In this document: positions 1-64,000 of the stretch, one piece after another
Layout of the letters: the number at the start of each line of letters is the position of its first letter
How positions within the stretch are numbered: position 1 is the stretch's first letter
Origin: Candidatus Moraniibacteriota bacterium
GTDB taxonomy: Bacteria; Patescibacteriota; Minisyncoccia; Moranbacterales; GWC2-37-73
DNA length: 64,000 nt
Assembly: GCA_003507445.1 (NCBI GenBank)
Contig: DNVR01000019.1
Span: forward strand, 206,132 to 270,131
Direction of reading: 5' to 3'
The notes under the pieces: model-generated
What the model was told of the DNA's origin: nothing
What the model saw: the letters and a program-made list of their open reading frames with translations, nothing else
Databases searched by the model: none
Made by a program: the position numbers and the translations under genes

Positions 1-26
1 GTAATTCTTTTTGTTTGAGATTGTCT

Positions 27-266
27 TTAACGGAATGCTCTGACGATTGCAATTGCAACGACTGCGCCGAAGATGGCGACGAGGAAACTGTAAAGGTTAA
101 ATCCTGTGACACCACCTTGGCCGAAAAAACTCATCAGCCAACCACCAAGCACCGCACCGATTATTCCAATAACAATGTCCCAAACAAGGCTACCGCTTGA
201 TCCCATAATCATAGATGCAATCCAGCCCACGATTGCTCCGAAGATGATCCAAATAAGAATGTCCAT
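27..266 (-). CDS. GlsB/YeaQ/YmgE-family small stress-response membrane protein
   Basis: 79 aa, Gly-rich TM helices (IFGAIVGWIASMIMG...GAVLGGWLMSFFG) typical of the transglycosylase-associated/YeaQ family. Confidence 0.6.
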   Translation of the reverse strand: MDILIWIIFGAIVGWIASMIMGSSGSLVWDIVIGIIGAVLGGWLMSFFGQGGVTGFNLYSFLVAIFGAVVAIAIVRAFR

Positions 267-495
267 ATTATTTTTTATTAATTAATTAGTTTGTTATAAT
301 TTTTTAAAGAGCATTGCTCGTTGTTTTTTGACGCAATTTGCGTTGTTTAATGTGCCTAGCTTGATATAATTTTATACAATGTTGCTAGTCACATATTTCA
401 TAATGATAATTTTTGATATTTAGAAATAGTATTGGAAACAAAACGTATTACAATAAGGTTGGTGTATGATTTCTAATATGACTTGCCAATAAGAT

Positions 496-2265
496 ATGAA
501 CAATGAAAAACAACAGATTAATATACGTGATTTGATGCCATATTTGAAGGTTTTTAAGGGCAGAATAATCGCTAGCATTTTTTTGGTCATAGTCTCAAAG
601 TTTTTGTTGGTGGCTGGACCATATGTGATGAAGAAGCTCATCGATTTGCTGGTAACATATGGAACAGCAGCCTCAATTGCAACCATCGCATTTTTGTTGG
701 CGTTGTTCTTTATGCTGCAGTGGGGTGGAAATGTTTTGGATGGTATAAAGGATTATGTTTTCGCCAAAGTGCAGGCCAACATCCGAAGGACAATTTCGCT
801 GAAAGTTTTTGAGCATTTAATTTCTTTGCCTTCATCCTTTCATGCTGATCGTTCAACTGGCAGAGTGTCTCGCAAAATAACACGTGGGACAAATGCGCTG
901 GAAACAATTTTTATGTTTATGTCTTTTAATATTGTTCCGACTGTCATTCAAATTATTTTTGTAAGCATCGTTTTTGTGATGCTTTTCCCACTTTCATTTT
1001 TTCTGACATTTTTGGTTTTTGTGATTGTATATGTTGCGTTTACAATTTATATCACTGAGCGTAGGCAACAATTGCTTTTGGAAACAAATAAGCTTGACGA
1101 CAAGGCAACTGGGCAATCTATTGATGCACTTTTAAATTATGACACGGTCAAATATTTTACCAATGAAAAATATGAATATCAAAGATATGATTCACAGTTG
1201 GGAGATTGGTCTGGTATGTTTATAAAATCAATCAGATCTGGCGCAAATTTGAATATGGGACAAGGCTTTATAATCACAGCGGGACTTGCAGCCATTTTGA
1301 TTTTGGCTGTCGAGCATTTTGTTAATGGAGATGCGACAATTGGTGATTTTGTTTTGGTCACAACTTATCTGGCCAACATCGCAGTCCCGCTTGGTTTCTT
1401 GGGTTTTACTTATCGCGCTATCAAAGAAGGACTAGCTAATGTTGATGAGATGATGAAATTACTAAAAGAAAAAAATACAATTCAAGATAAAGCGGATGCA
1501 AGAGAATTGCAGGATTGGGCGGGGGAGATAAAATTTGAAAATGTAAGTTTCAGTTATGCCGAGGAAAGGGAGGTGCTTAGCGACATTTCGCTGACCGTGC
1601 CATTTAAAAAGCGTGTTGCACTTGTTGGATATTCTGGCTCTGGAAAATCAACGGTGCCAAAATTATTGCTAAGATTGTATGATGTTAACAATGGAAAAAT
1701 CACAATCAATGGCACAGATATTAGAGATTTAAAATTGCAAAATTTGCGCAGTCATATTGGAATTGTTGCTCAAGACACAACTTTGTTTAATGATACTATT
1801 TTTCACAATATTGCTTATGGCAAACCAGATGCAACAAAGGAAGATGTTGAGCGTGCGGCAAAAATGGCAAACATTTTCGATTTCATCGTTAATGATTTGC
1901 CCAGTGGATTTGAAACTGTTGTTGGCGAACGTGGAGTGAAATTGTCAGGCGGAGAAAAACAACGAGTTGCAATTGCAAGAATGCTAATAAAGAATCCTGA
2001 AATTTTGATTTTTGATGAAGCCACAGCTTCGCTTGATACAAAATCAGAAAAAATAATACAAGAGGAAATTGAAAAACTTTCCAAAGGAAACATCACCACC
2101 ATTGTTATCGCGCACAGGCTTTCAACGATTGTTGATTTTGACAATATTGTTGTTTTGGAAAAAGGAAAAATAGTCGAACAAGGAAATCACAAAGAGCTTT
2201 TATCCAAAAAGGGTGTTTATTACAGCCTATGGCAAACCCAAAGCAAGGGAATTGCTGAAGCATGA
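496..2265 (+). CDS. ABC transporter, fused permease/ATP-binding exporter (MsbA-like)
   Basis: 589 aa; N-terminal 6-TM region, Walker A GYSGSGKST, ABC signature LSGGEKQRVAIAR, Walker B ILIFDEATASLD. Confidence 0.85.
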   Translation: MNNEKQQINIRDLMPYLKVFKGRIIASIFLVIVSKFLLVAGPYVMKKLIDLLVTYGTAASIATIAFLLALFFMLQWGGNVLDGIKDYVFAKVQANIRRTISLKVFEHLISLPSSFHADRSTGRVSRKITRGTNALETIFMFMSFNIVPTVIQIIFVSIVFVMLFPLSFFLTFLVFVIVYVAFTIYITERRQQLLLETNKLDDKATGQSIDALLNYDTVKYFTNEKYEYQRYDSQLGDWSGMFIKSIRSGANLNMGQGFIITAGLAAILILAVEHFVNGDATIGDFVLVTTYLANIAVPLGFLGFTYRAIKEGLANVDEMMKLLKEKNTIQDKADARELQDWAGEIKFENVSFSYAEEREVLSDISLTVPFKKRVALVGYSGSGKSTVPKLLLRLYDVNNGKITINGTDIRDLKLQNLRSHIGIVAQDTTLFNDTIFHNIAYGKPDATKEDVERAAKMANIFDFIVNDLPSGFETVVGERGVKLSGGEKQRVAIARMLIKNPEILIFDEATASLDTKSEKIIQEEIEKLSKGNITTIVIAHRLSTIVDFDNIVVLEKGKIVEQGNHKELLSKKGVYYSLWQTQSKGIAEA

Positions 2266-2351
2266 TTATTTATATTACAATATTTCAGTATATTGTAATT
2301 AAACGCATAGCACGCTTGTATCTTACTTTTGAACATACGTATCCTTTTTGT

Positions 2352-2373
2352 GTTACGTAGCAAGTTACGCAAC
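2352..2373. repeat. degenerate copy of tandem 10-bp TACGTA palindrome element (gttacgtagcaagttacgcaac)
   Basis: matches GYTACGTARC-AT-GYTACGTARC family seen at 22391, 33109, 33682, 38309, 40457, 41927. Confidence 0.5.
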
Positions 2374-2401
2374 AACATAAATTATAATCAAAAACTCCAA
2401 C

Positions 2402-2432
2402 CACTCACTCAACGTCGGCCGTGGAAGAGTGA
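2402..2432. repeat. GC-rich 31-bp repeat CACTCACTCAACGTCGGCCGTGGAAGAGTGA (copy 1 of 3)
   Basis: near-identical copies at 40534-40564 and 41184-41215; inverted termini cactca/tgagtg around CGGCCG core. Confidence 0.6.
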
Positions 2433-2558
2433 ATGCACATCTTTGCGGAGGACCGTCCTTGGGAATTTCCTGCGGGTTTTTATTTGTGTTGGCTTGAGTT
2501 ATGGCTAGTTGGATGATATTATAAAATCAGTTTAAAAACCTTAATATATGATAAAAAT

Positions 2559-3293
2559 ATGTTTAAAGACAAGGTGGTTGTTGTGACTGGGGCATCAAGT
2601 GGGATTGGAGCTGAAACAGCTTTGGCTTTTGCAAAAGAAGGTGCAAATCTTGTTATTACATACAAAGATAACAAGGTGGGAGCAGAAGAAGTTGCTGCCA
2701 AAATAATCCAAGCAGGAGGCGGAGCTATTGTTGTTCAAGCTGATTTGATCAATGAGTCAGATGCTAAGAATGTTATTGAAAAGGCTAAATCAGAATATGG
2801 TAAAGTTGATATTTTAGTTAATAACGCTGGCAGATATATTGATGGCGATGAATGGAATGGGAATTCTGAAATTTGGACAAAAAGCCTTTTGCAAAATCTT
2901 GTTTCAGTGATGAGTGTCTCAAAATATGCAATCGAAATTTTTCAGCAGCAAAAATCAGGAGTAATTGTGAACATTTCGTCGCGATATTCAACAGACGGAC
3001 AATATGATGCATTGGCTTATGCGGCGGCAAAAGCTGGCGTGGTAAACATAACTCAAGCATATGCAAAATTACTCGCACCATTTGGAAGGGCTAATGCAAT
3101 TTCTCCTGGAGCAGTTAATACTGGCTATTGGCTGCGAGCGCCGAAAGAAGAATTGGAAAAAAATTTGGCCGCAATCCCATCTGGAAAACTGGTTGAGCCG
3201 AAAGAAGTTGCTGAAAAAGTTTTATTCTTAGCTTCAGACGAATCTTCAAATATAAATGGGCAAAATATTTTTATAAATAATATTATAAAATAA
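2559..3293 (+). CDS. SDR-family oxidoreductase (3-oxoacyl-ACP reductase-like)
   Basis: 244 aa; TGASSGIG Rossmann motif, NNAG, YxxxK (YAAAK) catalytic motif. Confidence 0.8.
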   Translation: MFKDKVVVVTGASSGIGAETALAFAKEGANLVITYKDNKVGAEEVAAKIIQAGGGAIVVQADLINESDAKNVIEKAKSEYGKVDILVNNAGRYIDGDEWNGNSEIWTKSLLQNLVSVMSVSKYAIEIFQQQKSGVIVNISSRYSTDGQYDALAYAAAKAGVVNITQAYAKLLAPFGRANAISPGAVNTGYWLRAPKEELEKNLAAIPSGKLVEPKEVAEKVLFLASDESSNINGQNIFINNIIK

Positions 3294-3297
3294 AATT

Positions 3298-3615
3298 ATG
3301 ACAAATGAATTTCAAGAAAAAGTCAAAATGTTCATGGATGAAAATAAGATGAATAATCCTATTGAAAATAGGGTTCTTGATTTGTTTGATGAAGTTGGTG
3401 AAGTTGCAAAAGAAGTTAATAAAATGTCCAGCTATGGTACAAAAAAGCCTGAATTTAGAGAAGAAATAATAATGGAGCTTGGTGATGCTTTTTATTCACT
3501 GATAACAGTTGCCAATTATTATGATGTGGATTTATTGAATTCTCTTTCCATGGCTGTTGAAAAATATGAAAAACGAATCAAGAAAGGCGGTCATGCGGGA
3601 TCGGAAAATGATTAA
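3298..3615 (+). CDS. MazG-like nucleotide pyrophosphohydrolase domain protein
   Basis: 105 aa all-alpha; EVGEVAKEV / ELGDAFYSL helix motifs typical of the MazG NTP-PPase family. Confidence 0.55.
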   Translation: MTNEFQEKVKMFMDENKMNNPIENRVLDLFDEVGEVAKEVNKMSSYGTKKPEFREEIIMELGDAFYSLITVANYYDVDLLNSLSMAVEKYEKRIKKGGHAGSEND

Positions 3616-3635
3616 TTTTGAAATTTTAAACTTAT

Positions 3636-4100
3636 ATGTATAATCACGCACCGGAAAATTACAATTGCCCGATATGCTTGGGCGTCAATGGAATTGAGAG
3701 TGATGCAACAATGCTAAAACAGGCAGACATTGTTTATAAGGATGATTTAGTTTGTGCTTTTGTAAATTCAAAATTTGTTGGAAATAATCCTGGTCATGTA
3801 ATTGTTGTCCCAAATGAACATTTTGAAAATTTGTATGATATGCCGGAAGATGTTTTGAGTAGAGCAATTTCTGTGTCTAAGAAAATTGCAATTGCAATGA
3901 AAAAAGCTCGCAATTGTGATGGTGTGATGATTCAACAGAATAACGAGCCAGCAAGCAATCAACACGCTTTTCACTATCACATGCACGTTTTCCCTAGATT
4001 CGATGGCGACGAAATTTATCAGCACATGAACAGCGCGCGAGTTTCAGATCCACAAGAAAGAATCGCTTATGCAGAAGAATTAAAAAAGTATTTAAACTAA
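3636..4100 (+). CDS. HIT-family hydrolase
   Basis: 154 aa; histidine triad HYHMHVFPR, N-terminal CxxC. Confidence 0.8.
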   Translation: MYNHAPENYNCPICLGVNGIESDATMLKQADIVYKDDLVCAFVNSKFVGNNPGHVIVVPNEHFENLYDMPEDVLSRAISVSKKIAIAMKKARNCDGVMIQQNNEPASNQHAFHYHMHVFPRFDGDEIYQHMNSARVSDPQERIAYAEELKKYLN

Positions 4101-4110
4101 GAATAAAACT

Positions 4111-4659
4111 ATGAAAATTTTCATCGTCAGACATGGAGAAACAGATTCAAACAAAAATAAGAAACTCATGGGGCAGAGAATGAATGACCCATTGAATGCC
4201 GAGGGCATTGAACAGATCAAAAAGCTTTCCGAAGAAATTGACACAGATTTTGATGTTATTTTTACCTCGCCATTAGTGCGAGCAAAACAATCTGCACAAA
4301 TTCTCGCTGCAAAAATTGGTGCTCCTGTTGTTGAAAAGCAGGAGATTATGGAACGAGATTTTGGTGATTTTTCAGGTAAAACCTGGGATGAGATGATTAA
4401 AAAACTTGGAGAAGCGGCGAGTGATTTGAAAAAAGAAGATTTTGAACAAAATTATGATTATCGTCCTTATGGCGGAGAATGTGCGGCAGATGTTAAGGGA
4501 AGGTTTTTGAAATTTGTTGAAGAATTAAAAAAAGACTATGCAGACAAGAAAGTTTTAATTGTTGCTCATGGTGGAATATTGAAATTGGCACACTTTCTAT
4601 TTTCTGAAATAAGAGTTGAACATGTGCAAAATGCTGCAATTTGCGAATTTGATATTTAG
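4111..4659 (+). CDS. histidine phosphatase family protein (phosphoglycerate mutase-like)
   Basis: 182 aa; RHGETDSN catalytic motif at N-terminus, second His in VAHGG. Confidence 0.75.
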   Translation: MKIFIVRHGETDSNKNKKLMGQRMNDPLNAEGIEQIKKLSEEIDTDFDVIFTSPLVRAKQSAQILAAKIGAPVVEKQEIMERDFGDFSGKTWDEMIKKLGEAASDLKKEDFEQNYDYRPYGGECAADVKGRFLKFVEELKKDYADKKVLIVAHGGILKLAHFLFSEIRVEHVQNAAICEFDI

Positions 4660-4684
4660 ACTTTGTAAAATATTTTTTAAAAAT

Positions 4685-4882
4685 ATGACAAGTGAAAATG
4701 AAAATATTTTTGTGGAAGACATAATTGCAGAGGCGGAAAAGTCTTCCGGTGATATTCAAGATGGTGTGGTAGATAAACTTCAGTCTTTATTGAAAGATGA
4801 ATTTTGTTCAGAAGAATCAAGCAATGCAACTATCACACAAATTGCAAAGAATCTTATTGAAGAGCAAGTTAAAGAACTATAA
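4685..4882 (+). CDS. small acidic hypothetical protein, upstream partner of Rad50-like ATPase
   Basis: 65-aa ORF (inner ATG of 4616..4882 ORF, past the overlap with the upstream gene); stop 4 nt before the ATPase ATG at 4887; no SD seen. Confidence 0.35.
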   Translation: MTSENENIFVEDIIAEAEKSSGDIQDGVVDKLQSLLKDEFCSEESSNATITQIAKNLIEEQVKEL

Positions 4883-4886
4883 AAGA

Positions 4887-7223
4887 ATGAAAATCAATAA
4901 AATTAAAATTGCATGGTTTCGTGGAGCATCTGATCCTGTCGAAATGGAACTGAATTCCAAATCACTTGTTATTTATGGCGAAAATGGAGCAGGGAAATCA
5001 TCATTTGTTGATTCGATCGAATATATAATAAACAACGGCAGAATAACACACCTTGCGCATGAACATAGTGGACGAAGGCAAGAAAAAGCTATTGTAAATA
5101 CTCATACACCTGGCAGTCAAAAAGGAGAAATAAAAGTTACGTTAGATGATAATTCTGAAGTCTTGGTTGAAATACAGCGCAATGGCGCTTTTTCTATTTC
5201 ACCAGATAACTCAGAAATATCAAAATGGAATTATCGTCGAACAGTTCTCAGACAAAATGAACTTGCTGATTTTATCGCTCATACAAAAGGCGATAAATAT
5301 TCTGCATTGTTGCCCTTGCTTGGATTGAGCTACTTGGAAGTTGCAGCAGAAAATCTTAGAAAATTAGAAAATTCGATTCAATCGCAAACTAGTCTTTTAG
5401 TGAAGAGGGAGGAAATTAGAAAAATAGAAGAAAAGAGACGGCTAGCTTTTGGAGATTTAGATAGAGCTGGTATTGAAAAGGAGGCAAAAGTTTTATTTAA
5501 AAAATACTGCAGTGAAAAAGAGGTTCCAGAAGATATCGATGATGTTGTTCTGGAAGCAAGTTCATCTCTGAATGTATTAATTGGAAAATTAGCAGATGAT
5601 CAAAAAAAATATACTACTCAATTAGAAATTTCTAGCTTTGAAATAAAAAAGCAAGTGGAGGACATTAGAATTAGTGCCTCTAAACTTGCAGAATACACAG
5701 TCCCTTTGATTATCGAAAAGCTTAATGTCTTAAAAACAGCTTCTGTGTTTGTTAAAAAAATAGAAGGGGAATCATTGATTGACTGTCCTGCATGTGGGCA
5801 ATCCATCTCTCCATCCGACTTCTCGTCCCATGTTGAAACAGAAGAATTGAGATTAAAGGAGGCTTCTGAAAATTTGGAATTGCATAAGTCCAACATAGGA
5901 AAACTTTGTGATAATTTGCAAAATTTAAAAAGGGCATGTGCTAAGGATGAGGTAAAAGATTGGAAGGATAAATGTAGTCATATCTATATTGATTATGTTG
6001 AGTCCCTTAATATTGATAATGTTCGTTTCGCTTGCACGGAAGAAATTCTTGCGGAAATTGATGAAAAAATAATTCCAATTTTGGAATCTGCAAAATTAGC
6101 CAGCGGAACAGTTCCTTCTGAGGTGAGGGAATTACTAACTGATCAAGAAAAATTAAAAACTATTAATGAAATTATTAAAGGGGACGCATTGAGGAAGTAT
6201 GTTTTAAAAATAGAAAATCTTGCTAAATTTATAAATTCTATTCAAAAGATATATAGAGAGCGGATCCGTTCGCAGTCATCGGCTGTTATTGCTGTTATTT
6301 CTGCAGATATTGCAAGAATGTGGGGTATTCTGCATCCTAATGAGAAGATTGAAAATGTTCATTTATATTTTCCAGAAAATGTGGATAAGGCTATCGAGAT
6401 TGGATTAAAGTTTTATGGTGTAGATCAGGAATCCCCGCGTTTAACTTTATCAGAAGGACACAGAAATAGTCTTGGTTTGTGCATTTTTCTATCAATGGTA
6501 AAGCGTGATATAAGTGCTGATTGTCCTGTTTTTCTTGATGATGTTGTTGTAAGTTTTGACCGTAATCATCGTGGAATGGTTGCGAACTTACTTGAAAGTG
6601 AATTTGATGGTAAGCAAATTATTCTTCTGACACATGATCGCGAGTGGTATATAGAATTAAAACATCAATTGTCAGCTCAAAATTGGGAGTTTAAGGCGCT
6701 GATGCCATGGGAAAGTCCTGATATTGGAATAAGATTTTCCTCAAAGCAGTATGCATTTGATGATGCTAGATTTTTTCTAAGTGGAAATCCAGATTCAGCT
6801 GGCAATACTGCACGCAAGATAATGGACACTCAAATTGCTATATTGAGCGAGCCTCTAAAAATTAGTCTTCCATATTTACATCGCGAACGAAATGATCACA
6901 GAACTGCTCATGATTTTCTTCCGAAGATTATTGCTCTTAGTCCAACGTCATTTTATATCAAAGAAGACGGGGTAAATTATATACCTTTTATAGCAGCGAT
7001 AGATGTTTTTAAAAAGGCAGATCGCCTTATTTTGGCTTGGGCAAATCGGGCATCGCATAGTTTTGATTTAGCTCAAAATGAAGCTACTGAACTTATAGAC
7101 ACTTGCGAAAGTGCATTATCTCAATTCGTTTGTTCTAATTGTGGAAAGGATGTTACGCGTCTTGATGATAAAAGTGCAAAATTTCTTCAATGTGCATGTG
7201 GAAATTTAAAATGGAAATATTAA
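4887..7223 (+). CDS. Rad50/SMC/RloC-like ABC ATPase with coiled-coil CxxC hook-like motif and C-terminal zinc ribbon (candidate defense ATPase)
   Basis: start taken at MKINKIKIAWF (ATG 4887) after the upstream stop; Walker A GENGAGKSS; long coiled-coil insert containing CPACGQS; signature-like LSEGHRNSLGL; Walker B/D-loop VFLDDVVVSFD; H-loop LLTHDREW; ~200-aa C-terminal extension ending CSNCGK...CACGN. Confidence 0.7.
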   Translation: MKINKIKIAWFRGASDPVEMELNSKSLVIYGENGAGKSSFVDSIEYIINNGRITHLAHEHSGRRQEKAIVNTHTPGSQKGEIKVTLDDNSEVLVEIQRNGAFSISPDNSEISKWNYRRTVLRQNELADFIAHTKGDKYSALLPLLGLSYLEVAAENLRKLENSIQSQTSLLVKREEIRKIEEKRRLAFGDLDRAGIEKEAKVLFKKYCSEKEVPEDIDDVVLEASSSLNVLIGKLADDQKKYTTQLEISSFEIKKQVEDIRISASKLAEYTVPLIIEKLNVLKTASVFVKKIEGESLIDCPACGQSISPSDFSSHVETEELRLKEASENLELHKSNIGKLCDNLQNLKRACAKDEVKDWKDKCSHIYIDYVESLNIDNVRFACTEEILAEIDEKIIPILESAKLASGTVPSEVRELLTDQEKLKTINEIIKGDALRKYVLKIENLAKFINSIQKIYRERIRSQSSAVIAVISADIARMWGILHPNEKIENVHLYFPENVDKAIEIGLKFYGVDQESPRLTLSEGHRNSLGLCIFLSMVKRDISADCPVFLDDVVVSFDRNHRGMVANLLESEFDGKQIILLTHDREWYIELKHQLSAQNWEFKALMPWESPDIGIRFSSKQYAFDDARFFLSGNPDSAGNTARKIMDTQIAILSEPLKISLPYLHRERNDHRTAHDFLPKIIALSPTSFYIKEDGVNYIPFIAAIDVFKKADRLILAWANRASHSFDLAQNEATELIDTCESALSQFVCSNCGKDVTRLDDKSAKFLQCACGNLKWKY

Positions 7224-7285
7224 GTTTATTAAAATTTTGGAGTAAAAATTTCAAAATATTTTTTTCTTCAATTATTGCAAAATGA

Positions 7286-7342
7286 GCTTTTCGTCACTCA
7301 CTTGGAAATGAAAATAAGTTTTCATTTCGCTCGCTTCGCTAG
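7286..7342. repeat. 57-bp palindromic intergenic repeat (copy 1; inverted copy at 60250-60310)
   Basis: gcttttcgtcactcacttggaaatgaaaataagttttcatttcgctcgcttcgctag; reverse-complement near-identical at 60250. Confidence 0.55.
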
Positions 7343-7396
7343 AAAATAAACAACGAGACTGATTTGTTTTCGGGTTAATTGATAATTTAAAAATAT

Positions 7397-8059
7397 ATGA
7401 ACAAACAAGAAATTATAAACAATACTGCAAAATATGCACGTGAAACGCTAGAGGGTGAAACTTCTGGTCACGACTGGTGGCACGTCTATCGTGTTTGGAA
7501 GATGGCACAGAACATAGGACAAAAAGAAAACGCCGACATGTTTGTGGTTGAACTGGCTGCACTTCTTCATGACATTGCTGATTATAAAATGCATAGTGGT
7601 GACGACACGGTCGGGTCAGGGGTTGCAAGAGAGTGGCTCGAAAAGCAAGGAGTTGATGATGAAACTATTTTCCATGTTTGTGAAATTATAAAAGAAGCAT
7701 CATTTAAGGGTGAAAAAGTTGAATCAAAAATAAATACTGTTGAGGGAAAAGTTGTGCAAGACGCAGATCGCTTGGATGCTATCGGCGCGATTGGTATAGC
7801 TAGAGGATTCATGTTTGCGGGAAATAAAAGTTTACCCATGTATGATCCAGATATAAAACCATTGGAGATACATGACTTCGAGGTATATAAAAATATAAAA
7901 AGACCAACATACACACAAATAAATCATTTCTATGAAAAACTTTTACTGCTCAAGGATTTGATGAATACTGAAAGTGGAAAAGAAATTGCACAGGGTAGGC
8001 ATGTGATCATGGAGAACTATTTGAAAGATTTTTTTAATGAGTGGGAGGGCAAGGCTTAA
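7397..8059 (+). CDS. HD-domain phosphohydrolase
   Basis: 220 aa; H...HD motif (AALLHDIADYK), downstream D (VQDADRLDAIG). Confidence 0.75.
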   Translation: MNKQEIINNTAKYARETLEGETSGHDWWHVYRVWKMAQNIGQKENADMFVVELAALLHDIADYKMHSGDDTVGSGVAREWLEKQGVDDETIFHVCEIIKEASFKGEKVESKINTVEGKVVQDADRLDAIGAIGIARGFMFAGNKSLPMYDPDIKPLEIHDFEVYKNIKRPTYTQINHFYEKLLLLKDLMNTESGKEIAQGRHVIMENYLKDFFNEWEGKA

Positions 8060-8071
8060 ATTTGCTTTTCC

Positions 8072-8160
8072 AAAGCCATTGCGCGGTTCAATCTGCTCTC
8101 AACCGACTCCCAATTTTCAAGGATATTAGTTCGAAGCGTGTACCCTAGCCCGTGCATAGA
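8072..8160. repeat. island-boundary conserved block, copy A
   Basis: AAAGCCATTGCGCGGTTCAATCTGCTCTCAAC...CCCAATTTTC...GTTCGAAGCGTGTACCCTAGC; 4 copies (8072, 9472, 10731, 11909); followed by terminator-like hairpin 8176-8205 and TTGACA box (12-nt spacer to TATGCT) 8235-8262. Confidence 0.7.
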
Positions 8161-8351
8161 TGAAGCAAGGCTCAAGTGAGCCTTGTTTTTGATAGGGGAA
8201 AATACATCTTCGAACCGAAATCTAAAAAATATTGACATTTTCCTTCGAATATGCTAAAAAGATAAGTCCACTGTGGACGAGATTTATGAATAAATCTTCA
8301 GTTCTTCGCAGTATAAATAATGGTCGAGGGACCTAAACCCAGGAGGCAAAA

Positions 8352-8918
8352 ATGGGCATAATTGATGACATTAAAGCATGGATGGGTAAACATCGGATTT
8401 TCGCAACTCTTGTTGTTCTGACACTGGTTGTCGTCCTTGGCGGCGGAACCTTCCGGGTCCTGTTTTGTACCTTTGTAGACAAGCACGAAACATGCTTCAT
8501 CTACGACAGAATTTCCGGTCAGGTAGAAATTCCGGATCGAACAGGCTACATCGTCCGCGCGCCAATCATTTATTCGGTGCACACGCTTGATACGCGTCCG
8601 TACCAGCTTTCTATCACTGCCAACATTGGGTCTCCTGGTACGTCTAGCGTTTCTTCGCGGGTTCTTAATGCCAAGCTGGTCAGGTTTAATCCCAAGGGCA
8701 TATCAACATTCATTTCCTGGCATGGACGTGACGCCGGCGACAAATTGGCAAATTTGCTGGAAATCATGAAGTGTTATGCCTTCGACAAAGAGGGAGGAAG
8801 GGATTGCCCGTTCATAACAGTTCTTAATGAAATCAATCCCAGTCAAACCCCCTCCCAGCTGGGGGATACCACTGCTTCCTCGATTACACCCAGTGTTCAT
8901 ACTGGAGCAAAGCCATGA
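8352..8918 (+). CDS. hypothetical membrane-anchored protein, paralog 1 (higher GC, ~50%)
   Basis: 188 aa; N-terminal TM helix; shares DTRP...LNAKLVRFN / KCYAFDKEGGRDCPFITVLNE blocks with downstream paralog; weak resemblance to SPFH N-terminal region. Confidence 0.5.
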   Translation: MGIIDDIKAWMGKHRIFATLVVLTLVVVLGGGTFRVLFCTFVDKHETCFIYDRISGQVEIPDRTGYIVRAPIIYSVHTLDTRPYQLSITANIGSPGTSSVSSRVLNAKLVRFNPKGISTFISWHGRDAGDKLANLLEIMKCYAFDKEGGRDCPFITVLNEINPSQTPSQLGDTTASSITPSVHTGAKP

Positions 8919-9394
8919 AGGGACTCGACGATATTCTGACGAAACATCGACTGAGGATACCAGTCATTATCTCAAGTGTCATATTCATCGTTGCACTCTT
9001 CTTCTATCTCTGTTTTCTAAACTATAATGAACCGACGGAGATTGGAATAGCTAGAAACGTGTTCTCTGGAGAAGCATGGTCACAGGAAGGTGGGGGTTGG
9101 CATCGTACGGCGCCGTGGGTGTTTGTGTCTAAGATCGACACGAGACCTATGAAAGTTGGTGTGACGACTTCCGGACACGGATTCAGTGCTAAACTTGTGC
9201 AGTTCAACACCAGGGAATGGCAGGAGTTCATCATGACAGAGGGCTTCCGCTACTGGTGGTGGGACAATCGCATCTCTTTCAACTTCGGATACAGTGAAGA
9301 ATATCGCGGGATGAAGGACATTCTGCGCGGCTACGCTTACAGCGTGAAACGCTACCCCTTCATAACAATACTGGAAGAGTATCAGACACAATAA
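8915..9394 (+). CDS. hypothetical membrane-anchored protein, paralog 2
   Basis: 159 aa; ATGA start/stop overlap with upstream gene; N-terminal TM; DTRP...SAKLVQFN / RGYAYSVKRYPFITILEE blocks paralogous to 8352 gene. Confidence 0.5.
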   Translation: MKGLDDILTKHRLRIPVIISSVIFIVALFFYLCFLNYNEPTEIGIARNVFSGEAWSQEGGGWHRTAPWVFVSKIDTRPMKVGVTTSGHGFSAKLVQFNTREWQEFIMTEGFRYWWWDNRISFNFGYSEEYRGMKDILRGYAYSVKRYPFITILEEYQTQ

Positions 9395-9471
9395 CAACAT
9401 CTTGAAAATGCAGGATTATACTGGCATGTTCATCTCACACGAGAAGAATGTGTCAGTTTTTTTATTTCATT

Positions 9472-9565
9472 AAAGTCATTACTTGCTCCAATCTTGTCTC
9501 AACAACATACCAATTTTTAAGTATATTAGTTCGAAGTGCGTACTTTAGCCCGTACAGACTAAAAT
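9472..9565. repeat. island-boundary conserved block, copy B
   Basis: AAAGTCATTACTTGCTCCAATCTTGTCTCAACAACATACCAATTTTT...GTTCGAAGTGCGTACTTTAGC; then hairpin/T-run 9565-9592. Confidence 0.7.
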
Positions 9566-9736
9566 AAGTCTTTACAGAGCCTTATTTTTTGTATAGAGAG
9601 ATTGGAATTATAACTGTGATATAATATTAATATAAATTTATCTTTAATAAGATAAACAAAAAATCGCGTGATACATTTTTGAAATTTTTGACGCAAATTA
9701 GGTTGAGCTGGTATAACAATTTTTAGAAATAAAAAT

Positions 9737-10699
9737 ATGGCAAAGAGATTATTTGAGTCGGTAGGTAATGACGTTTCCGCTATTACTAAGGGATCACAAC
9801 CGGAAGAAATAAAAAAAATTACAAAAGAAGCGGGGGAAGATTCTAGGAAATTATTATTTGAGGAGATGGAATCTGATATTGAAAAAATTGCTCCCAGTCT
9901 CGTTGATATTTGCGAAAAAGTATTAGAAGAAAAACCAGATATAATAATTTTTCTTGATAAGAGCGCACGTATTTTTGCGGGTCCAATTAAAAAGTACCTT
10001 GGAGATTCAACTGAAGGCAAAAAAGATGTTTTGCCGAAATTTTATTTTTATAATAATGATACAATTAACCAAGAAATTACCAAATATAGAGGTGGAGTTT
10101 TTTGTGCTCAGGTTGATTTAGATCTGGAAAAGAAAATTGCCGATGAATTCAAAATATTGACAGGAAAGAAAATTTTTATAGTTGATGAAAATTATTCCTC
10201 TGGAAAGGTTTTACGTATGTGGATAGAAGTTAATAATGTGCTTAATGGTCTTGATCCGGAAACACAAATTCATTTCTTTGCTTTAACAAGAGATGAACAA
10301 GAAAGAGAGTATAAAGAGAGAGTTAAATTTTTTAAAAATGAAACATTAGAAAAGGCTGTTGCTGAGCCAAATTTTAAGTTTACAATTTATGACGCCGTAA
10401 AAACAAATGTTTTTTCTAAATCTGATCATTTTCAATATGTTCAAGATCGTGACTTAAACGGTAGTGTTATATCTGAAGGAATTAACAATTCTTTGAAAAG
10501 AAGCAAAATTGGTATAAATTCTCCCTTGGATTTGTCTAGTGCGAAGACAGATGATACACATCACACAAGGACAGGTACGTATGAAGAACGTGAAGAAGCA
10601 AATACTCGTATATTTGAAGCTGTAAAAATAGCGAAACAACGAACCTATGAAAAGATGAAGGAATTTTCAAATAATAAAAAAAATATTATTGGCACCTAA
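9737..10699 (+). CDS. hypothetical protein with phosphoribosyltransferase-like fold motifs
   Basis: 320 aa; IIIFLDKSARIFAGPI and KIFIVDENYSSGKVL resemble type I PRTase PRPP-binding loop; low GC unlike neighbours. Confidence 0.4.
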   Translation: MAKRLFESVGNDVSAITKGSQPEEIKKITKEAGEDSRKLLFEEMESDIEKIAPSLVDICEKVLEEKPDIIIFLDKSARIFAGPIKKYLGDSTEGKKDVLPKFYFYNNDTINQEITKYRGGVFCAQVDLDLEKKIADEFKILTGKKIFIVDENYSSGKVLRMWIEVNNVLNGLDPETQIHFFALTRDEQEREYKERVKFFKNETLEKAVAEPNFKFTIYDAVKTNVFSKSDHFQYVQDRDLNGSVISEGINNSLKRSKIGINSPLDLSSAKTDDTHHTRTGTYEEREEANTRIFEAVKIAKQRTYEKMKEFSNNKKNIIGT

Positions 10700-10730
10700 A
10701 TTTCTAGCAGTTGAGTATTATTGTTTTATC

Positions 10731-10808
10731 AAAGCCTTTGCTCGCTCTAATCTTGCCTCAACAACATCCCAATTTTCGATGATATCGGTACCCTAGCTTG
10801 TGCATGCT
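10731..10808. repeat. island-boundary conserved block, copy C (10-nt deletion relative to others)
   Basis: AAAGCCTTTGCTCGCTCTAATCTTGCCTCAACAACATCCCAATTTTCGATGATATCGGTACCCTAGC; followed by terminator-like hairpin 10811-10838 and TTGACA box (12-nt spacer to TATGCA) 10877-10905. Confidence 0.7.
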
Positions 10809-10984
10809 AAACAGAACTCAGTTGAACTCTGTTTTTGTATAGAGAAATGAGCCTTTGAACAAAAAATTTAATAAATATTGACATTTTGCTTTGGATATGC
10901 AAATATTTGATATTCCTTAACAATTGTAAGAAGTGTTCATTTTTTTCTGATAATATCGACTATATCAAGACAAAGGAGAATGCC

Positions 10985-11623
10985 ATGGCTGACAACAGAG
11001 AGCATGATAGAGATTTCCTTAAACACGTAGAAATAATTAAGCCACCTTTTGCTGACCTTGCGAATGTGGACAGAAATGCCGGATGCAATTCGTTTCCTGC
11101 TTGGGTCGGCGAAGCATGCGTTGGACTTATCTTTGATCCTGCAAGACTTGCTCCTGATGAAAAAAGAATCTCAATTCTTCCTGATGACTGGATACTGGCA
11201 CTCATGAGACAGGATCCCCAAGATCTTTCGAACATGGCTGCGCTTTGGATGCATTACAATGTGTTTTGGGGCGGGGGAATAAGTACTTCTATTGAAAATA
11301 TTAAAATTCTTGGAAAGGGGAGATTAATGGAGAAAGGTCAGAAATGTTATCTGCCGACAATACACATGAAAATCAGGTCTGCAGGTTCGGTAAATGCTTT
11401 CATTGACGGGGATGTCTGTGACGTCGATGAGTATGAGATTATCGAACTGATAGGTCGGCGTCTTCCTCCTCTTGAATATGAACATGCTTGCTTGCCGCTT
11501 GATACTCCACGGATGGATAGAGGTATGTCCAAGTGGGAAGTGATTCACAAGGAAGGAAATATTATAGACGAGTTTGCGGTACGTGCTCTTCAGAAAATGG
11601 ATGTTGAAATTATTTGCGTTTGA
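10985..11623 (+). CDS. hypothetical protein (mid/high GC)
   Basis: 212 aa from MADNREHD (ATG 10985) preceded by AAGGAGA RBS; the longer ORF from 10886 runs through the promoter-like repeat. Confidence 0.45.
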   Translation: MADNREHDRDFLKHVEIIKPPFADLANVDRNAGCNSFPAWVGEACVGLIFDPARLAPDEKRISILPDDWILALMRQDPQDLSNMAALWMHYNVFWGGGISTSIENIKILGKGRLMEKGQKCYLPTIHMKIRSAGSVNAFIDGDVCDVDEYEIIELIGRRLPPLEYEHACLPLDTPRMDRGMSKWEVIHKEGNIIDEFAVRALQKMDVEIICV

Positions 11624-11659
11624 TAGGATTCTTAAGTCTAGAGAGAAAAGGAGGATTTT

Positions 11660-11839
11660 ATGGACAAGGTGGAAGCGGATGTGTTGCATCCCAGTCATGT
11701 CACTCGTATTTCGGACGCATCTTCTTTTGATGAGATATGCATTAATTGTGGTGCGACCGATAATCCTCTTGGACTGAGGGGTGAAGGTATATGGGGAGAG
11801 TTGGCCAAGCCATGCTCCAAAGCTGCTAAGACGCAATAA
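11660..11839 (+). CDS. small Cys-containing hypothetical protein (59 aa)
   Basis: not in ORF track (<60 aa); strong RBS AAAGGAGGA 7 nt upstream; CINCG...PCSK; followed by canonical terminator. Confidence 0.4.
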   Translation: MDKVEADVLHPSHVTRISDASSFDEICINCGATDNPLGLRGEGIWGELAKPCSKAAKTQ

Positions 11840-11864
11840 AAAGACATAACGGCAAATGCCATGG

Positions 11865-11899
11865 AGACTCGCAAATCGAAAGATTTGCGAGTCTTTTTT
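11865..11899 (+). terminator. rho-independent terminator
   Basis: gagactcgcaaatc-gaaa-gatttgcgagtc followed by TTTTTT. Confidence 0.65.
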
Positions 11900-11908
11900 C
11901 ATTTCATT

Positions 11909-11993
11909 AAAGTTTTTGCGCGCTCCAATCTTGTCTCAACAACATCCCAATTTTCTATTATATCGGTTCGAAGCGTGTACCCTAGCTCTGTGC
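11909..11993. repeat. island-boundary conserved block, copy D
   Basis: AAAGTTTTTGCGCGCTCCAATCTTGTCTCAACAACATCCCAATTTTCTATTATATCGGTTCGAAGCGTGTACCCTAGC; followed by the ddl promoter (TATAAT at ~12036). Confidence 0.7.
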
Positions 11994-12073
11994 AGGTGAT
12001 AAGATGCATCAATGCGATGTGTTCTGTGTTTTTTGGTGGTATAATGGGGTTATAAGCATATTATATAAAACAT

Positions 12074-13057
12074 ATGAAAAAGGTAGGCTTGTTTTTTGGG
12101 GGCTTGGGAAATGAAGCGGAAGTTTCGGTAATTTCAGCAAGGAACGTTGCTGAAAATTTTGATCATAAAAAATATGAGCTTGTTTTGGTATATTGGAATA
12201 AAAATGGATATTTTTATATCGTGAAAAATTTTGCTGAAATAAAAAATCCAAAGAAGAAAATTAAGGAAGAGGATTTCGCAAAATATTTTGACATTGCACT
12301 GCTAATGACTCATGGGCGATATGGAGAAGATGGAATTTTGCAGGGAATTCTTGAAAGATTTAGTGTTAAATATTGCGGTTGTCGATTGTTGTCATCAGCT
12401 TTGTGTATGGATAAGGCAGTTTGTAAGAGATTTCTGGAAGGGTATAAAATTAAACAATCAAAATTTGAAGTTATTGATTTAAATATCTTAGGAAAAAAAG
12501 AAATAGGAAATGTGATTAAAAAAATTAAGAAAGAATTTAAACTGCCAATGTTTGTGAAGCCCGCAAATTCAGGATCATCAGTTGGAATTACAAAAATTGA
12601 AAAAATAAGTCAATTGGAAAAAGGTATTAAAATAGCAGCAATGCATGATCAAAAGATTGTTGTTGAAGAAGGTGTCTTGGGAATGAGGGAGGTGGAAGTT
12701 GGAGTTTTGGGAAACAACTTGTTGAATGTGTCGCGACCAGGAGAGTTGATTTTGTCCAAAGATTTTTATGATTTTGATGAAAAATATAAAAACAATAAAA
12801 CAGAAATTAAAATTCCTGCAAAGCTTGCTGCCAAACAAGAAAAGGAGATTGTGCGTCTAGCTGAAAAAATTTATCACCTTTGTGATTGCAGGGGTTTTTC
12901 AAGGCTGGATTTCTTTGTGACAAAAAATAAAGTTTATTTTAATGAAATAAACACCCTGCCTGGCTTTACCCAATTTTCTATGTATCCACAGCTTATGATG
13001 AATAAAGGTATGAGTTATAAGGAGCTTGTAAATAAGATAATAGAGTTGGCGCTTTAA
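12074..13057 (+). CDS. ddl: D-alanine--D-alanine ligase
   Basis: 327 aa; N-terminal GG...EVS motif, ATP-grasp core (KPANSGSSVGI), C-terminal NEINTLPG. Confidence 0.85.
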   Translation: MKKVGLFFGGLGNEAEVSVISARNVAENFDHKKYELVLVYWNKNGYFYIVKNFAEIKNPKKKIKEEDFAKYFDIALLMTHGRYGEDGILQGILERFSVKYCGCRLLSSALCMDKAVCKRFLEGYKIKQSKFEVIDLNILGKKEIGNVIKKIKKEFKLPMFVKPANSGSSVGITKIEKISQLEKGIKIAAMHDQKIVVEEGVLGMREVEVGVLGNNLLNVSRPGELILSKDFYDFDEKYKNNKTEIKIPAKLAAKQEKEIVRLAEKIYHLCDCRGFSRLDFFVTKNKVYFNEINTLPGFTQFSMYPQLMMNKGMSYKELVNKIIELAL

Positions 13058-13092
13058 ATATAAATTGTTAAATTGTTGAGCGATTTATAAAA

Positions 13093-13416
13093 ATGAGAAA
13101 TTATTCAAAAACTGGCGGAAAAGTTGGCAAGCCTGGGTACAGGACTTCTTCAATGTTTATCAATAAGGTTCTTGCTCAGGTGTCAAAAATACCAAAAGGA
13201 AAAACCTTAACTTACAAAGAAGTCGCTAGTCTTGTTGGCAGTCCAAAGGCTTATCGCGCGGTTGGCAATGTGCTTAATAAAAATCATGATCCCAATATCC
13301 CTTGCCACAGGGTTATTCGAAGCGATGGAAAAATTGGAGGATACAATAGGGGATCTGAAAAAAAGAAAAAACTTCTCCAGGCCGAAGGCGCAATTAAAAA
13401 AATCCACCATTCTTAA
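13093..13416 (+). CDS. ogt: methylated-DNA--protein-cysteine methyltransferase (MGMT/Ogt DNA-binding domain)
   Basis: 107 aa; active-site PCHRVI motif, YRAVGNV. Confidence 0.75.
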   Translation: MRNYSKTGGKVGKPGYRTSSMFINKVLAQVSKIPKGKTLTYKEVASLVGSPKAYRAVGNVLNKNHDPNIPCHRVIRSDGKIGGYNRGSEKKKKLLQAEGAIKKIHHS

Positions 13417-13456
13417 GTAGAAATAGTGGATTTTTTTGTATGTTTGAAGGCTTGTT

Positions 13457-14716
13457 TTATACAAAGGTCAAGGCTGTTCCGGTTTTGCCGGCGCGGCCTG
13501 TTCGTCCGATGCGGTGGATATAATCTTCATATGTTGCAGGCACATCAAAGTTGATCACGTGCGAAACATTTGGAATGTCCAGTCCGCGAGCAGCCACGTC
13601 GGTTGCCACCAAAATTTCAACGTAGTTTTCTTTGAAAAGTTTGAGTGCTTTTTGACGTTTAGCGTGAGATTTGTCTCCGTGAATTGATTGAGCCTTGAAT
13701 CCATTTTTACCCAAAATGATTGAAAGTTTTTCAGCTCCGTGTTTGGTGCGAGAAAAAATCAAAACTTTTGAGAAGTTTGCTTTGCGCAAAAGGTCTTGCA
13801 GGACTTCAATTTTGTCTTCGCCTGGTTTGACGCGCACAACATCCTGATCAATGTTAGCTGCAGTTTCTCGAGTTCGAATTGAAATTTTGATTGGGTCAAC
13901 CAAAAATTCTTGAATCAATTTTTCAATTTCAGGGGCAAGTGTTGCAGAGAAAAACAAAGTTTGTCTTTTTGGCGCAACAAGTGAAAGCAAATATCTAACG
14001 TCAGGCATAAATCCCATATCAAGCATACGGTCTGCTTCATCAAGAACCACATTTGCAAAAGTGTTGAGATGAAGATTTTTGCGTTGAATCAAATCCTTGA
14101 GTCGTCCTGGAGTTCCGATCACAACATTGTAACGTGAGCGAAGACATTCGATTTGAGTTCGAATGTTGGCACCACCAACAACCACCACTGACCCAATGCG
14201 AAGTCCAGCAGCAAAGGCGCGGAATTCTTCTTGAATCTGGATAGCAAGTTCGCGAGTTGGAACAACAACCAAAAGTTTTTCATGAGGATTTTTGATAATC
14301 TTATCAAGCATTGGAAGCAAAAATGCTCCAGTTTTTCCTGTGCCTGTGTTGGCTAGTCCAATTAAATCTTTTCCCTCAAGAATGTGGGGGATGGTTTTAT
14401 CTTGAATTGGAGTTGGGTGCTCAAAGCCACGAGCAGCAATATTTTTCTTGATTGATTCCTCTATTTTGAAATCAGCAAAAATAGTGTCTGGGACATATGC
14501 CTCAGCCTCGACGATTGGTGCCGCTTTATTAATAAATCGGCTGATATCAATATAATTTCCAGTGAAACGCTTTTTGCGACCACCTTGGTTATTGAATGAA
14601 TTTTTTTGTCCGCCTTGGAATGGCGCTCTTGAGCGCGTCGGGCGCGAACTGCCCGCTTTGAAGTTTCTGCTATGCATGTATATTTTAAACAAAACAAACT
14701 GGGAAGAAGCTTCCAA
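13457..14716 (-). CDS. DEAD-box ATP-dependent RNA helicase
   Basis: Q-motif/PTPIQ, Walker A ANTGTGKT, PTRELA, DEAD (VLDEADRML), SAT, HRIGRTGRAG; true start may be MHSRNF (14677). Confidence 0.85.
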   Translation of the reverse strand: MEASSQFVLFKIYMHSRNFKAGSSRPTRSRAPFQGGQKNSFNNQGGRKKRFTGNYIDISRFINKAAPIVEAEAYVPDTIFADFKIEESIKKNIAARGFEHPTPIQDKTIPHILEGKDLIGLANTGTGKTGAFLLPMLDKIIKNPHEKLLVVVPTRELAIQIQEEFRAFAAGLRIGSVVVVGGANIRTQIECLRSRYNVVIGTPGRLKDLIQRKNLHLNTFANVVLDEADRMLDMGFMPDVRYLLSLVAPKRQTLFFSATLAPEIEKLIQEFLVDPIKISIRTRETAANIDQDVVRVKPGEDKIEVLQDLLRKANFSKVLIFSRTKHGAEKLSIILGKNGFKAQSIHGDKSHAKRQKALKLFKENYVEILVATDVAARGLDIPNVSHVINFDVPATYEDYIHRIGRTGRAGKTGTALTFV

Positions 14717-14818
14717 GCAAGAATCGTATACACAAAAAATTAAATGTTTTTTATGTATAGATACGCTTGATGACCAAACAACTGAAGGGTATTAACATAA
14801 AAAACAATTGTAGCATCA

Positions 14819-14847
14819 TTGACAAATTCTGTCAATAGGAGTATAAT
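14819..14847 (+). promoter_or_regulatory. sigma70-type promoter of glyQS leader
   Basis: TTGACA-17 nt-TATAAT perfect consensus hexamers. Confidence 0.55.
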
Positions 14848-14854
14848 AGAGCTA

Positions 14855-15060
14855 TGTGAGGTTGAGAAAGGGGTGGCTCCTTTTCCCCTGTAATAAGGGA
14901 AAATCGAACTTGCATAAAAAAGAGTTGTCCCGTCACTCGTGAGTGACAGGAAAGTCGGGTGGAACCGCCCCGTAAACATTTCCGAGATTTTAAATTCGCA
15001 AGAAATGTTTCGAGGTCCCGTGATAACCAAGAAATTTTGGTATGATTTTTTGGGAAATGC
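14855..15060 (+). promoter_or_regulatory. T-box riboswitch leader (glycine-specific) upstream of glyQS
   Basis: T-box core AAGUCGGGUGGAACCGCC (14951-14972) matches the AGGGUGGNACCGCG consensus; UGGA bulge fits discriminator U73 of tRNA-Gly; ~300-nt structured leader after the promoter. Confidence 0.55.
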
Positions 15061-15168
15061 ACGGGGCAGGCGAGCTACTTATTTGAAACTCGTTTTGCTT
15101 ATATCAACTTAGTTGATGTGCGCGAAATGGGTTTTTTATTTATTTAAATTTGTAATTAGTAGAATCAT

Positions 15169-16539
15169 ATGGAAGAAAAAAAAGTGGCAAAGATGGAGGA
15201 CATTGTTTCGTTTTGCAAAAGAAGGGGATTTATTTTTCCAACTTCTGAAATTTATGGAGGGCTGGCAAATTCATATAGCTATGGTCCATATGGAACGGAA
15301 CTGAAAAACAACATCAAAAAGATGTGGTGGAAAAAGTTTGTGCAAAAACGCGAAGACATTGTCGGAATGGATGGACCAATTTTGCTCAACACTAAACTCT
15401 GGGAAGCTTCCGGTCACATTGGAGGATTTAATGATGCTTCAGTGGATTGCAAAAATTGCAAAAAAAGATTTCGCGCTGATCACATTGTAAAAGAATTGAC
15501 AGGAGAGGATATGGAAGGGGAATTGGAAAAAATGACCAAGACTTTGCAAGCTGGGCTTAAATGTCCTGAGTGTGGAAAGTCAGACTGGACTGAAGTGCGA
15601 AATATGAGTCAAATGTTTCAAACTGAAATGAATAGTGTTGATGGCCCAATATATCTTCGTCCGGAAACCGCAGGAGCAATTTTCTCTGATTACAAAAATA
15701 TTATTGATTCAATGCGCGTGAAAATTCCTTTTGGAGTTGCACAAATTGGAAAGGCTTTCCGCAATGAAATTGTGGCAAGAAATTTCATTTTCAGAATCAG
15801 AGAATTTGAACAAATGGAAATCGAATATTTTATTAAGCCTGAAACTGATTGGGAACCATTGTTTGAAAAATGGTTGGATGAGCAAGAAGAATTCGCGCTT
15901 TCGCTTGGTGCAAAAAAAGAAGACTTGCGTCGCTATGAGCATCCCAAGGCAAAACTTTCACATTATTCCAAAAAGACCATCGATACGGAATATAATTTTC
16001 CATTCGGATTCGGAGAGCTTTTTGGATTGGCACATCGCGGCGATTTTGACTTGACTCAACATTCAAAATTTTCAGGACAAAAACTTGAATATTTTGATCC
16101 AGTGACCAATGAGAGATTTACTCCGCACGTGCTTGAACCGACGGTTGGTTTGGATCGTTTAATTTTGACTGCGATTTGCGCGGGTTATACTGAGGAAAAA
16201 TTGGAGGATGGTGAGCGCATTGTGATGAAGTTTCCCAACACTGTTGCGCCAATCAAGGTTGCAGTTTTTCCATTGATGAAAAATAAGCCAGAGTTGGTTG
16301 CAAAGGCCAAAGAAATTTTCCAAAATCTGAGCGAGGATTTTATGTGTGAGTTTGATGATAATGGAAATGTTGGGAAAAGATATCGCAGACAAGATGAGAT
16401 TGGAACTCCATATTGTGTGACGGTTGATTTTGATTCACTTGAAGACAGCACTGTCACAGTTCGCGACCGTGACACAATGCAGCAGGAAAGAATTGCAATC
16501 TCCGAACTGCAGAAATATTTCGGAGAGAAGTTGAAATAA
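15169..16539 (+). CDS. glyQS: glycine--tRNA ligase (alpha2 dimeric class II type)
   Basis: 456 aa; FPTSEIYGG, class II motifs, Zn-knuckle CKNCKK...CPECG insertion, C-terminal anticodon-binding domain. Confidence 0.9.
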   Translation: MEEKKVAKMEDIVSFCKRRGFIFPTSEIYGGLANSYSYGPYGTELKNNIKKMWWKKFVQKREDIVGMDGPILLNTKLWEASGHIGGFNDASVDCKNCKKRFRADHIVKELTGEDMEGELEKMTKTLQAGLKCPECGKSDWTEVRNMSQMFQTEMNSVDGPIYLRPETAGAIFSDYKNIIDSMRVKIPFGVAQIGKAFRNEIVARNFIFRIREFEQMEIEYFIKPETDWEPLFEKWLDEQEEFALSLGAKKEDLRRYEHPKAKLSHYSKKTIDTEYNFPFGFGELFGLAHRGDFDLTQHSKFSGQKLEYFDPVTNERFTPHVLEPTVGLDRLILTAICAGYTEEKLEDGERIVMKFPNTVAPIKVAVFPLMKNKPELVAKAKEIFQNLSEDFMCEFDDNGNVGKRYRRQDEIGTPYCVTVDFDSLEDSTVTVRDRDTMQQERIAISELQKYFGEKLK

Positions 16540-16554
16540 ATTTTGCACACGCAC

Positions 16555-16588
16555 AAAAAACGCTCCGCGATGTTGGAGCGTTTTTTTT
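16555..16588 (+). terminator. rho-independent terminator after glyQS
   Basis: aaacgctccgcgatgttggagcgtttttttt. Confidence 0.7.
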
Positions 16589-16640
16589 GGTTTAATATCT
16601 ATGGTATAATAAAAGTGTTGAATTTTTAAAATTTTTTTCT

Positions 16641-17222
16641 ATGGATAAAAAAAGTAAAATATTACTTTGGTTTTTGGCGCTTTTAATTATTGCTTCAGTG
16701 GGGGCAACCTATTGGCGAATTATGGTCAAAAAGGATTACGTCATCGAAGCACAGATAGATTGCGATCCATATGAGGACGCGTGTTTTGTTTGGGAGTGTG
16801 ATCCTGAGTCGACAGTGGAGGGCGAGGCTTGCACTGGTGATCCTGAATTAGACGTTTGGTATTTTTCAGTGGCAGCAAGAAAAGCTGCGAACATTCCGCT
16901 TTGTAATCCTGAGACTGATGAAGATTGTGACCCATGGACTTGTGAAGATGGCGAGAAAAAGTGTTCAGAAACTTTTTGCAGCGAGGAACTTATGGCGGCG
17001 CAATATGCTTCAGCCTGTGTCGATCCGATTCAATTTGTTATAGATAATCCAGTGGAAGAAGATGTTGTTGAATGTGAAGAAAGTGATGAGGAATGCTTGG
17101 CACTCCAATCTGACGAAATTATTTGTGATCTTGAAGAAGATCCGACTTGTGTGATTGATGACATGGTGGCGACTGAGGATGAAGGTGAGAGTGAATCTGC
17201 AGAATTTGATGTGACTGAATAA
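16641..17222 (+). CDS. membrane-anchored, highly acidic, cysteine-rich hypothetical protein
   Basis: 193 aa; N-terminal TM (ILLWFLALLIIASVGATYW); about 16 Cys in CDP/CxP repeats (CDPYEDAC, CDPESTVEGEAC, CNPETDEDCDPWTC); about 25% Asp+Glu. Confidence 0.5.
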   Translation: MDKKSKILLWFLALLIIASVGATYWRIMVKKDYVIEAQIDCDPYEDACFVWECDPESTVEGEACTGDPELDVWYFSVAARKAANIPLCNPETDEDCDPWTCEDGEKKCSETFCSEELMAAQYASACVDPIQFVIDNPVEEDVVECEESDEECLALQSDEIICDLEEDPTCVIDDMVATEDEGESESAEFDVTE

Positions 17223-17268
17223 TTAGTGATAATTGTCCCAGCTGACAATTCAGATTTATATTTAACTT

Positions 17269-17811
17269 ATGAAATTTGGGTGGATAAAAAAATTCAACTT
17301 GAAAATTTTGGCAATTGGCCATATCGTTTTTCATTCTTTTGATTATGCTTTCGATTATTTGCTTTACCCATATGTTATATATGAGTTAGGTCCTATTTAT
17401 GGTGGAGTGACGATGGCGGTTCTTTCGGCCATTGTCTGTCTCGGTATTGTGTGGGTGTATGATTTCCTGGAAAAAGACTGGCTTGGTATTGAAACAGTCA
17501 AAGAATTAGTGGAAGATTTTTTTAAGGAAGAAGAAGAAATTGCTAGAAAAAAATGGAGGAAGAAAGGAAAAAAAATTATGTATTGGATTTTTCATAGAAA
17601 TAAAATTGGTCAGTTTATATTTTTATCCATAGCATTTGATCCACTCATTACGACCGTATATCTAAGACCCGGATATCATCTTTATAACGGTTTCAGTAAA
17701 CGAGATTGGAAAGTTTTTTGGGGAAGTATTTTTGTTTCAAATGTTTGGTGGACCGGAGTTGCTTTTGTGGCAGTTTCGTCACTAAAGGAGTTGGTTATGA
17801 GGTTTTTTTAA
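17269..17811 (+). CDS. hypothetical integral membrane protein
   Basis: 180 aa; 3-4 predicted TM helices; no recognisable motif. Confidence 0.45.
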   Translation: MKFGWIKKFNLKILAIGHIVFHSFDYAFDYLLYPYVIYELGPIYGGVTMAVLSAIVCLGIVWVYDFLEKDWLGIETVKELVEDFFKEEEEIARKKWRKKGKKIMYWIFHRNKIGQFIFLSIAFDPLITTVYLRPGYHLYNGFSKRDWKVFWGSIFVSNVWWTGVAFVAVSSLKELVMRFF

Positions 17812-17889
17812 AAACAATTCAGGAGTATAATATAAAAAGGTGGCAATCAAAAGCAGTTCAAGTTAAATGTTAAGAAGAGTTGTGATTTC

Positions 17890-18696
17890 ATGAATGTGAA
17901 TCAAAAAGAAAAAATTAAAAAAAATAAATTTTCAATAGAAGATATTTACACTCCACTATCTGTTGCAAAAGAAGAAGTCTGGAAAAGGTGGAATGATAAG
18001 GAATTAAGAAAGAAGGTAGATGATTTTTTGAATGGGGATGTGCCTGAATTTTTTCTTAAGGATCCATTTTCGGTTATAGTTAGGCATCTTGCAAGCCCAA
18101 ACTACGAATCACTTTATTTTGCTGATTTAGCTAAGCAGTCGGGACTCGATGTCAAATTTTTTGAATTTCCAGATGATAAGTTTATAGCGAAAAACAGAGA
18201 TAAGTATAATTTATGCAGAATGTCTTTTTTTAATGGATTGGGAAAGAATTTTTACGAAATTATTGATGTTAAGAAGATAGTAAACATACAGGATTGTGAG
18301 GGAAAAAGATTTTGCGATATAAAAACTTTATGGGATGAAAACTTAGTTGATTTTCATCATAGATCATTATTTGAACTTTTGCCAGATGCAGACGGAAAAG
18401 TTTTTGATATATCGCCCTGGTTCAGAAGAAAAGGTAGCAAGCCAAAAGATTTCTATCTATATTATCTGGCACTTTTTGTTTGTTATGGAATTCTTTTTGA
18501 AAATTTTTCAGCAAAGGAGGAAATGGCAGAAAATAATTTTAATAAAGAAATAGTTTTTCCTGCGATTAATAAGCTGATTGATATTTTTGGCGTAAAGCCT
18601 TTGATTGTGCCTGCAATACCAGTTGAAAGCGAATCTCATTCTCATTGGTGGCATTATCCATCGGAAATAAAAAAAGTAATTCCACGAAATAACTAA
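17890..18696 (+). CDS. hypothetical protein
   Basis: 268 aa; soluble; no recognisable motif. Confidence 0.45.
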   Translation: MNVNQKEKIKKNKFSIEDIYTPLSVAKEEVWKRWNDKELRKKVDDFLNGDVPEFFLKDPFSVIVRHLASPNYESLYFADLAKQSGLDVKFFEFPDDKFIAKNRDKYNLCRMSFFNGLGKNFYEIIDVKKIVNIQDCEGKRFCDIKTLWDENLVDFHHRSLFELLPDADGKVFDISPWFRRKGSKPKDFYLYYLALFVCYGILFENFSAKEEMAENNFNKEIVFPAINKLIDIFGVKPLIVPAIPVESESHSHWWHYPSEIKKVIPRNN

Positions 18697-18718
18697 TTTT
18701 TTTTAAAAAACAAAAAAT

Positions 18719-20452
18719 ATGGACATATATCTGACGAGCCTTGAAGCTTGCGGTGAGGCAGTGGCAGAAGCATCAAAATTGCTTTATTATTCTCATGTGC
18801 CAACAGCCCTGGTGGCCTTGTTAATTGGGACGTTTGTTTTTTTTAAGGATAAAAAAAGTTTGATTAGCAAATTGTTGCTTTTGATAACAATATTTTTTTC
18901 ATTATGGTCTTTGGCTGATATTACTGTTTGGTTGTTTTATGATAGCAGTAATGTTGTGATGTTTGCATGGTCATTTTTTGGTTTTTTGTATCTCTCTATA
19001 TATGTATTAAGTCTGTATTTTTTTTATGTCTTTATTGAAAAGAAAGATCTGTCTATTCACAAAAAAATAGTGTTATTGTTGATATTGTTGCCAACTATTT
19101 TGTTTTTGCCAACTAGATTTAATCTTGGAGGATTCGATGGGACTGCCTGCGAAGCTTTTGAAGGTCAATATTTTACAAATTATTATTATTTGGCAAGCCT
19201 GGTGATTTTTTTATGGATTTTTTTATTGTCTCTTATAAAAATAAAAAAAGCTGAACAAGGCGAAAAAAGACAAATAATATTTCTTACTATAGGTATTGAA
19301 TTTTTTCTGTTTCTTTTTTTGAGCACGGGTTTCATTGTGAGTTATTTAAATGAAAAAGGTATAATAGAAAATTATAATTTTGAGCAGTATGGCTTGTTTG
19401 GAATGCCTATTTTTCTGGGGTTTCTTGCTTATCTTATTGTTAAATTTGGGGCATTCCATATTAAGCTTGTCGGAGCTCAAGCTCTAGTACTGTCGCTCGT
19501 TGCTCTTGTTGCTTCTCAATTTTTCTTTGCTCAGAATCTTACTAGCAATGTTTTGACAGGTGTAACATTGGTAATTGTAGGTGGAATTGGGATAGCATTG
19601 ATCCGTAGTGTAAAACACGAAGTTGAACGTAAAGAACAGCTTCAAGAAATGGCAACAAGGTTGGCGCAAGCGAATGATCAGCTTAGGACATTGGACAATG
19701 CAAAGACGGAGTTTATTTCGATTGCGTCGCATCAATTGCGCACACCAATCACGGCAATTAAGGGTTTTTCTTCGCTTTTGCTAGAAGGATCATATGGAGA
19801 AGTAAGTGAGAGTGTGCATGGTGCGCTGGAAAAAGTGTATTCTTCGGCAGAACGCTTGGTAAATTTGGTTGAGGATCTTTTAAATGTTTCGCGCATCGAA
19901 TCTGGCAGAATGCAATTTACTTTTGAAAAAGCTAGCGTTGAAAAACTGATCAAGGAGCTTTATGACAATTTTATTTTGATTGCTAAAAACAAAAAGCTTT
20001 ATTTGGATATTAAGTTGCCTGAAAATCCTTTGCCGGAGATTGTGATGGATTATTCCAAGATTCGAGAATTGGTTTCCAATTTTATTGATAATGCGCTTAA
20101 ATATACTGAAAAAGGAGGAGCAACAGTCAAAGCTGAACTTAGAGAAGAAGGTGTTGTGATTGATGAGAACGGGTTTGTTATTGTTGGAAAAAAATCGGAA
20201 TTTGGAACAATGATTCGTATCACAGTTTCCGACACCGGCATCGGCATTCCAAAAGAGGAAATCCCATATCTTTTCAAAAAGTTTTCTCGTGGCAAGGATG
20301 TGTCACGTCTTCACGTCGGTGGCACCGGCTTGGGACTATATGTCGGCAAAGCCATCGCCGAAACACACCACGGCCAAGTCTGGGTTGAATCTGATGGCGC
20401 CGGCAAGGGTTCAAGATTTATTATTGAAATACCGGTAGAGCATATATCATAA
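18719..20452 (+). CDS. sensor histidine kinase with multi-TM N-terminal sensor
   Basis: 577 aa; about 7 TM helices, coiled-coil, H-box SHQLRTPITAIKG, HATPase N/G boxes (NALKYT, DTGIGIP, GGTGLGL). Confidence 0.8.
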   Translation: MDIYLTSLEACGEAVAEASKLLYYSHVPTALVALLIGTFVFFKDKKSLISKLLLLITIFFSLWSLADITVWLFYDSSNVVMFAWSFFGFLYLSIYVLSLYFFYVFIEKKDLSIHKKIVLLLILLPTILFLPTRFNLGGFDGTACEAFEGQYFTNYYYLASLVIFLWIFLLSLIKIKKAEQGEKRQIIFLTIGIEFFLFLFLSTGFIVSYLNEKGIIENYNFEQYGLFGMPIFLGFLAYLIVKFGAFHIKLVGAQALVLSLVALVASQFFFAQNLTSNVLTGVTLVIVGGIGIALIRSVKHEVERKEQLQEMATRLAQANDQLRTLDNAKTEFISIASHQLRTPITAIKGFSSLLLEGSYGEVSESVHGALEKVYSSAERLVNLVEDLLNVSRIESGRMQFTFEKASVEKLIKELYDNFILIAKNKKLYLDIKLPENPLPEIVMDYSKIRELVSNFIDNALKYTEKGGATVKAELREEGVVIDENGFVIVGKKSEFGTMIRITVSDTGIGIPKEEIPYLFKKFSRGKDVSRLHVGGTGLGLYVGKAIAETHHGQVWVESDGAGKGSRFIIEIPVEHIS

Positions 20453-20466
20453 AACATATAACATGT

Positions 20467-20988
20467 ATGAAAATTATTAAAACTAAAAGATTTATTTTAA
20501 GACCAATGGTTTTGAAAGATGCAAAAGATATTGCAAGAAATATTAATAATTGGAATGTTATTAAAAATCTATCACAGTTGCCTTTTCCGTATGAGCTCAA
20601 ACATGCAAAGCAATTTGCTAGAAGAAAAGAGATGGAAATGAAAAAGGAAAAGCCAGAAGATTATGTTATGATGATTGAAATTGACGGAGAGGTTGTGGGT
20701 GCTGTTGGTGCACATAAAATTGTGCACGGGCATAAGGCGGAGATTGGTTATTGGTTGGCTGAAAAACACTGGGGGAAAGGAATTATGCCTGAAGCAGTGA
20801 AAAAATTTATGACTCATATTTTTTCCGAGTTTAGGCTTCGTCGCATTTGTGCTTTTGCTCATGCTGACAATGTTAAATCAATGAATGTTATGAAAAAAGT
20901 TGGTATGCAATTTGAGGGAATCCATAAAAAATATACAATTAAAGATGGAAAATACATAGACTGTCACATGTATGCCAAGGTTAAATGA
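20467..20988 (+). CDS. GNAT-family N-acetyltransferase (RimJ/RimL-like)
   Basis: 173 aa; acetyl-CoA motif VGAVG...GKGI, YWLAEKHWGKGIMPEA. Confidence 0.7.
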   Translation: MKIIKTKRFILRPMVLKDAKDIARNINNWNVIKNLSQLPFPYELKHAKQFARRKEMEMKKEKPEDYVMMIEIDGEVVGAVGAHKIVHGHKAEIGYWLAEKHWGKGIMPEAVKKFMTHIFSEFRLRRICAFAHADNVKSMNVMKKVGMQFEGIHKKYTIKDGKYIDCHMYAKVK

Positions 20989-21000
20989 ATATCTTAATCA

Positions 21001-21029
21001 AAAAACAGCCTTTTAATGAGGCTGTTTTT
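21001..21029 (+). terminator. rho-independent terminator
   Basis: aaaacagcc-ttttaatga-ggctgttttt. Confidence 0.6.
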
Positions 21030-21104
21030 GCTTGCAATAAAGCAAAAATTTGATACAATAGATTTATGAACCTTATAACTTTATGAACTTTATAACTGAC
21101 CCAT

Positions 21105-22346
21105 ATGAAACAATCACAACTTTTTACTAAAACTAAAAAAGATGCGCCATCTGATGAAGTTGCCAAAAATGCACAGCTGTTGATTCGGGCTGGTTTTATT
21201 CATAAGGAAATGGCGGGCGTATATGCATATATGCCACTTGGTCTTAGGGTTCTTGAAAATATTAAAAAAATTGTTCGCGAAGAAATGAACGGTGTTGGTG
21301 GACAAGAGCTTATGATGACAACACTTCAGCCTAAGGAGATTTGGGAAAAAACTGATCGTTGGGATGATGCCAAGGTGGACAATTGGTTTAAAACCAAACT
21401 TGTAAATGGGACAGAGCTTGGAGTAGGGTTGACCCATGAAGAACCAATTGTGGACGCTGTTAGCAATTATCTTGGTTCATATAAAGATATGCCTTTTGCT
21501 GTGTATCAGATTCAAAATAAATTTAGAAATGAAAAACGTGCCAAAAGTGGACTTTTGCGAGGTCGCGAATTTTTGATGAAGGATATGTATACTTTTTCTC
21601 GTGATCAAAAGCAGCATGAAGAGGAATATGAAAAAATCGTAAAAGCTTATTTCCGAGTGTATGACAGACTGGGATTGGGAGAAATCACTTATCGAACTTA
21701 TGCTGATGGCGGAATTTTCACGCCACGATTTAGTGATGAATTTCAAACATTGAGTGAGGTGGGAGAGGACAAGATATATGTTGACGAGAAAAAGAAGATT
21801 GCAATTAATGATGAAATATTCACAGATGAAAATCTTGAGAAGCTTGGACTTAAGCGCGAAGATTTGGTAGAGAAAAAAGGTGTTGAGGTTGGCAATACTT
21901 TTCATTTGGAAAGTAAATATACTGATGCTCTTGAATTATTTTACAGTGATGAAAAAGGTGAGAAGCAATCAATCATTATGGGATGTTATGGTATTGGTGT
22001 CAGTCGTTTAATGGGAGTAATCGCAGAATTATTTGCTGATGATAAAGGCTTGGTGTGGCCAGAAAATATTGCGCCATTTTCTGTGCATCTTTTGAGTTTG
22101 GGTGAAAATGAGGAGGCGGAAAAAATTTATGCGCAGCTTTTGGAAAAAGGCATTGAAGTTCTCCTTGATAACAGGGAAGTGCAAGCAGGCGAAAAATTTG
22201 CTGACAGTGATTTGATCGGAATTCCATATCGCGTCGTGATCAGTAAAAAAACTTTGGCTGCTGGCGGGATTGAAGTTAAAAAACGCAATGAAAGCGAAAG
22301 TAAGATAATGACAGTTGAGGAATTTCTGCAATTATTGAAAAAATAA
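21105..22346 (+). CDS. proS: proline--tRNA ligase (short form lacking editing insertion)
   Basis: 413 aa; N-terminal QLF...LIRAGFI...YMPLGLRVLENI, class II motifs, C-terminal anticodon-binding domain. Confidence 0.85.
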   Translation: MKQSQLFTKTKKDAPSDEVAKNAQLLIRAGFIHKEMAGVYAYMPLGLRVLENIKKIVREEMNGVGGQELMMTTLQPKEIWEKTDRWDDAKVDNWFKTKLVNGTELGVGLTHEEPIVDAVSNYLGSYKDMPFAVYQIQNKFRNEKRAKSGLLRGREFLMKDMYTFSRDQKQHEEEYEKIVKAYFRVYDRLGLGEITYRTYADGGIFTPRFSDEFQTLSEVGEDKIYVDEKKKIAINDEIFTDENLEKLGLKREDLVEKKGVEVGNTFHLESKYTDALELFYSDEKGEKQSIIMGCYGIGVSRLMGVIAELFADDKGLVWPENIAPFSVHLLSLGENEEAEKIYAQLLEKGIEVLLDNREVQAGEKFADSDLIGIPYRVVISKKTLAAGGIEVKKRNESESKIMTVEEFLQLLKK

Positions 22347-22390
22347 TTTGCAACACAAAATCCTTCGTTGTCACAGGCGGAGGATTTTAT

Positions 22391-22412
22391 GTTACGTAGC
22401 ATGCTACGTAAC
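22391..22412. repeat. tandem TACGTA palindrome element (gttacgtagc-at-gctacgtaac)
   Basis: two 10-bp self-palindromes GYTACGTARC separated by AT; 32 nt upstream of ABC ATPase gene. Confidence 0.7.
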
Positions 22413-22443
22413 ATAAAATTATTTTCTGAAAAAAAGGAATTTT

Positions 22444-23424
22444 ATGAAAAAACCAATAATTGAGGTAAAAAAATTGTGCAAGACATATGAATATGTAGAA
22501 AAAAATCCAGGGATCAAGCATTCTCTGCGAAATCTTTTTGCAAGAGAAAAAAAGCAAAAAGAAGCCGTGAAAGATGTTAGTTTCAAGATTGAAGAAGGGG
22601 AACTTGTGGGCTTTTTGGGTCCAAATGGAGCAGGTAAAACTACAACCTTAAAAATGTTGGCTGGAATTTTGACACCAACAAGTGGAGAAGTGGAAGTCTC
22701 GGGATATGAGCCGATTAAAAGACAAAAGGAATATCAAATGCAATTTGCTTTTGTGATGGGTCAAAAGATGCAACTTTGGTGGGATTTGCCACCAATGGAA
22801 AGTTTTTTGCTCAACAAAAAAATATATGAAGTTAATGATGAGGATTTTGAAAAAAATCTGTCTGAAATGATTGAGTTGCTTGATGTTGGCGGGATCGTGA
22901 ACAAACAGGTGCGTCAACTTTCTCTTGGTGAACGTATGAAATGTGAACTTATTGCTGCTCTTTTGCATAGTCCAAAAGTTCTCTTTTTGGATGAACCAAC
23001 AATTGGCTTGGATGTGGTGGCACAAAAAAAGATTCGTGATTTTATCAAAAAATATAATCAAGAAAGAAAGACCACGATCATTTTGACTTCGCATTATATG
23101 GAAGATATCGCCCAGCTTTGCAAACGCATTGTGATTATAGATATGGGAAAAATTATCTATGATGGGTCATTGGAAGATTTGATTTCAAAATATGTGCCCA
23201 ATAAAAAGATAACAATTTATTTTGAAAAAGAAGTTTCGAGAGAGGATGTGGAACAATTTGGCGCGTTGGTCGAATTTGATTTTCTTAAGCTCGTTTTTGA
23301 AATTCCACGTGAAAAGGTTAAGGATGTGGTTGGAAAAATTCTATCTTCAAATTTGGAAGTCAAAGATCTCGAAATTGATGAAGAGGATATCGAAAGTATT
23401 ATTAGAAATATTTTTACAAAATAA
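22444..23424 (+). CDS. ABC transporter ATP-binding protein (ABC-2 type)
   Basis: 326 aa; Walker A GPNGAGKTT, signature LSLGERMK, Walker B LFLDEPTIGLD. Confidence 0.85.
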   Translation: MKKPIIEVKKLCKTYEYVEKNPGIKHSLRNLFAREKKQKEAVKDVSFKIEEGELVGFLGPNGAGKTTTLKMLAGILTPTSGEVEVSGYEPIKRQKEYQMQFAFVMGQKMQLWWDLPPMESFLLNKKIYEVNDEDFEKNLSEMIELLDVGGIVNKQVRQLSLGERMKCELIAALLHSPKVLFLDEPTIGLDVVAQKKIRDFIKKYNQERKTTIILTSHYMEDIAQLCKRIVIIDMGKIIYDGSLEDLISKYVPNKKITIYFEKEVSREDVEQFGALVEFDFLKLVFEIPREKVKDVVGKILSSNLEVKDLEIDEEDIESIIRNIFTK

Positions 23425-23427
23425 CAA

Positions 23428-24219
23428 ATGGGGAAATATCTTGCGGTAGCAGCAAACAGTATAAAAAAGAATCTTGCATATCGGATGAATAATTTCATCA
23501 CGATGGTTTCAGTCTTCATTTCATTTATCGTTCTTTTTTATTTCTGGAACTCCATTTATAGGCAAGGAAATCAAATAGGAACATATTCTCTTGAAGAAAT
23601 GATTTCATATTATGTTTTTGTGACCATATTTCATTTATTGGTAATTGGTGATAACACTGCTTGGAGCGTTGGCGATGAAATAAACAATGGACAAATAACA
23701 TCCAGTGTATTAAGGCCTATAAATTATTTGAAATACAAGTTTTCCCAGCATATGGGAAATCTTGCTTATCGACTTATGATTTTTTTACCGATTATTCTGG
23801 TTGTTTTGTTTGTGCTCAGGAATTATATTACGCATGCGCAAAATTATACGACATATGCAATCTTTGCTCTCTGTGCAATGCTGAGTTATGGGTTGTATTT
23901 TTTGGTGTATTTCATTGTAGGGATAGTCGCTTTTTGGACAGCTGAAGCTAAAGGTTTTTTCTATACATGCTGGGTTGTAATCAACTTTATGCAGGGAGGA
24001 TTGATCCCATTGGATCTTTTGCCAAAATGGTTCTCATTAATTAGCGATTCTTTGCCGTTCAAATATCTGTTTTTTGTGCCAGTTAGTTTGGCATCGGGAA
24101 GAGTAAATTTCGATTATAAAATGATAGTAGTCCCAGTTTTGTGGTGCATTGGTATGTATTTTCTCGCTCAACTATTATATAAGAAAGGTTTAAAAAAATA
24201 CGAAGGATATGGTTTATAA
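23428..24219 (+). CDS. ABC-2 family transporter permease
   Basis: 263 aa; 6 predicted TM; adjacent to ABC ATPase. Confidence 0.55.
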   Translation: MGKYLAVAANSIKKNLAYRMNNFITMVSVFISFIVLFYFWNSIYRQGNQIGTYSLEEMISYYVFVTIFHLLVIGDNTAWSVGDEINNGQITSSVLRPINYLKYKFSQHMGNLAYRLMIFLPIILVVLFVLRNYITHAQNYTTYAIFALCAMLSYGLYFLVYFIVGIVAFWTAEAKGFFYTCWVVINFMQGGLIPLDLLPKWFSLISDSLPFKYLFFVPVSLASGRVNFDYKMIVVPVLWCIGMYFLAQLLYKKGLKKYEGYGL

Positions 24220-25012
24220 AAACTTTAAAAAATATTTTCTTATTTTTTTGCATTTGCAAAAAATAAATATTATGAGATGGGTGGCATATCCCGCATCATT
24301 CTTTATGAATTTCGTGGCAACCTTGTTAGTTATGATGCTTAGCATTTTATTTATAAAAGTTAATTTCGGTTATATTGATTCAATAGCAGGATGGTCATAT
24401 TATCAGGTTTTGGGCGTGGTCGGTAGCTATATGATTGTGGAGGGTATAATGTGGGTTTTATTTTCGATGCTTAATGCTATCAATGTTCATATTAAAGACG
24501 GAACACTGGATGGAATTTTGCTGAAACCAATCAATTCTCAATTCCTTGTTTCCTTTTGGAAAGGTGATCCTGAAGATAGTTTGCGCATTGTGACTGGAAT
24601 TATTTTGATAATTTTGGCTATGAGAAATACCATTGGTTTTGATTTGGGACATTTCATTTTATTTTTAATGCTCCTTATTAACGGAGTAATAGCTTTGTAT
24701 AGTTTTGATATATTCTTTCGTTCATTTTCCTTTTGGATTATTGATGGGTCTGGTCTGTGGCTTTTGATGGAAAGAATCACAATAAATTCTCAATATCCTG
24801 TTGATATTTACTATAATAAAATTGTGCGAGGAGTTTTTACTTTTATTGTCCCTCTGGCTTTTGTGGCAACAGTTCCTGCTAAGATTTTGACCAATATTGA
24901 TATTGATTGGCAATTCACTGCACTTTCATTTGTAGTGGCGTTTGTTTTTTTCTTTGGATCGCGCTGGTTCTGGGAGTTTTCCTTGAAACACTATTCAAGT
25001 GCAAGCAGCTGA
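24209..25012 (+). CDS. ABC-2 family transporter permease (second subunit)
   Basis: 267 aa; 6 predicted TM; alternative start at 24272 (MRWVAYP). Confidence 0.55.
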   Translation: MVYKNFKKYFLIFLHLQKINIMRWVAYPASFFMNFVATLLVMMLSILFIKVNFGYIDSIAGWSYYQVLGVVGSYMIVEGIMWVLFSMLNAINVHIKDGTLDGILLKPINSQFLVSFWKGDPEDSLRIVTGIILIILAMRNTIGFDLGHFILFLMLLINGVIALYSFDIFFRSFSFWIIDGSGLWLLMERITINSQYPVDIYYNKIVRGVFTFIVPLAFVATVPAKILTNIDIDWQFTALSFVVAFVFFFGSRWFWEFSLKHYSSASS

Positions 25013-25077
25013 CCCCCCGATTGCTTTTTTTGCTGATGATGGATATAATTTAGCGAATTGAATAATATATAAAAATT

Positions 25078-25956
25078 ATGGAAATTACACTTAGCCAGTA
25101 TGCTGGTTTTTGCGAGGGAGTGGAGCGGGCATATGATATTGTGGAAAAAATCGCCAAGGATCCGAAAGTAAAGAGGCCTATTTTTGTGCTGGGCTCGCTT
25201 GTTCATAATGAGGACGTGGTGGAAAAAATTGAAAAAATGGGAATTCAAAAAGTGCACGTTGAGGGTCCGCTTGAGGATTTTTTTGAAAAAATAAAAGACG
25301 AAGTTGGGACGCTCGTCATCACGTCTCACGGCATCGGACCAAGACTTTATGAGCTTGCCAAGGAATATGAAGTTCCACTGGTTGACGCCACTTGTCCGCG
25401 TGTAATTAAAGTGCAGAGATTGGCAAAAACATTTTTCGATCGGGATACTCAGATCGTTCTTATTGGCGAAAAAAATCATAAAGAAGTGAGGGGAATTTTT
25501 GAATGGGCGCAGAAAATTGCCGTGCTCATAGAAAGTGATGAGGATTTGTGCGGGCTTGTGCTTGACCCAAAAAAGAAAATCGCAGTTTTGTCGCAAACGA
25601 CACAAGATCAAGAATTTGTTGACAGAGCTGCCGCTCAAATTTCACGAAAATATCCAAAAGCAGAAGTCGTTGATTCTATTTGTTTGACCACACATCATCG
25701 CCAAACAGAAATAAAACAGTTGGCGCAAGAAAACGATGTTGTTATTGTTATCGGATCGCCAGAAAGTGCAAATTCAAAACGTCTTTGGGAAATCGCCAAG
25801 CGCGTCAATGAGTCATCATATTTTGTTCAGCGAGCTTCAGAGCTTGAAAGTAAATGGTTTGCTAATTGCAAAAAAGTGGCAGTAACCGCCGGAGCAAGCA
25901 CACCAGGGTGGATAATAGATGAGGTTATCGCAAAACTTGAAACATTGAGCACATAG
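25078..25956 (+). CDS. ispH: 4-hydroxy-3-methylbut-2-enyl diphosphate reductase
   Basis: 292 aa; GFCEGVERA N-terminal motif, conserved Cys at ~96 and ~193 (ATCPRV; DSICLTTHHRQ). Confidence 0.85.
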   Translation: MEITLSQYAGFCEGVERAYDIVEKIAKDPKVKRPIFVLGSLVHNEDVVEKIEKMGIQKVHVEGPLEDFFEKIKDEVGTLVITSHGIGPRLYELAKEYEVPLVDATCPRVIKVQRLAKTFFDRDTQIVLIGEKNHKEVRGIFEWAQKIAVLIESDEDLCGLVLDPKKKIAVLSQTTQDQEFVDRAAAQISRKYPKAEVVDSICLTTHHRQTEIKQLAQENDVVIVIGSPESANSKRLWEIAKRVNESSYFVQRASELESKWFANCKKVAVTAGASTPGWIIDEVIAKLETLST

Positions 25957-26114
25957 CATGGAACATAGGTACAAGTTGATTTTTTATGGAGAGTCTTTAT
26001 TTTTTTGTTTTATGTTTTATGTTTAGTGATCCATGATTGGGTTGCTTTTTACCCTTGAATTGGTTATACTTCAAATATTAAAAAATAGTAAAAATAACAA
26101 AAAAAGTTCAATTT

Positions 26115-26912
26115 ATGGCTAAGATAATGTTGGTGGAGGATGATCCAATGATTGCTGAAATATATCAAAAAAAATTCGAATCGGCTGGCTTTGATGTTGT
26201 TAATGCTGTGACAGGAAAAGAAGTTTTAAAATTTGCATTAGAAGACAAATTCGATCTTATTCTTTTGGATATGGTTTTGCCTGAAATGAGTGGAATGGAT
26301 GTGTTGAAAGAACTTCGCAGCAACACGCAATATGACAGCGATTTGAAAATAATCATTTTGAGCAATCTTAATAAGACTGAAAATGAAAAGGAAGCAATGG
26401 CAAATGGTGCCAATGATTTTATAGGCAAGACGCAGTTTAGTCCTTCTGAGCTTGTGGTTGAAGTGCAAAGACTTTTGAATGAATATGGAGAACAGAAAAA
26501 AAACAAACAGCGTTTGTCTAGCAAGAAAGAAGACGATGCTTGTGTTGGAAAGAAAATTCTTTTTATTGAAGATGAAGAAATTTTTTTGGAAATGTTTGGA
26601 AAAAAATTGGAAAACGAAGGGTTCTGTCTTGAATATGCCAAAAATGGTGCTTGGGGAAGTAAGCTTGCAACTGAAAACCAATACGATTTGATTATCACTG
26701 ATATGGTTATGCCTGCGATGGGTGGAGAGGAAATTATCAAGCGTCTTAAGTTGGATGACAAAACCAAAAACATTCCTATAATTGTGATTTCAGCATCATT
26801 GATCGAAGGGGATATCCAGCCGGTGCGAGATATGGGAGTGACTGATTTTTACGAAAAAACACGCCTAGTCCCCAGCGATCTTGCCCGGCGAGTAACAGAA
26901 CTGTTGAGTTAA
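26115..26912 (+). CDS. response regulator with two tandem receiver (REC) domains, no output domain
   Basis: 265 aa; REC1 VEDD...DLILLDMVLP; REC2 IEDE...DLIITDMVMP; conserved Asp/Lys positions. Confidence 0.75.
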   Translation: MAKIMLVEDDPMIAEIYQKKFESAGFDVVNAVTGKEVLKFALEDKFDLILLDMVLPEMSGMDVLKELRSNTQYDSDLKIIILSNLNKTENEKEAMANGANDFIGKTQFSPSELVVEVQRLLNEYGEQKKNKQRLSSKKEDDACVGKKILFIEDEEIFLEMFGKKLENEGFCLEYAKNGAWGSKLATENQYDLIITDMVMPAMGGEEIIKRLKLDDKTKNIPIIVISASLIEGDIQPVRDMGVTDFYEKTRLVPSDLARRVTELLS

Positions 26913-26920
26913 AAAGAAAT

Positions 26921-27676
26921 ATGAGAAAAATTATTGCGATTGGTGGTGGGGAGATAGGCAGGGCTGGTGTTAAAAATGAAACATTGGCTATTGATCGTGA
27001 AATAGTAAAACGTTCAGGAAAAGAAAATCCAAAGCTACTTTTTATTCCTACGGCTAGTGGAGATGCACTTGGGTATATTGAATCTGTTCAAAATCACTTT
27101 GGAAAGAAATTGGGATGCAAAATCGATTCACTTGAATTGATAATTAAAAAATATTCAAAAAAAGAAATTTCAGATAAAATATTAAATTCTGACATAATTT
27201 ATGTAGGAGGTGGAAACACATTGAAGATGATGAAGGTTTGGAGGAAATTCGGAGTTGATGCTTTATTGGAAAAAGCAATGAAAAAGGGTATTGTTTTGTC
27301 TGGATTGTCGGCTGGTTCTATTTGCTGGTTTCGATATGGCAACTCTGATTCTGCCAGATTTGGAAAAAACAAAGAGGCGAGTATGATTCGCGTGAAAGGT
27401 TTGAATATGATTCCAGCTCTGCATTGTCCTCATTATGATATTGAAAAGGGTCGCGAAGAATCACTTAAGGAAATGATGAAGAAAAACAGAGGAGTGGCCA
27501 TCGCGATTGATAATTGCTGCGCTATTGAAATTATTGACGATGAATATAAGATTTTGAAATCCAAAAAAACTGCCAATGCGTATAAAGTTTATTGGAAGAA
27601 TGGGAAATACTTCAAGGAGTTAATCCCAGTAAAAAAGAATTTACAATCACTAAGTGAAATATTGAATTTTTCATAA
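26921..27676 (+). CDS. peptidase S51 family (dipeptidase E/cyanophycinase-like)
   Basis: 251 aa; VGGGNT, Ser nucleophile context LSGLSAGSI, His in HCPHYD. Confidence 0.65.
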   Translation: MRKIIAIGGGEIGRAGVKNETLAIDREIVKRSGKENPKLLFIPTASGDALGYIESVQNHFGKKLGCKIDSLELIIKKYSKKEISDKILNSDIIYVGGGNTLKMMKVWRKFGVDALLEKAMKKGIVLSGLSAGSICWFRYGNSDSARFGKNKEASMIRVKGLNMIPALHCPHYDIEKGREESLKEMMKKNRGVAIAIDNCCAIEIIDDEYKILKSKKTANAYKVYWKNGKYFKELIPVKKNLQSLSEILNFS

Positions 27677-27890
27677 CAGTAGAAGCAAAAGAAGATCAAA
27701 AATACTATATTTGTGAATATAAAGAATAATATTGAAGGTGCTGAGACGATTTCCCTCGCGGAATTGCCTTTTTTGGTATATTGAGCTACAATCTCTAGGT
27801 AGATTAGGGGTTATATTAATATATATAATGAATAAAATGTGGTTGGTATTGAAATGTTTTGTTTCAAAATCAAACGTTAAAAGCTGAATT

Positions 27891-29678
27891 ATGATGCGAA
27901 CACACACATGCGGAGAATTAAATGAAAAATTGGTTGGGCAAAAAGTGGTTTTGACTGGATGGGTACATCGTCGAAGAGATCATGGCGGCATCGCTTTTAT
28001 CGATCTTCGAGATCGTTATGGAATAACTCAAATTAAATTTGATCCTGTTAAAAATGGCGACATAATGGATGAGGTTGATAAGATAAGAAACGAATGGGTT
28101 ATTAAAGTTACTGGAAATGTCATAGCTCGACCAGAAAGCATGATTAACTCAAAATTAAAGACTGGAGAAATAGAAATTGAAGCCATTGAACTTGATATTT
28201 TAAACAAATCTCAAACACCTCCTTTTGAAATTGATGGAGAAAAAAATGGGGAAGCAAATGAAGCACTCAGGTTGCAATATCGCTTTGTCGACCTTAGACG
28301 ACCAGAAGTTCAATCTCTTTTGGAACTTAAGGCTAAATATTTTCAATGCATGAGGGATTATTTTCAGAAATTGAATTTCGTTGAAATACAAACTCCAATT
28401 TTGGCAAATTCATCTCCAGAGGGAGCTCGTGATTTCTTGGTTCCTTCTCGTTTGCACCCAGGAAAATTTTATGCCTTGCCTCAAGCGCCACAGCAATTTA
28501 AACAGCTGCTTATGGTTGGTGGAATGGATAGATATTTTCAGATTGCCCCATGTTTTCGAGATGAGGACCCAAGAATGGACAGGCATTATGGCGAATTTTA
28601 TCAGCTAGATATGGAAATGAGTTTTGTTGGTCAGGATGATATTTTTAAGGTTATGGAGCCGTTGATGATTGAACTTACAGATAAATTTTCCAACAAGGAA
28701 ATTGTAAATATGGGAGAAAATGGAAGATTCAGGCAGATTCCATGGAAAGAGGCTTTGACAAGATATGGTAGTGATAAACCAGATCTCCGCTTCGAAATGG
28801 AAATTAAACCAATAACCGAGCTTGTTAAAGATTGTGGTTTTTCAGTTTTTACTGATGCTATTAAAAACGACGGGGTTGTGCATGCTTTGAAAGTTGAAGG
28901 AGGGGCGAAATTTAGTCGAAAAGAAATCGATGAAATTGTGGAAATTGCAAAAAGCAAAGATGCAAAAGGATTGGCATACATCGTGATTAAAGAAGATGGA
29001 GAATTGCAATCGCCGATCATTAAATTCTTGGGAGATGATTTGACTAAAAAAATTACAGATGAAGTTGAAGCTAAATCAGGGGATATTATTTTCTTTGGAG
29101 CTGATGTATGGAAAACTGTTTGCAGCGCCTTGGGAGCCGTCAGAAGTGAATGTGCGAAAAAATTAGGACTCAAAGACAATACAAAAGCAGCATGGTGTTG
29201 GATTGTTGATTTCCCAATGTATTCATATTCAGAAATAGAACCGGGGAAAATTGATTTTGAGCATAACCCATTTTCAATGCCACAAGGAGGGCTCAAAGCA
29301 TTGGAGGAAAAACAACCATTAGACATCTTGGCTTATCAGTATGATTTAGTGATTAATGGTTTTGAGGCTTCAAGTGGGGCAATCAGAAACCATGATCCAG
29401 AAATTATGTATAAAGCCTTTGAAATTGCTGGATACACAAAGGAACAAGTTGATGCTCGTTTCGGAGGATTGATTAATGCGTTTAAATTCGGTGCTCCTCC
29501 TCATGGTGGAAATGCTCCTGGAATAGATAGAATTCTTATGGTTCTTCATGATCTTGATTCTATTCGCGATATTTATGCTTTCCCGAAAGATGGTAGCGGC
29601 AGAGACTTGATGATGAATAGCCCAAGTGAAGTGGATGAAAAGCAATTGAAAGATTTGCATATAAAACTTGTCAAATGA
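27891..29678 (+). CDS. aspS: aspartate--tRNA ligase
   Basis: 595 aa; N-terminal OB (GWVHRRRDHGGIAFIDLRD), class II motifs (FRDEDPRMDRHYGEFYQLD; GGAPPHGGNAPGIDR). Confidence 0.9.
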   Translation: MMRTHTCGELNEKLVGQKVVLTGWVHRRRDHGGIAFIDLRDRYGITQIKFDPVKNGDIMDEVDKIRNEWVIKVTGNVIARPESMINSKLKTGEIEIEAIELDILNKSQTPPFEIDGEKNGEANEALRLQYRFVDLRRPEVQSLLELKAKYFQCMRDYFQKLNFVEIQTPILANSSPEGARDFLVPSRLHPGKFYALPQAPQQFKQLLMVGGMDRYFQIAPCFRDEDPRMDRHYGEFYQLDMEMSFVGQDDIFKVMEPLMIELTDKFSNKEIVNMGENGRFRQIPWKEALTRYGSDKPDLRFEMEIKPITELVKDCGFSVFTDAIKNDGVVHALKVEGGAKFSRKEIDEIVEIAKSKDAKGLAYIVIKEDGELQSPIIKFLGDDLTKKITDEVEAKSGDIIFFGADVWKTVCSALGAVRSECAKKLGLKDNTKAAWCWIVDFPMYSYSEIEPGKIDFEHNPFSMPQGGLKALEEKQPLDILAYQYDLVINGFEASSGAIRNHDPEIMYKAFEIAGYTKEQVDARFGGLINAFKFGAPPHGGNAPGIDRILMVLHDLDSIRDIYAFPKDGSGRDLMMNSPSEVDEKQLKDLHIKLVK

Positions 29679-29729
29679 TCAATATTTTTTAAAAAAGTAT
29701 AACGGCTTTTATATTTTAATTGATATTGT

Positions 29730-30071
29730 ATGGCTGATAATATAGAGATAGAAAAACTTGAACAATACAAAGGGAAACAAGTTAAAGTCAGAGGTATTGT
29801 TGAAAAAATAGAAGATCATGGGGGCATTTTGTTTTTGGAAATAAGTCATTCTTCATCTTTAGCCAAGGCTATTATTATCCCTGACAGGGAAAATGTTTTT
29901 TTGGTGGCGAAGAATATTAAAAAGGGTTACATTGTTGAAATGGTTGGGTTTGTTAAGGAATGTCCTTTGAGCAATGGTCACGCCTTGTGTGAGGTTGATG
30001 TTGAGATGTTGTCTATCATTTCCGCCAGAACAAGATTGGAAAATATGATAAAAATTGCCAGAGAGAATTAA
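29730..30071 (+). CDS. stand-alone AspRS/LysRS-type anticodon-binding OB-fold protein
   Basis: 113 aa; GKQVKVRGIVEKIEDHGGILFLEI parallels the aspS N-terminal GQKVVLTGWVHRRRDHGGIAFIDL. Confidence 0.5.
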   Translation: MADNIEIEKLEQYKGKQVKVRGIVEKIEDHGGILFLEISHSSSLAKAIIIPDRENVFLVAKNIKKGYIVEMVGFVKECPLSNGHALCEVDVEMLSIISARTRLENMIKIAREN

Positions 30072-30102
30072 GCGCAAAATAATAATTCAAAAATAAAAAT
30101 AA

Positions 30103-30140
30103 CCCCAGTTAAATGATTACAAAAAGCTAATTTAACGGGG
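30103..30140 (+). promoter_or_regulatory. SD-sequestering 5'-leader hairpin (CCCCAGUUAAAU...AUUUAACGGGGUAAAA) upstream of MFS gene
   Basis: 12-nt inverted repeat; 3' arm GGGG lies 10 nt before ATG at 30150. Confidence 0.45.
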
Positions 30141-30149
30141 TAAAAATTA

Positions 30150-31367
30150 ATGGCAAATAAAAAACACAAGGAAAAGCTTAATGATGGTAAATTGAAATTG
30201 ATAACGTTTGTTTCTTTTTTGTTGGGTTTTTCTCAATCGCTTCTTGTTTATGTTGAATCGTCATATTTCAAATTGTCTTTGGGCAGCGAAAATGTGAGTG
30301 TTTTTTATTTCTTGGCGTATGTCGTGTCGCTGCTTGGTCTTTTGAATATGCATAAATTCATCAAGCGTTTGGGAAAATCAACAACTTTTTTCCTGCTTTT
30401 CTTTTTGCAAATTTTTGCTATGGCGGTGCTTATTATGGTTCCGCCGTCAATGTTTGGAATATTTTTATTGATGATAAACATCATCACGTCATATTTGATG
30501 TATGTGGTGTTGGACATCATTATGGAATCGTATTCTGAAGACAGGAAATCAGGCAGAATACGCGGACTTCACTTGATGATCATCAGCGCTGGTTTTATGC
30601 TTGGACCAATTCTTTCTACTCGCATCTTGGAAGTGTATGATTATTCCGGACTTTTCTTTTTGTCGATGCTTATCAGTATGGTGATTTTTGTGATTGGTCT
30701 TGTTGGTTTGCGTGGCGGGAATAATAAATTTAATGGAAACATAACCATTCGGGATTTGGTAAAAAAAATATTTGTGAACAAGAATTTGATGCGCATATAT
30801 TGGGTGTCATTTGTGCTGGAATTTTTTTATGCGCTAATGACCGTGTACACTCCTTTGTATCTGCTTGACTTGGGAATGTCTTGGAGTCAGATTGGAGTAA
30901 TCTTTACCATAATGCTGATACCTTTTATTTTGATTAATTATCCCGTGGGAGCGCTTGCGGATAAAAAACTTGGAGAAAAAGAAATGATAATTTTTGCTTT
31001 GTTTGTGATGGCTATTTCAACCTTGAGTATTTTTTTCGTGACAAGCACATCAGTTTTCATTTGGGGAATGGTACTTTTTATGACGAGAATAGGTGCAGCA
31101 ATGATCGAAACATTGCGCGATTCTTATTTTTACAAAAGAATTGATGGCGACGATATGGATATTATAAGTTTTTTTAGAACCTCTCGAAGTGTCGCATATA
31201 TTGCCGCAACAGCCATTTCTGCAATGCTGCTGGTTGTCTTTCCAGTCAAAGCAATGTTTATTTTCCTCACGTTGGTTATTCTGCTTGCGCTGTATCCTGC
31301 TTTTACCTTGGTGGATAATAAAAGTGAAGAAGAAATTGAATTAGAAAAAAAATATTTGCGTAGTTAG
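30150..31367 (+). CDS. MFS transporter
   Basis: 405 aa; 12 predicted TM helices. Confidence 0.75.
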   Translation: MANKKHKEKLNDGKLKLITFVSFLLGFSQSLLVYVESSYFKLSLGSENVSVFYFLAYVVSLLGLLNMHKFIKRLGKSTTFFLLFFLQIFAMAVLIMVPPSMFGIFLLMINIITSYLMYVVLDIIMESYSEDRKSGRIRGLHLMIISAGFMLGPILSTRILEVYDYSGLFFLSMLISMVIFVIGLVGLRGGNNKFNGNITIRDLVKKIFVNKNLMRIYWVSFVLEFFYALMTVYTPLYLLDLGMSWSQIGVIFTIMLIPFILINYPVGALADKKLGEKEMIIFALFVMAISTLSIFFVTSTSVFIWGMVLFMTRIGAAMIETLRDSYFYKRIDGDDMDIISFFRTSRSVAYIAATAISAMLLVVFPVKAMFIFLTLVILLALYPAFTLVDNKSEEEIELEKKYLRS

Positions 31368-31374
31368 TCGGTTA

Positions 31375-32112
31375 TTGATTATTGAAATTATTATGTCTTA
31401 TCATTTTAAACTCGAACAATTTGAAGGGCCGCTGGATTTGCTTTTGCAACTGACTCAGCAGGAAAAGCTTGATATTACTCGAGTAAGTTTGGCGAAAATT
31501 GCAGATCAATATTTGGCATATATCGCTGAGGCCAAAGACATCACGCTTGCTCATCTGGCTGATTTTTTGTCAGTGGCATCTCGTCTTATTTTGATCAAAT
31601 CCAAAGCCTTGCTTCCGATGTTGGAATTTACTGAAGAGGAAGAGGAGGAAATTAAAGATTTGGAATATCAATTGGCAGAGTATAAAAAATTTAAAGATGC
31701 TTCGGCAAAGATTGCGCCCATTTTTGATTCGCCAAAAGCAAGTTTTGCGCGCGAAGGATTTTTGGGCTTGGCAACACTTTTTTATCCGCCAGAAAATATT
31801 GTTGCTTTTGATTTGCAAAAAGCTTTTGCCAAAGTGTTGGGCGAAATTCCGGTTCAAGAAAAATTGGAAGAAGAAATGGTAAAAGAAGTTCTAACTTTGG
31901 AAGACAGAATTGTCCATTTGCAAAACACCTTGAGAGACCGAGTGCAAACATCATTTTCCGAACTTGTTGCAAATGCAAAAGACAAAGTTGAAATTGTGGT
32001 TTCTTTTCTTGCAATGCTCGAATTGGTAAAACAACGAATCATCCACGTGGAGCAAGGAGAACTATTTTCCGAAATACATCTTAAACACAAAGATCATAAA
32101 AGTGCTACGTAA
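31375..32112 (+). CDS. scpA: segregation and condensation protein A
   Basis: 245 aa; FEGPLDLLLQL N-terminal motif, C-terminal winged helix; likely true start MSYHF (31393). Confidence 0.8.
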   Translation: MIIEIIMSYHFKLEQFEGPLDLLLQLTQQEKLDITRVSLAKIADQYLAYIAEAKDITLAHLADFLSVASRLILIKSKALLPMLEFTEEEEEEIKDLEYQLAEYKKFKDASAKIAPIFDSPKASFAREGFLGLATLFYPPENIVAFDLQKAFAKVLGEIPVQEKLEEEMVKEVLTLEDRIVHLQNTLRDRVQTSFSELVANAKDKVEIVVSFLAMLELVKQRIIHVEQGELFSEIHLKHKDHKSAT

Positions 32113-32130
32113 TTATAGTTCAAAAAAAGC

Positions 32131-32243
32131 TTTTGTTTTGCCTGCTTCCTTTCTCGGCACGCTTCGCAATCGAAGAACTATGATTGCTCGCTAAGAGTTC
32201 GCTGTCGCTCTCTGTTGCCTCGAAAGAAAACAGGCAAAACAAA
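32131..32243 (+). repeat. ~115-nt structured intergenic element E1 (MITE-like or sRNA; second copy at 46104-46222)
   Basis: imperfect 25-bp terminal inverted repeats TTTTGTTTTGCCTGCTTCCTTTCTCGG / CTCGAAAGAAAACAGGCAAAACAAA; internal hairpin gcaatc-GAAGAACUAU-gauugc covaries with the E2 copy. Confidence 0.5.
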
Positions 32244-32436
32244 TTGAACTTTTGAGACTTAGAGTCATAACTTGCATATGATTTGTCAAAAGTGAGTTGG
32301 GTAAAACCAGCTCGTTTTTTATATCCAAAAATCCTGTTTTCCCAGCAGGAAGAGGTTTCTGATTATTGTGTATTAATATTTATAAGATGAAAGAATGTCG
32401 CAAAAAAGTGGGAAAATATCATAATAATTAATATTC

Positions 32437-32477
32437 ACTCAAGTTAAATGGCGGGAGGTTTTGCAATTTAACTGGGT
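32437..32477 (+). promoter_or_regulatory. SD-region leader hairpin (variant of CCCAGUUAAAU/AUUUAACUGGG family) upstream of VOC gene
   Basis: CTCAAGTTAAAT...ATTTAACTGGGTAAAA then ATG 32486. Confidence 0.4.
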
Positions 32478-32485
32478 AAAATCAT

Positions 32486-32902
32486 ATGAAAAATCCAAGA
32501 CCCATACATTTTGAAATCAACGCAATTGATCCTGCGCGCACCGCCAAATTCTATGCGGATGTGTTCGGGTGGGAGTTTGAAAAGTGGGAGACGCCAGAAG
32601 CCAACATGGACTATTGGATGGTTATGACAGGCGACAAGGAAACCATGGGAATCAACGGTGGTATGAGCAAGCAAGACCAGCCTCCTGCCAAAGGAGGAGC
32701 CAATTCATTCATCCCAACAATGGGAGTTTCCAATTTTGACGAATATCACCAAAAGATTCTTTCAGCCGGTGGAACAGTGCAAATGGAAAAGCACGAGATT
32801 CCAACTGTCGGTTTGCATGGATATTACCATGACACCGAAGGCAACATCTTCGGCATCCTCGAACCATCAGAGGAGATGAAAAAAATGGAAGAAACGATGT
32901 AA
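32486..32902 (+). CDS. VOC/glyoxalase/bleomycin-resistance family protein
   Basis: 138 aa; paired beta-alpha-beta-beta-beta modules, HFEINAIDPART N-terminus. Confidence 0.7.
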   Translation: MKNPRPIHFEINAIDPARTAKFYADVFGWEFEKWETPEANMDYWMVMTGDKETMGINGGMSKQDQPPAKGGANSFIPTMGVSNFDEYHQKILSAGGTVQMEKHEIPTVGLHGYYHDTEGNIFGILEPSEEMKKMEETM

Positions 32903-33054
32903 TGATTTCAAAAAGAAATTTCCTGTCACCAGCGCAGGGAATTTTTTTAACTGAAAATTAGAAAAAAGCGTGAATTTGGGAAATTGAAGAATGATTTCGG
33001 GCTTAAAGTAGGTATTCTGCTCCATGCTCCATGTTTCATGTTTTATGATTTCGA

Positions 33055-33130
33055 GCTTGAATTATGGGTAAAATGAGAGTAGAATGGAAATATAAGTCAA
33101 CTGACGTTGTTACGTAGCATGTTACGTAAC
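33055..33130. repeat. 76-bp direct repeat, left flank of GNAT cassette
   Basis: about 95% identical to 33628-33703; ends in the TACGTA tandem palindrome. Confidence 0.75.
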
Positions 33131-33142
33131 AAAATTATATGT

Positions 33143-33601
33143 ATGGAAATCGTGATTAGAAAAACAAATGAATTCGAAAAAGCTTTGGGAATTGCGAAAA
33201 CATTGCCGGAGTTTTTCACGCAGCAAGGGCTGGATGAAATCAAGGTGCAGCTTCCTGATCAAGCAGTATATGGAGCATATGACGGCGAGGAATTGATCGC
33301 CTGCATTAGCTATAAGAAAGTCAATGACTCAACAATTGATATTGCTTTCCTTTTTATGCTGGAGACTTATCATGGAAAGGGCATTGGCACGCGACTTGTT
33401 GAAGAGAGTCTTGCTGTTGAAGGCGGGGAATTCAAGGTTTGCCAGGTTAATACTTTGGCAGAGACTGTTGAAGATGCAGGATATGCAAGAACAAGAAAAT
33501 TTTATGAAAAATTGGGTTTTATTCCAATTGAAATCATCCACCCCTATCCCGGTTGGGGCATGGAAAATCCGTGTCAGATTTATGTGAGATTTTTGAAATA
33601 A
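33143..33601 (+). CDS. GNAT-family N-acetyltransferase
   Basis: 152 aa from MEIVIRK; acetyl-CoA motif HGKGIGTRLVE; the ORF-track start 33107 lies inside the palindrome. Confidence 0.7.
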   Translation: MEIVIRKTNEFEKALGIAKTLPEFFTQQGLDEIKVQLPDQAVYGAYDGEELIACISYKKVNDSTIDIAFLFMLETYHGKGIGTRLVEESLAVEGGEFKVCQVNTLAETVEDAGYARTRKFYEKLGFIPIEIIHPYPGWGMENPCQIYVRFLK

Positions 33602-33627
33602 AGCAGGCCTTGAGTCTGTTTTATTGT

Positions 33628-33703
33628 GCTTGAATTATGGGTGGAATGAGAGTAGAATGGAAATATAAGTCAACTGATGTTGTTACGTAGCATGTTACGT
33701 AAC
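33628..33703. repeat. 76-bp direct repeat, right flank of GNAT cassette
   Basis: gcttgaattatgggtggaatgagagtagaatggaaatataagtcaactgatgttgttacgtagcatgttacgtaac. Confidence 0.75.
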
Positions 33704-33793
33704 AAGGTTTTATTTTTGAAAAATAAGTTATGCACAGTTGTGTTTGAATTTATTGAATGATATAATATCACTGTAAGAGTTTAAAATAAAAAT

Positions 33794-34765
33794 ATGACAC
33801 AAAAAATAATACAAGATATGGCCGTCAGTTTGAATATTCATCCAATTCATCTGCGGGTTTTTATGTCGAACTTTAAAAATGTATCAGCTGAAAATATCGT
33901 ATCGGCATACAAAGAATTCAAAGATGAAAATCCAAAACCGTTTGTAAAGTGGGTTGGAGGAAAAAGGCAATTGCTCAAACAATTTAGAGAGAGAGATTTG
34001 TATCCGCCCTATGATTTTGATCCGAAAACTGCAACTTACTTTGAGCCTTTTGTCGGTGGTGGAGCAATGTTTTTTGATTTGTTACCAAAAAAAGCTGTTT
34101 TGTCTGATATGAATGCCGAATTGGTAACAACTTATAATGTTATTAAAAATGACGTTGAAGGATTAATAAAAAAATTAAAAGAATATCAAAAGAAAAATAA
34201 TAAAGAATATTTTCTCAAAGTTCGTGCGCAAGATTTTAAAAAACTTTCCGATGTTGATGTTGCTGCTCGTTTTATATATCTAAATAGAACTTGTTTCAAT
34301 GGAATGTTTCGCGTTAATGGTAGTGGTCAATTTAATGTTCCATTTGGGGATAACAAGAATCCGCTTATTTGTGATGAAGAAAATTTGCGGAAAGCTCATG
34401 ATGCAATGAAGTATACTAAAATCTTGCATCAGGACTATGGAAAAGTTTTAGAAAAAGCAAAAAAAGGAGATTTTGTTTATTTTGATCCACCTTATTGTCC
34501 GGTTAACGCAACGTCTAGTTTTACGAGTTATACCAAGGAGGGATTTCTTGAAAAACAACAAATAGAATTGAAGGATGCCTTTATGGAGCTCCACAAGAGA
34601 GGTTGCTATGTTATGCTTTCAAATTCTGATACGCCATTTATCAATGAATTATATTCTGGACTAGGCAAAAAAATAAAAATTCACACTGTTGATGCTGGGC
34701 GTTCTATTAATTCAAAGGGAACAGGAAGAGGAAAAATTAAGGAGGTTGTCGTGATAAATTATTAA
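33794..34765 (+). CDS. dam: DNA adenine methyltransferase (Dam/D12 class N6-adenine MTase)
   Basis: 323 aa; KWVGGKRQLL, EPFVGGGA, YLNRTCFNGMFRVN, catalytic DPPY (VYFDPPYCP). Confidence 0.85.
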   Translation: MTQKIIQDMAVSLNIHPIHLRVFMSNFKNVSAENIVSAYKEFKDENPKPFVKWVGGKRQLLKQFRERDLYPPYDFDPKTATYFEPFVGGGAMFFDLLPKKAVLSDMNAELVTTYNVIKNDVEGLIKKLKEYQKKNNKEYFLKVRAQDFKKLSDVDVAARFIYLNRTCFNGMFRVNGSGQFNVPFGDNKNPLICDEENLRKAHDAMKYTKILHQDYGKVLEKAKKGDFVYFDPPYCPVNATSSFTSYTKEGFLEKQQIELKDAFMELHKRGCYVMLSNSDTPFINELYSGLGKKIKIHTVDAGRSINSKGTGRGKIKEVVVINY

Positions 34766-34774
34766 AAAATAATT

Positions 34775-36481
34775 ATGGCAAATTTTACAAAAACAGAGCC
34801 TTATACATTTGCAGCCCTTTGTGATTCTTTTAAAATGTTTAAGATACCAAATTTTCAGAGACCATATAAATGGACAAATAAAAATATCCAAGAATTTTGG
34901 AGCTCAATTATTTCAAATCAGAGTCCATATTTCATTGGGAATATAGTTGCAGTAAGTGACGAAAGTCTTCTTGTTATTGATGGGCAACAGAGATTAACAA
35001 CAATTAATTTGTTGTTAATAGCCCTAAGGGATACATATTCAAATATAAAAGTAAAAAAAAGCGATAAAACTAAAGTCAGTAGAACTATTGCAAGAATAGA
35101 TAAATATCTGAAGGATGATGATCTTTCGAAATCGGTAGAGTCTGAATATAAACGATTAGAACTTGGCAAAGATATGTATCAGAAAATTTTCAACATGTTG
35201 GTTGATAACGAAATCGATAACATTGATATAAAAAAGTTAACTGATAACCAAAAACGATTAATAAACAACTATGAAATATTAAAAAAATTTATACTATCAG
35301 AAATTAAGGGATCAGAGCTGAATAGTTTGGATGGTATTTTAAACAAAGTTTTAAATTTGCAGTTTATTGTTATTGTTTGTGCAACTGAAAATGATATATA
35401 TGGTATTTTCGAAGGATTTAATTCTACAGGATTGGGCTTGTCGGTAGCAGATCTTGTAAAAAATTCTATTTTAAAAGGAAGTGCGAGAGATACAAAAATG
35501 CAATCATTAATTGAGGAATTATGGAATGAAATGGAGTTAATGTTTGATGAAACAATTGCTTCAAAATTTCCTAAATTTCTTAGGCACCAATGGATTTCAG
35601 TTTATGGCCATGTTTCTATGTCCAACCTTTATAGGGAAATAAAGTCTGAGAAGATTGATAATAAGACACCGCAGATAATTAAGGAATATGTGGAATCAGT
35701 TTTATTTGATGCTAAGATATATCTTGGGATGCTATATTGGAAACACGAAAAAAACCTGGACTTGCCAAAAGATATATTGGAAGAAATATTTAAATTCAGA
35801 TTTTTGCAAAATGACCAGGTTTATGAGGTGTTGTTGACTTATCATCGGGCATTTAAAGAAAAAAGGATAACCCAATCTTTTTTTAAAAAATTTCTTAAAC
35901 GACTCTGGATTTTTACTGTTAGAGCTAGGTTCGTATCTGTAAATCCTTCTAAATATGAAAAAATCTTTTCAACACAATGTAAAGAAATTTACGAATGCAA
36001 AAATATTGAAGAAGTTTCTGCTGAAACTGAACGTTTTTTTTCAAAATTAAAAAAACTTGTTTCATCTGATGAGCAGTTTGTTGAGAATTTTATTGCAGAT
36101 GTTAAGTATGGGAAGGATAATAAATTAATATCTCTAGCAATTTCAGACTTAATGAGTTATGATAATCCAGAAATAAGCATAAAAGAGCCAGAAATAGAAC
36201 ACATTTTACCTCAAGAACCTAAAAAATGGGGATTTGCCAAGAGTGAAGTAAAAGATTATGTTGATAAAATTGGAAATTTAACTTTATTATTTAGTGATTT
36301 TAATAAAAAAAATAGCAATGAAACCATGTCATTTAAAAAAGCTATATTTAAAAAATCAAAACTTAAGTTCAACGTTGATATAGCAGATAAATGGGGCGAT
36401 ATTTTCGTTAAAGACTTCAAGAATGCTATTGAGCGGAGAAGTATTGATATGACAAAAAGAATTGAAAAAATTTGGAAATAA
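34775..36481 (+). CDS. GmrSD-like type IV restriction enzyme (DUF262 N-terminal / DUF1524 HNH-like C-terminal)
   Basis: 568 aa; DUF262 DGQQRLTT motif, C-terminal His-Me finger EIEHILPQ...IGNLTLL. Confidence 0.8.
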   Translation: MANFTKTEPYTFAALCDSFKMFKIPNFQRPYKWTNKNIQEFWSSIISNQSPYFIGNIVAVSDESLLVIDGQQRLTTINLLLIALRDTYSNIKVKKSDKTKVSRTIARIDKYLKDDDLSKSVESEYKRLELGKDMYQKIFNMLVDNEIDNIDIKKLTDNQKRLINNYEILKKFILSEIKGSELNSLDGILNKVLNLQFIVIVCATENDIYGIFEGFNSTGLGLSVADLVKNSILKGSARDTKMQSLIEELWNEMELMFDETIASKFPKFLRHQWISVYGHVSMSNLYREIKSEKIDNKTPQIIKEYVESVLFDAKIYLGMLYWKHEKNLDLPKDILEEIFKFRFLQNDQVYEVLLTYHRAFKEKRITQSFFKKFLKRLWIFTVRARFVSVNPSKYEKIFSTQCKEIYECKNIEEVSAETERFFSKLKKLVSSDEQFVENFIADVKYGKDNKLISLAISDLMSYDNPEISIKEPEIEHILPQEPKKWGFAKSEVKDYVDKIGNLTLLFSDFNKKNSNETMSFKKAIFKKSKLKFNVDIADKWGDIFVKDFKNAIERRSIDMTKRIEKIWK

Positions 36482-37107
36482 ATTTTAAAAATATGAATAA
36501 TTACAATTTAAGATTACTTGATAACTCGGAGGTTATTAAATGGTGCTATGAGGGTGTTACGGATATTTCTTTGAAGAATACTGAAAGTGAAAAAAAATTA
36601 AAAGAATCAAAGGAGATAGAAAAAGAATGGGGCAATAGCGTTATGAATACCACAGATGGAAAGCAGTGGACAACTTTGCTTTGTCAAAATTTAGTCATGG
36701 AGGCACTTGTTAGGCTTGGTAGAAAAAATGTCAGACAAACTACTGCAAAAAAAAGTACTCTTAGGGATAAAAAATACGATCCAGATTTAGAATGTGACGA
36801 ATTTGTTTATGAGGTGAAGGGCAGAAGTTGGTCTACCCCTGGAACTGCTGGTGAAAAAATACTTGGAGTGCCCTTGAAATATGGTGAATTGCCACGTTTA
36901 TACAAAAAACCACTTCAAATAGTTTTGGTAGGATATCAGGAATATGAAGCTCGAGAAAAATTCGCTTTCGGTGATTTATTAGACAAAAATAATCAAACAA
37001 CTGAATTACGAGACAGCCTAGCTTTTTACAAGGAGCACAATATTGAATATGTTGCCTTTACAGATATTTTGAAAAAAATAGGTTTTGATTATGGCTGTTG
37101 GAATTAA
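36472..37107 (+). CDS. putative type II restriction endonuclease (PD-(D/E)xK)
   Basis: 211 aa; YDPDLECDEFVYEVKGR fits PD...ExK; immediately upstream of MTase; alternative start 36493. Confidence 0.45.
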   Translation: MEINFKNMNNYNLRLLDNSEVIKWCYEGVTDISLKNTESEKKLKESKEIEKEWGNSVMNTTDGKQWTTLLCQNLVMEALVRLGRKNVRQTTAKKSTLRDKKYDPDLECDEFVYEVKGRSWSTPGTAGEKILGVPLKYGELPRLYKKPLQIVLVGYQEYEAREKFAFGDLLDKNNQTTELRDSLAFYKEHNIEYVAFTDILKKIGFDYGCWN

Positions 37108-37122
37108 AGATGATTTAAAAAA

Positions 37123-37869
37123 ATGAAAACAAAAATAAAATTGCATCCAGATGAATTTGAAATGGAATGTACCACTGTGTGGTCATTCCCTAGGCGTGGA
37201 AACTGGGCAACACATAAATCAGATTGGCGAGGAAATTGGGCACCAGAAGTGGTGCGTAATTTAATCCTGCGTTACTCAAAGGAAAGCGATCACATTCTTG
37301 ATTGTATGATTGGCGGTGGAACAACCGCAATAGAGGCAAAAATATTAAATCGTCACATCACTTGTATTGATGTTAATGAAGAGGCACTAGAACGTACGAA
37401 AAAATCATTAGAATTTGAGGTTGAAAACAATTCCAAACAAAGAATAATGAAGTGCGACGCTCGCAATATGGCATTCATTAAAAATGAGGAAATAGATTTT
37501 GTTCTTACTCATCCACCGTATGTTGATATTATAAAGTATAGCGAAGGAAAAATTAAAGAAGATTTATCTGGCATTCATAGTCTGGATGAATTTTGTGATG
37601 AAATTGAAAAAGTTGCCAGTGAATTATTTCGCGTTTTGAAAAAAGGAAAATATTGTGCAATTTTGATGGGGGATACTAGAAGAGAAAAAATGTATCAACC
37701 GTTGGCCTTTAAGGTTATGGAACGATTTTTAAAACAAGGTTTTGTATTAAAAGAGGATATTATTAAAAAACAACATAACTGCAAAGCCACCGGCTTTTGG
37801 GTAAAACGTTCCCAAGAAAGTAATTTTCTCTTGATTATGCATGAGCATCTTTTTGTATTTCAGAAATGA
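37123..37869 (+). CDS. DNA methyltransferase (N4-C/N6-A, gamma-like motif order)
   Basis: 248 aa; motif I DCMIGGGTTAIEA precedes motif IV LTHPPY. Confidence 0.75.
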   Translation: MKTKIKLHPDEFEMECTTVWSFPRRGNWATHKSDWRGNWAPEVVRNLILRYSKESDHILDCMIGGGTTAIEAKILNRHITCIDVNEEALERTKKSLEFEVENNSKQRIMKCDARNMAFIKNEEIDFVLTHPPYVDIIKYSEGKIKEDLSGIHSLDEFCDEIEKVASELFRVLKKGKYCAILMGDTRREKMYQPLAFKVMERFLKQGFVLKEDIIKKQHNCKATGFWVKRSQESNFLLIMHEHLFVFQK

Positions 37870-37879
37870 TTTTTTTATT

Positions 37880-38305
37880 ATGAAAACAAAGAAAGAAAAA
37901 AAGTTATCAGAAGAGTTTGTGAAAAACTCTGTTATTAAATATCTCTCCTCTAACGGCTGGGGTCATTTTAAATTTGGTGGATTAAGAGAGCATGGTGTTG
38001 ATATAAAAGCAAAAAAACAAAATTATGATCGGTATTTTCTTATTGAGGCAAAAGGCGAAGGAAGTCGTAGGGAAATGAATGAAAATTATTTTGTTTATTC
38101 ATTAGGGCAAATAATAACTCGTATGACTTCTGGCGGAACAACAAGAAATTATTATGGACTTGCACTTCCGGATTCAATAGCAAAAATTGCGCTTAGGCGC
38201 ATTCCATGGCAAGTAGCAAAAAAGTTGCTGCTGTATGTTTTTTCTGTTGATTCAAAAGGACAAGTGAAACAAAATTCTTGGCAGGATATAAAAAACAAAA
38301 AATAA
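37880..38305 (+). CDS. PD-(D/E)xK nuclease-like hypothetical protein
   Basis: 141 aa from MKTKKEKK; HGVDIKAK...YFLIEAKGEG fits D...ExK core. Confidence 0.4.
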   Translation: MKTKKEKKLSEEFVKNSVIKYLSSNGWGHFKFGGLREHGVDIKAKKQNYDRYFLIEAKGEGSRREMNENYFVYSLGQIITRMTSGGTTRNYYGLALPDSIAKIALRRIPWQVAKKLLLYVFSVDSKGQVKQNSWQDIKNKK

Positions 38306-38308
38306 TTT

Positions 38309-38330
38309 GCTACGTAACATGCTACGTAAC
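38309..38330. repeat. tandem TACGTA palindrome element (gctacgtaac-at-gctacgtaac)
   Basis: same family; 60 nt upstream of AbrB-like gene. Confidence 0.7.
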
Positions 38331-38357
38331 AAAATAAAAAATAAAAATTAATCTAGA

Positions 38358-38378
38358 TTCCGGATTTGCTGTCCGGAA
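38358..38378. promoter_or_regulatory. candidate operator: perfect inverted repeat TTCCGGA-N7-TCCGGAA
   Basis: 13 nt upstream of the AbrB/MazE-like ORF start; typical autoregulatory operator geometry. Confidence 0.4.
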
Positions 38379-38390
38379 TGATAAAGAAGT

Positions 38391-38555
38391 ATGAAAAAGA
38401 AAGAAGAACTTGTTCGCAAAGTGACTGGAGTTGGGAAGCGAAGCCTCTCAATCGTCATCCCATCCGAAATCGTCGCCGAACTCGGGATTAAAGAACGCCA
38501 AAAAATGACCTTCAAAATCGACCGCAAGAAAATAATTATAAGTGATTGGAAATAA
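38391..38555 (+). CDS. AbrB/MazE/SpoVT-family small DNA-binding protein (antitoxin-like)
   Basis: 54 aa, not in ORF track; KRSLSIVIPSEIVAELGIKERQKMTF matches swapped-hairpin AbrB/MazE domain. Confidence 0.55.
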   Translation: MKKKEELVRKVTGVGKRSLSIVIPSEIVAELGIKERQKMTFKIDRKKIIISDWK

Positions 38556-38567
38556 TTCTATTTATAT

Positions 38568-39995
38568 ATGCGTGAAAAACACATAACACAGGAATCATCA
38601 AAATTGCAAAATTCTAATTTATCTGGGATAAAATTTGAAAACGATCAAACTTATTCCAAGAGCATTTCGCAAGAGTTGGCTGAAATGAGGATACAACAAG
38701 AAAAAAAAGATATTGACGAAATAGATAAAATTATGGGATTTTTTCGTGTACCTGAAAGAAATAATGAAGTACATGTTTTTGATGCTGGCGAAAAATTTGA
38801 TCCATATTCTGAAATTGATAAAATTAGGGTTGGAAGTAAAAAAGAAAAAAGACATAATCTGGAAATATATAAGAAGAAATTAATATTTCAGCGTAAGGGG
38901 ATTACTGAAATGCAAACTCATTTGTACGAGTTAATGCAAAAGAAAGAGACAATGACGGTTGAAATGCTTAAGCAATCCATTGCCGACCTTGAAGATAAAT
39001 ATGCATTATGCGATGAGCAAAGACGTATTTTTGATTCTGCAATAAAAATATATGCCGAAAGACATAATGGTATAGTTGAAAATACTCGAGATTGCATTGA
39101 TGAAGAAGGGAACATTGATGGAAAAAAATTATATGAGAAAATTTTTGGTAGACAACCTTATGGGGATGTTAATGTTGAAATATTGCCAATTACTATATAT
39201 CTAAGAACTTTTGATTTTGAAGATTATGCGTATGTTCATTCAAATGCATATAAAAACAAAAGAGAAATTGATGATGATGAATTTAAAAATGCTAGTATGT
39301 CAGGAGGAGTAAAATTGTGGAACTCTGGATTTTCTGGTCTGGAAAGCGTTGTAACACTTCAAAACGCTAATAATGTCGTTAAAAGAATGTTTAAGAGTAT
39401 TTCTGATGAAACACGTGATCATGAAGATCAGCATAATTTTAATGATCTTATCGATGAAGCGTTTATAAATAACGGTAGCGCATCATCTCCTATTGGCGAA
39501 AACGAGGAAATATTACGGGATGTGGATGAAAAAGAAAAAAAGAAACAAGACGCTGAAAGTCGTGACATAGGCATTGAAATGATGATAGGGGATGAGATGT
39601 GCGCATTTTTTAAAACCGGTAATTCAGCTCAATATATTCATGACGCAATATTAAAAAAAGATACTATATATGAATATGGGAAGAATTATAGAAAAGAAAA
39701 AAGGAAACATGGAGAGCAATTTTCTCAAAATTACAAAGACCTTGTTGATGGAGGAATTGTTGCTATGTTTGATTTACTCGATCATGGTTATTCGCGAAAA
39801 GAGGTTATAGCCTTGCTATTTTTTGATCTTCCTTCACAGTGGGGAAAAGTTGTTTCTAGAGTTTTGGAAAGAAGAAAAACAACAACAGAAGAAAAACAAG
39901 ATAGAAAAAAAATTGTGAATATTATTGATAGAATCAGTAGACATATTACTGGGAAGTTTAGTGATATCTATGATTTTTTTAGGGTAAGATTATAA
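38568..39995 (+). CDS. hypothetical 475-aa protein, candidate effector paired with AbrB/MazE-like gene
   Basis: starts 13 nt after the AbrB-like stop; charged, Lys/Glu-rich; no recognisable catalytic motif. Confidence 0.5.
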   Translation: MREKHITQESSKLQNSNLSGIKFENDQTYSKSISQELAEMRIQQEKKDIDEIDKIMGFFRVPERNNEVHVFDAGEKFDPYSEIDKIRVGSKKEKRHNLEIYKKKLIFQRKGITEMQTHLYELMQKKETMTVEMLKQSIADLEDKYALCDEQRRIFDSAIKIYAERHNGIVENTRDCIDEEGNIDGKKLYEKIFGRQPYGDVNVEILPITIYLRTFDFEDYAYVHSNAYKNKREIDDDEFKNASMSGGVKLWNSGFSGLESVVTLQNANNVVKRMFKSISDETRDHEDQHNFNDLIDEAFINNGSASSPIGENEEILRDVDEKEKKKQDAESRDIGIEMMIGDEMCAFFKTGNSAQYIHDAILKKDTIYEYGKNYRKEKRKHGEQFSQNYKDLVDGGIVAMFDLLDHGYSRKEVIALLFFDLPSQWGKVVSRVLERRKTTTEEKQDRKKIVNIIDRISRHITGKFSDIYDFFRVRL

Positions 39996-40030
39996 AATAA
40001 TATGGGTATTGAAAAAATAATGATTTCAGA

Positions 40031-40453
40031 TTGGAAATAAAAAATATGAGAATTGTGGTTAGGGCTATAATTAAAAATGACGATTCACTGTTGGTAATTA
40101 AGAGAATTAAAAATGGGAAAACATATTTTGTTTTTCCTGGCGGCGGGGTTGATGATGGAGAAAGTCATCCCATTGCACTAAAAAGAGAATGCAAAGAAGA
40201 ATTGGGCCTAGATGTTTCAGTATTGGAATTTATGTATGATTTTGATTTTATCAAAAAGGATAATGAGCCACAGAAAGAATATTTTTATCAATGCGATATA
40301 TTAGGAGGAAAACTCGGAAGTGGTGAAGGAGAAGAATATAGCCCAGACCGCAATAGTGGAATTTATGAGCCAATGTGGATAAAGTTAGAGGAACTTTCAG
40401 ATTTGGATTTGAGACCAATCGAAATAAAAAATAAATTAATAGCTGAATTATAA
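40031..40453 (+). CDS. NUDIX hydrolase
   Basis: Nudix box GGGVDDGESHPIALKRECKEELGL; likely true start ATG 40046 (MRIVV). Confidence 0.75.
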   Translation: MEIKNMRIVVRAIIKNDDSLLVIKRIKNGKTYFVFPGGGVDDGESHPIALKRECKEELGLDVSVLEFMYDFDFIKKDNEPQKEYFYQCDILGGKLGSGEGEEYSPDRNSGIYEPMWIKLEELSDLDLRPIEIKNKLIAEL

Positions 40454-40456
40454 TTA

Positions 40457-40478
40457 GCTACGTAACATGTTACGTAGC
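40457..40478. repeat. tandem TACGTA palindrome element (gctacgtaac-at-gttacgtagc)
   Basis: same family. Confidence 0.7.
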
Positions 40479-40533
40479 ACTCCAGAGAAATAGAAGAGAT
40501 TTTACGGGGTAAAAAATAACCAATCAAACATAG

Positions 40534-40564
40534 CATTCACTCAACGTCGGCCGTGGAAGAGTGA
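40534..40564. repeat. GC-rich 31-bp repeat CATTCACTCAACGTCGGCCGTGGAAGAGTGA (copy 2)
   Basis: upstream flank of PaaX-like gene. Confidence 0.6.
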
Positions 40565-40622
40565 TGTAAGGTGGGATATTATTAAGATGGAGATCTTTAT
40601 TTTTTTATAGTATAATCGTGGT

Positions 40623-41210
40623 ATGTATAGGCCAGGAGTTGTTCAAAAGAAAATATTGTTGGCGCTTTTAGGTGGGGTTGCTTTGGGTGTGTCTTCATCG
40701 CCTCGACAATATTTTAGTACTTTGCGAAAATTGAAAAAAGAATGGGTAAAAATAAATCCACAGAATTTTAATCGCTCCATCAAGAGTCTTTCGAAGGAAA
40801 AACTTATAAGCGAGATCGAGCTTCCTGATGGTTCTTTTAAATTGACCTTAACTGAAAAAGGCAAGAAGCAGGCTCGCGTGCTGAATATCTTCGGAAAGTC
40901 GATAGATTTCAAGAAGCCGAAGAAATGGGATGGCAAGTGGCGAGTTGTTATGTTTGATATCCCTGAAAAAGATAGACTTTTTCGCGACGTGCTCAGAAAT
41001 CACTTGAAGGATTTGAAATTTAGGAAATTGCAGCACAGCGTTTTTGTTTCACCTTATCCTTTCGAGAAACCTATCTTGGAATTGGTCGCTCTGTATTCGG
41101 CGGAAAAATTTGTCAGAGTCATAACTGCACAGAAATTGGATAATGGTAAATATCTCGAAAAAATGTTTTTCAAAAAAAACAAACACTCACTCAACGTCGG
41201 CCGTGGATGA
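40623..41210 (+). CDS. PaaX-like winged-helix regulator domain protein
   Basis: 195 aa; N-terminal wHTH-like region; C-terminal WDGKWRVVMFDIPEKDRLFRDVLRNHLKDLKFRKLQHSVFV resembles the PaaX C-terminal (also Cas2-like) fold motif; last 9 codons run into repeat copy 3. Confidence 0.4.
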   Translation: MYRPGVVQKKILLALLGGVALGVSSSPRQYFSTLRKLKKEWVKINPQNFNRSIKSLSKEKLISEIELPDGSFKLTLTEKGKKQARVLNIFGKSIDFKKPKKWDGKWRVVMFDIPEKDRLFRDVLRNHLKDLKFRKLQHSVFVSPYPFEKPILELVALYSAEKFVRVITAQKLDNGKYLEKMFFKKNKHSLNVGRG

Positions 41211-41215
41211 GTGAG
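41184..41215. repeat. GC-rich 31-bp repeat CACTCACTCAACGTCGGCCGTGGATGAGTGAG (copy 3)
   Basis: downstream flank of PaaX-like gene. Confidence 0.6.
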
Positions 41216-41240
41216 TTAATAACAAATAAATAATTTCAGA

Positions 41241-41918
41241 TTGGAAATAAAAAATATGGAAAAAAGTAAGATAAAAGCAATAATATTTGATATGGATGGT
41301 GTGTTGGTTAATTCTGAACCAATACATGAAAGAGCGGAAATGGAGATTTGTCTTGAGTTTGGTATGAAGGTTTCAAAACGTGAATGGGATGGTTTTCGGG
41401 GCAAGAAGCTTGAAGACATCTTTTCATACGCCAGCAAAAAATATGGAACTGGAAATGAGCCTATTGAGGAGATGATTGAGCGTAAGATTGCTCGGTATTT
41501 GTCATTGGCACTTGCTGAAATGGATCTCGTCCCCGGTGCATATGATTTTCTGCAGAAGCTAAAAAAGAATGGAAAATATAGCTACGCGCTGACGACCTCA
41601 GGCAGGAAGGTACAGCAGGAAAAAATTCTTTCAAAATTCAAACTTGCTGATTATTTTGAAATCATGATTACTTCGGATGATGTGAAGAATGGCAAGCCTC
41701 ATCCAGAGCCATATGCAATCACAGTGCAAAAACTGAATGAGCTGCCCGAGGCATGCTTGGTTATCGAAGATTCTGATAATGGAATTTTGTCTGCCAAGGC
41801 TGCAGGATGTTTTGCTTGCGGGATCACGACGACATTTGGTCGCGAGAAATTGGAAGGTGCAGGCGCAGACATGGTAGTTTCTGATTTTTTTGAATTATCA
41901 AAAATATTATTCGATTAG
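41241..41918 (+). CDS. HAD-superfamily hydrolase (beta-phosphoglucomutase-like, subfamily IA)
   Basis: motif I IIFDMDGVL, motif III K, motif IV EDSDNG; likely true start ATG 41256. Confidence 0.8.
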   Translation: MEIKNMEKSKIKAIIFDMDGVLVNSEPIHERAEMEICLEFGMKVSKREWDGFRGKKLEDIFSYASKKYGTGNEPIEEMIERKIARYLSLALAEMDLVPGAYDFLQKLKKNGKYSYALTTSGRKVQQEKILSKFKLADYFEIMITSDDVKNGKPHPEPYAITVQKLNELPEACLVIEDSDNGILSAKAAGCFACGITTTFGREKLEGAGADMVVSDFFELSKILFD

Positions 41919-41926
41919 TATTACAT

Positions 41927-41948
41927 GCTACGTAACATGCTACGTAGC
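41927..41948. repeat. tandem TACGTA palindrome element (gctacgtaac-at-gctacgtagc)
   Basis: same family; last copy before scpB. Confidence 0.7.
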
Positions 41949-42094
41949 AACCCAATGAAATAATATTAAATTTCATGGGTTAAAAAATAAAAAGCATTTA
42001 AACAATCTCACATCCCATAGGGAATTACGTAGCTAATTACATAATTCCGAAAAAGCTGGTATACTTTCAGTAAGTAATAAAAAAATTAAAAGCT

Positions 42095-42643
42095 ATGGAA
42101 TTGGAAAAATTACAAGGGGTTATTGAAAGCATTTTGTTTGTTAGTGGGGAGCCGATTAAGAGGGCGAAGTTGGCAAAGATCGTGGGGCTTGGGGCTGAAG
42201 AAGTTGATGCTGCTTTGGCTGTGTTGAGCGAGAAATATGCTTTGGCGGGCAGCGGGCTTAGTTTGCTTGTTAAGGGCGAGGAAGTGCAATTGGTTTCTAA
42301 TCCTGAAAATGCTGAGTTTATTGAAAAATTGGTTAAAAGTGAACTTCAAGATTCGCTTTCTAATGCTGCTTTGGAAGTCGTTTCAATCATTGCATATCGC
42401 GGTCCAATTTCGAAAACTGAAATTGAGGCAATTCGAGGTGTTAATTGCGCTTATACACTCAGAAATCTGCTTTTGAGAGGGCTTATTGAGCGAAGTGACA
42501 ATCCAAATGATTCTCGAGGCTATGTTTATGCGATTACATTTGATTTTCTTAAAAAGTTGGGGATTGAATCCGTGAAAAATCTTCCAGAGTATGGTATACT
42601 TTCAGCAGATGAGAGAATTAATTCAATAATCTCAAAAGAATAA
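42095..42643 (+). CDS. scpB: segregation and condensation protein B
   Basis: 182 aa; two winged-helix repeats, ILESILFVSGEPI N-terminal motif. Confidence 0.8.
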   Translation: MELEKLQGVIESILFVSGEPIKRAKLAKIVGLGAEEVDAALAVLSEKYALAGSGLSLLVKGEEVQLVSNPENAEFIEKLVKSELQDSLSNAALEVVSIIAYRGPISKTEIEAIRGVNCAYTLRNLLLRGLIERSDNPNDSRGYVYAITFDFLKKLGIESVKNLPEYGILSADERINSIISKE

Positions 42644-43686
42644 TGGGTATAGGGGCAACCATTTTAATGATCGCATTTTTCCCGCTTAATTCCTTTTTGC
42701 TTTTTCACGAAAGTTGGGCAGGAGGAAGGCAAGTGCAGGCTGATTTTTCGACTGAAAATAAAAGTATTCAAGGATTGGCTCAGGGTGTGGAAACTGAAAA
42801 GAAACCGGAAGCGATTAAATTGTTGAAAGCGCAAGCTGTTGATGATCCACAATATCAACCTGTGCGCAAAGAAGGGGTTAGTGATCTTGTTTTGCCGAAT
42901 GCTCATGCATCGGTTGTTATTGACGGAGACACGGGAACGATTTTGCATTACAATGAAGGACGCACTCAAAGGCAAATTGCATCACTCACAAAAATAATGA
43001 CAGCTGTTTTGGTGATGGAAAATGTTAAGGATTTGAATGAAGCGGTTACTATTGATGAGGAAGCTGTTTATATTGAAGGCACAAAAATAGGTTGTCCTCG
43101 CAGCGGATATTGCATAAGCCCGCGTCTTAAGGTTGGCGAAAAAATCAGTGTTAAAAGTTTGCTTCAGGCAATGTTGATGAACAGTGCAAATGATGCGGCA
43201 CTCGCACTCGGAAAACATATTTCAGGAACAGAAGAAGAATTTGCTGATTTGATGAACAAAAAAGCCAAAGAATTGGGATTGGTGGACACAAAATTTTGCA
43301 CAGCCTCAGGACTTGATCTTGATGATGAAGAAGCTGCTGCCAAATGTTATTCTTCTGCATATGACATTGCTCGCATCGGTGCATATTCACTTCGTTATGA
43401 CACTATTTGGAAAATGTTTCGTATGCCAAACAATTCAATCGTGACTTCATTGGATGGAAAAATTGAGCACACGATTTTGAACACAGATCTTGCGCTTGAT
43501 CAGATTTCAAATGTATACGGTGGAAAAACCGGATTTACTCCAATGGCTGGGTATTCTCTCTTGATGGCTGTTTCTGATCCTAGTACAAAACATCGCATCA
43601 TTGTGGTTGTTTTGGATGACCCTCAACGTTGGCAGGATATTCGCACCGCAATTGATTGGACACTTAATTCCTACAGTTGGCGATAG
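42643..43686 (+). CDS. D-alanyl-D-alanine carboxypeptidase (peptidase S11)
   Basis: 347 aa; signal/TM; SxxK (ASLTK), SxN (SAN), KTG (GGKTGFT). Confidence 0.75.
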   Translation: MGIGATILMIAFFPLNSFLLFHESWAGGRQVQADFSTENKSIQGLAQGVETEKKPEAIKLLKAQAVDDPQYQPVRKEGVSDLVLPNAHASVVIDGDTGTILHYNEGRTQRQIASLTKIMTAVLVMENVKDLNEAVTIDEEAVYIEGTKIGCPRSGYCISPRLKVGEKISVKSLLQAMLMNSANDAALALGKHISGTEEEFADLMNKKAKELGLVDTKFCTASGLDLDDEEAAAKCYSSAYDIARIGAYSLRYDTIWKMFRMPNNSIVTSLDGKIEHTILNTDLALDQISNVYGGKTGFTPMAGYSLLMAVSDPSTKHRIIVVVLDDPQRWQDIRTAIDWTLNSYSWR

Positions 43687-43782
43687 CGCAACTAATAATA
43701 AATAACTAATAACAAACAACAAACAACTAGGATTACGAACGAAAAGTTGTGAGTTGTGAGTTGTAGGTTATAAGTTAATATT

Positions 43783-44883
43783 ATGCAATTTGCTCAAATT
43801 CAAACAATTCCGGAAGTCGTTAATGTTCTCAAGATTCTCATCACGGGACTCCTTGCTTTTTTGTTGGCTTTTGGGATCACACCTCTTTGGACGCACTTGC
43901 TTTATAAATATAAATTTGGAATTAAAATTAAAAGCAATGATGTTAGTGGTGGAAAACTGACATTTGTCAGTAAGTTGCACGCTCATAAATCAGGAACTCC
44001 CACGATGGGCGGAGTTATTATGTGGGTAACGATTATTATTTTGGTTTTTTCTTCACATTTTATTTTTCCTTGGATTGGAAAACTTTTGGATATTGATTTT
44101 ATTGCTAGACTTGATTTTTTGAGTCGTAAACAAGTTTGGCTGCCACTTTTTGCATTAGCTTCCGCTGGAATTCTTGGTCTTTTTGATGACGTGATGAGTG
44201 TTCGTGGCTGGGGAAGCAACAAGGGTGGAGGAATGCGTTTTGCAATGAGATTTGGCTGGCTGATTGTTATTGCTTTGGCTGGTGGCTGGTGGTTTTTTTA
44301 TAAACTTGGTTGGGATGTTTTGCATATTCCTGCTTTTGGGGATTTCTCAATTGGTTTTTGGTACATTCCACTTTTTGTTTTTGTGATTTTATTTTCCGCA
44401 GTGTCTTCAAATGAAACAGATGGTTTAGATGGGTTGAATGGTGGGGTACTGCTACTTGCTTTCTTTTCTTTTACAATCATTGCTTTTTTTCAAAACAAAG
44501 TTGATCTGGCTTCATTTTGCAGCGCTATGTCTGGCGTGCTGCTGGCTTTCTTGTGGTTCAATATTGCACCTGCGCGCTTTATGATGGGCGATACGGGTGC
44601 GATGGCACTTGGAACAACGCTTGGTGTTGTTGCTATGCTTACAAATTCAGCGTTGGCCCTTTTCTTTATTGTGTTTATATATGTGCTTGAATCTGGAAGT
44701 GTGGTGATTCAGCTTACTAGTAAAAAGTTTTTTCATCGTAAAGTTTTTTTGGCGGCGCCACTTCACCATCATTTTGAGGCAAAAGGTTGGCCTGAATGCA
44801 AAATTGTTATGCGTGCTTGGATTTTCACAATGATCACCGCTCTGGTGGGCGTCGTGATTGCCATTTTCGGCATGGGAAGATAA
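43783..44883 (+). CDS. mraY: phospho-N-acetylmuramoyl-pentapeptide transferase
   Basis: 366 aa; 10 TM; GLFDDVMS, NETDGLDGL, HHHFE motifs. Confidence 0.8.
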   Translation: MQFAQIQTIPEVVNVLKILITGLLAFLLAFGITPLWTHLLYKYKFGIKIKSNDVSGGKLTFVSKLHAHKSGTPTMGGVIMWVTIIILVFSSHFIFPWIGKLLDIDFIARLDFLSRKQVWLPLFALASAGILGLFDDVMSVRGWGSNKGGGMRFAMRFGWLIVIALAGGWWFFYKLGWDVLHIPAFGDFSIGFWYIPLFVFVILFSAVSSNETDGLDGLNGGVLLLAFFSFTIIAFFQNKVDLASFCSAMSGVLLAFLWFNIAPARFMMGDTGAMALGTTLGVVAMLTNSALALFFIVFIYVLESGSVVIQLTSKKFFHRKVFLAAPLHHHFEAKGWPECKIVMRAWIFTMITALVGVVIAIFGMGR

Positions 44884-44964
44884 ATTCATATAACATAAAA
44901 CATATAACATGTAACAAATAAAAACAGATAGTGAGTAGCGCATAGTATTAATTTTTTTTGCTAT

Positions 44965-46047
44965 ATGCTATATGCTATATGTTTCATGAACAACGTGAGT
45001 ATTAAAAAAATACAGGAAGGGGTTTTTTTGGATAAGAAAATTTTGGTTAGAGCAGATTTCAATGTTGCGCTTGAGGATGGAAAGATAAAGGAAAAATTCA
45101 AATTGGAAGCATGCAAAAAAACGATTGACCACCTGTCAGCTCAGAGTGGTTCTAAAGTTGCACTAATATCTCATCTTGGACGCCCAGAAGGGAAAAAGAA
45201 TCCAGAATTTTCACTTGAGCAGATTAAAGACGAACTTGAAATAATTTTGGAAAGAAAAATTGTTTTTGTGAATGATTGTGTTGGCAGTGAAGTTTCAAAA
45301 GCACTGGACGCACTTAATGTTGGCGAGATTATTCTTTTGGAAAACGTTCGTTTTTATGAGGGAGAAGAAAAAAATGATGTTGAATTTTCCAAAAAACTTG
45401 CTGAAAATTTTGATGTTTATATTAATGACGCATTTAGTGTTTGTCATCGCAATCAGGCATCGGTAACTGGAATTACTGCTCACATTGAAAGCTATGCTGG
45501 TCTTCGTCTTCAAGAAGAAATCAAAAATCTCAATCGTGTTATTCATGAACCAGAAAGTCCCGCAACTGCTATTATTGGTGGCGCCAAAATTGAAACAAAA
45601 TTGCCGCTTATAAATAATTTTGAAAAAGCATATTCGCACATTTTGGTTGGCGGAAAAATAGCCAATGAAGCAATTGATCAGAAATTGGCATTTTCGCCAA
45701 AAGTTATTTTGCCTTTTGATTTTGCCAAAGATCGTTTTGATATTGGCCCCAAGACAATCAGAAGATTTAAAGAAATTATTGCGCAATCCAAAGTTATTGT
45801 TTGGAATGGTCCGATGGGCAAATTCGAAGAGCAGCCATATGACATAGGAACGCGTGAAATTTTAGACGCAATTGTGGAGAGCGATGCTTTCACATTAATC
45901 GGCGGTGGAGAATCAGTTCAGGTTTTGGAAGAGAATAATCTTATGAACAAGATTTCTTTTGTCTCAACGGGTGGTGGTGCAATGCTAGAATATCTCAGTG
46001 GAAATCAAATGCCTGGAATTGAGGCTTTGCGCATGAAAAAGGAATAA
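44965..46047 (+). CDS. pgk: phosphoglycerate kinase
   Basis: RADFNV, SHLGRPEG, GGGA/GGGES hinge motifs; true start probably MNNVSIKK (44989). Confidence 0.85.
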   Translation: MLYAICFMNNVSIKKIQEGVFLDKKILVRADFNVALEDGKIKEKFKLEACKKTIDHLSAQSGSKVALISHLGRPEGKKNPEFSLEQIKDELEIILERKIVFVNDCVGSEVSKALDALNVGEIILLENVRFYEGEEKNDVEFSKKLAENFDVYINDAFSVCHRNQASVTGITAHIESYAGLRLQEEIKNLNRVIHEPESPATAIIGGAKIETKLPLINNFEKAYSHILVGGKIANEAIDQKLAFSPKVILPFDFAKDRFDIGPKTIRRFKEIIAQSKVIVWNGPMGKFEEQPYDIGTREILDAIVESDAFTLIGGGESVQVLEENNLMNKISFVSTGGGAMLEYLSGNQMPGIEALRMKKE

Positions 46048-46103
46048 TAATATTTTGGGAAATGATGCGACAATGTGGTATACTGAAGTAGTCGTAAGGA
46101 GTT

Positions 46104-46222
46104 GTTTTTTTGTTTCGCCTGTTTCCTCTTTCGGCACGCTCTTGGCCGAAAGCTATGGCCAATCGCTCTTGCCTGCTATTTCGCAGCCAACGGCCTCAAG
46201 AGAAAACAGGCTCACAAAAAAC
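46104..46222 (+). repeat. structured intergenic element E2 (paralog of E1 at 32131-32243)
   Basis: same terminal arms; internal hairpin uuggcc-GAAAGCUAU-ggccaa differs from E1 by compensatory changes; ORF 46055..46279 overlapping it is judged spurious. Confidence 0.5.
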
Positions 46223-46282
46223 CACATGTTATATATGATCCTTAGTTTCATTGATATTTTTTTAAAAAAACAAAAATAAATT

Positions 46283-46894
46283 ATGAAAAGTCCTCAATTT
46301 AAGGCGGGCGATATAGGTGTATTTAACAAAAAAGTATCATTAATTGAACTTAGGAAAGTTGATCCAATTTCAATAGTTGGGCTGTATGTTTCAGAGGCTT
46401 TGTTGTTTTTGGGGATCTTGCTTATTTTGCTTAACAATTTAAATGTTGTTGCTCCAGGGAGTTATTTTGGTGCATATAACTGGGTAACTGTTACGGTTTT
46501 TTCCATTGGGCTTGTTATTAATTTTATTTCCATTCCATTTTTATATTTTTCCAGTTTGAGAAATTTTGTAAAAGAAAGTGAATTTTGGGACAAGGAAACA
46601 TTTTGGATTTTGCCATTGTTTTTTTTCGGAACATTTTTTCTATACAATAGTCTTATAGCTCCGGCGCTGGTTTTGCTTATTTTGTCGATTATGACCATCG
46701 CATCTATCCATATCAAATTTATATTCAAGGCTCGAAAAATAAATATGGAAAATGAAAAAGGTTTATATGCTAGCAGGGAGCAATATGTAATAACCTTAAA
46801 ATATCTTTCGGCTTATTACGTCTTATTGTTGGCATTGCTTGTTTCTTTTGATCCATTGTATCAAGTGTTCTTTTGGATTCGTTTACATACTTAA
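46283..46894 (+). CDS. hypothetical integral membrane protein
   Basis: 203 aa; 5-6 TM helices. Confidence 0.45.
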   Translation: MKSPQFKAGDIGVFNKKVSLIELRKVDPISIVGLYVSEALLFLGILLILLNNLNVVAPGSYFGAYNWVTVTVFSIGLVINFISIPFLYFSSLRNFVKESEFWDKETFWILPLFFFGTFFLYNSLIAPALVLLILSIMTIASIHIKFIFKARKINMENEKGLYASREQYVITLKYLSAYYVLLLALLVSFDPLYQVFFWIRLHT

Positions 46895-46912
46895 AATAAG
46901 TTTGAGTTAAAC

Positions 46913-46949
46913 CCCAGTTAAATACTCGCCAAAGGCGAATTTAACGGGG
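46913..46949 (+). promoter_or_regulatory. SD-sequestering 5'-leader hairpin upstream of eno
   Basis: CCCCAGTTAAAT-actcgccaaaggcga-ATTTAACGGGGTAAAA then ATG 46958; near-identical arms to 30103 copy. Confidence 0.45.
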
Positions 46950-46957
46950 TAAAATAT

Positions 46958-48253
46958 ATGATGAAAATTACAAATATTGTCGGCAGGGAAATTTTGGATT
47001 CACGAGGAAATCCCACGGTGGAAGTGGAAGTTTTTTTGAGTGGCGGTGAAAGCGCTGCGGCAGCTGTTCCTTCGGGAGCTTCAACTGGAAAATTTGAAGC
47101 ACTTGAACTTAGGGATGGCGATGAAGCACGTTATGGTGGTTTGGGTGTTTTGAAAGCTGTAAAAAATATCAACACAGAAATTAAGGAAGCCCTTGTTGGC
47201 AAGGATGCAAGTCAGCAGTTTACTATTGATGAGATTATGCTTGAGCTTGATGGCACGGAAAATAAATCGCATTTGGGAGCAAATGCCATTTTGGGTGTTT
47301 CTCTTGCAGTTTGTCGCGCAGTTGCAAAGGCAAAAAAAATTCCTCTTTACGAATATATTAATGAAATTTCCAATCTTAACGTGAAGCCAAAACTTCCTGT
47401 GCCAATGTTTAATGTGCTTAATGGTGGAATGCATAGTGACAGTGGACTTAGCATTCAAGAATTTAAAGTTATTCCAACCGGAATTAAAACATTCAAGGAA
47501 CAATTAAGAGCGGGAAGTGAAATATTTCATAAACTTAAAAAGATTATTGAAGCAGGCCGCCATAGTAGTGGTGTTGGCGATGAAGGAGGTTTTTCTCCGA
47601 AGTTGGAAAGCAACACGCAAGCCTTGGAACTTATTAATCAAGCGATCTCAGAAAGCGGTTACAGACTTGGAACCGAGGTTAATTTGGGCATTGATGCCGC
47701 CGCCAGTAATTTTTATGAAGAAGATGAGAAACATTATTTGGTTAAGCCGGAAGGTGTACACTTGGAACGCGAGCGCTTGATTAACATGTACAAGGAATGG
47801 ATTGATAAATATCACGTTGTTTCAGTGGAAGATGGTTTGGCTGAGGATGATTGGGAAGGATGGAAAATTATGACTGAAAAAATTGCAGGCAAACAAATTT
47901 TGAATGGAATTCCTAAAAATGTTTTAAGTGAAAATTTGTTGGTCGGAGATGATTTGTTGGTCACAAATGTGAAGCGCGTTGAGCGGGCAATCAAGGAAAA
48001 AGCTTGCAATGCAGTTTTGATTAAAGTTAATCAAATTGGCAGTCTTTCTGAAACACTTGAATGCATACGTTTGGCCAAAAAGAATAAAATGAAAATTATG
48101 ATTTCGCATCGCTCCGGAGAAACCACTGATGATTTTATTGCTGATTTGGCGGCAGGCACTGCAGCTGAATTTATAAAATCTGGATCACTTTCAAGAGGAG
48201 AAAGACTTTGCAAATATAATCGACTTATGAAAATCGAGCAAGAATTAAGATGA
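46958..48253 (+). CDS. eno: enolase
   Basis: 431 aa; ILDSRGNPTVEVEV, SHRSGETTD, active-site Lys (LIKVNQIGSL). Confidence 0.9.
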   Translation: MMKITNIVGREILDSRGNPTVEVEVFLSGGESAAAAVPSGASTGKFEALELRDGDEARYGGLGVLKAVKNINTEIKEALVGKDASQQFTIDEIMLELDGTENKSHLGANAILGVSLAVCRAVAKAKKIPLYEYINEISNLNVKPKLPVPMFNVLNGGMHSDSGLSIQEFKVIPTGIKTFKEQLRAGSEIFHKLKKIIEAGRHSSGVGDEGGFSPKLESNTQALELINQAISESGYRLGTEVNLGIDAAASNFYEEDEKHYLVKPEGVHLERERLINMYKEWIDKYHVVSVEDGLAEDDWEGWKIMTEKIAGKQILNGIPKNVLSENLLVGDDLLVTNVKRVERAIKEKACNAVLIKVNQIGSLSETLECIRLAKKNKMKIMISHRSGETTDDFIADLAAGTAAEFIKSGSLSRGERLCKYNRLMKIEQELR

Positions 48254-48260
48254 AAAATAA

Positions 48261-49268
48261 ATGTACAATATAATTTGCATTGGCTCCACCTCTAAAGATA
48301 TTTTTTTCCCAACAAATGAGGGTGTTATTTTTGATACTCCTTTGGAAATTACTTCGCAAAAAAAAATCGCATTTGAGTTGGGTGCGAAATATCAAGTGAA
48401 AGAGCGCTTTGAAGCGCTGGGTGGCTGCGCTGCTAATGTTGCGCAAGGGTTAACAAAACTTGGCGAACAGTCGGAATGTTATTCCAAGATTGGCGATGAT
48501 GAACTTGGACACTGGATAAAAAAAACGCTTATTAATGGAGGCGTTGGCGTGGAGGCGCTTGAAATTGAAAAAGAATGCAAGAGTGATCTTTCCTTGATTA
48601 TAGTGAATATGAATTCTGGAGAGAGAACTGTTTTTTCCGATAGGGATGCTAATAATAAGCTTACTATACTGCCAGAAAAACTTAAGCATGCACATTGGAT
48701 TTTCATCAGTTCACTCAATGGTGATTGGCAGCAGCATTTAAGAACAATATTGGTTATAGCAAAAGAGAAAAACATTCGTGTTGCATTTAATCCTGGTCAA
48801 AAAAATATTAAAACCGATCTTCTTGAAGTTACTAATGCAATAACTGCAAGTGAAATATTTTTTATAAATAAAGATGAGGCAATTGAAATAGTTGGTGGCT
48901 TGGGGGATAATATGATTTCTGAACTTTTAGAAAATGAAGAATATTTGGCTAAAGTTTTGTATCGACTTAGTCGTGGGATTATTGTTATTACAGATGGAGA
49001 AAGAGGTGCTTGGTGTTATAATGGAGATAGTTTTTTTCATGGTGATGCTTTGATACAAAAAGCTGTTGATACTACGGGCGCAGGTGACGCATTCACCAGT
49101 GGATTTTTTGCAGCATATTTGAAAGGAAAGGATCCTGAGGAATGTTTGAGCTGGGGGATTGTGAATTCGAGTAGTTCAGTTAAGGAATATGGTGGACAAA
49201 AAGGATTGTTAACGCAAGAAGAAATAGAGAAGATGCTTTCTCAAATTAAAATAAAAAAAGTGAACTAA
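48261..49268 (+). CDS. PfkB-family carbohydrate kinase (ribokinase-like)
   Basis: 335 aa; GG motif (ALGGCAANVA), DTTGAGDAF ATP-binding motif. Confidence 0.75.
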   Translation: MYNIICIGSTSKDIFFPTNEGVIFDTPLEITSQKKIAFELGAKYQVKERFEALGGCAANVAQGLTKLGEQSECYSKIGDDELGHWIKKTLINGGVGVEALEIEKECKSDLSLIIVNMNSGERTVFSDRDANNKLTILPEKLKHAHWIFISSLNGDWQQHLRTILVIAKEKNIRVAFNPGQKNIKTDLLEVTNAITASEIFFINKDEAIEIVGGLGDNMISELLENEEYLAKVLYRLSRGIIVITDGERGAWCYNGDSFFHGDALIQKAVDTTGAGDAFTSGFFAAYLKGKDPEECLSWGIVNSSSSVKEYGGQKGLLTQEEIEKMLSQIKIKKVN

Positions 49269-49286
49269 TGTATTTCAAGTTTCATT

Positions 49287-50546
49287 ATGTCTATTTTTTC
49301 TAAAATATTTTCAAAAAACAACGCTGAATATTATTTGGCGCTGGACATTGGAACTGAAGTTGCCAAGGCTTTGGTTTTTCAGATTAATGCTGAAGAAAAG
49401 GTTGGCTATGTTGTTGGTGTTGGAAAAGAAAGACAGAAAAAAGGGAATATGCAAAGCGGCGCAGTCTCTGATATTTCAGGTGTAATTGAAACTTGTCAGA
49501 TTTCCATAAGCAAAGCTCTTGAGAAAGCTAATATAAAAAAAGTTAAAAAGGCAATCGTTGGTATTGCTGGAGAATTGGTGAAGGGAACCACCACAACAGT
49601 GCATTATGAACGTGGAAATCCTGATTCGCGCATTGATTTTCCTGAACTGAAAAATATTATTGCAAAAGTTCAAACTAAAGCATATGAAAGAATCCAAGAG
49701 CAGATTGCTTGGGAAACAGGACAGGATATTGAAGTAAAATTAATAAACGCGGCCATTGTTGATGTCAGAATTGATGGTTATCAAGTAACTAATCCGATTG
49801 GTTTTCAAGGTAAGGATGTTTCGGTTAGTATTTTCAATGCATATGCGCCGATGATTCATTTGGGAGCACTTCAAGCTATTGCTGATGAACTTAATATTGA
49901 TTTGCTTAGTATTGCAGCAGAACCTTATGCTGTGGCGCGAAGCGTTGATTATGACGACGCCCTTGATTTTAGTGCTATATTTATTGACATAGGAGGTGGA
50001 ACAACGGATATTGCAGTTGTGAGAAATGGTGGACTTGAGGGCACTAAAATGTTTGCATTTGGTGGACGAGCTTTTACTAAAAAACTAGCGCAAGAACTGC
50101 GAATTGATTTTGAAGAAGCTGAAGAATTGAAAATAAAATATGCCGAAGGAAAATTGGGCGCTGATGTGAGCTCAAAAGTGGAACAAATTTTGCAAAGTGA
50201 TGCATCAGTGTGGCTGAGTGGTGTTGAACTTTCACTTTCTGAATTTGCTGGCAGCGATGTTTTGCCATCAAAAATATTGCTTTGTGGTGGTGGTAGCGGC
50301 TTGCCGGGTATAAAAAAAATATTGCTGACAAAGGAATGGGCTGCTAATTTGCCTTTCTCAAAACCCCCGAGTGTGAATTATTTGCAGCCGCGAGATGTAG
50401 TACGAATTGTGGATCAAACAAATGAACTTAAAAATCCTCAAGATGTTACTCCAATGGGCTTGGCTAATTTGGTGATGGATGTGACAGGTGAAGAAAAAGT
50501 AATGGCTGGAATACTCAGAAGAGTTTTACAAACAATGCAAGACTAA
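49287..50546 (+). CDS. ftsA: FtsA-like actin-fold ATPase (cell division protein FtsA/PilM-like)
   Basis: 419 aa; LALDIGTEVAKALV phosphate-1, DIGGGTTDIAVV phosphate-2, GGG adenosine motif. Confidence 0.6.
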   Translation: MSIFSKIFSKNNAEYYLALDIGTEVAKALVFQINAEEKVGYVVGVGKERQKKGNMQSGAVSDISGVIETCQISISKALEKANIKKVKKAIVGIAGELVKGTTTTVHYERGNPDSRIDFPELKNIIAKVQTKAYERIQEQIAWETGQDIEVKLINAAIVDVRIDGYQVTNPIGFQGKDVSVSIFNAYAPMIHLGALQAIADELNIDLLSIAAEPYAVARSVDYDDALDFSAIFIDIGGGTTDIAVVRNGGLEGTKMFAFGGRAFTKKLAQELRIDFEEAEELKIKYAEGKLGADVSSKVEQILQSDASVWLSGVELSLSEFAGSDVLPSKILLCGGGSGLPGIKKILLTKEWAANLPFSKPPSVNYLQPRDVVRIVDQTNELKNPQDVTPMGLANLVMDVTGEEKVMAGILRRVLQTMQD

Positions 50547-50643
50547 GATAGTTATAAAGTTATAAAGTTATAAAGTCGCAAGGTCTGTAAGGAAATATTT
50601 TCTTTAAGAACCTTAAGAACTTTAAAAACTTGGAACTAATGTT

Positions 50644-52497
50644 ATGCATCAGACATTTTACATCGATTTGGAAGAGGAAATCTCATCAGTGATTGACCGA
50701 CTGAATAAATCTATGGCTACGGATAATTATTTCGTGGTGCCAAAGCGTGCAATTTTTCTGCAAAGCGTTGTTAATTTGAAACTTTTGAAACGTGAAGCTG
50801 ACAAAGTTGGAAAGCATATAATTATTATTACGCAAGATGAGATTGGAGCATCGATGGCTCAGCGATGCGGGATTGATACTCGCAGCACAACTGATGGTTT
50901 GGAATCAATTATGGACAATGAGGATGAAGAAATGGAAGATGAACTTGAATATGAAACTCCTGAAGTTGTTATTAAAGCTGAACAAAAAAAACAAAACAGA
51001 TTGAGAGGTGTTGGATCAAATGATTTTTATGATTTGGCTACGAGTATTGATGAGAAAGATTCTCAATCGGATGTAACTTTTTCTAATTCGAAACGTGCTC
51101 ATATTAATTCAGTTTCATCTGCGAATAAAAAAAGAGAAGCTTCATATGCGGAGCCATCTCGAGTTCCTGTTTATAAAAATGTTCAACCAAGAATGAATGC
51201 TGCCCGCAGGCCCCAGGTTGTTACTGGTTTGGGAAATAAAAATCGTCTTGATTTTGAAAAAGAAAAAACTCTTGAAAAAATGTATGCAGTAAAGGAAAAA
51301 AATGTAAAAGAGCCTGCAGCTCCAGTTTCGAGCAGTGAAAGAAAAATTAAAAAAATATTCCTGATGTTTATAGGGCTTTGCGCGCTTGTCTTTGTTGGTG
51401 TGGCAGTATATTTATTTTTACCAAGTGCAAAAATAATCATCGAGCCAAATATTACGAAAAATAAAATAGATCTTGATTTGAATGGTGTGGCTGGTTCTGC
51501 TGAAACCAATCAAACCAGCATTCCGATTCGTGTAATCAGCAAAGAAGAAAGTGTTGCTCTTTCTTATGAAGTGAAAGGTGGCTCTGCGGTGGCGGGCAAA
51601 AAAGCTCACGGCAATGTTGTGATTTATAATGAATATGATTCTTCTCCTCAAACATTGATCGCCACAACAAGATTTGAATCAAAAGATGGCAAAATATTTC
51701 GTCTTGTGAAAAACATCGTTGTTCCTGGAACAAGTGCCATTGCAGGGGAAATTAAGCCAGGTGCAATTACTGCCGAGATAATTGCTGATGAGCCCGGACC
51801 ATCTTATAATATTGAGCCTACAGATTTTACCATTCCCGGCTTCAAGGGTGGACCGAAATATACAAAATTTTATGCCAAATCAACGGAGCCAATGGCGGGA
51901 GGCTCTATTGAAGGTGAAACTGCAGGAGGTGCGGTTAGTCAAAATGATATTGATGGTGCAAAACAAAAAACAGAAACCAGTCTTAAAGAGCAGCTCATTA
52001 AAGCTGTTAATGATGAGTTAAAGAATGATGAAGTAGCTCTTGAGCAGACTCAAAAAATTACAATCACAAAATCTAGCGCCGGTGTGAAGGTGGGAGATAT
52101 GGTGGGAGAGCTTGAATACACTGCAGTTGCATCCGTCTACGTTTTGGTATTTTCAGAAAATGACGTAAGAACTGTAATTGAGCAGTCTTTGGCGAGTGAG
52201 CAAACACAAGATGTCAAAAAAGATATTTCCAAAATAGAATATGGAACAGCCGATGCTGATTTCGAGAAAAACACCCTTAAATTGAAGGTATATGGTGAGA
52301 TAACATCCACTCCTATTATTGATAAAGAACAAATAAAGAAGGAATTATTGGGCAAAACCGATGAGCAATTGCCAGCAATTTTAAGAAAATATTCAACAGT
52401 AAAGAGTGTTAATGTTGAATTTCAGCCAAAATTTGTTTCGCGTATACCTCAATATTCACAGAGAGTAAGCGTCGAAATCAAAAATATAGCAAATTAG
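50644..52497 (+). CDS. hypothetical bitopic membrane protein (617 aa)
   Basis: about 240-aa N-terminal cytoplasmic region, acidic linker, single TM (IFLMFIGLCALVFVGVAVYLFL), large extracytoplasmic domain. Confidence 0.5.
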   Translation: MHQTFYIDLEEEISSVIDRLNKSMATDNYFVVPKRAIFLQSVVNLKLLKREADKVGKHIIIITQDEIGASMAQRCGIDTRSTTDGLESIMDNEDEEMEDELEYETPEVVIKAEQKKQNRLRGVGSNDFYDLATSIDEKDSQSDVTFSNSKRAHINSVSSANKKREASYAEPSRVPVYKNVQPRMNAARRPQVVTGLGNKNRLDFEKEKTLEKMYAVKEKNVKEPAAPVSSSERKIKKIFLMFIGLCALVFVGVAVYLFLPSAKIIIEPNITKNKIDLDLNGVAGSAETNQTSIPIRVISKEESVALSYEVKGGSAVAGKKAHGNVVIYNEYDSSPQTLIATTRFESKDGKIFRLVKNIVVPGTSAIAGEIKPGAITAEIIADEPGPSYNIEPTDFTIPGFKGGPKYTKFYAKSTEPMAGGSIEGETAGGAVSQNDIDGAKQKTETSLKEQLIKAVNDELKNDEVALEQTQKITITKSSAGVKVGDMVGELEYTAVASVYVLVFSENDVRTVIEQSLASEQTQDVKKDISKIEYGTADADFEKNTLKLKVYGEITSTPIIDKEQIKKELLGKTDEQLPAILRKYSTVKSVNVEFQPKFVSRIPQYSQRVSVEIKNIAN

Positions 52498-52728
52498 GTC
52501 TAATTTAAGCCAAAAAGTAAAAGAATAGGAATCTGAAAAGAAAGGAGGTATTTTAGGGTGCACACTGGGGTTGACAATAAAACAATACTTTGTTAAGATT
52601 GCTATACGTTTTAGAAAAACTTAATAAAGCCTACAGATTAGAGGAACTTACTATTTGAATTTCAAGAATGAGGATAGTGTGTGGCAAGTAAATCCCCTCT
52701 ATTTTTATGTTGTAATTGAAAGTAAAAT

Positions 52729-52953
52729 ATGGCCCCAAAACAGGAAAAAGAATTGATAAAACTTGAGGGAACTATCATTGAAACGTTGCCAAGCACGACG
52801 TTTCGAGTGCGTTTGGACAATGGCCATGAAGTGCTTGCACATATTTCAGGAAGAATGAGAGTGAACTATATCAGATTACTCCCCGGTGATCGTGTACTTA
52901 TGGAAATGAGTCCATATGATCTAACAAAGGGACGAGTAACTCAAAGAATGTAA
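52729..52953 (+). CDS. infA: translation initiation factor IF-1
   Basis: 74 aa S1-like OB; [31 protein letters not shown]. Confidence 0.85.
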
Positions 52954-53044
52954 TAACTAATAACTAAAGACTCACAACTAATGACAATTGCCACGTTGGC
53001 GATTGGAGAAAAAGTTATAAGTAGTTGGGTAGTGGATAAATTTT

Positions 53045-53158
53045 ATGAAAGTACGAGCATCAGTTAAGAAAATGTGTGCTAAATGTAAAATTGTTAGACG
53101 TAGAGGGCGAGTCTATGTGGTTTGTTCTACGCCAAAACATAAACAACGACAAGGCTAA
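53045..53158 (+). CDS. rpmJ: 50S ribosomal protein L36
   Basis: 37 aa [37 protein letters not shown]; not in ORF track; zinc ribbon C-x2-C...C. Confidence 0.8.
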
Positions 53159-53242
53159 TTTCCCAAGAATTTCGTCCGCCAGCCGGCGGATCAAATTTCG
53201 TTTTTCGTTATAATTCAAAATTCTAAAATTTATTAAATCTAT

Positions 53243-53629
53243 ATGATACGTATTGCCGGAATAAATCTTCCTGATGAAAAAAGAATAGAAATTGCTTTGA
53301 CATATGTCTTTGGAATTGGACCTTCAACTAGTCGTAAGCTTTTGAAGCTTCTTGAAATTGATATGACTACTCGCACGAAAGATTTGTCAGCTGAGGATGC
53401 AAATCGACTACGCGACGAAATTGAAAAAAAATATAAAGTTGAAGGAGAACTGAAACACGAGGTGAAGATGAATATCAAACGACTTAAAGAAATTGGAAGC
53501 TATCGCGGAAGTCGACATCAAAAAGGACTTCCAGTGAACGGTCAGCGAACAAAGACCAATAGTAGAACAGTTCGAGGAAACGTTCGAAGAACTATGGGAA
53601 GTGGACGAAGATCAGAATCAAAGACATAG
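53243..53629 (+). CDS. rpsM: 30S ribosomal protein S13
   Basis: MIRIAGINLPDEKRIEIALTYVFGIG. Confidence 0.9.
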   Translation: MIRIAGINLPDEKRIEIALTYVFGIGPSTSRKLLKLLEIDMTTRTKDLSAEDANRLRDEIEKKYKVEGELKHEVKMNIKRLKEIGSYRGSRHQKGLPVNGQRTKTNSRTVRGNVRRTMGSGRRSESKT

Positions 53630-53742
53630 ATCCAAATAATGATGCGAATTATATCCGAATATAATCCGAATCATAAATATAAAAATTCAATTAAAAATAA
53701 TTCGGATGTAATTGGGATATAATTTGGATAAAAAATTAGGAT

Positions 53743-54222
53743 ATGGCAGATGAAATTAAAACAACTGAAGAAGTGATGGCTGAAGTTTCTTTGGAAACTG
53801 AGGTTGTTGGTGCTGCTGAAGCTGAACAAGCTACAGAAGCTGAAACAAAGAAGAAAAAGAAGAAATTGAAGAGACAAATCTTGAAAGGGCAAGCTCACAT
53901 CAAATGCACCTATAATAATACCATGGTGATGATTTCTGATGCTAATGGTGCAATGTTGGGATGGTCAAGTTCTGGATTATTGGGATTTAAGGGCGCAAAA
54001 AAAGCGACTCCATATGCAGCAACGCAAGTTGTGCACGATGTTTCAGAAAAAGTTAAGAAATATGGTATGCACGAATTGGACGTTTTTGTTAGAGGCGTTG
54101 GCAGCGGTCGTGAATCATCAATTCGATCATTGGCAAACAAAGGTTTTGAACTTACTGCAATCAAAGATGTGACACCAATTCCTCATAACGGATGCAGAGC
54201 GAAAAAACCGCGACGAGTATAA
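53743..54222 (+). CDS. rpsK: 30S ribosomal protein S11 (with ~45-aa acidic/Lys N-terminal extension)
   Basis: core GQAHIKCTYNNTMVMISDANGAML...GFKGAKKATPYAA. Confidence 0.9.
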   Translation: MADEIKTTEEVMAEVSLETEVVGAAEAEQATEAETKKKKKKLKRQILKGQAHIKCTYNNTMVMISDANGAMLGWSSSGLLGFKGAKKATPYAATQVVHDVSEKVKKYGMHELDVFVRGVGSGRESSIRSLANKGFELTAIKDVTPIPHNGCRAKKPRRV

Positions 54223-54225
54223 TTT

Positions 54226-54307
54226 CCACATAACATAGAACATAAAACACATAACATGAATACGGATTAGGAATTTTTGTTCCATGCTCCATGTTCCATG
54301 TTCAATG
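54226..54307. repeat. CATG-rich intergenic hairpin element (rpsK-rpsD spacer)
   Basis: arms cacataacatagaacataaaacacataacatg / catgctccatgttccatgttcaatg around conserved loop GAATACGGATTAGGAATTTTTGTTCCATG. Confidence 0.6.
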
Positions 54308-54314
54308 ACAAGAT

Positions 54315-54950
54315 ATGGCACGAGATTTATTAGGGTCAAAATGTAAGAGATGTCGCAGAGCTCAAGAAAAGCTTTTCTTGAAAGGCGACCGATGTAACAG
54401 CGCAAAATGTGCTATTTCACGGCGTCCATATGCACCTGGTGTTCATGGTAAGAACATTTCCAGAGGATTGAGCGAATTTGGAAAACAACTTGCAATGAAG
54501 CAACGCATTAAAAGAATGTATGGAGTCTTGGAGAGACAATTTCGTAAGCACTATGACGAAATTAGCAACAAACCTGGCGTTACTGGAGACTTGCTAATGA
54601 CACGACTTGAAATGCGATTGGATAATGTTGTTCGCAAAATGGGACTCGCATCTTCTCCAATTCAAGCAAGACAGTTGGTAACTCACGGAGCATTTTTGGT
54701 TAACGGCAAAAAACTTACAATTCCTTCTTGTTTGGTTAAGATTGGCGACGTTATTTCAGTTAAAGAATCAAAGAAGGGAAATGCATATTTTGTAAATCAA
54801 ATTCAAACTCTCGCTAATAAGAAAGATTTTCCGCGTTGGATTCAATTTGATCAATCAAAGTTGGAAGGCAAGGTTATTTCATTGCCAACCCGCGAAGATG
54901 TGGGAGTGCATGTTGATCCACAAATGGTTGTTGAATCATATTCACGTTAA
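54315..54950 (+). CDS. rpsD: 30S ribosomal protein S4
   Basis: N-terminal Zn-finger-like CKRCRR...C...C, S4 RNA-binding domain. Confidence 0.9.
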   Translation: MARDLLGSKCKRCRRAQEKLFLKGDRCNSAKCAISRRPYAPGVHGKNISRGLSEFGKQLAMKQRIKRMYGVLERQFRKHYDEISNKPGVTGDLLMTRLEMRLDNVVRKMGLASSPIQARQLVTHGAFLVNGKKLTIPSCLVKIGDVISVKESKKGNAYFVNQIQTLANKKDFPRWIQFDQSKLEGKVISLPTREDVGVHVDPQMVVESYSR

Positions 54951-55044
54951 TATTGTTTTTGTTTAGAAATTATTTAACTTTTTTAATTGAAAAACGCTTT
55001 TCTTGTTCCGCCCAGCGGGATGATTAATGTGTTAGAAAGAGGAT

Positions 55045-56010
55045 ATGCAAATAGTGTCGCTTCCTCAAAAGCCAAAATACACCCCAATTGATGAGAATAG
55101 TGGGAAATTCGAAATCATGGGATGTTATCCGGGTTATGGTATGACCCTTGGTAATGCGCTTAGGCGTGTTCTTTTAGCATCTTTGGAAGGTGCAGCAGTT
55201 ACATCAGTGAAAATTAAAGGTGTTTCTCATGAATTTTCAACTCTTGATGGAGTTATGGAAGATGCAGTACAAATCATTTTGAATCTTAAGAAGATTCGTT
55301 TTAAAATGCACAGCGAAGAACCAGTAAAGGTTAGTCTTAAATTCAAAGGAGAAGGAAAGGTTACTGCAAAGGAAATCAAATGTCCTTCAAGCGTGGAAGT
55401 TGTTAATACTGATCAAATTATTGCTACTGTTACTGACAAGAAAGTTGAATTTGAAATGGAATTGGAAATCTCTCGCGGCTTGGGATATGTACCAATTGAT
55501 CAACAAGATAGACCAGAAAAGGAAATTGGTGTTATTGCAATTGATGCAGTTTACACACCGATTCGTCGCGTGAACTATGAAGTTGAAAATATGCGCGTTG
55601 GAAAAAGAACTGATTATAACAAAATTACACTTGATATTGTTACTGATGGAAGCATTACTCCTGAGGAAGCATTTAAAAAAGCTGTTGTTATTTTGGTAGA
55701 ACAGTTTTCAGTGCTTGGTGGTATTGAAATGGTTGAAGAAGTTAAGGAAGTTGAAGCAAAAGAAGCTGTGATTGTTGAGGAAAAAGCTGCTGAGCAGGAG
55801 GCTGTTGATCCTTTGAAGATTAAAGTCACTGAGCTGAAAAATCTTTCAACAAGAACGCTTAATGTGCTTGAAGCAAGTAAAATTGTTAAAATCAAGGACA
55901 TTGCAAAACTAAACGAAGAAGGATTGCTCGCATTGGAAGGTATGGGCGACAAAGGAGTAAAGGAAATTAAAAAAGCTATAGGAGAATTTGGAATAACATT
56001 AAAACAGTAA
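55045..56010 (+). CDS. rpoA: DNA-directed RNA polymerase subunit alpha
   Basis: 321 aa; NTD GYGMTLGNALRRVLL, alpha-CTD with HhH. Confidence 0.9.
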   Translation: MQIVSLPQKPKYTPIDENSGKFEIMGCYPGYGMTLGNALRRVLLASLEGAAVTSVKIKGVSHEFSTLDGVMEDAVQIILNLKKIRFKMHSEEPVKVSLKFKGEGKVTAKEIKCPSSVEVVNTDQIIATVTDKKVEFEMELEISRGLGYVPIDQQDRPEKEIGVIAIDAVYTPIRRVNYEVENMRVGKRTDYNKITLDIVTDGSITPEEAFKKAVVILVEQFSVLGGIEMVEEVKEVEAKEAVIVEEKAAEQEAVDPLKIKVTELKNLSTRTLNVLEASKIVKIKDIAKLNEEGLLALEGMGDKGVKEIKKAIGEFGITLKQ

Positions 56011-56116
56011 GTAGAAAGTTATAAAGTAGAAAGTTATAAGGTCAATAGAGTCGCTTTAGCGACATGCAAAGCAACTTTATGAACTTTAAAACTTTATGAA
56101 CTTTTAACTAATAGAT

Positions 56117-56482
56117 ATGAATCATCTTGGAAGAACAAGAAAATTTAGCAGAGTGAAAAAACAACGAGTAGCGCTTCTTAAAACGCTCTTGGGTAGTTTT
56201 ATTATGAAAGAAAAGATAACAACCACAGAAGCAAAGGCAAAAGAAATCAAGCCAATGATGGATAAGCTTATCACGAAAGTGAAAAAGATTTCTAATGATG
56301 AGACGAAAAAGGTTGCTGTGCTTAGAGATTTGAGAAAAAACCTTCCTTTGGTTGCTGTTAAAAAGCTTTCTGGTGAGTTTGCCCAGAAGTTTTCTCAGCG
56401 TCAAAGCGGTTATACTCGAATTATGAAAATCGCACAAAGAAAGAGCGATGGAGCACAAATGGCAGTAATAGAATTTGTATAA
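56117..56482 (+). CDS. rplQ: 50S ribosomal protein L17
   Basis: MNHLGRTRKFSR...SGYTRIMKIAQRKSD. Confidence 0.85.
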   Translation: MNHLGRTRKFSRVKKQRVALLKTLLGSFIMKEKITTTEAKAKEIKPMMDKLITKVKKISNDETKKVAVLRDLRKNLPLVAVKKLSGEFAQKFSQRQSGYTRIMKIAQRKSDGAQMAVIEFV

Positions 56483-56487
56483 ATAAA

Positions 56488-56587
56488 CTCATAGAACATA
56501 CAGCATAGAACATAGAGCATTGGAATTATAAAAAGAAATCGTGAGAAAGTAGATTTTTGTTCCATGTTATGTGTTACGTGTTTCATG
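56488..56587. repeat. CATG-rich intergenic hairpin element (rplQ-rplM spacer)
   Basis: catagaacatacagcatagaacatagagcat ... tttttgttccatgttatgtgttacgtgtttcatg. Confidence 0.6.
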
Positions 56588-56595
56588 AAATAGTT

Positions 56596-56988
56596 ATGAA
56601 CAGACAATATCATCTCTTTGATGCTCAGGGAAAAGTGCTAGGAAGGCTGGCAACTGAAATTGCAAAGATATTAAGTGGCCGAAATAAAGTTGACTACGTT
56701 CCTCATATTGATGGAGGGGATTTTGTTATTGTTATCAATGCGGACAAAGTTCGTGTTACTGGTAACAAAATGGAAGGAAAGATTTACCACAAATACAGTG
56801 GATATCCTGGTGGAATTTCATCAATTGCGCTTAAGGATTTGTTGGTTAAGGATGCTGGTAAAGTTATCCAAAACGCTGTATATGGAATGCTTCCAAAAAA
56901 CAAACTTAGAGACAAGATGATGCTTCGCTTGACTGCTGTCGCCGGAGAAGATCATGGATGTAAAACGACTATTAATATAACACATTAA
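56596..56988 (+). CDS. rplM: 50S ribosomal protein L13
   Basis: start at MNRQYHLFDA (the ORF-track start lies in the hairpin repeat); GKVLGRLATEIAKIL. Confidence 0.85.
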   Translation: MNRQYHLFDAQGKVLGRLATEIAKILSGRNKVDYVPHIDGGDFVIVINADKVRVTGNKMEGKIYHKYSGYPGGISSIALKDLLVKDAGKVIQNAVYGMLPKNKLRDKMMLRLTAVAGEDHGCKTTINITH

Positions 56989-57071
56989 TCATAAAACATA
57001 GAACATAAAGCATATAACATGAAATGCGGATTCAGAATTTTTGTTCCATGATCCATGTTCCATGTTCTGTG
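56989..57071. repeat. CATG-rich intergenic hairpin element (rplM-rpsI spacer)
   Basis: tcataaaacatagaacataaagcatataacatg-aaatgcggattcagaatttttgttccatg-atccatgttccatgttctgtg. Confidence 0.6.
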
Positions 57072-57079
57072 ACCAAGAT

Positions 57080-57667
57080 ATGGCAGTAAAAAAAGTAGAG
57101 AAAACTGAAAAAGTTGTAAAACCTAAGACAGCCAAGGTTGCAAAGCCAAAGGCTGAGAAGGTTGTTAAGGCTGCAAAAAAAGTTGTCAAAAAAGAAGTGG
57201 CTCCGGTGGCTGTTGAAAAGGTTGCTGCCGTTCCGGTTGTTAAGGAAAAGGTTGCAAAGAAGATCGCTGGTGTTTATTTTTATGCTGTTGGACGAAGAAA
57301 AACTTCTGTTGCTCAAGTACGCTTGTATGAAAATGACAAAGCTACAGAAAATGATATTATTATCAATGACAAGAAATTGAAAGATTATTTTCCAACAATT
57401 TCACTTCAGAACAATTTGCTTTCACCGCTTAAGGCTGTTGGAATGCACAACAAATTTTCAATGACAGTATTGGTGCGAGGAGGAGGAGTGACTGGTCAAG
57501 TTGAAGCAGTTCGCTTGGGAATCGCTCGCGCATTGGTTGTTTTCAATGCTGAACTCAAAAAGACTTTGAAAGATCTTGGACTTATGACTAGAGATGCCAG
57601 AGAGGTTGAACGAAAGAAAGCCGGACTCAAAAAAGCCCGCAAAGCTCCACAGTGGGCAAAACGATAA
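57080..57667 (+). CDS. rpsI: 30S ribosomal protein S9 with ~60-aa Lys/Ala/Val-rich N-terminal extension
   Basis: core GRRKTSVAQVRL...RGGGVTGQVEAVRLGIARAL...KKARKAPQWAKR; extension of KVVKPKTAKVAKPKAEK repeats. Confidence 0.85.
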   Translation: MAVKKVEKTEKVVKPKTAKVAKPKAEKVVKAAKKVVKKEVAPVAVEKVAAVPVVKEKVAKKIAGVYFYAVGRRKTSVAQVRLYENDKATENDIIINDKKLKDYFPTISLQNNLLSPLKAVGMHNKFSMTVLVRGGGVTGQVEAVRLGIARALVVFNAELKKTLKDLGLMTRDAREVERKKAGLKKARKAPQWAKR

Positions 57668-57684
57668 CAAAAAAATTCAAAAGG

Positions 57685-57707
57685 CTCCCATTTCGGGAGT
57701 TTTTTTG
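57685..57707 (+). terminator. rho-independent terminator after rpsI
   Basis: ctcccatttcgggag followed by TTTTTTT. Confidence 0.7.
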
Positions 57708-57715
57708 TTTCGTTT

Positions 57716-57930
57716 TGCATACTGTGGACAGAAAAGGGGTCGGGAAAAACTGGGTTTTCCCGCGGCGGAAGTTTGAAACCGCTGGGTTTCAAGGAGCGAA
57801 GCGACTCCACATCGGGCAAAACGTTAGGGCACGAATTTTCACGGATTTGGGCTCACGGATTTTCACGAATCACGGATCAAAATACTTTACATATCAATAC
57901 TCAAAAAACGCCTCAAACAAGGCGTTTTTT
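57716..57930 (+). ncRNA. candidate GC-rich small RNA bounded by two terminators
   Basis: about 215 nt, GC far above local average; hairpins CGGGAAAAC-ugg-GUUUUCCCG and GCGG...CCGC; three CACGGAU repeats; ends in terminator aaaacgcctcaaacaaggcgtttttt (57903-57930); no ORF with RBS. Confidence 0.3.
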
Positions 57931-58039
57931 GTATGTGGAAAATTTACTATTGACTTTTAGCTGAAAAAGGAGTATAATAGCAGGTTGTTTAAAATAAATG
58001 TTTGCAAATGCAAACTTCATAAGAAAGAGGGGTAAAATC

Positions 58040-58468
58040 ATGAAATCATTGGCTCAGCAGTTAATCGAAAAGGGATTGGCTCCAAAAGATTCTCTCAAAA
58101 AGTCCAAAATTACAGAGAGGATGATTGAAGGTCAGCATCTTAAATCGTCTGGATTCCAAAGAATAACTTCAATTGTCAGATCAATCGATGATTTGGAGAA
58201 ATGCCAGAGCGTGAGGGAATTCAAGGAGGCAGCAAGAGAAATAGTGTTGTCTGATATCTCCAGCATTAGCGCCATCGTAAAAAAAGCTCATATGCTTAAG
58301 GATGGGGATGGTGGCAAGCGGTTAATTGGTATGATGTATGCTCTCAGGGAAGGGCTTAGTAGGGCGCCAACCTCAGATCATGACCGCATGATCAGGCAAG
58401 CTTTTCGAAAAGCAGGGGGAGTGGTTAATCTACCTGGTAATGAAAGAAAAAAGAAAGGCAAAAAATAA
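58040..58468 (+). CDS. hypothetical protein
   Basis: 142 aa from MKSLAQQL, preceded by AGAGGGGT RBS; no recognisable motif. Confidence 0.4.
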   Translation: MKSLAQQLIEKGLAPKDSLKKSKITERMIEGQHLKSSGFQRITSIVRSIDDLEKCQSVREFKEAAREIVLSDISSISAIVKKAHMLKDGDGGKRLIGMMYALREGLSRAPTSDHDRMIRQAFRKAGGVVNLPGNERKKKGKK

Positions 58469-58491
58469 AATAGTTGTCTTATTAAGACCAG

Positions 58492-58530
58492 CCGTTACAT
58501 TTCGTAGATTCGAAGTGTAACGGTTTTTTT
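58492..58530 (+). terminator. rho-independent terminator (long hairpin + T7)
   Basis: ccgttacatttcgtagattcgaagtgtaacgg ttttttt; lies between convergent genes. Confidence 0.7.
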
Positions 58531-58607
58531 ATACCAAAAAACGCACCTCACAATACGTTTTTTCTTTTTGCATTTTTTCCTAACACCTAAAACCTAGAAC
58601 CTAACAC

Positions 58608-60110
58608 CTAGTTCTGCACTGTGCTGGTCCCAGTCGTAGGGAAGAAGTTTTGTAGGAATGTTGTGCGTTCGGGGAAATAGATGGCGTGGAGAGAATTTTG
58701 TCCTTGTTCGTTCTTTTCAGTGTAATACAGCTTACCATCTGTAAAGTTGTTTACCAAAAGGGAAGTGCTATCGTTGAGTGAAAGCACGTCCATCATATTG
58801 CGTTGATCGCGGTTGTCGATTTCGATTAATTTGATTTTGTTGTTGTTTGTAAAGAGTATATGCTCATAATCTCTGGTCCATTGAACATTTCCAATTGTGT
58901 CTGAGAATTTGGTGATGGACATTGTTTCATCTTCATTTCGAATTGGTTGCACTTCCCATTTTCTGACAAAATAGGCGGAAATTTCATTTTTGTTCCAAAA
59001 GAGCAATTTTTTGCCATCGTCGGAAAATTGACTGCCCGTGGCATTATCGGAGAGTTGTTTGAAATAAACATCGCCTTCTTCGCCTTTGTTATATGTGTAT
59101 AAATCGTTGCTCTTGTTGAGGAACACGATGCGGTCTTCGTCATATATGATGATTTGATATGAAGGGTCGTTCATATTGGAAGGACCAGAAGTGGTGATTT
59201 GAGTTGGAGTGTTGGTGGCATCAAAACTTGTTTCATATATGATGCCTTCAGGCAGCTGGAAGTAAAAAAGATTTTTTGGTGTCAGGTCATAGCTGGCAAT
59301 ATTTTGAGCTACAAGTTTTTTATTTTGCAGGTCATTAAGATCCAATCTATATAAATTGTTGTCTGACATATAGAAAAGCACATCTTTGCTTTTTGGATCC
59401 CAGCGCGAATGAGAAAGATTGTTGTCGCCCGTCAAATCTCTGAGATTGACAGTGTCCTGTGAATTATCGACTGAGGCGATAAAATAATTTTTTTCGTTTT
59501 CTTTATTGATAGCGGGAATGATAAGTCTGTGCGCCTCAGGAGACCATTCAATGTTTTCTTTTTCATTGGTTGTAAAAATGTAATCATCTGCGGCAAAAAC
59601 TTGAGTCATCGCAAGTGTTTCAGGGTCAAAAATTTTCACGAAAAAGACATTTTCAACCTGCTGAGAAAAAGCTGCCAAATTTTTACGAGGTGAAATGAAG
59701 AATTTCTGAATACCAGCGGATTCATAGTCTTCGCGAGCATAAGAATCTTGAGTAAGAACAATGTTCCAAAATTCTGTGGAAATTCCGCTGTGCACTGATA
59801 TTTTTTTTGACCAACTTTTATAACCAGGAGATTTTACTTCAAGCAGATAATTCCCAGGGTTGACGCCTCCTATGTGATAAGAGTTATTGATGCGATTGAA
59901 CGATTTTGAAGGCATCAATATTCCATCTACATATACATCGACTTGTTGAGGGGTTGTTTTCATCGTGATAGATCCGGCATATACAAAAATTCCACTTTCA
60001 AAATTGAAGCGGTATCCAAAGGCATATCCTATAATAGAGGCTGCAGTAAGCCAAAAAAGGACCACAAGTGTCCAGAAAAAGATTGTTTTAGGCATTTCTG
60101 ATTTGTCCAT
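58608..60110 (-). CDS. PEGA-domain / TolB-like beta-propeller membrane-anchored protein
   Basis: 500 aa; N-terminal TM; PEGA-like VYVDGILMPSKS...GNYLLEVKSPGYKSW; WD40/TolB-like repeats downstream. Confidence 0.55.
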   Translation of the reverse strand: MDKSEMPKTIFFWTLVVLFWLTAASIIGYAFGYRFNFESGIFVYAGSITMKTTPQQVDVYVDGILMPSKSFNRINNSYHIGGVNPGNYLLEVKSPGYKSWSKKISVHSGISTEFWNIVLTQDSYAREDYESAGIQKFFISPRKNLAAFSQQVENVFFVKIFDPETLAMTQVFAADDYIFTTNEKENIEWSPEAHRLIIPAINKENEKNYFIASVDNSQDTVNLRDLTGDNNLSHSRWDPKSKDVLFYMSDNNLYRLDLNDLQNKKLVAQNIASYDLTPKNLFYFQLPEGIIYETSFDATNTPTQITTSGPSNMNDPSYQIIIYDEDRIVFLNKSNDLYTYNKGEEGDVYFKQLSDNATGSQFSDDGKKLLFWNKNEISAYFVRKWEVQPIRNEDETMSITKFSDTIGNVQWTRDYEHILFTNNNKIKLIEIDNRDQRNMMDVLSLNDSTSLLVNNFTDGKLYYTEKNEQGQNSLHAIYFPERTTFLQNFFPTTGTSTVQN

Positions 60111-60249
60111 ACTGGTAAGTATTATATCTTTTATTTATAATTTTGTCCACTGTGAAAAATCCTTGCGAATACTGATAAATACGAGTAAAATATACACATA
60201 AGCTGACAAATTTAATATTGTAGGACTTACGCATTTTCTCAACAATTTT

Positions 60250-60310
60250 CTAGCGAAGCCGAGTGAAATGAAAGTACTCTTTCAATTTCCGAGCGAGCGA
60301 CGAAAAGCTC
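60250..60310. repeat. inverted copy of the 57-bp palindromic repeat seen at 7286-7342
   Basis: ctagcgaagccgagtgaaatgaaagtactctttcaatttccgagcgagcgacgaaaagctc. Confidence 0.55.
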
Positions 60311-60432
60311 ATTTCTTTTTTGGCACGCTTTTGGATAAATACTCAATATCCAAAAGCTCAAAGAGTCGCTGTCGCCAACTATTGGCCAAAAAAGAAATGT
60401 TTCGAAACGCGTAACCCCTTTATTTATACTTT

Positions 60433-60930
60433 ATGCAATTGGACAAACTTTTTTCAAATTTTGGGCTGGCGAGCAGTGCTGCTGAGTTGGTAACCTTGAT
60501 CTTGGTTCTCTTGGTTTTGAGCACACTTTTTTGGCTTTTGGTTGGGCGTTTTCGTTTGCACAATTTTTTGATTAATATGTATATTTCTCTTGCAATTTTG
60601 CAAGTTATCCCAAAAGACGTGATGGCTTTTTCTAAAAATTCTTCTATTTTAGTTTTTCTTATTTCCGTTGTTTTGCTTACTTTGCTGAACAAATATTTGT
60701 TTGATATTCATCAATCAGGCAGTGGTCTTGCACTTTGGCAAGTTTTTGTGATGAGTTTTTTTGAAGTGGTTCTTTTGCTTAGCATTGTTATTTCGTTTTT
60801 GCCAGCCAAAGAGGTTACATCGTATATTTCTAAAAATTCCCTGAATTACTTCATTGATCCTATATGGCGCTTGGTCTGGATGATTGCACCTCTAGCCTTC
60901 TTGGTATTTGTCAGAAAAAGAGAGAGATAG
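60433..60930 (+). CDS. hypothetical integral membrane protein
   Basis: 165 aa; 4-5 TM helices. Confidence 0.4.
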   Translation: MQLDKLFSNFGLASSAAELVTLILVLLVLSTLFWLLVGRFRLHNFLINMYISLAILQVIPKDVMAFSKNSSILVFLISVVLLTLLNKYLFDIHQSGSGLALWQVFVMSFFEVVLLLSIVISFLPAKEVTSYISKNSLNYFIDPIWRLVWMIAPLAFLVFVRKRER

Positions 60931-61000
60931 GGTAGGGGTTGACCTTAATTTTTATATCAGATATAATTAACAGCGTTGACTTAATATTTCAAAAATGAGC

Positions 61001-61073
61001 GGGCACATAGCTCAGTTGGTAGAGCAGCGGCCTTTTAAGCCGATGGTCGGGGGTTCGAATCCCTCTGTGCCCA
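61001..61073 (+). tRNA. tRNA-Lys (anticodon UUU)
   Basis: manual fold: 7-bp acceptor GGGCACA/UGUGCCC, D-arm GCUC/GAGC, anticodon loop CUUUUAA, T-arm GGGGG-UUCGAAU-CCCUC, discriminator A; no encoded CCA. Confidence 0.9.
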
Positions 61074-61112
61074 CAAAAACGAAAATCCCTTTTGGGATTT
61101 TTTTGTTTTTGT
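61067..61112. repeat. 46-bp direct repeat 1 (tRNA-Lys 3' end + terminator hairpin)
   Basis: gtgcccacaaaaacgaaaatcccttttgggatttttttgtttttgt; identical copy at 61268-61313; followed by inverted tRNA fragment gcacagagggattcgaac (61113-61130). Confidence 0.7.
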
Positions 61113-61267
61113 GCACAGAGGGATTCGAACGGGCAGAAGCTAAGCAAGTTGACTTTCAGCAGAAAGGCAACGCAGCGTGCGTCGATGAATGCGAGGAATA
61201 CGAGCATTCAGCGCTGCCCAGGACAAGGAGCACGTGAGCGGCGGCGAACGAGCGACGCGCGCAGAGT

Positions 61268-61313
61268 GTGCCCACAAAAACGAAAATCCCTTTTGGGATT
61301 TTTTTGTTTTTGT
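61268..61313. repeat. 46-bp direct repeat 2 (att-like duplicate of tRNA-Lys 3' end + terminator)
   Basis: brackets a 155-bp GC-rich segment (61113-61267). Confidence 0.7.
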
Positions 61314-61396
61314 ACTAAACCAACACTTCTGGATTCTTTCTGATTTCTTTGCTATAATTCAAATATTAAGGGGCGATTATAAACATAAAAAATTCA

Positions 61397-61536
61397 CCCT
61401 GTTAAATAATTTTAAAAAATAGTAATTTTTTAAAATTAAGATTTGGGTGATAAGCAGCTTCTGTATTAGCATAAAAAAGCTTAAATTTGAATAAGTTGGT
61501 TCTATAGATGATAGACCCAAATCTTATTTAACAGGG
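61397..61536 (+). promoter_or_regulatory. long structured 5' leader (nested inverted repeats CCCTGTTAAAT...ATTTAACAGGG) upstream of lipoprotein gene
   Basis: 11-bp perfect arms 118 nt apart; inner arms aagatttgggt/acccaaatctt; 3' arm abuts ATG 61540. Confidence 0.4.
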
Positions 61537-61539
61537 TAA

Positions 61540-62604
61540 ATGATAAAAAAAATATTATTAGTCATTCCAATAATTGCAATGACAACTCTTCTTTCTGGTT
61601 GTAGTTTTGGCGAGAGTTTTACGCCAGCCAAGATTACAATGGAAAATGCCACTGTGATTAAAACTGAAGATGGTGGTGCAAGTTGGAATCCAAAAATAAG
61701 AATTGATGACAAAAAAACCATCTCGGGAGTGGATGTTTTATCAATGGCAATACACCCAAACAATCCAAATATAATTTATATCGGAACAATGTCTAATGGG
61801 TTGTTCGTTTCAAAGGATGCGGGAGAAAGTTGGACTGCAGTGGCATATCCTGGCAAAGCATATGGCTTGGTTTTTGATCCAGCAAATCCTGATGTGATGT
61901 ATGGCAGTGGTGTTTTCAATGGACGAGCAAAAATATTCAAACGACTTGCTGAGGGTCAAGAATGGAAAGAGGTTTATACTGAACCAGCAGATGGCACCGT
62001 CATTTCTTCACTTGCAATTAGCAAAGTTAATTCTAATATTCTTTATGCGGGAACAAATGCAGGGATTATTATAAAAACAACTGATGGCGGACAAACTTGG
62101 GTTAATTTGAAAATCAATCAAGACATCAACTCGCCAATCACGAGCATCGTTTTCGATCAGGCAAATGACCAACACGTGTTCTTTGCTCTTTTTCAAGAAG
62201 GAGTTTTGGAAACAAAAAATGCTGGAGCAACCATTGAAAATATCACTGATCAAATTGACACAAAAGGTAACACCACAAGCGTATATAGTCTTGTGGCTGA
62301 TCCATATTTGGGCGGAGTTGCATATGCTGGCACGGAAGCGGGAATTTTTCGCAGAAATGCGGATGGTTCTTGGAGTTCAATGAATTTGATTGAAAGTTCA
62401 AAAGCTTTTGCAATCAGATCAATTGCAGTAAATCCAAAAAATTCCAAGGAAATTATGTATTCTTCGGCTAAGGCGATTTATAAATCAACAGATGGTGGAG
62501 CAAAATGGGCAACATTTCAATTGGATACTGCCAAGGAAATTAGTATTTTGAAATATGATGTAACAGATCCTGCAAAAATTTATGCCGGACTTAGGAGTTT
62601 TTAA
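61540..62604 (+). CDS. BNR/Asp-box repeat (Ycf48-like beta-propeller) lipoprotein
   Basis: 354 aa; lipobox LLSGC; repeated DGG.sW motifs (TEDGGASWN, KDAGESWT, TTDGGQTWV, STDGGAKWA). Confidence 0.65.
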   Translation: MIKKILLVIPIIAMTTLLSGCSFGESFTPAKITMENATVIKTEDGGASWNPKIRIDDKKTISGVDVLSMAIHPNNPNIIYIGTMSNGLFVSKDAGESWTAVAYPGKAYGLVFDPANPDVMYGSGVFNGRAKIFKRLAEGQEWKEVYTEPADGTVISSLAISKVNSNILYAGTNAGIIIKTTDGGQTWVNLKINQDINSPITSIVFDQANDQHVFFALFQEGVLETKNAGATIENITDQIDTKGNTTSVYSLVADPYLGGVAYAGTEAGIFRRNADGSWSSMNLIESSKAFAIRSIAVNPKNSKEIMYSSAKAIYKSTDGGAKWATFQLDTAKEISILKYDVTDPAKIYAGLRSF

Positions 62605-62654
62605 TAATATTCAGAACCTAAAACCTAATAACTAAAACCTAATAACTAAAAAAT

Positions 62655-63212
62655 ATGTACAATGAAATTATAAACCTGCATAAAGAAGACTTGAAAAAGT
62701 CAGTTGAACATTTTAAAAATGAAGCGGGAAAAATTAGAACTGGTCGTGCTAATCCATCTTTGGTGGAGGATTTGTTGGTGGACTATTATGGAGCAAAAAC
62801 TCCGCTTAAGCAGATCGCTAGTATCAACACTCCTGAGCCGAGAACTATTGCCATTCAACCGTGGGACAGAGGTGCTCTCGGCGCCATTGAAACAGCTATT
62901 CGAAATTCTGATTTGAATATGAATCCTACTAACGATGGAGTGTTGGTGCGAATCAACATCCCAATGCTTACAGAAGAACGAAGAAAGGAAATGGTAAAAA
63001 TGCTCAATCAAAAAGGCGAGGAAGCTCGTATTGCTGTTCGTTCGATTCGCGAAGAAATTTTAAAAGAAATTAAAGATGCTGAAAAAGCAGGCGAAATTTC
63101 TGAGGACGATGAGTTTGCTGGCAAAGAAAAATTGCAAGTAGTTGTTGATGAATATAACAAAAAAATTGAAGAACTCCGCGCCAAAAAAGAAGTGGAGATA
63201 ATGACAGTGTAG
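62655..63212 (+). CDS. frr: ribosome recycling factor
   Basis: 185 aa; KTGRANPSLVEDLLVDYYG, three-helix bundle C-terminus. Confidence 0.9.
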   Translation: MYNEIINLHKEDLKKSVEHFKNEAGKIRTGRANPSLVEDLLVDYYGAKTPLKQIASINTPEPRTIAIQPWDRGALGAIETAIRNSDLNMNPTNDGVLVRINIPMLTEERRKEMVKMLNQKGEEARIAVRSIREEILKEIKDAEKAGEISEDDEFAGKEKLQVVVDEYNKKIEELRAKKEVEIMTV

Positions 63213-63373
63213 GTATAAAATATCCAATATCTAATATCTAATTTCCAATAAAAAAAATAATTCTAAATTTCAAAAACTTAGAAATTGAATAATTGGAAAT
63301 TTTGTTAGAAATTAGGAATTAGTAATTAGATATTAAAATCCTTAATTGGTATAAAAAATAATAATAAAAAATC

Positions 63374-64000
63374 ATGTTGACTTTAATAGTGTTTTTAATA
63401 ATCTTGGGTCTTTTGGTTTTTGTTCACGAGCTTGGTCATTTTGTGGTGGCACGCAGGAATGGTATTAAATGTGAAGAATTTGGTTTTGGTTTTCCACCCC
63501 GCGCGGTCGGTTGCTATTTTAATGAGAAAAGTAAAAAGTGGGAAATTGTTGCTGGCAATAAGCATATTGAATCAAAAAATACTGTTTATTCTTTGAACTG
63601 GTTTCCGTTGGGAGGTTTTGTGCGCATTAAAGGCGAAGATGGAACAGGGAAAGTGGACAAGGATAGTTTTGCAAGCAAATCAGCATGGATTAGGATTAAA
63701 GTTTTGGCTGCTGGTGTAATTATGAATTTCATCTTGGCTTGGGTTTTGTTTTCATTCCTTTTATTTTTGGGTATAAACCAAGAAGTTGATCAAAATGACA
63801 CAACAATAAAAGACGCTAAAATTCAAATTGTTACTGTCGCGCCAAAAAGTCCTGCCTATGAAATGGGAATTCGTGAAGGGGATACGGTGGTTAAATGTGT
63901 TGGCGATGATTCGAGATGCGCTCAATCGTTTTCCAACATTGCTCAGCTACAAAATTTTGTGATTGACAACAAAGGCAAGCAAATTACTTTTGAAGTTTTA
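63374..64000 (+). CDS. rseP: RIP metalloprotease RseP (site-2 protease), 3'-truncated at window edge
   Basis: N-terminal TM with HELGHF zinc motif, PDZ-like region; ORF runs off the window end. Confidence 0.8.
   Translation, partial: MLTLIVFLIILGLLVFVHELGHFVVARRNGIKCEEFGFGFPPRAVGCYFNEKSKKWEIVAGNKHIESKNTVYSLNWFPLGGFVRIKGEDGTGKVDKDSFASKSAWIRIKVLAAGVIMNFILAWVLFSFLLFLGINQEVDQNDTTIKDAKIQIVTVAPKSPAYEMGIREGDTVVKCVGDDSRCAQSFSNIAQLQNFVIDNKGKQITFEVL

Follow-up and report, generated by a model that had tools for sequence, protein, structure and literature searches.

Putative displaced 3' ends of an AbrB-like gene ahead of NUDIX and HAD genes in a Moranbacteria accessory island

Recurrence of an AbrB-like gene end

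The locus raises the question of why the last codons of one small gene should stand again, as short in-frame pieces, directly ahead of two unrelated enzyme genes. It lies in a 64,000-nucleotide stretch of DNA from a Candidatus Moraniibacteriota bacterium (hereafter the window), within a defence/accessory island of about 10 kb between scpA (31375-32112, Pfam SMC_ScpA) on the left and scpB (42095-42643, Pfam SMC_ScpB) on the right. The features of the island described here are on the forward strand, except the palindromes, to which no strand was assigned. In one relative (L013; loci of relatives are cited by L numbers) scpA adjoins scpB, giving an empty site.

At the downstream edge of the restriction-modification/accessory island, an open reading frame at 38391-38555 encodes a 54-aa protein with an AbrB/MazE fold ending in KKIIISDWK. 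The protein matched Pfam PF04014 (MazE_antitoxin, SpoVT/AbrB fold) over residues 15-50 with 27.3 bits, against a curated cutoff of 24.7 bits. Both this match, which places it in a family of small DNA-binding proteins, and the reading frame bear out the earlier note's description of an AbrB-like gene ending in IIISDWK*. The AbrB-like family comprises 34 clusters (31 of the 34 homologue clusters carry PF04014), its KKIIISDWK C-terminus is nearly invariant, and some sources label relatives as MazE or PrlF antitoxins. The gene is followed by a gene of 475 aa (38568-39995), a NUDIX hydrolase gene (40046-40453; Pfam NUDIX, E = 1.1e-15), a PaaX-like gene encoding a winged helix and a Cas2-like PaaX_M domain (40623-41210; Pfam PaaX_M, E = 1.2e-22) and a HAD-family phosphatase gene (41256-41918; Pfam HAD_2, E = 3.3e-35), so that Pfam agrees with the NUDIX and HAD assignments made before. 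The 475-aa gene had no match in Pfam, NCBIfam or PADLOC, its AlphaFold model was unusable, and its homologues fall into only three clusters in the database.

Two pieces resembling the AbrB tail were found downstream. The first, r1 (40014-40040), consists of the codons AAA ATA ATG ATT TCA GAT TGG AAA TAA and reads IMISDWK* at 40017-40040, one base away from where the earlier note had put it; weaker similarity to the AbrB tail reaches back to about 40003. The second, r2 (41230-41250), consists of ATA ATT TCA GAT TGG AAA TAA and, with the in-frame TAA just before it, reads *IISDWK*. Both are real and lie ahead of the NUDIX and HAD genes, as had been described. Compared with the last 27 nt of intact AbrB genes (L012 copy 1, L013 and L010), r1 and r2 were identical at 26/27 and 25/27 positions. 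The sequence GATTGGAAATAA occurs exactly three times, at the stop of the real 54-aa gene (38544-38555) and just 5' of the NUDIX and HAD start codons (40029-40040 and 41239-41250).

The claim that both junctions share 26 identical nucleotides was also confirmed: ATTTCAGATTGGAAATAAAAAATATG occurs exactly twice in the window, at 40023-40048 and 41233-41258, with zero occurrences expected, and none of 100 shuffles gave a match, even at up to three mismatches. The bases flanking the two copies differ. Only 18 nt of the repeat are AbrB-derived, however; the last 8 nt, AAAATATG, are a generic start context, AAAAT being the commonest 5-mer ahead of ATG (8 of 63 genes in the window), which leaves the 18-nt piece as the specific part of the match. 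The MEIKNM N-termini of the two downstream frames are artifactual, as suggested before, since they arise only from the TTG inside GATTGG; public annotation places both starts at the ATG (40046 and 41256), giving proteins of 135 aa (NUDIX) and 220 aa (HAD).

Such pieces are not confined to the window. They were detected in the L001/L004 group, L007, L012, L013, L101 and L104, and one always precedes the NUDIX gene in L003, L016, L080, L093 and L095. A scan of 1.2 Mb returned 12 remnants on the AbrB strand, none antisense, and one in L095, a locus that was not oriented but where the remnant is on the same strand as the AbrB and NUDIX genes. Every remnant is 1-15 nt ahead of a start codon, and the alleles of remnant and resident tail always differ (Ser AGT versus TCA, TCT versus AGC, F versus W).

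Intact counterparts of these junctions were looked for in relatives, as the earlier note had advised, and were found. In L008, an intact AbrB gene (ending in KKIIISDWK and TGA) lies 7-8 nt upstream of an orthologue of the HAD gene (72% aa identity), and the DNA aligns continuously with window positions 41223-41837, that is, with r2 and HAD. In L070, a distant AbrB gene is 4 nt upstream of a NUDIX gene.

We considered whether the repeat might instead be an initiation, promoter or regulatory element resembling an AbrB tail, or an A/T-rich coincidence. The common start context in AAAATATG and the closeness of the remnants to start codons, where they may now contribute to initiation, would fit such an origin, but the shuffles do not, and a consensus scan found no promoter-like site overlapping r1 or r2, nor was any Rfam family found at the remnants. 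The 20-mer GATTGGAAATAAAAAATATG had 27 matches in a metagenome collection, of which the 3 from relatives were all in hairpin-remnant-NUDIX arrangements and the others in unrelated contexts. It is thus not enriched in metagenomes outside the relatives, which speaks against the 26-mer being a genome-wide initiation context. Moreover, some copies are degenerate, with frame-breaking changes, the homology of the L001 and L004 remnants spans nine codons plus the stop, and remnant alleles track the local AbrB alleles (AGC in L001/L004, TCA or AGT elsewhere). A motif or chance origin is accordingly highly improbable, the allele tracking and the intact AbrB-HAD junction of L008 having largely refuted it. 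At the level of sequence, the homology of the remnants to AbrB tails can be taken as established, and the two pieces in the window are best read as non-coding scars, displaced 3' ends of the small AbrB/MazE-fold gene.

Breakpoints and mosaic genes in relatives

Synteny between the window and L003, a relative about 90% identical, breaks at three points in a 4-kb stretch, each of them on a copy of the AbrB tail. Homology stops at 38528, resumes at 40010 (r1) and ends exactly at 41250 (r2), to resume at a degenerate palindrome-like site at about 42024-42047. The contents of the slots differ: where the window has the 475-aa gene, absent from L003, the latter has only a hairpin, and in L003 a 369-aa gene takes the place of HAD.

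The breakpoint inside the intact gene separates two parts of different affinity. Codons 1-45 of the window gene are 90% identical to L003, whereas codons 46-54 are only 59% identical; with L012 copy 2, which also precedes a homologue of the 475-aa gene, the values are 71% and 89%. These identities indicate that the last 27 nt of the intact gene are foreign and arrived with the 475-aa gene; the tail (last nine codons plus stop, 38526-38555) carries the 'AGT' allele. The L001 and L009 genes likewise share 95% over codons 1-45 and 74% over codons 46-54, and identical 27-nt tails occur on AbrB genes whose bodies are only 69-74% identical. The intact AbrB genes are mosaics of a resident body and a foreign tail.

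L001 and L009 also provide an occupied and an empty site. In L009, AbrB is directly followed by hairpins and the PaaX-like gene, while in L001 a foreign 27-nt tail, 127 nt and an Mrr-type nuclease gene are inserted at codon 45/46, and the insert is followed by a remnant identical to the L009 tail at 28 of 29 positions. The Mrr-plus-remnant fusion is common to two species (L001 and L004), indicating that some units move ready-made and are not made afresh each time.

The remnants could in principle have been left by decay, if AbrB-cargo modules had accumulated side by side and the redundant downstream AbrB copies had been mostly deleted except for their last codons. Two to three full AbrB copies do occur within 10 kb at several loci (L012, L050, L051 and L063), and AbrB pseudogenes are common (L009, L011, L012 copy 1, L014, L016 and L101). 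Random deletion should however give varied lengths, whereas the approximately 13 remnants are all about 36 nt or shorter, and their left edges fall within codons 43-48. Nor is the foreign tail on the resident-like body of the L001 gene expected from simple deletion, and the Mrr and flavodoxin ORFs read straight into the remnant. We consider decay of tandem modules unlikely.

A possible route of gene entry

Tail homology, mosaic intact genes, breakpoints at tail copies, the occupied/empty pair and recurrence in several lineages make it probable that the locus arose by serial displacement, with the AbrB tail as the anchor for recombination, in the manner of the orphan arrays of Rhs and T6SS systems. 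The last 9-12 codons of AbrB would serve as the entry point for new genes in this Moranbacteria lineage. Incoming DNA would bring its own copy of the tail codons together with a cargo gene and recombine within them, leaving AbrB whole but ending in foreign codons; the previous tail would move downstream, still attached to the start region of the gene that had followed it. Repeated events would yield the order AbrB, 475-aa gene, r1, NUDIX, and further on PaaX-like gene, hairpin, r2 and HAD, in which the 475-aa gene would be the most recent cargo. The cassette shuffling suggested in the earlier note is thus supported by relatives, in the form of insertion into the tail with displacement of the old one rather than simple placement behind the gene. 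A remnant probably persists since it supplies the original start context for a cargo gene that once stood only a few bases 3' of AbrB. The joining itself was presumably achieved by ordinary recombination at AbrB homology, either homologous or of the homology-facilitated illegitimate kind, rather than by a dedicated integrase. Genes for an integrase, resolvase or transposase were not detected in the inserts, among about 40 annotated window genes or among the families common to 96 neighbouring genes at 15 loci, a search covering part of the window and 20-kb pieces of the relatives. The clustering of left edges, tighter than random illegitimate joins predict, nevertheless gives a hint that one site is preferred or that a dedicated enzyme is involved.

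Repeats accompany many of these junctions. The hairpin repeat hp, identified by repetition and folding, flanks the PaaX-like gene on both sides (40538-40564 and 41188-41214, the latter directly before r2), a palindrome-gene-palindrome layout that recurs in relatives. The repeat is dispersed, with a third copy at 2406, and its combination with a remnant is found again in L003 (twice), L014, L016 and L095. Hairpin or MITE-like repeats (hp, hpB, hpC and 'miteA') may have entered AbrB at its A/T-rich codons 47-49, after which recombination among dispersed copies would have joined unrelated upstream DNA to the severed tail and its cargo. Such an element lies directly before 9 of about 13 remnants (window r2, L003 (two), L014, L016, L095, L013, L104 and L007), and the AbrB gene of L016 contains a 'miteA' copy at precisely this point, with no rearrangement. 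Yet none adjoins r1 of the window or the remnants of L001, L004 and L101, and the hairpins may instead be operators of the regulator genes that they flank. As a full account, hairpin-mediated rearrangement is possible but not the one we would favour. It may rather act alongside tail-anchored displacement, the small hairpin repeats inserted at codons 47-49 probably helping the joining in some cases.

A second repeat, the palindrome GYTACGTARC-AT-GYTACGTARC, made of two 10-bp units, has seven copies in the window. One is upstream of AbrB (38308-38331), a position conserved in L001, L003, L007, L009, L012 and L016. Another directly follows the NUDIX stop (40456-40479) and forms the right edge of the NUDIX unit: homology to L095 ends in it, and in L095 it is fused to the AbrB upstream region. 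The whole hairpin-remnant-NUDIX-palindrome unit stands upstream of AbrB in L095, and this position indicates that the remnant travels with its cargo. The palindrome search of the window placed a further copy after HAD (41926-41949). Elsewhere in the island, a GNAT gene (Pfam GNAT) is enclosed by 95-nt direct repeats of family D6 (33055-33149 and 33628-33722, 91% identical, each ending in the palindrome; whole unit 33055-33722), whereas in L003 this site has a single copy of the repeat and lacks the GNAT gene. The GNAT gene with its repeats makes up the island's second cassette-like insertion.

These units invite a site-specific reading, in which the A-rich tail start (AAAARATAAT...) would be an attachment core where a putative recombinase would insert circular one-tail cassettes, AbrB supplying transcription and translational coupling. 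Insertions do recur at the same few codons, the cassette-like units are repeat-bounded with a remnant 5' and a palindrome 3', the GNAT site has its empty counterpart in L003, and identical tails sit on divergent bodies. Against this stand the recombinase search and the palindrome core GTTACGT, which does not fit the integron GTTRRRY. Cargo ORFs also lose their own stop at the junction, so that the ends are imprecise, and the third-codon positions of the tail show no unusual conservation. Public contigs with an identical HAD or 475-aa protein were all 99.9-100% identical to the window, and no circle, excision product or within-population variant was seen in them or in the assemblies, a result that weighs against tail-anchored displacement as well. 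Integron-like capture is hence rather doubtful. We would give an equally guarded reception to a more speculative proposal, a capture platform of Moranbacteria-type CPR bacteria, integrase-less or with a recombinase of unknown type, in which the last ~30 nt of the AbrB-like ORF would be both insertion site and expression/coupling leader and the PaaX/Cas2-like gene would recognise or move hairpin-bounded units.

Under tail-anchored serial displacement the locus is a sequence-level record of repeated single-gene acquisition at one spot, with no integrase visible. This matters in CPR/Patescibacteria, whose tiny genomes hold few recognisable mobile elements and whose acquisition of accessory genes is poorly understood. 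Remnants would be readable time stamps of insertion order, and searching for them would be an easy way to locate variable slots in other CPR genomes. Should the tight clustering of the junctions reflect a dedicated mechanism, this would represent a gene-capture system of a new kind.

Comparison with known systems

A small PF04014 gene directly upstream of a second gene, often overlapping or near-touching, recalls type II toxin-antitoxin pairs with a MazE/AbrB-fold antitoxin. In those, a conserved cognate toxin such as MazF, PIN or Doc is adjacent, whereas no toxin family was detected among the genes downstream of AbrB at 71 loci. These genes are extremely diverse (more than 50 unrelated groups among the 71 loci), and in 28 of about 66 cases no more than 25 nt separate their start from the AbrB stop; almost every genome has a different partner (nuclease, HAD, NUDIX, SET, SMC, UMP-kinase-like and others).

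With integron arrays the locus shares unrelated, tightly spaced single genes in the same orientation downstream of a fixed entry point, what would be the newer insertions nearest to that point, and palindromic repeats at gene 3' ends. Unlike in integrons, the 5' junction is an AbrB coding remnant inside coding sequence, with cargo ORFs sometimes fused into it, and, judged from the palindrome sequence, the cassette ends lack the R''/L''-L'/R' architecture of attC, an imperfect palindrome with a GTTRRRY core. No IntI-type tyrosine recombinase was present among the roughly 40 annotated window genes or the families shared by the 96 neighbouring genes.

Integrative elements of the 3'-end type, such as tRNA-gene islands and prophage e14 in icd, insert into a gene end and supply a substitute end; they encode an integrase beside the attachment site and range from kilobases to tens of kilobases in length. 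Here too the target stays intact with an element-borne 3' end differing at synonymous sites, and the displaced original end forms the far-side direct repeat (38526-38555 and 40014-40040 in the window compared with L003; L001 compared with the empty L009). The inserts differ in being single genes (0.9-1.5 kb) or just a hairpin; holding only the 475-aa gene, the Mrr-type nuclease or a hairpin, they contain no integrase.

For T6SS and Rhs arrays, sequential displacement has been explained by homology-facilitated illegitimate recombination (Kirchberger et al. 2017, PMC5361080), and sequential (C-terminal) displacement in Rhs, CDI and T6SS effector-immunity loci is also described by Jackson et al. 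2009, as cited in PMC5361080. Those systems are anchored in the large 5' portion of a toxin gene, and their modules comprise toxin tips plus immunity genes; in the CPR host considered here the role of anchor falls to the last ~30 nt of a gene for a 54-aa protein with a DNA-binding fold, and the cargo consists of unrelated enzymes (NUDIX, HAD, GNAT, nuclease, flavodoxin, SET and similar) rather than toxin domains with immunity partners. Like those arrays, the locus has a conserved upstream sequence that would anchor incoming DNA, new modules pushing older ones downstream, and it shows displaced modules that each follow a short retained fragment of the conserved gene, together with a mosaic intact gene at the head of the array.

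Remnants of AbrB gene ends before the NUDIX and HAD genes

The sequence GATTGGAAATAA is present in three exact copies in the window, at 38544, 40029 and 41239, in agreement with the recurring ISDWK ending described in an earlier note. The first copy is the end of the ORF at 38391-38555, which encodes a 54-aa protein (AbrB) scoring above the Pfam threshold for PF04014 (MazE/SpoVT/AbrB fold). The in-frame reading of the other two, IMISDWK* and *IISDWK*, falls in short remnants, r1 (40014-40040) and r2 (41230-41250), located before a NUDIX gene (40046-40453) and a HAD gene (41256-41918), respectively. Each of these genes starts with an ATG preceded by the remnant and AAAAT, and the MEIKNM N-termini of the longer ORFs are artefacts, as had been suspected, their source being the TTG within GATTGG. 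The 26-mer said to be shared by the two junctions, ATTTCAGATTGGAAATAAAAAATATG, was found exactly at 40023-40048 and 41233-41258 only, and none of 100 shuffles matched. This identity consists of 18 nt of remnant and 8 nt, AAAATATG; with 8 of 63 genes, the latter is the start context used most in the window, where Shine-Dalgarno-like motifs are scarce (4 of 63) and the base composition is A/T-rich (36% GC). Further copies of the junction were searched for by a 20-mer scan of metagenomes, which gave 27 matches, just three of them from relatives; the junction is confined to the lineage. The window derives from Candidatus Moranbacteria (Patescibacteria/CPR), the organism to which an identical 475-aa protein is also assigned, and the loci closest to it belong to Parcubacteria and Moranbacteria MAGs.

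The AbrB-like family comprises 34 clusters of 52-55 aa with a near-invariant C-terminus, KKIIISDWK. The last 27 nt of the intact AbrB genes of three relatives (L012 copy 1, L013 and L010) are identical to r1 at 26 of 27 positions and to r2 at 25 of 27, and the remnants of the sister genome L003 match intact AbrB ends at 24 of 24. Only 12 nt are common to the window AbrB and the remnants because the window AbrB carries a different tail allele (Ser AGT, not TCA). The remnants are genuine AbrB gene ends. A consensus scan for promoters revealed no site overlapping r1 or r2. We infer that a remnant probably persists because it keeps the native, tightly coupled start region of the gene formerly next to AbrB.

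The earlier note proposed looking in relatives for intact AbrB genes upstream of NUDIX and HAD homologues. This arrangement exists for HAD: in the relative L008, an intact AbrB (ending in KKIIISDWK, TGA) lies 7-8 nt 5' of a HAD orthologue (72% aa identity), and by BLASTN positions 41223-41837 of the window (r2 and HAD) are collinear, without a break, with L008 10135-10748. For NUDIX, a search for a close intact junction returned only a distant example, in L070, where a distant AbrB is separated by a 4-nt gap from a NUDIX gene. Another NUDIX homologue (60% identical, in L101) lies within a different AbrB-led array and does not adjoin AbrB.

Breakpoints and mosaic tails in relatives

L003, the closest genome, is about 90% identical to the window and syntenic from scpA past mraY. 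Its order is palindrome, AbrB' (ending in KRIIISDFKS*), hairpin, remnant, NUDIX and palindrome, followed by hairpin, PaaX-like gene, hairpin, remnant, a 369-aa gene and scpB. Two differences separate the two genomes: a 475-aa gene (38568-39995) in the window versus a hairpin only in L003, and HAD versus the 369-aa gene. Homology breaks at 38528 (AbrB codon 46), 40010 (left edge of r1) and 41250 (stop of r2), so that all breakpoints in that stretch sit on copies of the AbrB tail; the last slot is bounded on the right by a degenerate palindrome 5' of scpB. The 475-aa protein has no match in Pfam, NCBIfam or PADLOC, and its structure model, built from a 3-sequence alignment, was unusable (mean pLDDT 45, pTM 0.39).

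The intact AbrB genes are mosaic. The window and L003 genes are 90% identical over codons 1-45 and 59% over codons 46-54, whereas the corresponding values with L012 copy 2, which is also followed by a 475-aa homologue, are 71% and 89%. From this split, the present tail of the window AbrB came with the 475-aa gene. Discrete, identical tail alleles are common to AbrB genes with divergent bodies, which points to exchange. The clearest single event is seen between the relatives L001 and L009, whose AbrB genes are 95% identical over codons 1-45 and 74% over codons 46-54. In L009, hairpins and the PaaX-like gene come directly after AbrB. At codon 45/46, L001 carries an insert made of 27 nt of foreign tail, another 127 nt and the gene for an Mrr-type nuclease, and the remnant 3' of this insert is identical to the L009 tail at 28 of 29 positions. 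The cassette shuffling proposed in the earlier note is supported by the intact AbrB-HAD junction, the L003 breakpoints, the mosaic tails and the L001/L009 event, and can be refined to tail insertion.

Loci containing AbrB, about 1.2 Mb in total, were scanned by motif and by DNA, and remnants were detected in several lineages beyond the window/L003 group. They lie 3' of the Mrr gene (L001, L002, L006, L004), of a small inverted-repeat element (L013, L104) or of a flavodoxin gene (L101), and L012 has a degenerate copy. Two are present in L007, in the order AbrB', hairpin, ArsR-like gene, hairpin, remnant, GNAT, remnant, next gene. In all cases the remnant is on the AbrB strand, with no antisense copy in the 1.2 Mb. 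In L095, a hairpin-remnant-NUDIX-palindrome unit is located 5' of an AbrB gene, indicating that the remnant moves along with its cargo.

The scpA-scpB island and its repeats

The genes scpA (31375-32112) and scpB (42095-42643), which flank the island on the left and right, are neighbours in L013 and about 10 kb apart in the window. Between them the window carries glyoxalase, GNAT, Dam methylase, GmrSD (a type IV enzyme), type II restriction-enzyme-like, N4/N6 methylase and 154-aa genes, AbrB and the cargo genes. The equivalent site of L003 holds another gene set (Fic, DpnII-like, 1175-aa protein). In relatives AbrB likewise lies 3' of restriction or defence genes (type I HsdR, helicases, Fic, NERD). 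The gene 3' of AbrB, whose start is often less than 25 nt away, differs in nearly every genome; given this near-total diversity, AbrB is no cognate antitoxin, and it behaves as a constant leader ahead of a variable slot. AbrB-like pseudogenes, which lack the start codon, contain in-frame stops or have a stop in place of Trp53, are frequent in relatives (L009 and L011, 10001-10165 in both; L012, 1052-1216; L014, 285-449; L101, 20-184). Many lineages seem able to do without the function of the AbrB-like gene, even if they keep the array.

The GNAT gene is a second cassette-like insertion in the island: it is flanked by 95-nt direct repeats (33055-33149 and 33628-33722, 91% identical), and L003, with one repeat copy but without GNAT, represents the empty site.

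In every lineage checked, the PaaX-like gene (winged helix and Cas2-like PaaX_M domain) has one palindrome or hairpin of about 30-45 nt on both sides (window 40538-41214; L001 7070-8200; L009 10190-11090; L011 10178-11201; L101 4066-4777; L010 331-1056; L061 18174-18934; L060 6277-6938). The hairpin sequence is particular to each lineage, and extra copies are found in tandem (L001, L009) or at a distance (window 2406-2432). An ArsR-like gene is framed in the same manner in L007. These hairpins might serve an autoregulated repressor as operators, or might delimit a small REP/RAYT-type mobile unit; a search for literature on hairpin-flanked PaaX-like genes found none.

A palindrome of about 24 nt, GYTACGTARC-AT-GYTACGTARC, occurs in the window at 2351, 22390, 33108, 33681, 38308, 40456 and 41926, directly behind stop codons and, in the case of AbrB, some 60 nt 5' of the gene. 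The latter copy is kept across species that share only about 75% identity in AbrB coding DNA, and compensatory Y/R changes preserve the symmetry. The palindrome, built of two 10-bp units, may be the operator of the AbrB-like protein or a terminator without U-tract. An inverted-repeat element of about 40-50 nt (CCCAGTTAAAT...ATTTAACGGG) is present twice inside the AbrB of L016 (9948-10001 and 10127-10167), 5' of AbrB in L009 (9950-9995) and directly 5' of remnants in L013 (about 11860-11902) and L104 (1-16); it resembles a MITE whose target is A/T-rich.

Elsewhere in the window, an intergenic repeat of about 93 nt occurs four times (8057-8149, 9457-9549, 10716-10808 and 11894-11986), with 62-83% identity and 1.2-1.4 kb spacing, between genes without Pfam match; it has no Rfam match. 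An Rfam search of the whole window detected only tRNA-Lys (61001-61074), and the hairpins and palindromes matched no RNA family. The tRNA gene is followed by a terminator and by a GC-rich 154-nt segment starting with an inverted copy of the T-arm, and its 3' end and terminator are duplicated exactly over 47 nt (61066-61112 and 61267-61313, within 61001-61313). This is another 3'-end duplication, possibly the scar of a mini-insertion.

Probable serial displacement at the AbrB 3' end

The data are consistent with serial displacement, in which an AbrB tail and cargo DNA would join within the last 9-12 codons; AbrB would remain intact, with its former tail and former cargo shifted downstream. No remnant is longer than about 36 nt, and the left edges are grouped at codons 43-48; both features argue for some site preference. 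Small hairpin/MITE-like repeats that insert at codons 47-49, which are A/T-rich, can account for part of this clustering. The AbrB of L016 contains such an element in situ, and 9 of about 13 remnants have one directly on their 5' side. Recombination between hairpin copies could then link new upstream DNA to the severed tail. At the junctions without hairpin (r1 of the window, L001, L004 and L101), the upstream cargo ORF can read into the remnant and stop within it, as expected from imprecise joins.

The tail was also considered as a strongly conserved DNA site. This was rejected, as codons 46-54 vary at the third position no less than the other codons do, and five codons are used for Ser51. 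Switching within the population found no support: every public contig that encodes the same HAD or 475-aa protein matches the window at 99.9-100% identity, and neither excision products nor within-population variants were seen among them. Where contigs are short, their ends lie at the repeats, as assembly forks would produce. The inserts, the annotated window genes and the families common to 96 neighbours yielded no recombinase. Viral contigs scanned for the AbrB family gave no relative, leaving a phage vehicle without evidence. A literature search returned no paper joining AbrB with CPR, or PaaX with Cas2-like proteins, and the integron papers mentioning Patescibacteria were not relevant.

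If the junction clustering and the hairpin-flanked PaaX/Cas2-like genes did reflect a dedicated system, the locus would be of greater interest. Some islands insert at gene 3' ends and bring a substitute end. The AbrB insertion, with its replaced gene end, resembles such 3'-end islands.

Follow-up and report, generated by a model that had tools for sequence, protein, structure and literature searches.

A family of small structured non-coding cassettes, apparently mobile, behind the tRNA genes of Moranbacteria-type (CPR) bacteria

Introduction

Genomic islands, prophages and CIMEs that integrate into tRNA genes insert at the 3' part or the T-loop of the gene, leaving an intact tRNA upstream and a partial 3' copy downstream, and serial insertions stack so that the older ones are pushed distally. 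MITEs and REP/BIME-type repeats are small, non-coding, multicopy and non-autonomous, with terminal inverted repeats and hairpins. Integron attC sites, the CTX-phage attP (IMEX) and the pdif modules of Acinetobacter form one-way arrays with long imperfect palindromes in which structure is kept over sequence. Group IIC (class C) introns are RNA-structured mobile elements that lie behind intrinsic terminators, in the direction of transcription and sometimes in tandem. Finally, tRNA-derived SINEs, MALAT1 mascRNA, the MHV68 TMERs, plant tRNA-snoRNA, tmRNA and YrlA are the tRNA-linked RNAs and mimics that ride on a tRNA promoter, or whose ends imitate the acceptor/T-stem helix recognised by tRNA-processing enzymes; SINEs additionally spread, with variable target duplications.

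Here we analysed the tRNA-Lys locus of a stretch of DNA from a Candidatus Moraniibacteriota bacterium (the window, i.e. the whole 64-kb stretch) in the light of these systems. An earlier note, made from the letters of the window, had seen in this locus the att-site scar of an element integrated into the tRNA gene. We found that the locus carries one unit of an uncatalogued family of cassettes that lives behind many tRNA genes in Moranbacteria-type (CPR) bacteria, often in tandem. The cassette shares with each of the systems above the traits just named, although the use of the tRNA promoter and the minihelix-like ends are, in its case, what we propose.

Results

The tRNA-Lys locus of the window

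The locus comprised the following features:

60939..60967, + strand: sigma-70-type promoter of the tRNA-Lys transcription unit, TTGACC-17-TATAAT, scoring 11/12
61001..61073, + strand: tRNA-Lys(UUU) gene, CCA not encoded (ARAGORN; Rfam tRNA model, 75.6 bits)
61066..61112, + strand: direct repeat copy 1, i.e. tRNA positions 66-73 and terminator T1 (hairpin at 61081-61102, then T-run)
61113..61130, + strand: IRL, an inverted copy of tRNA positions 53-70 and predicted 5' strand of the closing helix P0
61131..61266, + strand: structured GC-rich core of 136 nt (covariance model R1, covariation, fold z-score)
61267..61313, + strand: direct repeat copy 2, i.e. the right copy of tRNA positions 66-73 and terminator T2 (hairpin at 61282-61303)

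The unit of the window therefore spans 61113-61313. The two copies of the direct repeat (61066-61112 and 61267-61313) were 100% identical and separated by 154 nt; an exact repeat of 47 nt cannot arise by chance in 64 kb, so this one is not a chance match. The earlier note had reported a direct repeat of 46 bp, which was present but is 47 nt long and starts one base earlier, at 61066 and 61267. Its start coincided with the first base of the 3' acceptor strand of tRNA-Lys, and it spanned the discriminator, a terminator-like hairpin and a T-run. Both T1 and T2 consisted of a GC-containing hairpin of nine pairs followed by a T-run (TTGTTTTTGT tail), the arrangement of an intrinsic terminator.

The inverted fragment that the note had placed immediately behind the first copy was recovered letter for letter: GCACAGAGGGATTCGAAC (61113-61130) corresponds without a mismatch to the reverse complement of 61053-61070, a stretch that covers the T-loop, the 3' strand of the T-stem and five bases of the acceptor 3' strand. 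Together with T1 it formed a palindrome with 37-nt arms (86% complementary), continuous from tRNA position 53 through T1 to the IRL. The following segment, given in the note as about 135 bp at roughly 60% GC, measured 136 nt at 60.3% GC against 36.3% for the window, and it was the highest-GC island in all 64 kb.

The promoter at 60939-60967 was the only good one 5' of the element, and it moves together with the tRNA in those relatives that have an inverted module. No consistent sigma-70 promoter belonging to the core itself was found across the copies. Two ORFs of 80 aa and 77 aa run across the region and are called only sometimes by gene callers; they had no Pfam match and overlie the covarying helices described below, so we agree with the note that they are spurious. 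A look-up of the 80-aa ORF for transcript-like contigs returned nothing new.

Searches for known elements

When the window locus was searched against Rfam 15 at E ≤ 10, the hits to the core stayed below one third of the gathering score and were weak chance matches; otherwise the locus gave the tRNA and chance hairpin matches over the tRNA-terminator palindrome. At gathering thresholds, 15 further loci yielded tRNAs only. BLAST of the insert against phages and plasmids gave chance-level matches (E of about 2-6), and a scan of viral contigs with the core pattern gave zero matches; the phage or integrative-element similarity for which the note had proposed a search did not materialise in these phage, plasmid and viral-contig sequences. 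Neither did the integrase for which it had proposed to look: no integrase, transposase or reverse transcriptase was present among about 45 window ORFs (nearly all those of at least 200 aa in the first 52.5 kb, together with two next to the locus) or among the Pfam-labelled genes from 53 kb on. The literature contained no description of such cassettes that we could find, which is weak evidence of absence.

A family behind tRNA genes

A degenerate pattern taken from the most conserved part of the core served as the first probe and matched at 70 metagenome loci. We then built a covariance model, R1, from 26 sequences and searched the window and 79 loci with it; the metagenome and genome scans were one pass each. 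R1 gave 96 matches, 80 of them distinct, with scores of 24-183 bits and arrays of up to three copies. The window copy (61115-61277) was matched over the full model length (158 bits, E = 1.6e-39).

Most of the 91 tabulated copies (61) lay 5-371 nt downstream of a co-oriented tRNA gene, 10 were at locus edges, and 20, hereafter orphans, had no detectable tRNA within 700 nt. Several copies could occur per contig or genome bin. The host tRNAs were those for Lys, Gln, Glu, Pro, Gly, Tyr, Trp, Ser, Met, His, Leu and Asp (12 amino acids, 15 isoacceptors). The orphans retained an upstream terminator and a decayed piece resembling a tRNA 3' end; for two of them the matching tRNA was found 1.1 kb and 4 kb further upstream, beyond later-inserted DNA, which indicates that orphans are older cassettes displaced from their tRNA. 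One of these later insertions carries a large serine recombinase. At L137, a large serine-recombinase island adjoins tRNA-Pro and is a later, separate insertion.

The IRL proved to be the hallmark of this class of elements. Among 139 tRNA contexts, 38 had an IRL and a core, 15 an IRL with other cargo or a stub, 85 neither, and one a core without an IRL. Put differently, 38 of the 39 cores behind a tRNA had an IRL, and in 85 contexts both the IRL and an R1-detectable core were absent. The 15 IRL-only contexts contained other GC-rich cargo or a stub of 0-18 core bases, and at least three further cargo types occupied the same frame of IRL and right copy.

Anatomy of one unit and its tRNA-matched frame

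The order of a unit was tRNA(1-73), T1, IRL, core, right copy and T2, with a short filler between T1 and IRL in some cases, a core of about 120-170 nt and a full unit of about 200 nt. Read as its reverse complement, the IRL corresponded to the tRNA from position 53 to position 63-73, and its last bases were ...TTCGAAC in every case. The core started with (G/C)GGCAG or GGTGGC at its 5' end and closed with a conserved 3' tail, GA(C/G)GCG-GA. Next came 'GGA' and the right copy, which repeats the local tRNA in direct orientation, starting at position 58 and running as far as the discriminator (73); in the clade of the window it started only at 65/66. IRL and right copy matched the local tRNA even where this had a rare T-loop variant (TCCGATT, TTCGAGT, TTCGACT or TTCAAAT). 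A direct copy of the last 12 nt of the tRNA lay downstream in 29 of the 139 tRNA contexts, whereas no genuine tRNA call had such a copy upstream. We also considered whether the IRL derives from an inverted copy of the entire tRNA, and ruled this out since the inverted copies always stop at tRNA positions 51-53.

T1 usually differs from T2 in the family. Their identity, and hence the 47-nt repeat, is peculiar to the clade of the window, where arrays repeat the whole block of 3' end, terminator and IRL (L019). The extent of the duplication varied by locus (8, 16, about 24 or 47 nt); given this variation and the usual difference between T1 and T2, no single classical insertion chemistry fits all copies. 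As T1 and T2 differ at most loci, the 47 bp are not an att core; of the att-site reading the duplicated tRNA 3' end stands, but the terminator half of the repeat is specific to the clade.

Fold and covariation of the core

The core of the window copy was divided into the following parts:

61131-61136 with 61214-61219, + strand: helix P1, GGGCAG with CUGCCC, 97% paired
61148-61157 with 61162-61171, + strand: helix P2, with an AGCA loop
61184-61194 with 61202-61212, + strand: helix P3, with a conserved A.G and tandem G.A
61220-61229, + strand: junction AGGACAAGGA of the core
61230-61239 with 61244-61253, + strand: helix P4 of the core
61254-61266, + strand: tail of the core, GACGCG...

In the MAFFT alignment of 66 units, the helices were 81% paired (70% in shuffles) and 30 pairs changed on both sides. 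In the model-based alignment of the 80 distinct sequences, 82.7% of the cells paired, where shuffles gave 67.1% and sliding the partners gave 34-45%; this alignment was fitted to R1, and its structure counts lean toward the model that made it. Compensatory changes on both sides were detected in 35 of the 43 modelled pairs, in all four helices, and none of 500 shuffles reached any of five measures. P1 showed swaps from GC to CG, CG to UA and AU to GC, and P2 and P4 were variable hairpins in each of which 10 out of 10 pairs covaried. In P3 (GAUGAAUGC with GCAUUCAGC) the A.G was invariant, with the tandem G.A inside. Mutual information recovered the helices and added Watson-Crick pairing in three places: P4 is extended by one pair across a second tandem G.A, P2 is enclosed by a helix of 2 bp, and the tip of P3 gains a pair.

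The folding strand is the tRNA-sense strand: G.U pairs outnumbered A.C pairs (123 vs 43), and the window core had a fold z-score of -4.24 in sense and -0.65 in antisense. Compensatory changes supporting a conserved fold, by which structured RNAs are generically recognised, are present in the core, and they would equally be expected of a folded single-stranded DNA site.

The helix predicted to close the structure, P0, joins the IRL to the right copy, in the family as GGGAUU with AAUCCC. In the window copy it amounts to only 5 bp, GCACA with UGUGC of the downstream copy. The right copy (tRNA 66-73) supplies the 3' strand of P0 and an unpaired CCA-like tail. The window IRL is also complementary to the tRNA itself (18/18), and the minimum free energy of the whole region prefers this long hairpin over P0.

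Three further candidates were dropped. A pseudoknot of GCGUC with GACGC (HDV-like topology) contained many mismatches, and none of its pairs changed in a compensatory way. A gene resembling tmRNA or tRNA, considered for both strands, lacked a T-arm hairpin, both ARAGORN and Rfam were silent, and the acceptor-like closing stem of the window copy was not conserved where the host tRNA differs (L026). Finally, a short ORF with a Shine-Dalgarno motif (AAGGAG-GTG) was not conserved across subfamilies.

The core was closer between loci than the neighbouring gene was, with nucleotide identities of 92% vs 74% (L021) and 78% vs 59% (L082). Judged by these values, the core is more conserved than adjacent coding DNA, and it appears to be under purifying selection. 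We conclude with high confidence, from conservation and covariation, that the GC-rich segment is no scar: it is the conserved, full-length core of a family, and it looks functional. The note had wavered between a heavily deleted element and a very small one; the latter half fits a discrete, very small and tRNA-specific insertion, whereas the former, a heavily deleted prophage or island, does not.

Relatives, copy number and movement

The gene downstream of the locus encodes a BNR/Ycf48-like protein, and the alignment of its homologues gave 80 loci from GTDB species representatives, in most of which tRNA-Lys lies upstream of this gene. The structure was identical in nine contigs that were found via both flanking proteins and had been assembled independently, from nine samples of groundwater, and a MAG from a different study (L169; neighbouring gene 96% identical) had the same core and repeat. 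This rules out an assembly artefact. The cassette of the window is fixed within its species-level lineage.

The number of full copies in relatives ranged from zero to two, and a core was absent from many tRNA-Lys loci. L023 and L042, which are distant from the window, had no copy and no trace; L020 (equivalent to L002), L024 and L027 had no copy and kept the inverted fragment, with or without the first few core bases. One copy was present in the window, L169, L026, L037 and L170, and two or more tandem, diverged copies in L019, L021 and L171, with a third, truncated unit in L021. Presence and copy number thus vary at this locus, where invariance in all relatives, named in the earlier note as the sign of an ancient nonmobile rearrangement, was not observed. 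The nearest unoccupied locus, L002/L020 (L002 is from the same sample as the contig of the window), keeps the tRNA, the terminator, the IRL and GGGC, and is without the rest of the core, the second repeat and about 10 nt of flank. The retained IRL and GGGC together with the missing flank mark it as a deletion derivative and not a clean empty site, of which none was found in a close relative.

Cores that were 90-92% identical lay behind different tRNAs (Tyr/Lys, Pro/Lys, Gln/Lys and Glu/Trp), with the frame locally matched each time. Two loci, apparently of one genome bin, had tRNA-Lys and tRNA-Gln cores about 93% identical with unrelated flanks. One tRNA-Tyr locus and tRNA-Lys loci had in common the terminator stem and a 12-nt filler, GTTAGTATTGAA, from which it follows that T1, IRL and core can travel together. 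Since cores this similar lie behind different tRNAs, each in a frame that fits its own host, the element moves; on this comparison the cassette family is apparently mobile between tRNA genes and builds tandem arrays.

We also searched for an enzyme linked to this movement. Clustering of the flanking ORFs at 70 loci gave no linked enzyme, only synteny clusters and small GIY-YIG genes, and the latter were rejected as the linked enzyme given that they lie upstream of tRNAs with or without a cassette. The ORFs upstream of orphan copies included no recurrent recombinase, and no recombinase was enriched near other copies. No autonomous relative or trans-acting enzyme was found in the flanks and window ORFs scanned.

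Discussion

A proposed non-autonomous cassette with a probable RNA core

We consider it reasonably probable that 61113-61313 is an intact unit of a family of mobile cassettes which are small, non-coding and non-autonomous, live in the tRNA trailers of Moranbacteria-type CPR bacteria and have a core that is probably RNA. In the modelled structure, the IRL pairs with the direct copy (P0) and so closes a multi-helix junction; by this pairing the ends of the element would resemble the coaxial T-stem/acceptor minihelix that the neighbouring tRNA forms. That the fold acts as RNA is suggested, with moderate confidence, by the sequence evidence. Since the element is without a promoter of its own, its RNA would be made from the tRNA promoter by read-through, which we assume, of T1, a sequence that looks like a terminator and would have to be a weak one. 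The tRNA-processing enzymes that recognise the minihelix may then trim the RNA, and P0 with its acceptor-like extension may recruit them.

Insertion would take place in or next to the T-loop or the 3' end, exploiting the universally conserved T-arm sequence, and would leave an intact tRNA upstream and a displaced or duplicated tRNA 3' end with the native terminator downstream. The mobilising enzyme would be supplied in trans. The order of the unit is that expected if a small circle integrates at position 57/58 of the T-loop, and it would equally be expected of a copying process, by target priming or template switching, that duplicates the tRNA 3' end to a variable extent. The palindrome continuous from position 53 through T1 to the IRL, and the constant stop at 51-53, suggest that snap-back or quasi-palindrome correction at the terminator and T-arm would help to create the frame and keep it matched locally. 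The perfect 47-nt repeat may reflect duplication or homogenisation of the block of tRNA 3' end and terminator in the arrays of this clade. Our confidence in any one route of movement is low.

A more far-reaching reading, which we put forward tentatively and think on the whole doubtful, is a new bacterial RNA device: either a SINE-like selfish element moving through an RNA or template-switch intermediate, or a tRNA-directed ribozyme or riboregulator. The antisense IRL and the right copy as a decoy would engage tRNA genes or transcripts, and the trailers would act as an integron-like platform for several structured-RNA cargos.

Other explanations

The main rival to the RNA cassette is a DNA-level one, a folded single-strand recombination site. 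The cassette would fold as single-stranded DNA, the stem of IRL and right copy would mimic the T-arm/acceptor segment for a site-specific recombinase of the host or of foreign origin, after the manner of CTX-phage attP hairpins, integron attC sites or Xer-dependent modules, and the RNA would be irrelevant. Much of the anatomy agrees with it: the order tRNA(1-73), T1, IRL, core, tRNA(58-73), T2 is the product expected when a circle of about 200 nt integrates at 57/58, and the need for IRL and right copy to match the target tRNA is explained. So is the growth of arrays at the tRNA-proximal side with the older copies distal (the orphans behind a later serine-recombinase island), and so is the strand bias, as G.T is tolerated in single-stranded DNA; the other cargo families use the same frame. 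Yet no recombinase was linked to the cassettes in the flanks scanned, and the T-loop is broken at the right junction, which reads GGA followed by AAT instead of TTCGAAT. The core, moreover, is of a type usual in RNA (tandem sheared G.A, GNRA-type loops, conserved junction purines and four helices of variable length), and cores that are 91% identical have wholly different, tRNA-specific ends, a change that a carried attP cannot undergo by point mutation. We therefore regard the DNA-level cassette as unlikely.

Less likely again is a stationary small-RNA gene co-transcribed with the tRNA, its other copies being ancient paralogues and the repeats tandem duplications under gene conversion. Such a gene would agree with the covarying fold, the sense orientation, the dependence on the tRNA promoter and the fixation in the species-level lineage of the window, and gene conversion between repeats 200 nt apart would explain why the 47-nt repeat is perfect. 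It is difficult to reconcile with close relatives that have zero to two full copies and with the many tRNA-Lys loci that have none; cores at least 90% identical behind four pairs of tRNA species, next to neighbouring genes that are far more diverged, the terminator and filler GTTAGTATTGAA common to tRNA-Tyr and tRNA-Lys loci, and the frequency of stubs and arrays also speak against it.

Could the structure be a functionless by-product of replication error, arising by snap-back or template switching at the palindromic terminator and T-arm with capture of filler DNA? The continuous 37-nt-arm palindrome, which runs from tRNA position 53 via the terminator loop to the IRL, the T-loop TTCGAA that is itself palindromic, and the inverted copies that always stop at 51-53 are all compatible with this origin, which would also yield T1 = T2 as in the window. 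However, the supposed filler is a conserved family with 35 compensatory pairs and a conservation above that of adjacent coding DNA, and the same junctions recur behind 12 kinds of tRNA. The covariation largely refutes replication error, leaving it a very small probability as an account of the whole, although it may explain the first origin of the IRL frame.

We give still less weight to the scar of a prophage, ICE or island in tRNA-Lys that was almost wholly deleted, with the repeats as attL and attR. A duplicated tRNA 3' end does flank the insert, and tRNA genes are real integration hot spots in these genomes, as illustrated by the serine-recombinase island at tRNA-Pro in L137. A remnant of this kind would not be expected to keep the same length and architecture in 96 copies under purifying selection; furthermore, there was no phage, plasmid or viral similarity and no integrase found nearby, and the repeat, which includes the terminator, differs in length from one locus to another. 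The scar is thus already contradicted.

An assembly or amplification chimera, to which one might attribute the several short contigs that break inside the repeat, has next to no probability given the identical structure in nine independent assemblies and an unrelated MAG and the homologous copies at more than 80 other loci.

Significance

If the RNA cassette is confirmed, it would represent a widespread, uncatalogued, structured non-coding element in the tiny, streamlined and poorly understood genomes of CPR/Patescibacteria, tied to tRNA genes and building its closing helix from copies of the host tRNA. It would add a new RNA motif with unusually rich covariation and possibly a new means of moving or converting genes by way of the T-arm, the most conserved sequence in any genome. 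It would also explain the spurious "hypothetical proteins" and the contig breaks behind tRNA genes in CPR assemblies, and its arrays, stubs and flipped tRNA modules would provide a marker of genome dynamics in organisms thought to be poor in mobile elements.

Comparison with known systems

Compared with tRNA-integrated islands and CIMEs, the cassette is only about 200 nt long, has no coding capacity and no integrase-bearing relative that shares its ends. It carries the T-arm once more in inverted orientation, its ends fit the particular tRNA behind which it lies, and its body is a conserved structured motif and not leftover island DNA.

The differences from the small repeats are of another kind. 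Unlike MITEs and REP/BIME-type repeats, the cassette targets tRNA trailers exclusively and always in one orientation, and its body is a multi-helix covarying core instead of a simple palindrome. The inverted repeats of MITEs are their own termini, whereas those of the cassette are copies of the target and change with the local tRNA; there is also no target duplication of fixed length, the duplicated stretch ranging from 8 to 47 nt.

A hairpin mimicking a chromosomal site, as in CTX-type and attC systems, would explain the frame of the cassette. Unlike attC, CTX and pdif, however, the cassette is not associated with IntI or Xer, its structured part is the cargo, and the outer boxes GGGATTCGAAC and GGAAATCCC miss the GTTRRRY/RYYYAAC consensus of attC. 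Group IIC introns differ in size and fold: the core of the cassette has 120-170 nt, against at least 600 nt, and four helices with no domain V/VI, and there was neither an Rfam intron match nor a reverse transcriptase ORF.

As for the tRNA mimics, the cassette forms neither a T-arm hairpin nor a cloverleaf, and there was no match by ARAGORN or by the Rfam models of tRNA, tmRNA and YrlA; its mimicry consists of an antisense and a sense copy of the 3' strand of its neighbour. In contrast to SINEs, it is bacterial and has no known reverse transcriptase partner. The cassette behaves like a tRNA-integrating element that has been reduced to a non-coding core, and is in this sense CIME-like or MITE-like, but it departs from each of these classes in the very features that define them.

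Orientation of the tRNA-Lys module and its effect on assemblies

The tRNA-Lys module, which comprises promoter, tRNA, terminator and cassettes (the non-coding units in the tRNA trailer), was compared between the window (60939-61313) and other loci, among them L019, L022, L023, L029 and L170. Both orientations were found among relatives with the same two flanking genes on either side (plus in about 34 loci and minus in about 13), so the module has been inverted repeatedly. The inversion breakpoints lie close against the module ends (GTTGAC... / ...CAAC).

Several short assemblies of the window population (L008, L009, L010, L015 and L018) break off, as contig ends, inside the tRNA, the repeat or the core, and the cassette thus fragments assemblies. 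Spurious gene calls of 77-80 aa were also drawn to it.

Other cargo and an island beside the cassettes

The frame of an inverted T-arm copy and a direct tRNA 3' copy also encloses GC-rich, hairpin-rich cargo unrelated to the window-type core, at the following loci:

L082:2590-2715, other cargo
L146:320-440, other cargo
L029 and L127, other cargo, type C
L025 and L049, other cargo, type D
L158:5060-5160, other cargo, type E

Such cargo and the window-type core sometimes occurred in one array, and the Rfam search gave no matches to these other cargo sequences.

At the locus L137, an island of about 4 kb (8600-12640) stands between tRNA-Pro and an older cassette, the right copy of which is still Pro-type. 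A 528-aa ORF (L137:11013-12599) adjoins the tRNA-Pro and, from a reading of its N-terminal motifs, is a putative large serine recombinase.

Genes and partial copies on the tRNA 5' side

In the stretches listed here, small GIY-YIG genes (PF01541, about 85-100 aa) were co-oriented with a tRNA gene that they preceded by 5-80 nt:

L027:2440-2860, GIY-YIG gene
L114:1380-1860, GIY-YIG gene
L100:400-840, GIY-YIG gene
L109:1317-1666, GIY-YIG gene
L162:2430-2997, GIY-YIG gene
11 more loci, GIY-YIG gene

Often the gene is itself preceded by a pseudo-copy of that tRNA in disrupted form; the one in L027 is truncated at the T-loop, and those in L027 and L100 have a GC-rich hairpin around the anticodon. These genes look like a second, independent mobile gene targeting tRNAs; the 64-kb window contains no tRNA-linked GIY-YIG gene.

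Between the GIY-YIG gene and tRNA-Pro of L162, a motif of about 28 nt is present in three tandem copies (2520-2740, minus strand). Within the motif, the 5' acceptor strand of tRNA-Pro recurs in palindromic form (GGGGCGTGCCCC), so partial tRNA copies build up 5' of tRNAs too.

Defence genes and an AT-rich insertion in the window

One small defence island was found, surrounded by housekeeping genes in the rest of the window:

33794-37866, D12-class adenine methyltransferase, GmrSD-type restriction endonuclease and N6/N4 methylase

About 150 nt of AT-rich DNA (61390-61541) form an insertion that occurs only once within the window, is bounded by 18-nt inverted repeats (ATTCACCCTGTTAAATAA / TTATTTAACAGGGTAAAT) and stops at the start codon of the BNR-like gene. 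It is missing in L169, a relative with a 96% identical neighbouring gene, and in L002, a locus that keeps a deletion derivative of the cassette, and looks like a MITE.
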